37,612 nucleotides of DNA, from assembly GCA_963422205.2 (NCBI GenBank), contig CAXMWX010000004.1, positions 1 through 37,612 of the forward strand. Reading direction: 5' to 3'. Positions 1 through 37,612 of the stretch are shown in pieces. Made by a program: the position numbers and the translations under genes. Origin of the DNA: Gammaproteobacteria bacterium. GTDB lineage: Bacteria; Pseudomonadota; Gammaproteobacteria; Eutrophobiales; Eutrophobiaceae. The notes beneath the pieces are model-generated. The model searched no databases. It saw only the letters and a list, made by a program, of their open reading frames with translations, and was not told where the DNA came from. The first letter of the stretch is position 1; the number at the start of each line of letters is the position of its first letter.

Positions 1-176
1 CCGGGCGGGCGGCCTCCATCCTGCCGACGGCGTTCACGATCACCGCGCAAAAACCCCCCAAGGCCGCCGTGATTTATGCCCGTTCAACCGATGCCGGTGC
101 CCCGGCGCGTTGCTGATGCCAATGCCGGAAGAAAACCCGCCATGCCAAGTCCCAGTCCGACTATGAAGGCCCGGTT

Positions 177-1178
177 GTGAAGGCATGGTTCGCAGCGCTG
201 GTGCTGTTCAGCTGGTCTGCAACCGCCAGCCTGTATGCCGGGCCGGCAGCGGATGGTCAATCCAGCCATCGTATGTCAGGCGATTCCGCTGCTGATGTGC
301 TGGCCGGGTTTTCTGCCGAGGCGAGGGCGCTGTTGGCACAGGAGATATTCTCTCCGGCATTTGAGGGAGTGGTGAGTGCCGGACGGGTGGCTGCATTGCT
401 GCATCTGCACCAGGCGGGGCTGGATTCCATACAGGAGGTGATGCGGCGGCTATTGCCGGTGGCAAGTGGCTATGCCCTGGCACCCATTTCCGATTTTCAT
501 GTCGGTGCCATCGCCCAGGGGGCGAGCGGTGCCTTGTATCTGGGGGCCAATCTGGAGATCAGGCACAGCGCGCTGGGCTTTGCCGTACATGCCGAGCAGT
601 CGGCCATCAATAATGCGGTACTGCACGGCGAGCGCACTATAACCCGCCTGGCGGTCACGGCGGCACCTTGCGGGCATTGTCGGCAGTTTATGAATGAGTT
701 GGATACGGCAAGTGAGCTGGAGATCATCGTCCGTGATGAGCCGCCGGTCAGCTTGAGCCGGTTACTGCCCCGCGCTTTCAGTCCGCGTGATCTTGGCCTT
801 GCGCGTGGCCTGCTTGCCGCCCGGACGCCAGCCCGGCAGTGCCGCACCTGGCGGGATGACAGGCTCGCCTGTCAGGGGATTGCGGCCATCAGACACAGCT
901 ATGCACCGCATTCACTGTCGCCGGCCACGATCACTGTGCGTACGGATGAGGCGACTGTCGTGGGGGCCTATATTGAAAATGCGGCTTATAATCCCAGCCT
1001 GCCACCGCTACAGTCGGCGCTCGATCGGCTGCGTTTTAAGCAACGAGGCATCTCTGGTATCACCGAGGTGGTGCTGGTAGAGATGGCGGCGGCAAAAATC
1101 AGCCAGCGCCATTATACCCAGGCCGTGCTGGCGGCCATTGCCCCGGCCGCCAATTTCAGGGTAGTCACCCTTAAATAA
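177..1178 (+). CDS. cdd: Cytidine deaminase (two-domain, E. coli type); start may be GTG 177 or ATG 273
   Basis: Zn motifs HAEQSA and PCGHCRQFMNEL; APISDFHVGA; second-domain ENAAYNPSLPPLQ; next to a nucleoside transporter. Confidence 0.93.
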   Translation: MKAWFAALVLFSWSATASLYAGPAADGQSSHRMSGDSAADVLAGFSAEARALLAQEIFSPAFEGVVSAGRVAALLHLHQAGLDSIQEVMRRLLPVASGYALAPISDFHVGAIAQGASGALYLGANLEIRHSALGFAVHAEQSAINNAVLHGERTITRLAVTAAPCGHCRQFMNELDTASELEIIVRDEPPVSLSRLLPRAFSPRDLGLARGLLAARTPARQCRTWRDDRLACQGIAAIRHSYAPHSLSPATITVRTDEATVVGAYIENAAYNPSLPPLQSALDRLRFKQRGISGITEVVLVEMAAAKISQRHYTQAVLAAIAPAANFRVVTLK

Positions 1179-1207
1179 CAGCCGCCGGGGCCGGGGAGTA
1201 CACAAAG

Positions 1208-2428
1208 ATGGGGCATTATATCGGTATCCTTGGTGTGGTTGCCATTTTGTCCGTGGCATACGGGTTTTCAGATAACCGCCAGGCGATACATCTTCGCACC
1301 GTCATCAGTGCGTTTTTGTTACAGGCCGGGTTTGCGTTTTTAATCCTGTACGTACCGCTCGGCAAGGCGGCCCTGGCCTGGCTTTCGCAGGCCGTGCAGT
1401 TTGTTATCAGCTTCTCCGATGCCGGTATCACCTTCCTGTTTGGTGAGATGGCGAATGTGGACAAGATGGGTTTTGTCTTTGCCGTTAAGGTGTTGCCGAT
1501 TATCGTGTTTTTCTCTTCACTGATGTCGGTGTTGTATTACCTGCATATCATGCAGTGGGTCATTCGCACGATCGGCGGCCTTTTGCGCTACATCACCGGC
1601 ACCCAGCGGGTGGAAGCCTTAAATGCCGCCGCCAATATCTTTGTCGGGCAGACCGATGCACCGCTGGTTGTCCGGCCTTATATCAGCAGCATCAGCAAGT
1701 TTCAGCTATACACCATCATGGTCTCCGGCACGGCATCGATATCCGGATCATTACTGACCGGTTATGCCAGCATGGGGATCAGCCTGGAGTATCTGCTGGC
1801 GGCCAGTTTCATGTCGGCCCCCGGCGGCTTGTTGATGGCCAAGCTGATGATGCCCGATCCCAACCGCACCGAAGAGCCATTAGTGGAGGCAAAACTCGCT
1901 GCCAGTGATGCGCCGGGCAACATCATCGCCGCCGTAGCAGAGGGGGCGATGAAGGGGTTGACACTGGCTGTCAGCATAGGCGCCATGTTGATCGCCTTTG
2001 TCTCTTTGATCGCCCTGTTAAACGGCTTGTCAGGGCTTATCTTCGGGCTTGTTAATATTCAGGGCGTCACCTTTGAAGTGATCCTCGGTTATCTCTTCTC
2101 ACCGTTTGTCTACCTGATGGGAGTCCCGGCGGAAGAGATGCTGCTCGCCGGCAACCTCATCGGCCAGAAATTCATCCTCAATGAGTTTGTTGCCTATGTG
2201 AATTTTATCGAGGTTCAGGATCAGTTAAGCCCGCACAGCCAGGCGATCCTGACTTTCGCCCTGTGCGGTTTTGCCAACCTGTCATCGATTGCCGTGTTGA
2301 TAGGCGGCCTTGGCAGTATTGCCCCTGACCGTCGTCATGATGTGGCGAGCATGGGTTTGAAGGCGGTCCTGGCCGGTACCCTGTCAAACCTGATGAGCGC
2401 CTGTCTGGCCGGTCTGATGCTGGCCTGA
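1208..2428 (+). CDS. nupC: NupC/CNT-family concentrative nucleoside transporter
   Basis: Hydrophobic 406 aa; AANIFVGQTDAPL, ASFMSAPGGLLMAK, KFILNEFVAY, FALCGFANLSSI motifs; GGGGAG RBS upstream. Confidence 0.92.
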   Translation: MGHYIGILGVVAILSVAYGFSDNRQAIHLRTVISAFLLQAGFAFLILYVPLGKAALAWLSQAVQFVISFSDAGITFLFGEMANVDKMGFVFAVKVLPIIVFFSSLMSVLYYLHIMQWVIRTIGGLLRYITGTQRVEALNAAANIFVGQTDAPLVVRPYISSISKFQLYTIMVSGTASISGSLLTGYASMGISLEYLLAASFMSAPGGLLMAKLMMPDPNRTEEPLVEAKLAASDAPGNIIAAVAEGAMKGLTLAVSIGAMLIAFVSLIALLNGLSGLIFGLVNIQGVTFEVILGYLFSPFVYLMGVPAEEMLLAGNLIGQKFILNEFVAYVNFIEVQDQLSPHSQAILTFALCGFANLSSIAVLIGGLGSIAPDRRHDVASMGLKAVLAGTLSNLMSACLAGLMLA

Positions 2429-2443
2429 ATTTGCCAGTCTGCT

Positions 2444-3697
2444 GTGGTGGGTGATTTTCAATTCCAGCCTTACAGCGATGCCTTTGCCCGGGCGCCTTAC
2501 GCTGTCTATAAGGTGATGCGTGAGCGGCATCCAATCTATTATCATGCGCCCTGGGATACCTGGATATTCAGCCGATATGCCGATATCAAAACCCTGGTGA
2601 TGGATGAGCGACTGGGGCGGGTGATGGATCATGTCAGTACCGAGGCTGAAGTTCGGTGCTTTAAGGCAAAACATCACTGGTCAGCGGCGCCCATGCACAG
2701 TCGATACGTTAAATTCTCCATCCTCGACAGCGAAGGGGTTGTGCATGAGCGACTGCGGCGTTCGGTATTTGCGCTGTTCACCGCACAAGGCGTGGCCGGG
2801 CTGCATGATACGATTAAAGCGATAGTTGACCATCAGCTTGAGCGGATCGAATCGTGCGATGAAATTGATTTTATCGAAGACTTTATTGCCCCTGTGCCGG
2901 GCCTTGTGATCGGTGCGGTGATTGGTGTGCCGGCAGAAGAGCGTCCACAGCTTCGGCACTGGTCGGAGCGCATTGTGCAGTTCTTTGAACCGGAGAGAAC
3001 GGCGGCACACCGGGAGCTGGCAGAGCAGGCAACGATCGACTTCGTCAGCTATCTTGAGGGCTTGATAGCGAAGCGGCGGCAGAAGCCGGCAGCTGATCTG
3101 CTCTCGGCCATGATCGCCTGGCGGGATGCAGCGGGCGGCTTGACCGAGGTGGAGTTGATCTCCACCGTGATGACCATTTTAATGGCCGGGCATGGCTCTA
3201 CCATTGATGCCTCGGCCAACGGTATGCTGGCACTGCTGCAACATCCGCAACAGATGCAGGCACTGCGTGATGATCCGGGTTTGATAGCGACTGCGGTGCC
3301 GGAGATGTTGCGTTATGATGCCCCACTGCCTTACTTTCATCGCTATGTTCTGCAGGATATGGAATACCGGGGCAGGCAATTTAAAAAGGGCATGACCCTG
3401 GGGTTTTTGTATGCTTCCGCTAACCGGGATGCACATTATTTTACAGCAGCGGATCACTTCGACATCCGGCGTCATCCAAACCGGCATCTGGCCTTTGGCG
3501 GCGGCGTTCATCATTGTCTGGGCAACCAGCTGGCCCGGCTGAATATGACGATCATTTTCACTCGGTTGTTGCAAAAATTTCCCATGCTGGAATTAAATGC
3601 AGCGGCCAGCGATCTGCATTATCATCCGGGTTGTGCACGGCGCGGATTGCTGGCCCTGCCCGTGCGCCTGACAGCATATATTCATCGGCAGAATTAA
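2444..3697 (+). CDS. Cytochrome P450
   Basis: Heme-binding [13 protein letters not shown], ExxR (EMLR), I-helix AGHGST, ASANRD. Confidence 0.95.
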
Positions 3698-4344
3698 TGA
3701 GCACGTTTGACATACCCGATACGGTGCATCTGGTTGAGCATCCGCTGATTCAACACAAGCTGACGCAGATGCGCCGGTACGATAAATCGGCCAGTGCGTT
3801 TCGGCTGCTGCTAAAAGAGATCAGCCTGCTGCTGGGATATGAAGCGACCCGTGACATGCCCCTGGCAAAGATGGCGATCAAAACACCGCTGGCCAGCATG
3901 AACTCGCCGGTGCTGGCAGGCAAGAAAATGTGCCTGTTTTCTATCCTTAGGGCGGGCGATGGCCTGTTGCAGGGGCTGCTGGAACTGGTGCCATCGGCAC
4001 GTGTAGGTCATGTGGGGCTGTACCGTGATCCGAGCACCTTAGAAGCGGTTGAGTATTATTTCAAGGCGCCCGGCCAACTGGCCGAGCGTTTCTCGCTGGT
4101 GGTCGATCCCATGCTGGCAACCGGTCATTCTGCCGTGGCCGCCATCACTTGCATCAAACAGGCCGGCGCAAAAGATATTCGTTTTATCTGTCTGCTGGCC
4201 GCCCCGGAAGGGATCCGGGCACTGACCGGAGCGCATCCCGATGTGCAGATTTACACCCCGGCGATTGATCAGGGCTTGAACGCCAACGGCTACATCGTCC
4301 CGGGGCTGGGGGATGCGGGCGATCGTTTGTTTGGTACGAAATGA
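3697..4344 (+). CDS. upp: Uracil phosphoribosyltransferase
   Basis: [26 protein letters not shown] loop [27 protein letters not shown]; ATG 3697 overlaps the P450 stop (TAATG). Confidence 0.96.
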
Positions 4345-4422
4345 AAATCGCCTGTCTGTTATGGCCGTGCGGGCCTGTTGCCATGATGGCCGGGGTGGAT
4401 GCGGGCTGTGTTCGGCAGGGCT

Positions 4423-5286
4423 TTATGGCGTGTCCAGAAATCGGGACAGGGCCTCGGCATAGGGCAGCGAGGGTTGCGCCCCCGCCGTGGTGGCCGTCAG
4501 GGCGCCAACGATACAGGCCGTATCCAGCGCCGCCTGTGGGCGCTCGCCAGAGACCAGGGCGAAGGTCAGCGCCGCCGTAAACGCATCACCGCAAGCCGTT
4601 GTGTCAACCGCTTTCACCCGGGGCGGGGTGGAGCGGGCAATCTCCTTGCCTGACTGCATGATAACGGCGCCTTCGCTGCCATAGCTGATGGCAAGCAGGC
4701 CGGTGAAGCCGGTCAGTTCGTTTTGCAGGCTCTTGGCTTCAATGTCATTTACGACCAGCAAGTCGGTCTCGGCGATCAGCTCAGCCGGCAGGCGGCTTGC
4801 CGGTGCGGCATTGAGACAGAAAAACGAGTCGCATTGCCGAGCGGCGGCCACCACCGTGTCCAGCGGCACTTCCAGCTGGCAGATCACGGCATCGGCGCTG
4901 CCGGGTTTGAGCATGGCCGGTGTCAGACAGGCATTGGCGCCAGCGCTGACAACGATTTGATTCTCGCCAGAGGCCGCCACCAGAATAAGGGCGGTGCCGG
5001 TCGCCTGGGTAGCATCAACATGGCACTGGGCAAGATCAACGCCATCTTGTTTGAGTAATGTCAGTGCCTCTTCGGCAAGGCCATCGCTGCCGACACAGGC
5101 GATCAGCGAAACCACAGCACCAAGCCGTTGCGCCGCCAGCGCCTGATTGGCCCCTTTGCCCCCGGGGTGGCGCGCCATGCTGGCGCCGAGCAGGGTCTCC
5201 CCGGGTGCTGGCAGCGCAGGCACCGTGGCGACAATATCCAGATTCACCGAGCCGACCACATGGATGTTTATCGGCTGGGCAGGCAT
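4423..5286 (-). CDS. rbsK: Ribokinase (PfkB family)
   Basis: VVGSVNLD, PGGKGANQALAA, GENQIVVSAGAN, QLEVP, VDTTACGDAF. Confidence 0.9.
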   Translation of the reverse strand: MPAQPINIHVVGSVNLDIVATVPALPAPGETLLGASMARHPGGKGANQALAAQRLGAVVSLIACVGSDGLAEEALTLLKQDGVDLAQCHVDATQATGTALILVAASGENQIVVSAGANACLTPAMLKPGSADAVICQLEVPLDTVVAAARQCDSFFCLNAAPASRLPAELIAETDLLVVNDIEAKSLQNELTGFTGLLAISYGSEGAVIMQSGKEIARSTPPRVKAVDTTACGDAFTAALTFALVSGERPQAALDTACIVGALTATTAGAQPSLPYAEALSRFLDTP

Positions 5287-5307
5287 GAGAGAATCCGCAG
5301 CAGGCAG

Positions 5308-6246
5308 TCAGTGATAGCGGGATAAGCGTGCAATCAGCAGATCATAAAAACCCTCCGCATCGATCGCATATAACCAGTTGGTCGTTTTGGGTTTGTCTGT
5401 GACGTGCCAGAAGTCGACCGCCGTATGGCCACATGTCAATGCCGAGTGGGTCTCAACAGTCACATTACACCGCTTGCCTTTGAATAGCTCGGGCTTTAGC
5501 AGGTAGGCGATGGTGCAGGGATCGTGCAGGGGGCCACCATCGAGGCCATATTTTTGCTTATCGAAACGATTGTAGAACGCCAGCATGGCAACGGTTGCCC
5601 TGGCCACGTCTGAATCCAGTACCCGCAGCCGATCAAGTTCACGTTCGGTGATCAATGCCTGATGGGTGACATCCAGGCTGACGGCGGTGATCGGGCAGCC
5701 CGAGGCAAACACGGCTTGCGCCGCCCTGGCATCGACAAAGATATTGAACTCCGCCGAGGGCGTGATATTGCCGCCTTCACGCATGGCACCGCCCATTAAC
5801 ACGATGTGTTTAATCCTCTCCAGGATGGCAGGTTCCCGCTGCATGGCCGAGGCAATGTTGGTCAGCGGGCCGGTGGGTACCAGGGTGATGGGGGCTTTGC
5901 TGTCCAGCAGAAACTCGATAATAAAATCGACCGCATGTGTTGTTTGCAGCGGTGTTGTCGGGTCGTGGATATCCAGCCCGTCAATCCCGGTTTGCCCATG
6001 GACATGCTCGGCTGTGACCAATTCGCATGCCAGCGGTTTCTTACAACCCGCATAGACGGGTGTATCGCTCTGCCCGGCCAGGTCACAGATAATGCGGGCA
6101 TTGCGCTGGGTTTGTTGCAGATCAACATTGCCGGCCACCGTGGTAATGCCAGCGACATGCAGCTCATCCGGGGAGGCGAGCGCCAAGAATAACATGACGG
6201 CATCATCTTGGCCGGGGTCGCAATCAATGATTATCGTCTCAGGCAT
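5308..6246 (-). CDS. Nucleoside hydrolase (IU-NH/Rih family)
   Basis: DCDPGQDD Ca-binding motif, TGPLTNIA, GNITPSAEFNI, LHDPC. Confidence 0.93.
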   Translation of the reverse strand: MPETIIIDCDPGQDDAVMLFLALASPDELHVAGITTVAGNVDLQQTQRNARIICDLAGQSDTPVYAGCKKPLACELVTAEHVHGQTGIDGLDIHDPTTPLQTTHAVDFIIEFLLDSKAPITLVPTGPLTNIASAMQREPAILERIKHIVLMGGAMREGGNITPSAEFNIFVDARAAQAVFASGCPITAVSLDVTHQALITERELDRLRVLDSDVARATVAMLAFYNRFDKQKYGLDGGPLHDPCTIAYLLKPELFKGKRCNVTVETHSALTCGHTAVDFWHVTDKPKTTNWLYAIDAEGFYDLLIARLSRYH

Positions 6247-6385
6247 ACCGCATCATACCCTGCTGGCGGTGTGCCTGTCATGTTGCTGCATGGGGGTGAG
6301 TTAGGGGCTGTCGGTCTTTAAGTACGGGCGGCGGCAGGCCGGGCTGGTAGCTGCCTTGTTATGATCACCAGGGGCCGGGAAAACA

Positions 6386-7036
6386 TTACTCGAATATGCC
6401 GTGCAGGAGGATTTTTTTGACATTCTTTTTCACCTGCATATAAAACCTCTCATCCTCAATGGTCTTGTGTGTGACACAGGCTATCTGGGCGGAGAAATCG
6501 GCATAGTGCTGCGTGGTCGTCCAGATCATGAAAAGAAAATGCTCGGCATCAAACCGGCTGATCTTGCCTTGTCTCATCCAGGTACGTAATACGCGGGATT
6601 TTCGCTTCACCGTGGCCTGAAGATCCGTCTCCAGCAAGGGCTTTAGCACAGGTGCACCGCCGATGATCTCATTCGCCCAGACTTTCGAGGCCAGCGGGTA
6701 GCGGCGTGAATGTTCGATTTTCTGATCGATATAATGGCTTAATTCTTTTTCCGGGTCCTGCCCAACATCCAGCCCTCGCAGGGGTTCCAGCCAGATATCA
6801 TAGATGCGGCGCAGGACGTGGCGGTACAGGGCATCCTTGGAGTTAAAGTAATACAGCAGGTTTGGCTTGGACATGTCGGCTTTGCTGGCGATTTGATCGA
6901 GCGTTGCGCCACGATAGCCGTAATGGGCAAATACCTCGGTGGCCGCCTCCATGATTTTCTTCTCATTGATGGCCTGGATGCGGGTTTTTTTTGCTTTGTT
7001 ATCCAGCGCTTGGGCGTCTCTGTCAGTGGGCAGCAT
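6386..7036 (-). CDS. rutR: TetR-family regulator, RutR type (likely start ATG 7036; ORF extends to 7087)
   Basis: HTH ATLDQIASKADMSKPNLLYYF; WLEPL, WANEIIGGAP, IWTTTQHYADF typical of RutR; divergent from pyrimidine catabolic genes. Confidence 0.85.
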   Translation of the reverse strand: MLPTDRDAQALDNKAKKTRIQAINEKKIMEAATEVFAHYGYRGATLDQIASKADMSKPNLLYYFNSKDALYRHVLRRIYDIWLEPLRGLDVGQDPEKELSHYIDQKIEHSRRYPLASKVWANEIIGGAPVLKPLLETDLQATVKRKSRVLRTWMRQGKISRFDAEHFLFMIWTTTQHYADFSAQIACVTHKTIEDERFYMQVKKNVKKILLHGIFE

Positions 7037-7169
7037 GGGGGGTGTTTTTATTATGTTTAAGCACATGAAGCCAGGGTTTGCACTCACGTCATGGATAATT
7101 TCTCTGGCATCTTTGCGATTTTTTTTATCGCCAGGCTATCTTAACATCATTTTTGTGCTAAACTGCAAT

Positions 7170-7185
7170 TTGAACACTTGGTCAA
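7170..7185. promoter_or_regulatory. RutR operator-like palindrome TTGAACActTGGTCAA
   Basis: One mismatch to the RutR consensus TTGACCAnnTGGTCAA; lies in the AT-rich gap between rutR and the nitrilase-hydA operon. Confidence 0.8.
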
Positions 7186-7253
7186 TAAATTGTTGGTGAA
7201 TAAATTGATATGATCTCCACCACCAAGACAACAAACAGCACAGAGAAATTTAC

Positions 7254-9592
<2,339 letters not shown>

Positions 9593-9660
9593 ACAGCAGA
9601 TGCCGGGGGAGATGATCTGCATCAAGGGCCCGGCGCATTGCAGATGTCACTGATTTTTTT

Positions 9661-9695
9661 TAAATCTTAAATTTTAAATCTTAAACCTTAAATTA
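9661..9695 (+). repeat. Five tandem imperfect heptamers (TAAATCT, TAAATTT, TAAATCT, TAAACCT, TAAATTA) just before the TonB receptor RBS
   Basis: Read directly; a T8 run at 9654-9661 leads into them and AAGGGG follows. Confidence 0.8.
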
Positions 9696-9707
9696 AGGGG
9701 ATTGAAA

Positions 9708-12014
9708 ATGCCAAGAGCGATTATTATAGCGTGTATGTGTTGTTTTGCCGCGGCCGTGCCAGCGCAGAGCCTGCTGGAGGAGATTGTCGTTACCGCACAA
9801 AAACGTGAGCAGAGTATTAATGATGTGGGGATTGCCGTCAGCGCCTTCAGCGGCGAACAGATGGACGCCCTCGGTTTTGAATCCAGCACCGATCTGATCG
9901 CCTATACCCCCGGCGTCTCCCTGGCCGGCGATATAGGCGGGCAACGGGCCATCTTTAATATTCGCGGCGTGGTGCAAAATGATTATGGCGATCTCGCAGA
10001 AGCACCGGTGGCCGTTTATGTGGATGGGGGCTACTTGGCGAGCACCCAGGCGCAGACCTTTGGCCTGTATGATGTAGAGCGCATAGAAATACTGAAAGGC
10101 CCGCAGGGCACCTTGTTTGGCCGCAATGCCACTGGCGGCCTGGTCAATACCATCACCGCAAAACCCACCGAGGAGTATACCGGCTATGTGGAGTTTACCG
10201 CCGCCCGGTTTGAACAATACCGGGTGGAGGCGGCGCTCTCCGGGCCCTTGTCCGATACCCTCCGGGGTCGGCTGTCATTGCTCAGCAACCAGCAGGGGGA
10301 TATCCTGGAAAATATCTATGTCGATGGGGCGGCCCCTGATACCCGCCTCGGCTCGCCCGGCGGCGGAGAGGATGGCTACAATGATGGCACCCTGGCCTTG
10401 AGGGCGCAGTTGGATATGGATATAGGGCAGGACGGCGGGCTGTTGCTGAGCGCCAACTGGGCCGATACCACCAAGAGCGAGGGCCCCTATCAGGTGATCA
10501 ATACCACGCAGATACTCGATGCGAACGATGGCGTGATTGATGTGATCTATGCCGCCGATGATCCCATGCGCTGCGATAATATCAAGCTCGGCGCCTGTGT
10601 CGATGGGAACTTCAATGGTGATCCACGGCGTCCGGTGCAGGGCGGCGACTTTAACGGCAATTTTGATCCCGATGGCAGCGGCGATCAGGTCAACAAGGAT
10701 TTTGCCTTTGATGATCAGAACAAGATCGAATCCTGGGGCCTGGCGGCTACCCTGGATTACGACTTTGGTGCGGTTCAGCTTATCTCCATCACAGACTACA
10801 AGCGGTTTGATCGCCTGATCGGGCTGGATTCCGATCAGACGGCTTCCCCGGAACTGATCTTCCAGTCCGATGGCGAGATCAAACAGTTCAGCCAGGAGTT
10901 GCGCCTGTCTGCGACCAGCGATGTGATCAACTGGGTGGCGGGCCTATACTACCTCAGCATTGACACCGACTGGATTCAGGGGCTGGCCGCCTCGCCCACG
11001 GCCGGCTTTCTTGCGCGTGAAGAGGATAATACCGTCACCGATACCGACACCGATTCCTATTCCTTCTTTGCCCAGGTGGATTATGCCCTGCGTGATGATC
11101 TGGTGCTGGTGGCCGGCCTGCGCTACGTCAGGGAAAATAAAACATTCAGGGGGTTGAGCTACCGGAATGCCAACCGCAACGATCGTCTGGTGGAGATTGA
11201 TTTTTCTACGCCCATTCTTGAACAGGCAGACACCAGCAATGATCAGAATTTATGGTCTGCCAAGCTCCAGCTTGAGTATGCGCCAACGGCGGACAGCCTG
11301 TTCTATTTTGGCGTCAACCGGGGCGTGAAGGCGGGCAGCTTCAATGCGCCCCTGCTGGCGTCGATGGCCGGTTTCTCCAGCTATAAACCGGAGGTGTTGT
11401 ATGCCTATGAAGGCGGCGCCAAGCTGACGCTGCTGGCCGGAAGAGCGCAACTTAACGCCAGCCTCTACCATTATGACTACAAGAATTTTCAGTCCTTCGC
11501 CTGGGTGAATAATGCCGGGGTGGTGTTCAATGAACAGGCCAAATTCACTGGCGGGGAGATTGAACTGTTTACCAGCCCCACCCGTGCCCTCGATTTTGTG
11601 TTGGGCTTGTCTTACATTGATGCGGTGGTGGAAGACCTCGAAGTGGCGGCCGGCGTGTTCAGAGACACCACACCGTCATTCACGCCGGAGTTCCAGGCAT
11701 CCGGGCTGTTGCGTTATAACCGGGAGTTCATGAATGGTACGCTGTCAGCGCAGATCAATGCCAGTTATCAGTCCGATACCTTCCATAATTCGCGTAATTT
11801 CACCGCCCATAAGATTCAGGATCATGTCATCGCAGATGCCCGCCTGACCTGGACCGATGCCGCCGACAAATGGGATGTGATTTTCTTTATTGATAATCTG
11901 AACGATTCCGAACACGGCATTATCGGCTTTGATGTGTCCGGTTTCTACGGCACCACGCAGCTCTCCTACGCCCGGCCCCGCACCTTTGGCGGCACTATCC
12001 GACGGCGATTTTAA
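9708..12014 (+). CDS. TonB-dependent outer-membrane receptor
   Basis: Signal peptide, TonB box EEIVVTAQKREQS, plug motif ERIEILKGPQGTLFGRNATGG, C-terminal Phe. Confidence 0.95.
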   Translation: MPRAIIIACMCCFAAAVPAQSLLEEIVVTAQKREQSINDVGIAVSAFSGEQMDALGFESSTDLIAYTPGVSLAGDIGGQRAIFNIRGVVQNDYGDLAEAPVAVYVDGGYLASTQAQTFGLYDVERIEILKGPQGTLFGRNATGGLVNTITAKPTEEYTGYVEFTAARFEQYRVEAALSGPLSDTLRGRLSLLSNQQGDILENIYVDGAAPDTRLGSPGGGEDGYNDGTLALRAQLDMDIGQDGGLLLSANWADTTKSEGPYQVINTTQILDANDGVIDVIYAADDPMRCDNIKLGACVDGNFNGDPRRPVQGGDFNGNFDPDGSGDQVNKDFAFDDQNKIESWGLAATLDYDFGAVQLISITDYKRFDRLIGLDSDQTASPELIFQSDGEIKQFSQELRLSATSDVINWVAGLYYLSIDTDWIQGLAASPTAGFLAREEDNTVTDTDTDSYSFFAQVDYALRDDLVLVAGLRYVRENKTFRGLSYRNANRNDRLVEIDFSTPILEQADTSNDQNLWSAKLQLEYAPTADSLFYFGVNRGVKAGSFNAPLLASMAGFSSYKPEVLYAYEGGAKLTLLAGRAQLNASLYHYDYKNFQSFAWVNNAGVVFNEQAKFTGGEIELFTSPTRALDFVLGLSYIDAVVEDLEVAAGVFRDTTPSFTPEFQASGLLRYNREFMNGTLSAQINASYQSDTFHNSRNFTAHKIQDHVIADARLTWTDAADKWDVIFFIDNLNDSEHGIIGFDVSGFYGTTQLSYARPRTFGGTIRRRF

Positions 12015-12389
12015 CCCTGAAATCGGCAGCGCCCCGGCGCTGTTGACGCCACTCATTGACCGCCCTGCCGGGGTGATGCCAGCTGTACCCCCATTCGGTA
12101 CGGCGGGCGGCGATGTTGATCACAGGCGGTGCGGCTTACAGTTAAGCGCAGTGATAAATCGATCGCCCGTGATGCTGGCAACCGCGTACCGGGCGCACCG
12201 CTGATGACCGCCCTGAGAGGCACGCATGTCCCAAGGCATCAATGTACTGGGGCATCAATGTGCCGGGGCATGCGTTGGCATAACATCAATGCCAGTGCCC
12301 TGGCCTCCTTTTCTGCTCATCGGCCGTCTGCTATAGTAAGGGGCGATTGCTGTTACCCGACTTCAAGCCCGTATGATGATGTTAACCCC

Positions 12390-13367
12390 ATGATTCATGT
12401 GCAGCGAGGACACCGTGAGGCTGATTTTGCTGACCTGTGCCGCAAACATCCGGTGATGATACTCAGTGCAGGGAAAGGCGGCACCAGCGCTTTGTATGGG
12501 GCGCTGCTTGCCCAGTACGCCGGGTTGACCATCCGATTGGAAAATCTGCCGCCAGCGGACTATGAAAATTTCAGGCACACCCACTTTGGCTGGCATTATG
12601 TGCGTGATTACTGTGATTATCTGCTGATGCGTTATGTCCACAGCCCTCCCCCCGCAGGCATGGATGCGGATAACAGTCGGCTGAAGATCATCATGCCCAT
12701 CAGAGAGCCGATTGGTTATCATGTGGCGAGTTTTTATGAGGCAGGATTGCAGTCTATGCTTGGCATACGAAAACGCACTGGTTTGAGGAGTGTCCTGCGT
12801 TCCTGGCTGCCGTCAGCGCTGAAATTGTATATCAAACACCTCCTCGCCAAATTGTCCAGAGACTCACGTCTAAAGCAGCGGCTGACTCCCATGATCGGCA
12901 CCTGGGCGTATCAAGACACGCATATTGAGCAGATCCAGAACCTTGACCCGCCACAACTGCGGCAGATGTTTCTTCAACGTTACGATGCACAATTCTTCGC
13001 TATAGACTGGTTCGATAACTGTGTAAAAAAATACCTGTCCCTGGATGTCTACGAGCAACCCTTCCCCGATGAGAAAGTGGCGTACTATTCGATCAGCCAA
13101 GCCGATATGATGATCATGGAATCCAGCCTGCCCAATGCAACCAAGGCGCAGCGGGTGCAGGATTTTCTCGGTCTGGATGCCTTCGAGATGGGCTATCGAA
13201 AAGTCACCGCCGAGAAGACGAGGGCAATCGCCGATTCTTACGCATTGTTCAAAAACGAGGTCAAGCTGCCCGGGTGGTATCTGGACAAGATGCTGGGATC
13301 GAAGTTCTTCCGCCATTTCTACACCAAAGAGGATGAGGAGCGGCTGCGGCAACAGTGGTCAGAATAG
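12390..13367 (+). CDS. Sulfotransferase-fold / putative capsular polysaccharide synthesis family protein (start uncertain)
   Basis: SAGKGGTSAL resembles a 5'-PSB loop and IREPIGYHVAS a 3'-PB motif; C-terminal SKFFRHFYT; the extension to 12129 looks non-coding. Confidence 0.5.
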   Translation: MIHVQRGHREADFADLCRKHPVMILSAGKGGTSALYGALLAQYAGLTIRLENLPPADYENFRHTHFGWHYVRDYCDYLLMRYVHSPPPAGMDADNSRLKIIMPIREPIGYHVASFYEAGLQSMLGIRKRTGLRSVLRSWLPSALKLYIKHLLAKLSRDSRLKQRLTPMIGTWAYQDTHIEQIQNLDPPQLRQMFLQRYDAQFFAIDWFDNCVKKYLSLDVYEQPFPDEKVAYYSISQADMMIMESSLPNATKAQRVQDFLGLDAFEMGYRKVTAEKTRAIADSYALFKNEVKLPGWYLDKMLGSKFFRHFYTKEDEERLRQQWSE

Positions 13368-13371
13368 CACA

Positions 13372-14478
13372 ATGAAATACGCCCAATATCTGTTACTGCT
13401 GTTATGTATTGCCCCGGCGGCTCATGCCGGGCAGCCGTACCGTTCTGAGTTGGTGGATTTCCAAGTCGAGGAAGTCGCCGCTGGGCTGAACCGGCCCTGG
13501 GGCATGGTCTTCCTGCCGGATGGCACCATGCTCATCACCGAGTTGGGCGGTCGCCTGAAACACATCGCCCATGGCCGGCAGATCACGCTCAGGGGCGTGC
13601 CCGAATCCCATAACAGAGGCCAGGGCGGGCTGCTGAGCATTGCCCTGGATCCGGATTTTGCCCGCAATCAGCGCATATACCTGGCCTACACTGGCAAGGG
13701 GGAGGGCGGTTACAGCACCGAGGTGGTCCGTGCGGTATTAGCCGCTGATCAGTTGCGAGACGTACAGACTCTGTTCGTGGCGAAGCCGCGTTACCGCGGC
13801 GGGCGACACTTTGGCAGCCGCCTGCTGTTCGACAAAGCGGGCTATCTGTACATATCGCTGGGCGATCGTGGTCAGCGTGAGCAGGCACAGGCTGTGACCA
13901 ACCATGCGGGCACCTTGATCCGCCTGCATCCCGATGGCCGTATACCGGAGGATAATCCCTTTGTCGGTCAGGCGGGGGCTGAACCGGCGATCTTCACTTA
14001 CGGCAATCGCAATATGCAGGGCCTCGCCCTGCACCCGCAAACGGGCGCCATCTGGACGCATGAGCACGGCCCGCAGGGGGGCGATGAGTTGAACCTAATG
14101 CAGGCCGGCGGCAATTATGGCTGGCCGATCATCACCTATGGCGTGAATTACGGCTTCGGCACGAAGATAGGCGAGGGTACGCATAAGGCCGGCATGTTGC
14201 AGCCGAGGCATGTCTGGACGCCGTCTATCGCCCCTTCCGGGATGGCGTTCTACACCGGCGATCAACTGCCTGCCTGGCAGGGGAATGTGTTCGTTGGCTC
14301 GTTGAAGTTCGGCCAGGTAGCGCGTCTCGCCCTGGCGGGCGATCAGGTAACGGGCGAGGAGCGCCTGTTTGATGGTGAGTATGGTCGCATACGCGATATC
14401 GTCAACGGGCCGGATGGGCTGCTGTATTTCCTCACCGATGAGCGCGATGGCAGGCTCTACCGCATCGCCCCGCTATAA
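13372..14478 (+). CDS. PQQ-dependent aldose sugar dehydrogenase (YliI/GSDH family)
   Basis: Signal peptide MKYAQYLLLLLCIAPAAHA; GQGGLLSIALDPDF, HFGSRL, YGNRNMQG, EHGPQGGDELN, NYGWP, PSIAPSG, GRIRD. Confidence 0.92.
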   Translation: MKYAQYLLLLLCIAPAAHAGQPYRSELVDFQVEEVAAGLNRPWGMVFLPDGTMLITELGGRLKHIAHGRQITLRGVPESHNRGQGGLLSIALDPDFARNQRIYLAYTGKGEGGYSTEVVRAVLAADQLRDVQTLFVAKPRYRGGRHFGSRLLFDKAGYLYISLGDRGQREQAQAVTNHAGTLIRLHPDGRIPEDNPFVGQAGAEPAIFTYGNRNMQGLALHPQTGAIWTHEHGPQGGDELNLMQAGGNYGWPIITYGVNYGFGTKIGEGTHKAGMLQPRHVWTPSIAPSGMAFYTGDQLPAWQGNVFVGSLKFGQVARLALAGDQVTGEERLFDGEYGRIRDIVNGPDGLLYFLTDERDGRLYRIAPL

Positions 14479-14492
14479 TGGCTAAGGAGGAG

Positions 14493-15422
14493 CTAAGGCC
14501 TGGGCGGGTTGCTCTGTAGAAAATCGATCAGGAGGGCATTGAGCTCGGCGGGTCTCTCCAGCATGAGCCAGTGTCCGGCATCTTCAATACGCTCATAACG
14601 CCACGAACCGCTGACATTAATCACTGATTGCTGCATCTGTGGCTCCAGCAGAAACGGATCATCACTGCTCCAAATCCCCATCACGGGCAGATCGATCAGG
14701 GGGTAGATGGGGCCGGTGTTAAGCCCTCCCCAGCCACGGGTATTCGCACGATACCAGTTCAGCGCCGCTGTCAACGCCCCGGGACGTGACAGATCGCGTA
14801 AAAAGCGCGCCTGATCGCCGCCATGACGCAGCAATGCCTTAAAAAACTTCCAGTCATTGGCCATCAAGGTCTGCTCGGCAAGCCCGACCTTGTTAAAAAA
14901 ATCAAAATACCAGGAGGCCTCGCGCTGGCGAATATCATCCCAGCCGGGATTGCCGAATACGCCGACCGACATCACGGTCAAGGTATAAAAACGCTGTGGG
15001 TGATAGGCCGCCAGATACCAGGCGAGGCTAGCGCCAAAATCATGCCCGACCAAGTGCGCCTTGTCGATGGACAAGGCATCCATCAGGCCCAGCATGTCGG
15101 CCGCCAGCAGGCGGATTTTGTAATTCTCCACGCCTTCCGGGCGGCTGGCCTCGCCAAAGCCGCGTTGATCGGGGGCGATGACTTGAAAGCCAGCATCGGC
15201 CAAGGCCTGAAGCTGGTAACGCCAGACATGGCGAGAATCAGGAAAACCATGCAACAGCAGCACGGGCGTGCCTGCACCGTACAGGCGGGTGGGTAATGAG
15301 ATGTCATTGACCGACAGGACTCTGACCCCCCGGTCCATGTCAACCGCCTTGACCTCGGCGGCCATACTGGCAACGGGCAGAGCGCTCAACAGGCAGAGCA
15401 GGATGTTTATCGTTTGTTTCAT
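14493..15422 (-). CDS. Alpha/beta hydrolase, epoxide hydrolase-like, with predicted signal peptide
   Basis: LLHGFPD, APDQRGFG, nucleophile GHDFGA, ALNWYRAN, AGHW; ATG 15422 has a GAGG RBS. Confidence 0.88.
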   Translation of the reverse strand: MKQTINILLCLLSALPVASMAAEVKAVDMDRGVRVLSVNDISLPTRLYGAGTPVLLLHGFPDSRHVWRYQLQALADAGFQVIAPDQRGFGEASRPEGVENYKIRLLAADMLGLMDALSIDKAHLVGHDFGASLAWYLAAYHPQRFYTLTVMSVGVFGNPGWDDIRQREASWYFDFFNKVGLAEQTLMANDWKFFKALLRHGGDQARFLRDLSRPGALTAALNWYRANTRGWGGLNTGPIYPLIDLPVMGIWSSDDPFLLEPQMQQSVINVSGSWRYERIEDAGHWLMLERPAELNALLIDFLQSNPPRP

Positions 15423-15623
15423 GTCTACCTCACTGGAACAAGCGGCTGATCTTATCATGGGCGGCTTGCATGTGCATGTCATGAGTCTCCCACGCCTTAC
15501 ATGGTAGTTATCTGCCAGGAACTGACCGAGCGATGATGCCCTCTGATCGCCCTGATGCCTGGCCACATCATACAGCGCATAGTAAGCGAAACCTACGCAT
15601 TAGGCCAGCAGTCCTGGGAGAAA

Positions 15624-15652
15624 AGCCCAGGTAGATAGCCCAGGTAGATAGC
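15624..15652 (+). repeat. Perfect 13-bp tandem duplication (AGCCCAGGTAGAT)x2 upstream of npdG
   Basis: Read directly; just upstream of an extended -10-like TGgTATACT at 15666-15674. Confidence 0.8.
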
Positions 15653-15700
15653 ATGGGCAGACTGTTGGTATACTTCCAACGGGTTTGAATGGAGAGGGGC

Positions 15701-16354
15701 ATGGACAAAAAAACTATTACGGTGTTGGGCGGGACGGGTAGCCTGGGGGGTGCGCTGGCCTGGCGCTGGGCGCATGCCGGTCATGCGGTGATCATCGGCT
15801 CGCGCGATGCAGAGAAAGCACATCATGCCGCCATCGAGATGCAGGCGAGAGTAGGGCATCAGGCTGTCACCGGCATGGCCTATGGCAAGGCGGTTGAGGC
15901 GGCCGAGGTGGTGGTGATTGCTGTTCCCTTTGCCGCCCAGAATGCCACGCTGGCCAGCATCAAACCGCACTTGCGAGGGCAGATACTGATCGATACCACG
16001 GTACCCCTGCAAGTGTCGAACGTGGCTGTCGTGCGCCTGCCAGAGGCGGGCAGTGCGGCATTGATCACGCAGGCCGCCGTGGGGGATGTTGCCGAGGTGG
16101 CGGCGGCTTTTCATAATGTTGCCGCTGATCTGCTTGCCCAGGACCGGCCGATCCATTGCGATATCCTGGTGACGGCTGATGACAAGGCCGTGCGCCAGGC
16201 CGTGATGCAGTTGGCCGAAGATGCCGGCTGCAAGGCCATTGATGCCGGGAAGCTGGCCAACTCGGCGGCGACAGAGGCCATGACCAGCCTGTTAATTCAT
16301 ATCAACAAACGTTATAAAACGCAACATGCGGGGCTGACGGTCACCGGCTTGTGA
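15701..16354 (+). CDS. npdG: NADPH-dependent F420 reductase (F420H2:NADP+ oxidoreductase)
   Basis: GGTGSLG Rossmann motif, IIGSRD, IDTTVPL, GSAA, AAFHNVAA, IDAGKLANS, LIHINKRYK; adjacent to cofC. Confidence 0.92.
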   Translation: MDKKTITVLGGTGSLGGALAWRWAHAGHAVIIGSRDAEKAHHAAIEMQARVGHQAVTGMAYGKAVEAAEVVVIAVPFAAQNATLASIKPHLRGQILIDTTVPLQVSNVAVVRLPEAGSAALITQAAVGDVAEVAAAFHNVAADLLAQDRPIHCDILVTADDKAVRQAVMQLAEDAGCKAIDAGKLANSAATEAMTSLLIHINKRYKTQHAGLTVTGL

Positions 16355-16361
16355 TAACTGC

Positions 16362-16988
16362 ATGTGGGTTATTTTACCGGTTAAAAAATTAACGACAGCG
16401 AAAAACAGGCTGGCCGACAGGCTGAATGAGCAGCAGCGCATTGAACTTAGCCGCCTGATGTGTGCCGATGTGCTTGCCACGCTGGAGGCATGTGAGTTGA
16501 TCAGCGGCATCAGCATGATCAGCAGCGATCAGACCATCATGCCGTTGGCCGCCCATGAAAAAACACAAGGTATGATCACCGAAGCAGATAAGGGCTATGG
16601 TGAGGATGTCATGGCGGCTATCGGGCGGCTGGATGCCGGGCCGTGTGGCGAGGTGTTGATTATCCCGGCGGATGTGCCGCAACTCAGCCAGGCTGATCTG
16701 CACCAGCTGCATGCCGCCCACCGGGGGGGTATCACCTTATGCCCGGCCAGCGAGGATGGTGGCACGAATGCACTTCTGTATACCGCCCCCCTGCCCGTGC
16801 CGTTGCTGTTTGGGCCGGACAGCTTTAACAGCTACTGCAAAGCGGCAGCAGAGGGCAATATCACGCTGGTCATCACAACACCACCGGGCCTGGTACGTGA
16901 TATCGACAGGTATGCTGATCTGTGCTGGCTGAGTCAACAGGCAACTGACAGGCGCTCGGTGGCATATAGCCGTGTCCTTGTGCAGTGA
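16362..16988 (+). CDS. cofC: 2-phospho-L-lactate/PEP guanylyltransferase (F420 biosynthesis)
   Basis: ILPVKKLTTAKNRLA, IIPADVP, DGGTNAL, FGPDSF, RDID. Confidence 0.9.
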   Translation: MWVILPVKKLTTAKNRLADRLNEQQRIELSRLMCADVLATLEACELISGISMISSDQTIMPLAAHEKTQGMITEADKGYGEDVMAAIGRLDAGPCGEVLIIPADVPQLSQADLHQLHAAHRGGITLCPASEDGGTNALLYTAPLPVPLLFGPDSFNSYCKAAAEGNITLVITTPPGLVRDIDRYADLCWLSQQATDRRSVAYSRVLVQ

Positions 16989-17071
16989 GATTTATACAGT
17001 GACATTTTATGCACATGATAAAAACATAAAATTGCACCGCCTGATCAATACTAAAAAGTAACAACCCACTG

Positions 17072-19156
17072 ATGCAACCAGACCTTATCCAGACCATACT
17101 CAAGGACAGCAATTATCGGCTGACGCTATTTGCTGATGATGAAATTGATGATTTACGAAAAAAAATTTTCACCAGGCCAACCCGAGGCAAAGAAACCCCT
17201 CACATCCAGTGCATTGTCAGAGACAAAGACATTCAGCTCAAGCCGGAAGAGGTAGTCCGTCAACTCTATGCGGCCAGGTTGATCCAGCAATACGGCTATC
17301 CGAAGAACAGGCTGACCTTTGAATATCCGGTCACATTTGGCCGGGAGAAAAAGAAAGCCGATGTGGTCATCTTTGATAAAGACCGGCCCGATACGCCGTA
17401 CATGATCATTGAGACCAAAAAGCCCAAACTCCAGGACGGCAAAGCACAACTGCGCTCTTACTGCAACGCCACCGGTGCGCCTGTCGGGGTATGGACGAAC
17501 GGTGGGCAAATCTCCCGCTATCACCGCAAAGACCCGAATTATTTTGAAGACATCACCGACATCCCCACAGCGACACAAAGTCTGCAAGACATTCTCAGCG
17601 AGCGCTTTACCCTGAAAGATCTCATCATCAAGGATAAAATTGCCAATGAGCGCAAATCCTTAAAAGACCTCATCCTGGAAATGGAAGATGAGGTGCTGGC
17701 CAATGCCGGCGTGGATGTGTTTGAGGAAGTCTTCAAACTGATATTCACCAAGCTCTATGATGAATTTCAAAGTCAGCAAGATAAGGGCGTGATTAATCAC
17801 TATCTACAGCAGCTTATGAATACGGTTGTGCAGGAACCGAACCCGCCGGGTTACCTTGATGGACAGGATTATGACGCGCTGAAAAAAGCAGTCAGTGGTA
17901 TCGCCGATGATGGCTTTCGGGTCATGGAATTCAGAAACACCGGGCAGACCGATAGCGAATTAAAAAGCAAGATACAGCAACTGTTCAATCAGGCAAAAGA
18001 ACACTGGCAGGGCGTGTTTGCTGAAGGTTCAGCATTTGAATTGTCCGACAGCCACCTGGCCGTCTGTGTTTCCAGCTTGCAGGATGTGAAGCTGTTTAAT
18101 TCCAACTTGCTGGTTGTCGATGAGGCGTTTGAGTATCTGGTCAGCAAATCCGCCAAAGGCGAGAAAGGGCAATACTTCACGCCGCGCCATGTGATTGATA
18201 TGTGCGTACAGATGCTCAACCCCCAGCCGGGCGAATACATGATCGATACGGCTTCGGGCAGTTGTGGTTTTCCCGTGCATACTATTTTTAAACTCACCGG
18301 CCACCTGTTCACCAACGCCGAGATTTCTGAACAAGACAAGGACGATGTGTCGAAGGTTTTCGGTATTGATTTTGATGAGAAAACCGTGCGCGTTGCCCGA
18401 ACGCTTAACCTGATTGCCGGAGATGGCGAAACCAATGTTTTGCATCTGAATACGCTGGATTTTGCGCGTTGGTCGGATAAGACCGAGAAAGATCCCAAAT
18501 GGATCAACACCTACGGCAACGGCTTTCGCCGGCTGAAAAAACTCAGAAAGCAGGCAGGGCAAAACAAGCAATTTCACTTCGATATTCTCATGGCCAACCC
18601 GCCCTTTGCCGGCGACATCAAGGAAAGCCGCCTGTTGCATCACTATGATTTGGCGCTCAACAAAAATGGCAAGGCGCAAAACAAAGTCGGCCGCGATATT
18701 CTGTTTATCGAGCGCAACCTGGATTTTTTGAAACCCGGCGGACGCATGGCGATTGTCTTGCCGCAAGGGCGATTTAATAACACCACCGATAAATACATCC
18801 GCGATTTTATTGCCGAACATGCCCGCATCCTGGCCGTGGTCGGCCTGCATGGCAACACCTTCAAGCCCCACACCGGCACCAAGACCAGCGTGTTGTTTGT
18901 GCAGAAATGGCATGACGAACACTGCCCCAGGGTGGACGACTACCCCATCTTTTTTGCCGTATCGGAGCAAGGCGGCAAGGATAATTCCGGCGACTATGTC
19001 TATGCCAAAAACGGCAACGGGGAATACACGCTGGATAAAAACGGGCATTTAATTGTTGATCACGATCTGCACAACCACGCCGGTGAACTGCCGGACGGCA
19101 TCGCCGAAGCATTTATTGAATGGGCGCAACATGAGCGCTTGAGCTTCTGGAAGTAA
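17072..19156 (+). CDS. Fused PD-(D/E)xK nuclease (HSDR_N-like) plus N6-adenine methyltransferase of a Type I-like/IIB-like R-M system
   Basis: N-terminal PEEVVRQL, ADVVIF, IIETKK; GQYFTPR, DTASGSCGF, ANPPF, GRMAIVLPQG. Confidence 0.88.
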   Translation: MQPDLIQTILKDSNYRLTLFADDEIDDLRKKIFTRPTRGKETPHIQCIVRDKDIQLKPEEVVRQLYAARLIQQYGYPKNRLTFEYPVTFGREKKKADVVIFDKDRPDTPYMIIETKKPKLQDGKAQLRSYCNATGAPVGVWTNGGQISRYHRKDPNYFEDITDIPTATQSLQDILSERFTLKDLIIKDKIANERKSLKDLILEMEDEVLANAGVDVFEEVFKLIFTKLYDEFQSQQDKGVINHYLQQLMNTVVQEPNPPGYLDGQDYDALKKAVSGIADDGFRVMEFRNTGQTDSELKSKIQQLFNQAKEHWQGVFAEGSAFELSDSHLAVCVSSLQDVKLFNSNLLVVDEAFEYLVSKSAKGEKGQYFTPRHVIDMCVQMLNPQPGEYMIDTASGSCGFPVHTIFKLTGHLFTNAEISEQDKDDVSKVFGIDFDEKTVRVARTLNLIAGDGETNVLHLNTLDFARWSDKTEKDPKWINTYGNGFRRLKKLRKQAGQNKQFHFDILMANPPFAGDIKESRLLHHYDLALNKNGKAQNKVGRDILFIERNLDFLKPGGRMAIVLPQGRFNNTTDKYIRDFIAEHARILAVVGLHGNTFKPHTGTKTSVLFVQKWHDEHCPRVDDYPIFFAVSEQGGKDNSGDYVYAKNGNGEYTLDKNGHLIVDHDLHNHAGELPDGIAEAFIEWAQHERLSFWK

Positions 19157-19160
19157 CGGC

Positions 19161-20174
19161 ATGGAACAGCAGAATATCATCATCTACAAAACCGCAGACG
19201 GCCAGGCATCGGTTGCGCTTTACGCTGAGGATCATAACGTCTGGCTCACCCAAAAACAGCTTGCCGAACTTTTTGCCACCTCCCGCCCCAACATCACCAC
19301 ACACATAGCTAACATACTGAAAGAAAAAGAATTATCAGAAAATTCAGTATGTAAAGATTTCTTACATACTGCCCCTGACGGCAAAGCGTATCAGGTGAGG
19401 CATTACTCGCTCCCCATGATCCTGGCCGTGGGCTTTCGGGTCGGCGGCGCACGTGGCACACAGTTTCGGCAATGGGCAAACCGTCATCTGCACAGCTACA
19501 TGGTCAAGGGCTTTATTCTGGATGATGAACGCCTGAAAAACCCCGATGGCCACCCCGATTATTTTGATGAAGTGCTGGCGCGCATTCGCGATATTCGGGC
19601 CAGCGAAAAACGCTTTTATCAAAAGGTGCGCGATTTATTTGCCCTGTCCAGCGACTACGACACCAGCGATAAATCGACCCAGATGTTTTTTGCCGAGGTG
19701 CAAAACAAACTGATTTATGCCGTCACCGGACAAACCGCCGCCGAACTCATTGTGCAAAGAGCCCGTGCCGACAAGGCCAACATGGGGCTGACCACATGGC
19801 AAGGGGCAATCGTTCGCAAGCAGGATATTTATACGGCCAAAAATTATCTTGATGAAGATGAGCTTGATACCCTCAATCGTCTGGTGGTGATTTTTTTGGA
19901 AACGGCTGAACTACGCGCCAAAAACCGCATGGATACCACCATGGATTTCTGGCGTGAAAACGCCGACAGCATGATCGAAAGCAATGATTTTGGGCTGTTG
20001 CAAAATGCCGGTTCCATCCGCCGTGAACAAATGGAAAAAACCGCCCTGGCTGAATATGAAAAATTTGATCAAAAGCGAAAAGCCTGCGATGCCCGGCAAG
20101 CGGACAAGCAGGATGATGAAGAACTGAGGCAGCTTGAAGCAACGATTAAAAACCGCATGCCTGGCGAGAAATAA
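19161..20174 (+). CDS. RhuM-family virulence/DNA-binding protein
   Basis: WLTQKQLAELF, YSLPMILAVGFRV, GTQFRQWA, KGFILDDERLKNP, RIRDIRASEKRFYQKV, AKNYL. Confidence 0.9.
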   Translation: MEQQNIIIYKTADGQASVALYAEDHNVWLTQKQLAELFATSRPNITTHIANILKEKELSENSVCKDFLHTAPDGKAYQVRHYSLPMILAVGFRVGGARGTQFRQWANRHLHSYMVKGFILDDERLKNPDGHPDYFDEVLARIRDIRASEKRFYQKVRDLFALSSDYDTSDKSTQMFFAEVQNKLIYAVTGQTAAELIVQRARADKANMGLTTWQGAIVRKQDIYTAKNYLDEDELDTLNRLVVIFLETAELRAKNRMDTTMDFWRENADSMIESNDFGLLQNAGSIRREQMEKTALAEYEKFDQKRKACDARQADKQDDEELRQLEATIKNRMPGEK

Positions 20175-20224
20175 ATAATGTGCAATGTGAGTGAAAAATT
20201 GTTGCTTTGGGTGGAGAGGTAGGG

Positions 20225-21622
20225 ATGCAAGTTTCAACGATAATGTTTCAAAAATTGAATCATGAATTCAGAATTGACGCTGAATACTATAGGAGGGAAG
20301 TTTTAAATCGAATCAGTGCATTAGATCGTCATCACAAAGACAAACTTGAAAACTTAGCAGATTTTATTATTGGCCCCTTTGGTTCAACTGTAAAAGCTAA
20401 CCAATATGTAGGAAATTCAGAATATAGCTATGTAAGAAATAAAGATATAAATGATTTTGTGATAAATGATACTGAACCCACCTTAATACCAAGCAAAGTT
20501 TATCATTCGTTACCGAAATACCATATTAAAGAAAATGACTTGCTAATTACTGTTGTAGGTACTTTAGGAAAAGTGGCTATTGCGACTGAAAAAGATGTTA
20601 AATCAATATTCAGCTGTAAAAGCACAATCATTAGAGTTGAAAATATAAATCCATTTTATTTGCTTACATATCTGAATACCGATACGGGAAAACTCTTTTC
20701 TCTCAGAGGGAAAAGAGGGGCAATACAAGAGGGGTTGAACTTAACTGATTTAAAGGAAGTTCAGGTCTTCATTCCATCATTTGAGTTTCAATCGGAGATT
20801 GAAAGAATAATAAAGTGCTCGTTTTCAGTGACGGAACTTTCAGCAATCAAATACAAAGAAGCCCAAACCCTCCTCCTCGCCGAACTTGGCCTGACCGACT
20901 GGCGACCAAAACACCGGCTTTTCTTTATAAAAAACTACGCCCAAATCAAAACCGCAGAACGTATCGATGCCGAATACTTCCAGCCGAAATATGACGACAT
21001 TATCCATGCCATACAAAACTATTCCGGGGGATGGGATAGGCTAGGGAATTTAGTCACAATCAAAAAATGTATGGAAGTTGGTAGTAGTGAATATCAGGCG
21101 GAGGGTATTCCATTTGTTCGGGTGAGTAACCTAAGTCCTTTTGAGATAACTCAGGAAAAATATATTTCTGAAAAGCTATATCAACAGATAAAGCAACATC
21201 AGCCCCAAAAGGGAGAAATATTACTCAGCAAGGATGCAACACCAGGGACAGCCTATTATTTAAGCGAAGCACCGCAACCGATGATTCCATCAAGTGGCAT
21301 ACTCCGACTAAAAACAAAATCAAATTTCATCAAAGATGAATACCTGGCATTGGTTCTAAATTCGCCTTTAACCAAAGAACAAGTCAATCGTGATGTGGGT
21401 GGTTCTGTCATTCTGCATTGGAGACCTGAGCAGGTGCAAGCAACAATGATCCCTATTTTGCACGAAACAAAACAAACCCAAATCCAGCAAAAGATCAGGC
21501 AGTCTTTTCACTTACGCAAGCAATCAAACCACCTGCTGGAATGCGCCAAGCGGGCGGTGGAAATCGCCATTGAACAGGACGAGCAAACCGCCACCAACTG
21601 GCTGGAAAATGCAACCAATTAA
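20225..21622 (+). CDS. hsdS: R-M specificity subunit (HsdS-like, two target recognition domains)
   Basis: RIDAEY occurs twice; GPFGS, ENDLLITVVGTLGKVA, GEILLSKDATPG; two AT-rich TRDs separated by a GC-richer helical spacer. Confidence 0.88.
   Translation: MQVSTIMFQKLNHEFRIDAEYYRREVLNRISALDRHHKDKLENLADFIIGPFGSTVKANQYVGNSEYSYVRNKDINDFVINDTEPTLIPSKVYHSLPKYHIKENDLLITVVGTLGKVAIATEKDVKSIFSCKSTIIRVENINPFYLLTYLNTDTGKLFSLRGKRGAIQEGLNLTDLKEVQVFIPSFEFQSEIERIIKCSFSVTELSAIKYKEAQTLLLAELGLTDWRPKHRLFFIKNYAQIKTAERIDAEYFQPKYDDIIHAIQNYSGGWDRLGNLVTIKKCMEVGSSEYQAEGIPFVRVSNLSPFEITQEKYISEKLYQQIKQHQPQKGEILLSKDATPGTAYYLSEAPQPMIPSSGILRLKTKSNFIKDEYLALVLNSPLTKEQVNRDVGGSVILHWRPEQVQATMIPILHETKQTQIQQKIRQSFHLRKQSNHLLECAKRAVEIAIEQDEQTATNWLENATN
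21463..21609 (+). repeat. 147-bp direct repeat, copy 1 (hsdS conserved 3' end)
   Basis: Aligns without gaps to 22809-22955; 9 mismatches by eye, first 55 bp identical. Confidence 0.95.
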
Positions 21623-21628
21623 ATGCAA

Positions 21629-21715
21629 ATATAACAAGGCAATGCACTCGGACAAAATAAAGCTGCGTTCGTTCCTCACTATGCTTTATCTTGCCGTTGA
21701 GCTTGGTCGTTGTGT
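21629..21715 (+). mobile_element. Integron attC-like recombination site (somewhat degenerate)
   Basis: Starts ATATAAC-AAGGCAATGCACTCGGAC, ends GCCGTTGAGCTTGGTC-GTTGTGT; inner inverted repeat ATAAAGC...GCTTTAT; begins 7 bp after the hsdS stop and ends 18 bp before the next ATG. Confidence 0.7.
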
Positions 21716-21732
21716 ATCTAGGGAACTAATTA

Positions 21733-22452
21733 ATGCCAGAGTCTGAAAAGTCATTAGTTGAACTGCTAAAGGAAAACCACAACACTAAAGCTATTGAGCA
21801 CATTCTAAACGTGCTCAAAGCTGGTCTTTCTAGTGCTCCTTTTATGGGAGGTATTGCGTCTCTGATTGAGGACTACATACCCACATCAAAAAAGAAGCGG
21901 CTGGAAGAGTTTACTATGCGTGTAGCAGAGGATCTTACTAAGCTACAATCTCAAGTTCAAGAAAGCACTCTACACACTGACGATTTTGCTCATGTTTTTA
22001 AAGAATGTTTTAGAGGTGCGGCTGAAAACTACCAACAAGAGAAACTGGATTCTTTCAGAGGTATTCTCATTAACTCTGCAATTGGGGTTCAGGTTGAAGA
22101 GGGCGAGAAAGACTATTACATGACTTTGGTAAGCTCGCTTTCAGTGCTGCACCTTCAAATACTCAGATTCATGGTCAATCCAATCGATTACCTCAATGCC
22201 AATGGGATCGATCCAGCAAGTATTAGAGGGGGGTTTGGACAGTTTTTCCCTGTAGCAATTCCAAATGTGAGTATTGACGCAATCAAGTCTGCTTTTGGTG
22301 ATTTGTATGCATCAGGCATGATCAATACCGATAATTCTATCTTTGTAACAATGACTGCTGGCCAGGGTATCGAACTCCTGGGGCGAGATGGCAACAGGGT
22401 CTCATCATTTGGCAAGAGATTTATTCAATTCTGTACATCGCCGAACCAATGA
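21733..22452 (+). CDS. Hypothetical low-GC protein, gene-cassette-like; possibly Abi-alpha-like (helical N-terminus plus winged helix)
   Basis: Intact 239-aa ORF with AGGGA RBS directly after the attC-like site; family resemblance is tentative. Confidence 0.6.
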   Translation: MPESEKSLVELLKENHNTKAIEHILNVLKAGLSSAPFMGGIASLIEDYIPTSKKKRLEEFTMRVAEDLTKLQSQVQESTLHTDDFAHVFKECFRGAAENYQQEKLDSFRGILINSAIGVQVEEGEKDYYMTLVSSLSVLHLQILRFMVNPIDYLNANGIDPASIRGGFGQFFPVAIPNVSIDAIKSAFGDLYASGMINTDNSIFVTMTAGQGIELLGRDGNRVSSFGKRFIQFCTSPNQ

Positions 22453-22473
22453 AAAAAACAAGCGGCTCATGGC

Positions 22474-23004
22474 ATGAGACGTCGCAATGGTGAAATTACG
22501 AGTTGTATGTTACAAGAGGGAAAATATTTGCCGACACGGGCGAGGCGCCTGGTTTCAGCAGGTGATGTTATTGTCTCTTCGATTGAAGGTTCTTTGTCAA
22601 GCATTGCGCTGATTGAAAAAGAATATGATCAAGCCCTTTGTTCTACTGGCTTTCATGTGATTAGATCAGAAAACTTCAATCCAGAAACACTGCTTGTCTT
22701 GTTGAAAAGCAAAGTCGGGCAGTTGCAACTCAAAAAAGGATGTAGCGGCACTATTCTTACCACAATCAATAAAGATGAATTTGGCAAGCTGGTGCTGCCG
22801 AAAATAGCCGAAACAAAACAAACCCAAATCCAGCAAAAGATCAGGCAGTCTTTTCACTTACGCCAGCAATCAAAACACCTGTTGAAATGCGCCAAGCGGG
22901 TGGTGGAAATCGCCATCGAACAGGATGAGCAGACCGCCATCAACTGGCTGGAAAACAAAGTAAATGCGATGCAATCCCAGCAGGCACAGCTGCATAAACG
23001 GTAA
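22474..23004 (+). pseudogene. 5'-truncated hsdS half: an alternative second TRD plus the conserved C-terminal helix
   Basis: LPTRARR, AGDVIVSS, CSTGFHVI, GTILTTI are TRD-like; C-terminus nearly identical to the upstream HsdS; lacks TRD1, the spacer and the start of the TRD. Confidence 0.82.
22809..22955 (+). repeat. 147-bp direct repeat, copy 2
   Basis: Matches 21463-21609. Confidence 0.95.
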
Positions 23005-23084
23005 AGTATGAGTTTACTGGCGATAACAATTTACGACAGCTTACGGTCTTTACGAACTTCCCAGGTCAGGTGCAGCATTGATCT

Positions 23085-26000
23085 TTATCGGGTTTTAACA
23101 CGCACCCCGGCGGGTTGTTGCTGACGTGTGAACATCGCCATCGGCGAGTTATGCGAATCACGTATGATGATCCCGTGTTCATAGAGCGCATTCTGTAGCG
23201 CAGCGGCGATGGCGTGCAAGGGCGCACCGCCTCCTTCGCCCATGCCCTTGGCGCCGTTAAAGGTAAACGGCGATGGGGATTGCATGTTGGCACATTTGAG
23301 CGTTGGCATGTTGTTGATCGTCACCGGTGCATAGTCGGTAAACGAGCCTGAAATCACATTACCATCCTCATCAAACGGCATGGTCTCCACCATCGCCGCC
23401 CCAATCCCGTGACAGGCCGCCCCATGCACCTGGCCCTCGACAATCATGGGGTTAATGACCTTGCCGCAATCATCCACGATCGCATAATCCAGCACCTTGT
23501 ACTGACACGTGGCCGGCTTTAGCTCAATCACAGCAATATGCAGTTGCAAGGCATAGGTCAGCGTCAGATTTCCGGTCTTCGTCTTAACATCGGGCACCTC
23601 AAACGGCGGCATGTAGATGTGCCGTACATTCAAGGTAATATCACGCAACGCTTGCGGCAGGCTGGCGCTGTTGGCATTCACCAGGTTTGCTACCATCCAG
23701 AAGTTCATCCTGCGCTCGGTGCCCTTGACGCTCACCTCTGGCCCCATCTCACCCATGCCGTATGTGAGTTCATCCTCCTCCGCCTTCAGCGCAAAGCAGG
23801 CCAGCCGGCTGATTTCGTCTTTTAGCTTTTTTGCCGCCCCGTGTGCCGCCGATAAACCGGTGACGGCAAACTGGCTGGCATAGGTACCGGATTGCCCGGT
23901 ATGGCTGTTGCTCAATGAGTCAAAACCGGTACGCACGGTAACGGCATCCGGGTCAATGCCCAGTGTCTCGGCCACCACCTGGGCTGCCGTGGTCTCATGG
24001 CCCTGGCCCTGTGGAAACGTCCCCAGGCTGACGATCACCTGCCCATCCAGATCGAGCTTGGCTGTGGCCCCCGTGGAGTTACCGGAGAAGGGCGCCTCCG
24101 GGTTCACATAGCGCGCCTGTCCCCAGTTATTGGTGCCAGAATCCAGCGTGGTGCCGATGCCGATGCCAATTCGCCGAGCATCGCCGTCATCCCTGGCCGC
24201 CGCCTGGCGCTCATGCCAGGAATCCCAGCCAATCAGCGCCTTGGCCTTGTCCAGCATGGCAGGCAGATCGCCCGAATCATACACGCAGCCGTTGGGCGTG
24301 GTGTAGGGAAACTGAGGGATATAGTTTCGCCGGCGCATCTCATCGGCCGCAATGCCTAACTCATAGCCGCAAATATCCACGACTCGTTCCATGAACCAGA
24401 TATGCGGCAGACGTGAATAACCGCGGTTGGGTGCTGCCGGGCCTTTGTTGGTGGTGACCTGGGTAAACTCGATTCGGATATGGCGTAACTTATACGCAGC
24501 CGGCAGCACCTGCGACCAGATAGCACAGCCCAGCGGCTCATAACGCGGATACGCCCCCACATCATCCACATGCCGTGAGCAGAGGGCGGTGATCGTGCCG
24601 TCTTTATCCAGCGCCACCTTGGTATCATAATAGCTGCGCTCGCTGCCATGCCCGCCCGCCATCATGTGTTCACTGCGCGTTTCCACCCACTTGACCGGCG
24701 CACCGCCCGCCTTGCGCGAGGCCACCGCCGCCAGAGCGATGTAAGGATAGTTACAGATTTTATTGCCGAAACTGCCGCCAATATCATAGGTACGCAGGCG
24801 GATCTGATCCATGTTCACGCGCAAGGCCGGGGCGAGGAAGACCAGCGGTACAGTCATGATGGTGTTGGCAAACAGATCGATCTCATCACGCGGCCCCCAG
24901 ATGGCGACGATGGCATTGGTCTCCAGTGCCGTGCTGCCGAAACGATGAAAATACAGGCGATCGATCGTGACCACATGGGCGGCCTGCTCAAAGGCCGTGT
25001 CCACATCGCCGTAGTCAAACACATCGCTGAAGGTGATGTTGGTGCCAGCCCCCCCATGCAGGATGACCGCATCCTGCTCTGCCTGTTCACAACAGATAAC
25101 CGGTGGCAGGACGTCGTACACCACATTGACCAACTGCACACCATCCGCCGCTATCGCTGGCGTTTCAGCGATCACCGCCACGATCGGATCGCCCTGATAG
25201 ACCGCTTTGTCCACCGCCAGCGGGTAGTCCTTGATGCCTTGCGGTGCACCGGCGCCGATCTGAATGAAGGGGTCGCATTGCTCGGCGATCTCTTTGCCGG
25301 TCAAGGTACAGACCACACCGGGCAGTGCCTCCGCTTTGGAGAGATCAATAGCGGCGATCCTGGCATGGGCATAGGGTGAGCGCACCAGGGCCAGGTGTAA
25401 CAGGCCGGCCGGCTGATAATCATCCACAAAAAACCCCTTGCCCGTAAGCAGACGTTTATCTTCCTTGCGCTTCAGTTTTTGTGCAGTACGTCCGCTGTTC
25501 AACACCCTGGCCATACGCTGCTGTTTTTCCCGGCCGAGGCGCTCCCGGTGCGGTGCGGGTGTCGCCAGTGCTGTCGGCCAGTCTGGCGCCATCTGCTGGC
25601 CCTCATCACCGGCATCGCCAAGGATGCGTGACAGCCAGCCGCCCCCTTTGCCAGCAGGCCGGGCGTTTGCGGCATCGGCTGACATGGCCTGTTGCAGGCA
25701 ACCGATCAGTTTTTTGATCTCTCTCTCGGCATAGCCTTTCATGCCGCCACCGGCCAGCGATAATATCCGCCCCACCAGCTCGGCCTCGCCCTGCCACAGC
25801 ACCTGTGTGCCTTTGTCGGTCTCGGTCAATGTGAATGCGGCGCTTAATTCATACGCCCCCTGCATGAGCTTGCCCCGGCCAGTGTAACGGGCATGCGCCG
25901 GTGCTTTTGCCTCCACCAGGCATAACTCGGTTGAGGCCGTGCTGCTGATTCTGCCGATGCCGACTTTTACCCGCACCAGGGCGGTGCGATCATCCTGCAT

Positions 26001-26117
26001 CTCCAGGCTGTGGAAGGTGGGCAGCAGCGGGGCGAAGCGGGCCGGATTGGCCAGCAGATCATAGACGGCCTGCCGGTGTTGATCGACAGTGAATTCGCCG
26101 GAGAATATGAGCTTCAT
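23085..26117 (-). CDS. Xanthine dehydrogenase-family molybdopterin large subunit with N-terminal CoxG/SRPBCC domain
   Basis: N-terminal ~145 aa CoxG-like, then [57 protein letters not shown]; ATG 26117 overlaps the small-subunit stop (ATGA). Confidence 0.9.
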
Positions 26118-26611
26118 GATCCCCCCTCCCGTAGTTGTCTGGCCGCCGCCTGCACAGACTTGATGATATTCTGATAACCGGTACAACGGCAGAGGTTACC
26201 CGCCAGGGCGGTGCGAATGTCCTTCTCCTCAGGGGCCGGATTCTCGGCCAGCAGTGCCAGCGAGGACATTAACATGCCGGGTGTGCAATAACCGCATTGC
26301 AGCCCGTGATGTTCAGAAAACGCCTGTTGCAGTGGATGCAACTCATCTCCCCCGGCCAGCCCTTCGACAGTGATGATCTCAAACCCATCGGCCTGCACCG
26401 CAAACAGGGTACAAGACTTGATGGCCTCGCCATTCATGATCAGGGTACAGGCGCCACAAAAACTGGTATCACAGCCAATATGGGTACCGGTCAATTTGAG
26501 TTCCTCACGGATAAACTCAACCAGCAACAGGCGCGGCTCGATTTCCCGCTGATAGGTCGTGCCGTTTACGCCGATGCGGATGCGTACTTTGTCGCCTTTC
26601 GTCTCAGACAT
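26114..26611 (-). CDS. Molybdenum hydroxylase small (2Fe-2S) subunit
   Basis: [28 protein letters not shown]. Confidence 0.95.
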
Positions 26612-27497
26612 AGTCATTCCCCCGCACGGTGGTCTTTCCCATCGCCCGCTGCAAGGCGGTATCGGCGGCTTTGAGAAATAAGGATTTCAAGACTGCGCGC
26701 TTAAAATCGGCAGAACCACGGGCATCGGACGGCGGGTCGGCCCGGGCGATCAGCTTATCGGCGGCCTGTTGTATCACGGCTGGCTCTGGACGTTGCCCCT
26801 GTAACACCGCTTCGGCCTCTGTGCAGGTGACAGGCACGGCGGCGGAGGCGCCCAGCACCAGCCGGGCTGTGCTGATAATGTCATTATCCAGGGTCAGCTG
26901 AACCCCGACGGCGGCGGCCGGGTAGGCCGGGGCGGCTTTCTTAAAGCCGATATAGGCACTGCCTGACTGTGCGGGCGGCAGGGTAAAACTGATCTCGGTG
27001 ACCAGCTCCGCCGCCTTCAGGCTGTTGGTATAGGGAGCAACGATAAATTCATGCACCGGGATGCGGCGCTCGCCCTCGGGCCCCAGAGCATGAATATCCG
27101 CATTCAGGATATGCAGCACGGCCGGCCAGTCGCTGGCCGGGTCGGCGATGCTGACCGAGCCGCCGATGGTGCCCAGGTTTCGCACCTGTGGGTCGGCAAT
27201 GCCACGGGCTGTATCGCCGATTGCCGGTACCCGGCTTGCCAGCTCACAGGCAGCTATCTCGGCATGGGTCATCAGTGCCCCCATCCTGATCTCGGTCGCT
27301 GTCATTGTGATGTGCATCAGTTCCGGGATGCGGCCAATATCGATCAACTCGGCCGGCTCATCCATACGCATCTTCAAGACAGGAATCAGCGACTGCCCGC
27401 CAGCAAGCAGCCTGGCACCATCGCCCAGTTGCTGCATGAGCGTGATCGCCTCAGCGACAGTGCCGGGACGAAAGTAGCGAAACGGTGCAGGATACAT
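26604..27497 (-). CDS. Molybdenum hydroxylase medium (FAD) subunit
   Basis: [39 protein letters not shown]. Confidence 0.93.
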
Positions 27498-27506
27498 AGT
27501 GAGGCA

Positions 27507-27535
27507 AGGATAATCGCCTAGCGGCGGGTAGTCAA
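27507..27535 (-). promoter_or_regulatory. Sigma70-like promoter TTGACT-N17-TATCCT for the molybdenum hydroxylase operon
   Basis: Minus-strand -35 at 27535-27530 and -10 at 27512-27507, exact 17-bp spacer, 9 nt before the ATG. Confidence 0.6.
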
Positions 27536-27762
27536 TTCACACCCGCCTGATCGGATCATGAGACGTGCAAGCCATCGCCTTGCCAACGAGGGCGGGGATG
27601 AGAAGCCTTATCGCCGGTGGTGTGGTATGCCGAGGTCAATCATTTAAGACAGCAAAAACCAGGACGAATCTGCCAGTATCCATTATCATAGCCGCTGTGT
27701 GCTTGTGTGGTGCTGCCCGTTGGTATCACGTTACCTTACATTTTCGTCTTCGGAGAATCATC

Positions 27763-28866
27763 ATGACCATGCGTATTGCGCCCAAAGTGGGCGTCATCTT
27801 CAAGTCTTACGAGCCGTTGTCTGCCATGCAGAACTATGCCCGGCAGACTGAGGCATCCGGTATGAATGGCGGCTTCTGGATCGCCGAGGCCTATCACTGG
27901 TTTCGTCAGTATGGGCTGGAGTCCCGCGGCTGTTTCGCTACCCTGGCCGCCGTGGCTATGGCAACTAAAGACGTGCCGATTGGCCTTGGGATCACCACGC
28001 CGTACAGCCGCCATCCAACCGTGCTGGCCGCCGAGGCCGCCGCCATTGATGAGCTGGCCGATGGGCGGTTTATCATGGGGCTGGGCGTGGGCAAGGTGGG
28101 GATTGAATATCTGGAATACGATATTGAGGTGATGAAGCCGGTGCCGGTGCATCGTGAGTCCATGGCCATTATACGCAAGGTCTTGAGCGGCGAGCCATTC
28201 AGCTACGAAGGCCAGTTCTATCATTCCACCATGCCGGCTTATGATCGTCATGCCGCTGGCTTGAGGACAACGATCCCGATTTATGTCGGGGCGACCGGGC
28301 CATTCATGCAGCGCTTGTCCGGCAGTGCTGGCGATGGCATGTTGCTGGCTGGCCTGACCTCGCCCGCCTTCGTCCGCTATGCTATCGATAACATGCGGGC
28401 CGGCGCGGCCAGGGCGGGCAAAACCCTGGCGGCGGATTTTCCGGTCGGTGGTGTCATCCTCTGTGCCTGCTCTGAGGATGGCGACAAGGCGCGGGATGCG
28501 ACCCGATCCTATACCGGAACCTATGTGGTGAATAAGATCAGAAACATTAAAAACGATGTAATTTTGTCCGGTTCTGGTTTACCTGACTCCGCCTGGGATC
28601 CATTCCGAAAAGCGATAGCAGAAGGTACTCAGGATAATGTCACGCATCTGGTGAGCGATGAGATCATGCGCCGGTTTACGGTGATCTCCGGTACGCCGGA
28701 GGATTGCCTGGCGATTACGCAGGAGCTGGTTGATGCTGGCCTCAATCTGCCCTTGCTTGAGGTGGTCGGCGCCAGCGAGGCGGATAATCTGGAGACCATT
28801 CGCCTGATGGGCGAGCATGTGATCCCTGGGCTCAAGCCATGCCTTATGGAGGGTGATGCGCCATGA
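27763..28866 (+). CDS. LLM-class (luciferase-like) flavin/F420-dependent oxidoreductase
   Basis: FWIAEAYH, IGLGITTPYSRHP, DELADGRFIMGLGVG, IPIYVGATGP; GGAG RBS before ATG 27763. Confidence 0.88.
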   Translation: MTMRIAPKVGVIFKSYEPLSAMQNYARQTEASGMNGGFWIAEAYHWFRQYGLESRGCFATLAAVAMATKDVPIGLGITTPYSRHPTVLAAEAAAIDELADGRFIMGLGVGKVGIEYLEYDIEVMKPVPVHRESMAIIRKVLSGEPFSYEGQFYHSTMPAYDRHAAGLRTTIPIYVGATGPFMQRLSGSAGDGMLLAGLTSPAFVRYAIDNMRAGAARAGKTLAADFPVGGVILCACSEDGDKARDATRSYTGTYVVNKIRNIKNDVILSGSGLPDSAWDPFRKAIAEGTQDNVTHLVSDEIMRRFTVISGTPEDCLAITQELVDAGLNLPLLEVVGASEADNLETIRLMGEHVIPGLKPCLMEGDAP

Positions 28867-29771
28867 AACTGCTGACTTTTGATATAAACGAGACGGCCCG
28901 GCGCACCATCGGTGCGTATCAGGATGGGCGGTATGCCGATCTGGCGGCCTTATCTGCTGGTGCGCTGCCCGATAACATGCTGGGGTTTTTGCAGGGCGGG
29001 GCGGCGATGATGGATACGGCGCGTGAATTGCTGGCCGCCGCCGGCGATGCCCACCGCTATGCCGAGCATGAGATCAGCAAGCAGGCGCCGGTGCCGCTGC
29101 CGGGCAAGATCGTTCACACCTCGTGCAATTTTGGCAAGCACCTGGAAGAATTGACCGGCTGGCGAGACCCGGTGTGGGAGTCGCACAACTGGGGAGATTT
29201 TCACTTCGAACACCCCACTGGTTTTCTGGAGGCGCCCTCCTCGGTGGTCGGCGATGGTGCCGAGGTCGAGATTCCGGTGTTCACCAAACAGCTGGACTTT
29301 GAGATCGAGCTGGGGATCGTGATCGGCAAAGAGGCGTACCGTATCAGCACTGAACAAGCGATGGATCATGTTGCCGGTTTTATGATCTTCAATGATCTCT
29401 CTGCCCGCGATATTCAAGCGCGCGAGCATTCTAATAAAGTCATTCTCATGGGCAAGAGCTTCAAGGGTTCATGTCCTTTCGGACCCTGTTTGGTCACGGC
29501 TGATGAGTTGGACGACCCGCATCGACTGGACATGAAGCTGCGGGTGAACGATGAGTTGCGGCAGGATGCCAACACCGGTGATATGCACTACAAGACCGCC
29601 GAGTTGGTCTCCTGGTGGTCGCACATGGGTTTGTATCCCGGCGATGTCATTACCAGTGGCAGCCCGCCTGGCGTGGCAGCGGGCATGGATGTGCCGAAGT
29701 GGTTGGCAGTCGGCGACAGGATCGATGCGACTATTGAGCAACTGGGTACGCTGACCACGTATATTGTTTAG
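28863..29771 (+). CDS. Fumarylacetoacetate hydrolase (FAH) family protein
   Basis: LDFEIELGIVIGK, FNDLSARDIQ, GKSF, PFGP, PGDVITSGSPPGV; ATGA overlap with the LLM gene. Confidence 0.92.
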   Translation: MKLLTFDINETARRTIGAYQDGRYADLAALSAGALPDNMLGFLQGGAAMMDTARELLAAAGDAHRYAEHEISKQAPVPLPGKIVHTSCNFGKHLEELTGWRDPVWESHNWGDFHFEHPTGFLEAPSSVVGDGAEVEIPVFTKQLDFEIELGIVIGKEAYRISTEQAMDHVAGFMIFNDLSARDIQAREHSNKVILMGKSFKGSCPFGPCLVTADELDDPHRLDMKLRVNDELRQDANTGDMHYKTAELVSWWSHMGLYPGDVITSGSPPGVAAGMDVPKWLAVGDRIDATIEQLGTLTTYIV

Positions 29772-29772
29772 G
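29661..29772 (+). repeat. 112-bp direct repeat, copy 1 (3' end of the FAH gene including its stop)
   Basis: Identical to 31880-31991 except A29741 vs G31960. Confidence 0.97.
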
Positions 29773-29819
29773 CCAAGTGTATAGCTAAAAATAAAGCACA
29801 CAGACTAACACTAAAGGAA

Positions 29820-30596
29820 ATGGATGAAATGGCCTATGAAAATCTGGATTTGAAAAAACCGATAGAATCGGAAGACTATGAAGAATGCTCAGATTTCATG
29901 ACAATTTCTATTGAAGGCATGATGCAAGATGCTATGGACAACAGAAGGAACAAGATCGTAATTAATACGAATCTTAAATATGGCATCCCAATGGAAAATA
30001 TAAATAAAATTGCCGGGCCTTTTATTGAGGCATGGGTATATGAAGTATTTACAGAATGTCTCGAAGATGAGAATAATAAATATCAATTAATAAATGTTGA
30101 GGCTGGTGAACGTCTGAATATGGCGGACGTAATTTTACAGTTCAAGAAAACCAGAAAGAGAAATTCCAGCGTTACTGGTTATGTTGACGTTAAGGCGACT
30201 TCAAAGGATATTGAGAATAGTGGGAAGTCTCCAAATATTACTTCATTCGCTCGTATCCGCTCGGCCTATGTTACCGATCCGGATTATATATTTATCATCT
30301 TGTCGATTAAACATAAGGTATTTAGCGCCAAGGATAGTGCAACTGAAATGATGATGGGGGTTATGGAAGTAGTGGATTTTAATGCTTACGATCTAAAATA
30401 CTTATCTGATTTCGATCTTAGCTACAATCCTGCATTGGGAACTGGACAAATTCAAGTACGCGATATTCACTATGTTTCAGTAAAAAAGAGGAGTGCTTGG
30501 GAGTTTTGCAAATTACTTGACAAAAAGTTTATTGCATCAAAAAAAGGTTATGATCAGTGGGTTGAATATGCAGAACAAAATGGGTGGATTAAGTAG
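29820..30596 (+). CDS. Probable Type II restriction endonuclease (PD-(D/E)xK)
   Basis: Low GC; MADVILQF...YVDVKAT catalytic-like motif; abuts a DNA methyltransferase. Confidence 0.72.
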   Translation: MDEMAYENLDLKKPIESEDYEECSDFMTISIEGMMQDAMDNRRNKIVINTNLKYGIPMENINKIAGPFIEAWVYEVFTECLEDENNKYQLINVEAGERLNMADVILQFKKTRKRNSSVTGYVDVKATSKDIENSGKSPNITSFARIRSAYVTDPDYIFIILSIKHKVFSAKDSATEMMMGVMEVVDFNAYDLKYLSDFDLSYNPALGTGQIQVRDIHYVSVKKRSAWEFCKLLDKKFIASKKGYDQWVEYAEQNGWIK

Positions 30597-31523
30597 ATGA
30601 AGAAAATCGACCTGCGATGTGGTGATGCACTGAAATTATTCAAAGGAATAGAGAGTGAATCAATTGATGTGATCATAGCGGATCCTCCATATAATCTGGG
30701 AAAAGACTATGGGAACAATCATGATTCAAAAGCGTTTGAAGATTATTTGAAGTTCACCAGAAAATGGCTTTCTGAAGCCAAAAGAGTTTTAAAACCTACT
30801 GGTACTGTATACGTGTTTATGGGCGTCAGGTTTATATCATATCTATATGACATTTTAGATAAAGAACTAGAAATGTTTTTTAATAGTTGGATAGTATGGC
30901 ACTACACGCAGGGACTAGGTAAAACAAAAGGATTTTCACCCAGACACGATGATATTTTAATGTTTACGAAATCAGATAAGTTTATATTTAATTTAGATGA
31001 TATTCGTGTTCCTCAGAAATATTATCGCGCAAGGAACAATATGCGTGGCGCAAATCCTGGTGATGTCTGGAAATTTTCTCATGTTCATTATTGTAATTCC
31101 AACAGGCAGAATCACCCTACTCAAAAACCGGAAGGTCTGATAGAAAGAATGGTATTAGCATCCAGTAATGAAAGTGGGTTGGTTCTTGATCCCTTCTCTG
31201 GAAGTGGAACAACTTTAAGGGTATGCCAACAAGTCAAACGAATGGCTATAGGGTTTGAACTGAACCCCGATTATACAGAAATGACTAATGCGCGTCTTTC
31301 GGAGAGTTTTATTGGATTTGATAGTATTGATTCAAGAATGGAGAGGGTGCCAAACGACTTGCGAAAACCTGATATCAGAGATGAATATCTGGAAAATCAT
31401 GTTAAATGGTTCTTGCACAATCATGAAAATGCTTTGGAAGTATTCCGAAAAGCTGTTAAGGAAAAATACGGTATTGATGTTGGTATTACTTCAATGAGTT
31501 CCAGGCAGATAGAGATGTTATAG
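30597..31523 (+). CDS. Beta-class N4-C/N6-A DNA methyltransferase
   Basis: ADPPYN (motif IV) precedes HPTQKPE and LDPFSGSGTT (motif I). Confidence 0.93.
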   Translation: MKKIDLRCGDALKLFKGIESESIDVIIADPPYNLGKDYGNNHDSKAFEDYLKFTRKWLSEAKRVLKPTGTVYVFMGVRFISYLYDILDKELEMFFNSWIVWHYTQGLGKTKGFSPRHDDILMFTKSDKFIFNLDDIRVPQKYYRARNNMRGANPGDVWKFSHVHYCNSNRQNHPTQKPEGLIERMVLASSNESGLVLDPFSGSGTTLRVCQQVKRMAIGFELNPDYTEMTNARLSESFIGFDSIDSRMERVPNDLRKPDIRDEYLENHVKWFLHNHENALEVFRKAVKEKYGIDVGITSMSSRQIEML

Positions 31524-31574
31524 CTTATGTTTAAATGGGTTGGTTTTTTGAAACGCAGATAAACTTGCATATAG

Positions 31575-31879
31575 GTGGAAATCGAATCCTTAATTTGTCA
31601 GGTGAAAGAATATGATCGAGCGGTACGTGATCATATCAATACACACCGTTATCAAGTTGATCTTCTTAAAAACTCATCAAACTGGAGTCAAATATTCGTT
31701 TCCATTGATACGATAGAGGACACGTTATATGCAATCGATTCATATCTTGCATCTGACTTTCCCAATGTTTCTGGTCTTCAGTACATATATACGTATGGTT
31801 TACTGCAATCTCTTTTCTTGCAGCAGGATGGTATTCGCCATTTAAGTGAGGCATTTGGTGTAACTCATGAGGTATCGCA
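31575..31879 (+). pseudogene. 3'-truncated hypothetical low-GC gene that reads out of frame into the duplicated FAH 3' end (stop at 31973)
   Basis: AT-rich coding-like sequence to 31879; the tail ARLAWQRAWMCRSGWQ is the alternative-frame translation of the repeat. Confidence 0.65.
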
Positions 31880-31991
31880 AGCCCGCCTGGCGTGGCAGCG
31901 GGCATGGATGTGCCGAAGTGGTTGGCAGTCGGCGACAGGATCGATGCGACTATTGAGCAGCTGGGTACGCTGACCACGTATATTGTTTAGG
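31880..31991 (+). repeat. 112-bp direct repeat, copy 2
   Basis: Matches 29661-29772. Confidence 0.97.
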
Positions 31992-32170
31992 GGATGTTCT
32001 CTGGTCGCATGATTGGGCGGTGAATGGTGTGATGCCATCGCTTGCCTTTTTCTAGGGAGAGTGCGAGCAGGCTCGGTTTTAATTATGCGAGTGCCAGGCG
32101 GGCTGCCATTGAAAATGCGCTTGAAATCGGTCAGTATCTGACCCTTGGCTACTAGCCTTATGGTGAAAAC

Positions 32171-34123
32171 ATGCTCGATATGAAAATTTCAACGATTCTT
32201 GACCACATTGATAGCGGACATATCGCTCTCCCTGAATTTCAGCGGGGCTATGTCTGGAATCGTAATCAGGTGCGCGGTCTATTTGACTCACTCTATCGTC
32301 GGCACCCGGTTGGCGGGCTTCTTATCTGGGCAACGGAGTCGAAGGGGGCGATTCACCGTGGTTATGGTAAACTCGCCGCTGGCATCGTTAAGCTTTTGCT
32401 TGATGGCCAGCAGCGCATGACTTCGCTTTACGGCGTCCTACGGGGCAGGCCGCCGAAGTTTTTTGATGGCAATGCAGAGACTTTTACGGGCTTGCGCTTT
32501 CATCTTGAACGCGAAGAGTTCTCCTTCTACCAGCCGCTCAAGATGAAGGACGATCCACTTTGGATCGATGTCACCGAGCTGATGAAGAGAGGGACGGAAG
32601 GTCTCGGTGGTAATGTTTCGGCTTTGACGGCCAATCCGGAACTCGCGCCCAGGATTGGCGACTATTTCGGCAGACTTAGCAAACTGCTCGGGATCAGAGA
32701 CATCGGTCTTCACATTGAAGAAGTGACTGGCGCTGACAAAACTATCGATACCGTTGTTGATATTTTTAACCGTGTCAATAGCAGTGGCACTACACTCAAG
32801 CAGGGTGATTTGGCGCTGGCGAAGATCTGCTCGGATTGGCCGCAAGCGCGCAACGAGATGAAGGCCAGGCTGCAAGAATGGAATAATGCGGGTTATCATT
32901 TCGATCTGAACTGGCTACTTCGATCCGTAAACGCCGTTCTGACCGGCGAAGCTGATTTTCGGTTCCTGCATGACAAAAACGCTGATGAGATTCAGGACGG
33001 TCTCACGCGTACAAGCAAGCATATTGACGATTGCATCAACATGATTGCTGGCAGGCTTGGTTTAGATCATGGTCAAGTGCTGTTTGGTCATTTCTCCATC
33101 CCAGTTATGGCCCGGTATCTTGACCAGCATAGTGGGGCGATGGATCAGCAGGAGCGCGACAAGATCCTCTTCTGGTTCGTGCAAGCTGGCATGTGGGGTC
33201 GCTTCTCCGGGTCGAGTGCAACCACCCTTGATCAGGACCTTGCTGCTCTCGAAGGTGAGAGAGGCGGGCTGGATGCGCTTTTAGAGCAGTTGCGGCTTTG
33301 GCATGGGGCGCTTCGCGTTGAGCCCGGTCACTTTACTGGCTGGAGTCTCGGCGCGCGTTTCTATCCGGTGCTGTACCTCCTGACCCGTATGGGTGAGGCG
33401 AGGGACTGGGGTACGGGTCTCCCGCTGAAGGCAGATCTGCTCGGAAGGAATAGTCGACTGGAAGTGCATCATATATTCCCCAAGGCGCAACTCTACAGGC
33501 GCGACTTCAAGAAACAGCAAGTCAATGCGCTGGCAAACTACTGCTTTTTGACCAAGAATACAAATCTTTACATACGTGATCGTTTGCCGGAAGAGTACTT
33601 CCCCGAAGTGGAAGAAACCCATCCTGGCGCACTTGTCTCGCAGTGGGTACCGAGTGATCCGATGCTTTGGAAGGTTGAAAACTTTCTGGATTTTCTTGAA
33701 GCGCGCAAGGTACTTTTGGCTGAGGAGATGAACGCGTGCATGGCCGAGCTGCTCCACGGTGAAACCCGCTGGCTTGAAGGTACACCAGCCTCGGTGCCGG
33801 CCGCCGTATCGATGGTAGGTGGCATCGCAAGTGAAGAGGAAGAGGAACAACTCAGAGCGCTCAACCACTGGGTTGAGGATAGGGGGCTACCGCACGGCGC
33901 GCTTTCCTATGATTTTTCCGATCCCGATACCGGTCAGCAGCGTGCCGTCTTTGATGTGGCTTGGCCCTATGGAGTCCAAGAGGGACTTACGGAGCCGGTG
34001 GCCGTACTTATCAATGAGAGCGAAGAGGCGCTCGCCATCGCCAGCCAGGCCGGTTTCAGGTGCTTTGCTTCTGCCGATAGTTTCAAGCGTTACATAGAAA
34101 CAGAGATTCTGACTCAGGAATAG
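32171..34123 (+). CDS. DUF262 (ParB/Srx-like) plus HNH-like protein, GmrSD/Type IV restriction-related
   Basis: LPEFQRGYVW, LLDGQQRMTSL, IFNRVNSSG; EVHHIFPK...NALANYCFL...N; extra C-terminal domain. Confidence 0.82.
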   Translation: MLDMKISTILDHIDSGHIALPEFQRGYVWNRNQVRGLFDSLYRRHPVGGLLIWATESKGAIHRGYGKLAAGIVKLLLDGQQRMTSLYGVLRGRPPKFFDGNAETFTGLRFHLEREEFSFYQPLKMKDDPLWIDVTELMKRGTEGLGGNVSALTANPELAPRIGDYFGRLSKLLGIRDIGLHIEEVTGADKTIDTVVDIFNRVNSSGTTLKQGDLALAKICSDWPQARNEMKARLQEWNNAGYHFDLNWLLRSVNAVLTGEADFRFLHDKNADEIQDGLTRTSKHIDDCINMIAGRLGLDHGQVLFGHFSIPVMARYLDQHSGAMDQQERDKILFWFVQAGMWGRFSGSSATTLDQDLAALEGERGGLDALLEQLRLWHGALRVEPGHFTGWSLGARFYPVLYLLTRMGEARDWGTGLPLKADLLGRNSRLEVHHIFPKAQLYRRDFKKQQVNALANYCFLTKNTNLYIRDRLPEEYFPEVEETHPGALVSQWVPSDPMLWKVENFLDFLEARKVLLAEEMNACMAELLHGETRWLEGTPASVPAAVSMVGGIASEEEEEQLRALNHWVEDRGLPHGALSYDFSDPDTGQQRAVFDVAWPYGVQEGLTEPVAVLINESEEALAIASQAGFRCFASADSFKRYIETEILTQE

Positions 34124-34174
34124 GATGCGTGGACAACGGCAAACCAACGCCTGATGCAATAGAGGAAAAACAAC

Positions 34175-35443
34175 ATGACAAACAAACACCTCATCGATCA
34201 GGCGATCACCGAAATCGACCGTGAACGCCTGGTAAAACTGGTGATGGATCTGGTAGACATCCCCAGCCCCACCGGCTATGAGGGCGAGGTCGCGCGCGCC
34301 CTGCATGAGATACAAAAAGAATACGGGTTTGATTCGGTGTTACAGCCGGTCGGTGATGATCGCTACAATGCGGTCGGGCGCTTGCAGGGCCAGGGTGGTG
34401 GCAAGTCGCTGATGTTTAACGGCCACCTCGACACCTCGTTCGGCCCGGAGCAGGCGCATCGCGGCATCGGCTATGAGTGCAAGGCCACCTTGATCGATGA
34501 TGAATGGATCTACGGCATGGGCTCGTTCAACATGAAGAGCGCGATGGGTACCTACCTGATTGCCAGCGATGCGATTGCCAGGGCCGGCATCAAACTGGGC
34601 GGCGATCTGGTGATCGCCGGGGTGGCCGGTGAGATCGAAAAATCACCAGTCAACGACCACGAAGGCCCGCAATACCAGGGCTATGGTGTTGGCACCAAAT
34701 ACGCCATCACGCATGGTGCGATCGCCGATTACTGTGTGCTGGGCGAGCCGACCAACATGATGTTGATCCCGCGCCATTGCGGCAGTTGCTGGGTTAAGAT
34801 CACCGTGCCGGGCCGCCTCATCCACACCGCCTGGTCGGATGTCGACAGCAACGCCATCAACAAGGCGCGGCGTGTGCTGGATGCCATCCACGACTGGATC
34901 CCCGATTATCTGGCGCGCAATACCCTGGCCGATGGTTTCCAGCCCAGGGTCAATGTATCGGCAATCGAAGGCGGCTGGTCGTGGCGCGGCGCCCGCACGC
35001 CGGATAACTGCGTGATCTACATGGATGTGCGGACGCTGCCGGAGGCGCTGCCGCTCACCGCATATAACGAGGTACGGGCGCTGATCGATGCGCTGGTTGC
35101 CGATAACCCTGATCTGCAAGGCACCCGGGTTGAACCTTTTATGACCACGCCGGGCACGTCCATCCCGGAGGATCATGAATTGGTGCAATACATCATCCAG
35201 GCGCATACCGACCAGCTGGGCGCTGCGCCGGCGCTCGGGGCGGAGGTCTGGATGTCGGATGCAGCGCACATGAATCGCTACGGCATCCCGACTGTCAACT
35301 ACGGCTCGGCCGGGCGCATTCGCACGGGCGGCGGCGGTTTCTCTACGCATCAGGGCGAGGCGGCGCACATCGGCGACATGCTGGACATCATCAAGGTCTA
35401 TATCCAGCTCATCATCACGATTTGCGGTGCAGCCAAGGCATAG
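34175..35443 (+). CDS. M20/ArgE-DapE family metallo-amidohydrolase
   Basis: IPSPTGYE, LMFNGHLDT, IYGMGSFNMKS, GEIE, GEPT, SDAAH. Confidence 0.85.
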   Translation: MTNKHLIDQAITEIDRERLVKLVMDLVDIPSPTGYEGEVARALHEIQKEYGFDSVLQPVGDDRYNAVGRLQGQGGGKSLMFNGHLDTSFGPEQAHRGIGYECKATLIDDEWIYGMGSFNMKSAMGTYLIASDAIARAGIKLGGDLVIAGVAGEIEKSPVNDHEGPQYQGYGVGTKYAITHGAIADYCVLGEPTNMMLIPRHCGSCWVKITVPGRLIHTAWSDVDSNAINKARRVLDAIHDWIPDYLARNTLADGFQPRVNVSAIEGGWSWRGARTPDNCVIYMDVRTLPEALPLTAYNEVRALIDALVADNPDLQGTRVEPFMTTPGTSIPEDHELVQYIIQAHTDQLGAAPALGAEVWMSDAAHMNRYGIPTVNYGSAGRIRTGGGGFSTHQGEAAHIGDMLDIIKVYIQLIITICGAAKA

Positions 35444-37612
35444 ATGGACGCCATCACTGACAGCATTGCCCACAGTATCACCCGGGCTGAACAGGGCGAG
35501 CGGCTGGGGCCGACAGACAGCCTTGCCCTCGCCGATGCCACCGATCTGCCGGCCCTGATGGCCGCCGCACGGGGGTTACGGGATGGTGCTTACCCTGAGA
35601 CGATCACATACTCGCCGAAGGTGTTTATACCGCTTACCCGGCTGTGCCGCGATGTCTGTCATTATTGCACCTTTGCCCGGACACCGGAAAAAGCGGCCGC
35701 GGCCTATCTGTCGGCGGGCGAGGTGCTGACCATTGCCGAAGCGGGCCGGGCGGCGGGTTGTCACGAGGTGTTGTTCACCCTGGGCGACAAGCCGGAGTTG
35801 CGCTATCAGGCCGCCCGTGATGAATTGGCCGCGCTGGGCCATGCCAGCACCTTGTCCTACCTGATAGCCATGGCGCAGCGGGTGATGGATGAGACCGGCC
35901 TGCTGCCGCATGTCAACCCCGGGGTCGTCAGCCAGCCCGAGGCAGAGGCATTAAAAGGCGTCTCGGCATCGCAGGGGCTGATGCTGGAGAGCAGTGCGGT
36001 GCGGCTGACCGAACCGGGCGGGCCGCATTATGGCTCGCCGGACAAACACCCCGCCGTCCGTCTGGCCAGCCTGGCGGCGGCTGGGGCGGCGCGGGTGCCG
36101 GTCACCTCCGGTATTCTGATCGGCATTGGTGAGACCCGGCGCGAGCGTATTGAATCGCTGCTGCTCTTGCGCGAACTGCATGAAGCGCATGGGCATATCC
36201 AGGAGCTCATCATCCAGAATTTCACGCCCAAGCCGGGCACCAAGATGCAGCATGCCGCAGCGCCCGACCGGGAAGAGTTGCTCTGGAGCATTGCCGTTGC
36301 GCGGCTGATCTTCGGCGGTGATATGAGCATCCAGGCGCCATCGAACCTGAGCGCAAACGCCCTGCCGGCGTTAATCGCCGCGGGCATCAACGACTGGGGC
36401 GGCGTATCGCCCGTCACGCCGGACTATGTCAATCCCAAAGAACCCTGGCCGCAGCTTGCGCGCATCCGGCAGGTCACCGAGGCGGCGGGCAAACAACTCG
36501 TGCCGCGGCTGCCGGTCTACCCGCACTATGTGAGGGCGTCCGGCATTTGGCTGGATGAGCAGGTGTACAGGCGGGTGTTGCAGCACAGCGATGCGGCGGG
36601 TTATGCCCGTACCGATGGCTGGCATCCCGGCAGTGAGGCGGCGATTCCGTTCGCCTTGCCCGCCCCCGGCCCGGCGCCCGCTATCAAGCCGGCCCTGCAT
36701 GCCCTCATTGACCAGGCCGCTTCGGGTGTGCGGCTGACCGAGCAGCAGATAGTCACCCTGTTCAGTGTGCATGGCCGCCATCTGCATTACCTGTGTACGG
36801 CGGCGGATGGCCTGCGGGCGGAGACCTGTGGCGATACCGTGACCTATGTCGTCAATCGCAATATCAATTACACCAATATCTGCTATTTCGGCTGTGGTTT
36901 TTGTGCTTTTTCCAAGGGGCGGGTCGCTGAGAACCTGCGTGAGCGCGGCTATAACATTTCACTGGCCGATATTCAGCAGCGTGTCACCGATGCCTGGGAG
37001 CGGGGCGCCACTGAAGTCTGCCTGCAGGGCGGCATCCATCCTGATTACCGCGGTGAGACCTACCTGGCGATTGCCCGGGCCGTCAAACAGGCCCGGCCGG
37101 AGATCCACCTGCACGCCTTCTCGCCGCTGGAAGTCTCTCACGGTGCCCGCACCGCCGGGGTATCGGTGGATGAGTTTCTGCACACACTGAAGGCCGCCGG
37201 GCTGGACACCCTGCCTGGCACGGCGGCTGAGATTCTGGATGATGAGATACGGCAGATTATCTGTGCCGACAAGCTCAACACCAGCGACTGGCTGGCGGTG
37301 ATGCGTAGCGCCCACCGTCAGGGCCTGACCACAACGGCCACGATCATGTTCGGTCATGTAGAACGCCCGATACACTGGGCGCGACACCTGCTGCGTATTC
37401 GTGATTTGCAGGCTGAGACCGGCGGTTTTACCGAATTTGTGCCGCTGCCTTACGTACACATGCAGGCACCGCTGTACAAAAAAGGCCGCAGCCGCCCGGG
37501 CCCGACGTTTCGCGAGACCCTGCTCATGCACGCGGTGGCGCGGCTCGCCCTGCATCCGCTGATCAGGAACATTCAGGCCTCCTGGGTCAAGCTGGGCATG
37601 GCGGGGGTGATG
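35444..37612 (+). CDS. fbiC: Bifunctional FO synthase CofG-CofH (partial, runs off the window)
   Basis: Translated by hand from ATG 35444: TYSPKVFIPLTRLCRDVCHYCTF and, in the same frame near 36840, VTYVVNRNINYTNICYFGCGFCAF, i.e. two radical-SAM CxxxCxxC motifs; absent from the ORF track because there is no stop. Confidence 0.95.
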   Translation, partial: MDAITDSIAHSITRAEQGERLGPTDSLALADATDLPALMAAARGLRDGAYPETITYSPKVFIPLTRLCRDVCHYCTFARTPEKAAAAYLSAGEVLTIAEAGRAAGCHEVLFTLGDKPELRYQAARDELAALGHASTLSYLIAMAQRVMDETGLLPHVNPGVVSQPEAEALKGVSASQGLMLESSAVRLTEPGGPHYGSPDKHPAVRLASLAAAGAARVPVTSGILIGIGETRRERIESLLLLRELHEAHGHIQELIIQNFTPKPGTKMQHAAAPDREELLWSIAVARLIFGGDMSIQAPSNLSANALPALIAAGINDWGGVSPVTPDYVNPKEPWPQLARIRQVTEAAGKQLVPRLPVYPHYVRASGIWLDEQVYRRVLQHSDAAGYARTDGWHPGSEAAIPFALPAPGPAPAIKPALHALIDQAASGVRLTEQQIVTLFSVHGRHLHYLCTAADGLRAETCGDTVTYVVNRNINYTNICYFGCGFCAFSKGRVAENLRERGYNISLADIQQRVTDAWERGATEVCLQGGIHPDYRGETYLAIARAVKQARPEIHLHAFSPLEVSHGARTAGVSVDEFLHTLKAAGLDTLPGTAAEILDDEIRQIICADKLNTSDWLAVMRSAHRQGLTTTATIMFGHVERPIHWARHLLRIRDLQAETGGFTEFVPLPYVHMQAPLYKKGRSRPGPTFRETLLMHAVARLALHPLIRNIQASWVKLGMAGVM

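Follow-up and report, generated by a model that had tools for sequence, protein, structure and literature searches.

Phase-variable hsdS loci, e.g., those of Mycoplasma pulmonis and the pneumococcal SpnD39III, possess inverted repeats and a dedicated recombinase, and the alternative TRDs in such loci have common conserved flanks. In the Type IIB restriction-modification systems BsaXI (PDB 8w0p) and BcgI, a methylase with an N-terminal nuclease-like domain is accompanied by a separate S subunit with two TRDs, and HsdR is absent. As for integrons, the attC site is bounded by two core boxes, R'' (RYYYAAC) and R' (GTTRRRY), inverted at the two ends, and the crossover point of the integrase is G/TT of R'. 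The palindrome is imperfect, having an unpaired central spacer and extrahelical bases on one arm, and its structure is better conserved than its sequence; such sites are arranged one per cassette, in a common orientation, beside an intI gene, and IntI recombines them in the form of the folded bottom strand. A lone attC with a cassette can be found outside integrons (SALIN), and a cassette can be inserted at a GWT site by a single attC x attG reaction. Restriction and Abi-like functions are known among the defence cassettes of sedentary chromosomal integrons; in the part of the survey that deals with these cassettes, integrons mostly held small type II and IV systems, without long loci, and Belisama was described as having a DUF2806 domain in which homology to Abi-alpha is detectable (Darracq et al., 10.1101/2024.07.02.601686).

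We analyzed a stretch of 37,612 nt as a whole (hereafter, the window), in which an attC site and a cassette lie between a live S gene and the relic of a second one. The five elements listed in the original prediction, namely a full hsdS, an attC-like palindrome, an ORF behind it, a 5'-truncated half-hsdS with a different TRD, and a repeated tail, were all present where they had been placed. Together with the neighboring genes, they are arranged as follows.

17072..19156, plus strand: methyltransferase subunit (694 aa) bearing a nuclease-like HSDR_N_2 domain at the N-terminus (Pfam, PADLOC)
19161..20174, plus strand: RhuM-family gene between the methylase and S genes (Virulence_RhuM, 2.5e-106, Pfam; PDC-S05, 2.2e-143, PADLOC)
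20225..21622, plus strand: full S gene comprising TRD1, the central region, TRD2a, and the tail (Pfam Methylase_S, PADLOC Specificity_I)
21463..21609, plus strand: tail repeat, copy a, of which 21463-21517 is a 55-bp block identical to copy b
21627..21717, plus strand: attC site with the core at 21629-21715 (covariance models, BLAST, arrays beside intI)
21733..22452, plus strand: complete cassette ORF of 239 aa (ORF239) with a conserved 5' leader from 21716 and attC-flanked relatives
22453..22485, plus strand: truncated attC of ORF239 itself, its 5' 33 nt, with an R''-like box right after the stop codon and then the start of the stem
22486..23004, plus strand: 5'-truncated second S gene, i.e., the 3' part of TRD2b and tail copy b (71% amino acid identity to the S gene of genome G340)
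22809..22955, plus strand: tail repeat, copy b, aligned to copy a
23023..23029, plus strand: R''-like heptamer, 19 nt past the stop codon of the half-S gene (pattern match)

The region 21627-23004 is probably what decay has left of part of an integron cassette array, joined to a BsaXI-like methylase-RhuM-S restriction island. The island (approximately 17000-23000) has been inserted between cofC and a gene of the xanthine dehydrogenase type; the same site is empty in one genome (G020) and holds different content in another (G001). Alignment to the empty site was uninformative for placing the island ends.

The methylase matched N6_Mtase (3.9e-32) and HSDR_N_2 (4.5e-28) of Pfam, and MTase_I (PDLC03034; 1.6e-295) of PADLOC. 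Its closest solved relative was RM.BsaXI (8w0p_A; E of 2e-20), to which it aligned by sequence only in the methylase core (residues 448-617), while the sequence search retrieved no solved relative of the S protein. With the models of PADLOC and NCBIfam, the proteins were labelled as type I or MADS-like, below the cut-offs. In a classical type I system, HsdR is encoded with hsdM and hsdS, but the Pfam scan of the window ORFs detected no HsdR encoded in the island; two hsdR genes were found elsewhere in the same genome, on contig 3. The related methylase-S loci in the genomes G175 and G340 had the same composition, i.e., a methylase with the N-terminal nuclease-like domain and a separate S subunit with two TRDs, and likewise lacked HsdR. 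The methylase and S genes may make up a BsaXI/BcgI-like module. The S gene itself lies in an ORF spanning 20207-21622, and the family-type start (MQVST) at 20225 yields a full-length protein of 465 aa. We aligned it with 21 full-length relatives at 69-75% identity and a fragment at 73% from the genome G007. Its stop codon, created by a GAA-to-TAA change, lies four codons short of the usual end of the family (..EMQI).

The palindrome behind the S gene starts 6 nt past this stop codon. The R'' (21629-21635) and R' (21709-21715) boxes each matched six of the seven consensus positions with the AAC and GTT triplets present, and R'' contains the native stop codon of the S gene. Whether such an element is a chance hairpin or a terminator, in an arrangement created by a chimeric assembly, needs to be considered, since the sequence, when folded on its own, was energetically no better than its shuffled versions (z of -0.66 to -1.39; 20-50 of the 200 shuffles were as good) and the k-mer contigs broke at the 55-bp repeat. 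Several stem pairs in the window copy are broken when compared with the family, about eight pairs being non-standard, and the Rfam scan of 20000-23300 yielded three sub-threshold chance matches, none of which was at the element.

The chance reading is contradicted by the relatives of the element. Sequences 77-92% identical to it were detected in 42 of the 400 sampled genomes of the class, with two candidates at most scored per genome, and the best BLAST match (G033) showed 86% identity over 93 nt. In an alignment of 30 copies, 86.6% of the cells were paired in the hairpin, compared with 35-51% when the partners were slid, and compensatory changes were found in 14 of the 28 stem pairs. The compensatory cells amounted to 79, as against 31.9 +/- 4.2 in the shuffled alignments, and none of the 500 shuffles reached this number. 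The family has three single-base bulges, all on the 5' arm. The covariance model R1 scored the window copy at 83.3 bits, and the leave-one-out model R2, built without that copy, still gave 77.5 bits on the plus strand (E of 1.7e-19) and 17.2 bits on the minus strand; both were built in this study from one attC subfamily and are blind to the others. For the covariance-model check proposed by the original prediction, these home-built models gave a match at 21629-21715. Members of this family also form same-strand arrays adjoining divergent intI genes that score above the TIGR02249 cut-off, as seen in two genomes.

G175: attC array 1305975-1315165, minus strand; intI 1317056-1318006, plus strand
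G298, contig 1: attC array 769582-777626, minus strand; intI 781920-782858, plus strand

A single attC match was found beside an intI gene in G112 and on contig 2 of G298, while G358 and G386 had attC clusters without intI. Judged by homology, covariation, the arrays beside intI, and the leave-one-out score, the palindrome at 21629-21715 is a genuine attC. We tried to read the heptamer at the S stop codon as a bottom-strand GTT target of integrase insertion; this candidate was rejected, as the attC is in the top-strand orientation on the plus strand (83 vs. 17 bits). The assembly side of the chance reading fares no better. Logan contigs from two runs of one study showed zero differences from the stretch and broke only at the 55-bp repeat, and in both runs the three unique contigs were of equal depth with the repeat unitig approximately 1.4-1.8 times as deep, which speaks against a chimera. 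We regard a chance palindrome in a chimeric assembly as extremely improbable.

No complete integron, i.e., an intI gene over the cut-off and attI beside cassettes, was detected in the genome (98% complete; 14 contigs), although an integrase may lie in a gap. The best integrase candidate scored 80.6 bits against the TIGR02249 cut-off of 265, and four Xer-like matches were found on contigs 3 and 7. One attC match was detected in the whole genome (150 of the 1133 candidates were scored), and the window, scanned with both models and with the filters off, likewise yielded a single match and no second scoring attC. A lone attC with an adjacent CDS and no other attC or integrase nearby corresponds to SALIN. 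As in the known cases of a lone attC and a cassette outside integrons, no intI over the cut-off was detected in the genome; the locus is decayed and probably immobile. In line with the statement of the original prediction that the window holds no recombinase, the scan of 29 large ORFs, taken from the 42 that reach 160 aa or more, revealed none.

The ORF behind the attC, ORF239, is intact and full-length when compared with 25 relatives, and we found 224 relatives that are widespread. The homology to the relatives begins right after the R' box of the attC and ends at the ORF's own stop codon; for instance, the locus L075 shares 83.7% identity over 736 nt, covering exactly 21717-22452. Relatives were located within attC arrays with attC sites on both sides, and the attC models matched sites directly flanking the relatives in L075-L077 and L067. 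When 16 genome loci bearing ORF239 relatives were inspected by eye, core-bounded palindromes after the stop codon were clear in six (two of which were near-identical) and plausible in three, whereas five had no visible palindrome and two were cut by a contig end. A scan of the genome contigs with the single ORF239 protein gave 202 pattern matches, none of which was confirmed, and the scan was redone with an alignment. We regard ORF239 as a complete, widely travelled integron gene cassette.

As for its function, 15 of the 26 ORF239 relatives had weak matches to Abi_alpha (PF14337; best E of 4.8e-4), and the protein encoded in the window, with no match at E of 1 or below, did not reach the gathering score. 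ORF239 is predicted to be all-helical (AF2, mean pLDDT of 75); the model resembled no PDB fold at E of 0.001 or below, and the profile search of the PDB sequences also retrieved none. ORF239 may be a defence-type cassette gene with a weak likeness to Abi-alpha.

The 33 nt following ORF239 (22453-22485) were identified by eye as the remnant of its own attC, by comparison with the attC after the 84%-identical ORF in L075 and those of other relatives; the covariance models gave no score for this remnant. The presence of the second attC remnant implies that the locus was once a cluster of at least two attC sites. In this locus, an attC precedes the complete cassette instead of following it, and the cassette's own attC is truncated; thus, the arrangement is not the product of a single attC x attG insertion at a GWT site. 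The region 21627-23004 has the appearance of a fragment broken out of an array. A third attC may have left the R''-like heptamer at 23023-23029, where the attC models found no match; the pattern occurs five times on the two strands of the window, with 3.5 expected.

The joint on the right (22485/22486) falls inside TRD2b, 33 nt after the start of the attC of ORF239. The half-S ORF is read from ATG at 22474 to 23004, and its homology to a TRD2b-type S gene starts at 22486 (residue N), in agreement with the 5' truncation and the different TRD that had been predicted. Approximately 37 codons of TRD2b are missing, the homology being confined to the final 163 codons, and the central conserved region and everything upstream of it are absent. 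The S-family homology ends at 22974; the final 10 codons are read-through, and the last residues are unlike any of the 149 distinct C-terminal endings in the S family. We also considered whether 22453-22511 is one complete short attC ending at G/TT within the half-S gene, but rejected this candidate since the homology to the G340 S gene, at both nucleotide and protein levels, starts already at 22486. In none of the histories considered below is the fusion at 22485/22486 the work of an integron integrase, and in all of them the half-S gene is a dead remnant.

The tail repeat had been reported to be approximately 94% identical with a perfect start, and indeed 138 of the 147 positions (93.9%) match and the first 55 bp are identical; the repeat search extended the match to 166 nt at 89%, in direct orientation and with a period of 1346 bp. 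The 55-bp tract codes for a motif that was present in none of approximately 235 relatives. From this private identical tract, we conclude that the two S tails have exchanged sequence by homologous recombination. As the half-S gene has no upstream homology, recombination between the tails can do no more than delete the intervening segment, and TRDs cannot be swapped. This deletion, the sole further product of the tails, would remove 1346 bp and keep TRD1-TRD2a, and with it the specificity, as it is.

Two different TRD2 copies with a common conserved tail, a feature shared with the phase-variable hsdS loci, and the recombination tract in this tail would suit a working phase-variation system or shufflon alternating TRD2a and TRD2b. 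Nevertheless, the repeats of this locus are direct, not inverted; 37 TRD codons and the whole central conserved region are missing from the silent copy; and no recombinase was found in the 29 scanned ORFs of the window, nor any intI over the cut-off in the genome. The contigs of the two runs displayed no alternative joints, albeit contigs lose low-frequency variants and do not span the 55-bp repeat. With direct repeats, an incomplete silent copy, and no recombinase, the locus is not of the phase-variable kind, and we consider a shufflon very improbable. The integron-assisted swap of specificity put forward in the original prediction is not supported for this locus either, given the junction off G/TT, no intI over the cut-off, and the half-S gene without the central region, the last of which leaves no homologous route for swapping it in. 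The specificity in this genome is set by TRD1-TRD2a with the downstream half gene being inert, and the locus does not function as a switch between restriction specificities.

The S gene was found to be connected with attC in other genomes as well. The junction between the S stop codon and attC is common to the window, G036 (with the same premature TAA), and G175 (in which the GAA codon is kept and the attC is decayed). Furthermore, the homologous methylase and S genes of G175 are flanked by attC sites within a cluster, and cassettes of the EcoRV type and others come after them. These cases support the proposal that an S gene travelled with attC. The attC search after S relatives at 16 other loci gave only two weak matches, G175 being the only locus with an attC match (E of 0.086 within the short locus), and none of the 10 matches to S genes (PF01420) in five genomes with attC arrays was inside an array. 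As neither model detected an attC or its remnant ahead of the methylase gene of the window, it is G175 that provides the evidence for the methylase-RhuM-S module as a cassette. Our full-text literature search retrieved no S gene in an integron cassette by title or abstract, albeit supplementary tables of preprints may list some; the hsdS of PMC12409362 belongs to the type I system of VPI-2. A bolder idea, which we consider rather doubtful, is that BsaXI-type nuclease-methylase and S modules circulate as cassettes with the S stop codon serving as R'' of attC, and that arrays with several such modules would act as banks of alternative specificity genes, reshuffled by ordinary recombination via the conserved S tails, the window being a collapsed bank with a fresh conversion tract.

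According to the original prediction, TRD2a was a newcomer that displaced TRD2b and changed the specificity. The TRD1-TRD2b alleles that had been anticipated among relatives do exist, being found in 11 of the 235 relatives fetched (e.g., P0221, with identities of 74% in TRD1 and 82% in TRD2b), but none is close; these and the TRD1-TRD2a alleles, found in 74 of the 235, were all at approximately 60-80% identity, and the counts are biased as the lists were seeded with both TRDs. In addition, G007 carries a decayed methylase-RhuM-S island with TRD2a and without any attC. As both TRD2 combinations occur among relatives and G007 has TRD2a without attC, the displacement of TRD2b by TRD2a cannot be upheld as a finding, and either TRD2 may have been the first at the site.

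If TRD2b was the resident, incoming DNA comprising TRD2a, the tail, attC, ORF239, and the second attC would have replaced it in a resident TRD1-TRD2b-tail gene by homology in or upstream of the central region on the left and an illegitimate joint inside TRD2b on the right, so that the specificity changed and the TRD2b tail was left downstream. This replacement generates the structure in a single event, starts from alleles that exist (11/235), explains no attC after the end of tail b as expected for a resident gene that was not a cassette, and brings in a unit of tail a and attC known from G036 and G175. On the other hand, TRD1-TRD2a is the commoner combination in the lists biased by their seeding (74/235), the related island in G007 bears TRD2a without attC, the presumed ancestor is absent among close relatives, the private 55-bp tract requires an extra conversion event, and there is no integrase-mediated step. 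We regard the replacement as unlikely.

If TRD2a was the resident, a 1346-bp circle of TRD2b, the tail, attC, ORF239, and attC, closed by an illegitimate joint, would have been integrated into a TRD1-TRD2a gene with tail b by a single crossover in the tail (Campbell-type), with the tail being duplicated and the specificity unchanged. The length of the insert equals the repeat period (1346 bp), the identical 55-bp tract has the position expected after a crossover with heteroduplex repair, tail a continues at its 3' part directly into an attC of the G036/G175 type, and the related G007 island has TRD2a and no attC. However, the small circle needs to be made from odd breakpoints, neither of which is at GWT or G/TT, and the 55-bp motif is private to the locus, demanding that both partners had it or that the repair equalised them. 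The protein tails were uninformative about which tail is the resident, their differences being private to each copy. We consider the Campbell-type integration slightly less likely still than the replacement, although the two histories with one-sided homology, taken jointly, have almost an even chance of containing the true one.

We favor a relic of a cassette array with a fusion made without the integrase and an inert half-S gene, a core reading that is likely to be correct. The specific order of events is proposed more tentatively and is itself somewhat doubtful. The island would have arrived as, or grown into, an array of three units, i.e., the methylase-RhuM-S genes with attC, ORF239 with attC, and a second methylase-S module. 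One illegitimate deletion, starting within the second attC and ending within the second S gene, would then have produced the fusion, and a later homologous exchange between the two tails would have left the private 55-bp identical tract.

Altogether, we read the locus as a fossil left by the traffic of cassettes, i.e., as what remains of an array of the kind known from SALIN/CALIN and defence cassettes, with other defence-type genes (RhuM and ORF239) in it and a dead S-gene tail downstream of the live S gene. With an intact attC, an intact cassette of defence type, and two broken neighbors in a genome in which no integron integrase was detected, it offers a clean natural example of cassette DNA ending up and decaying outside integrons. 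In both the window and G175, a BsaXI-like, helicase-free methylase and S module of 3.5-4.6 kb is attached to attC sites; modules of this size and kind are absent from the corresponding part of the integron defence survey (10.1101/2024.07.02.601686). If S genes travel with attC, integrons would be one more route for the spread of restriction specificity.

The stretch between cofC and a xanthine-dehydrogenase-type gene forms an island with a GC content of approximately 0.31–0.55, against approximately 0.6 in the flanks, and is arranged as follows.

16362–16988: cofC, left neighbour of the island
17072–19156, + strand: methylase of 694 aa with an N-terminal HSDR_N_2 domain
19161–20174, + strand: RhuM gene, second gene of the island
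20225–21622, + strand: full S (restriction specificity) gene with two TRDs, TRD1 and TRD2a
21629–21715: palindrome behind the full S gene
21733–22452, + strand: ORF239, 239 aa
22474–23004, + strand: half-S ORF of 176 aa, 3' portion of a second S gene
23085–26186, − strand: xanthine-dehydrogenase-type gene, convergent to the island, right neighbour

In another genus of the same family (G020), the gap between cofC and the dehydrogenase gene is approximately 140 nt, and a member of the same genus (G001) carries unrelated sequence of approximately 0.9 kb there. From this near-empty site and the different content in G001, we conclude that the entire island is an insertion between the two genes. The dehydrogenase, a molybdopterin large subunit, bears a CoxG/SRPBCC-type domain fused at its N-terminus. 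The assembled order fits the joins and depths of contigs from two runs of one study, which agree with 16500–23600 with zero differences and break only at a 55-bp repeat (depth is equal on three unique pieces and approximately 1.4–1.8 times as high on the repeat unitig), noting that contigs may miss rare variants.

The best solved relative of the methylase is RM.BsaXI. No HsdR was found within the island (two hsdR genes are on another contig of the genome), and the related loci in two genomes of the class, G175 and G340, likewise lack HsdR. Thus, the module resembles a classical type I system less than a helicase-free 'RM + S' enzyme. The G340 locus (L098, 302–7697) has a DUF4145 gene between its methylase, which is related, and its S gene, which is of TRD2b type, in the slot held by RhuM in the window; a 1037-aa Schlafen AlbA_2 protein is encoded downstream of the S gene in place of HsdR.

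The palindrome, which begins 6 nt past the S stop codon, had been described as attC-like. Folded singly, it was no better than shuffled sequence, and Rfam gave no match; the question was settled by comparison with other genomes, not by the single-sequence fold. A DNA search with a 101-nt query (21625–21725), scoring at most two candidates per genome, found matches of 74–95% identity in 42 of 400 sampled genomes of the class, from many families. Thirty copies (77–92% identity) aligned over 95 columns share a common attC plan. They have an inverted AAC...GTT core and a short spacer that is left unpaired, and the stem is long and interrupted, its three single-base bulges lying without exception on the 5' arm. 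Paired cells amounted to 86.6% in the written structure versus 35–51% with slid partners, and compensatory changes were found in 14 of the 28 stem pairs (79 cells, above all 500 shuffles). The covariance model of these copies detected same-strand arrays elsewhere at a spacing of 0.5–2 kb, with 30 matches in G358, 10 in G298 and 7 in G175. In G175, G298 and G112, matches adjoin a gene over the cut-off of the integron-integrase model on the opposite strand, albeit arrays beside this gene (intI) were seen only in G175 and on contig 1 of G298; four of the five genomes searched had intI over the cut-off. This geometry is canonical for integrons, so the orientation of the model is that of the top strand of the cassettes. 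With the window copy left out of its training, a second model gave 21627–21717 a + strand score of 77.5 bits, against 17.2 bits for the − strand, with no other match in the window at E ≤ 1. Altogether, the palindrome is a genuine attC. Several of its stem pairs are broken, as expected of a site no longer under selection; it is the only attC match among the candidates scored in its own genome, where no intI over the cut-off was found.

At L018 3203–5176 (contig 36 of G033), the closest sister attC (86%) lies behind a 657-aa Schlafen-group-3 helicase gene, another defence-type cassette. Within the window, a separate defence-looking patch (29820–34123) comprises a 258-aa ORF with no Pfam match, an N6_N4 DNA methylase (30597–31523) and a 650-aa GmrSD_N protein (32171–34123); the covariance models, run window-wide, found no attC near it.

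The ending EMQI-stop is common in the S family (27 parsed C-termini, plus G175 and G022); the last codon of this ending, its stop and one base make up the heptamer that acts as R'' of the attC. G022 has the ending without any attC, so the heptamer belongs to the S gene itself. The full S gene of the window stops four codons before this usual end (21605–21631), owing to a GAA-to-TAA change that it shares with an S-tail fragment of G036, and in both the S end runs on into homologous attC sequence; G175 has kept the GAA codon, with a more decayed attC copy. The S-end/attC unit is thus inherited and has passed between families of the class. In G036 (L022 3793–4817), the gene ahead of the fragment is unrelated and the surroundings are free of restriction genes; behind the 117 nt of S tail come a short, decayed attC and then an AbiJ-type (AbiJ_NTD4) gene. 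The order in G175 is attC, methylase (85% identity to that of the window over its C-terminal 143 residues), S, decayed attC, GmrSD-type fragment, attC, EcoRV-type R+M, attC, glyoxalase-family gene and attC, placing the methylase-S module inside an attC cluster. With its GmrSD-type (GmrSD_C) fragment, G175 also provides a second case of a 5'-truncated gene remnant in an attC cluster. This cluster (L097, contig 11, 1486000–1499000) contains further genes besides those listed, has all its genes on one strand, and adjoins metH, far from the G175 integrase.

ORF239 is full length against its relatives (224 at E ≤ 0.001 of 513 candidates), which are spread over very different phyla and commonly lie between attC sites. 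The ORF itself had no match in Pfam, NCBIfam or solved structures; 15 of 26 relatives gave weak Abi_alpha matches, and a PDB fold search with its all-helical AF2 model (pLDDT 75) found none. The nearest copy in metagenomes (L075) matches 21717–22452 at 83.7% identity, a span that opens with the first base past the R' box and closes with the stop codon; this copy has a different attC upstream and its own attC downstream. Contigs with such close copies hold arrays of 4–7 attC matches. The same ORF and leader behind differing attC sites bear the signature of a mobile cassette.

In relatives of ORF239, an attC begins directly past the stop codon; in the window, the likeness to the L075 attC lasts for just 33 nt, with an R''-like box and then a common short motif at equal distance. 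From 22486 onward, the sequence shows homology to the G340 S gene of TRD2b type at both the DNA and the protein level (71% aa identity), and the half-S lacks approximately 37 codons of TRD2b and everything upstream of that TRD. The junction carries neither the G/TT of an R' box nor a GWT triplet, the target that Loot et al. describe for genome insertions, and is therefore probably an illegitimate joint rather than an integrase product. At the other end, family homology stops at 22974, where the stop/R'' heptamer would be expected; the frame reads on for 10 codons matching none of 149 distinct family endings, and an R''-like heptamer 19 nt past the half-S stop is suggestive only.

The tail repeat was confirmed: 21463–21609 and 22809–22955 match at 138 of 147 positions, the first 55 identical and the nine differences in the following 92 nt. 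The identical block encodes a motif found in none of approximately 235 relatives; together with the differences beyond, this makes the block a tract of conversion or crossover that is confined to the locus. The S protein has many full-length relatives at 69–76% identity, and TRD2b is as common as these. Typing of 235 fetched relatives (each part counted when identity reached 55% across 60% or more of it) yielded 74 TRD1-TRD2a, 11 TRD1-TRD2b, 111 other-TRD2b, 32 other-TRD2a and 7 TRD1-other, proportions biased by seeding the lists with both TRDs; TRDs have plainly reassorted in the family. TRD1-TRD2b alleles, the kind called for in the original prediction, do occur, though all are too distant to represent the ancestor of the locus. 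A decayed methylase-RhuM-S island in G007 (L053 5135–7527; several short ORFs) has TRD2a at 73% aa identity and no attC, a slight hint that islands of this type are where TRD2a belongs; between its RhuM and S fragments lies a weak IS200-like (Y1_Tnp) match. Three histories fit the data. Tentatively, an array with two methylase-S modules may have undergone one internal deletion; the one-sided homologous replacement originally proposed is rather doubtful, and integration of a 1346-bp circle by a Campbell-type crossover in the tail seems unlikely. Whichever applies, with direct repeats and a half-S lacking upstream homology, further tail exchange would only delete 1346 bp and leave TRD1-TRD2a in place.

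With a joint probably not made by an integrase, no intI over the cut-off and exchange that only deletes, the locus does not amount to a switch of specificity driven by an integron. In the available texts on integrons and S genes, supplementary tables aside, we found no description of a BsaXI-type methylase + S module on an attC with the S stop inside R''. SALIN/CALIN and the defence cassettes of integrons (Darracq et al., 10.1101/2024.07.02.601686) are the published categories into which the locus falls.
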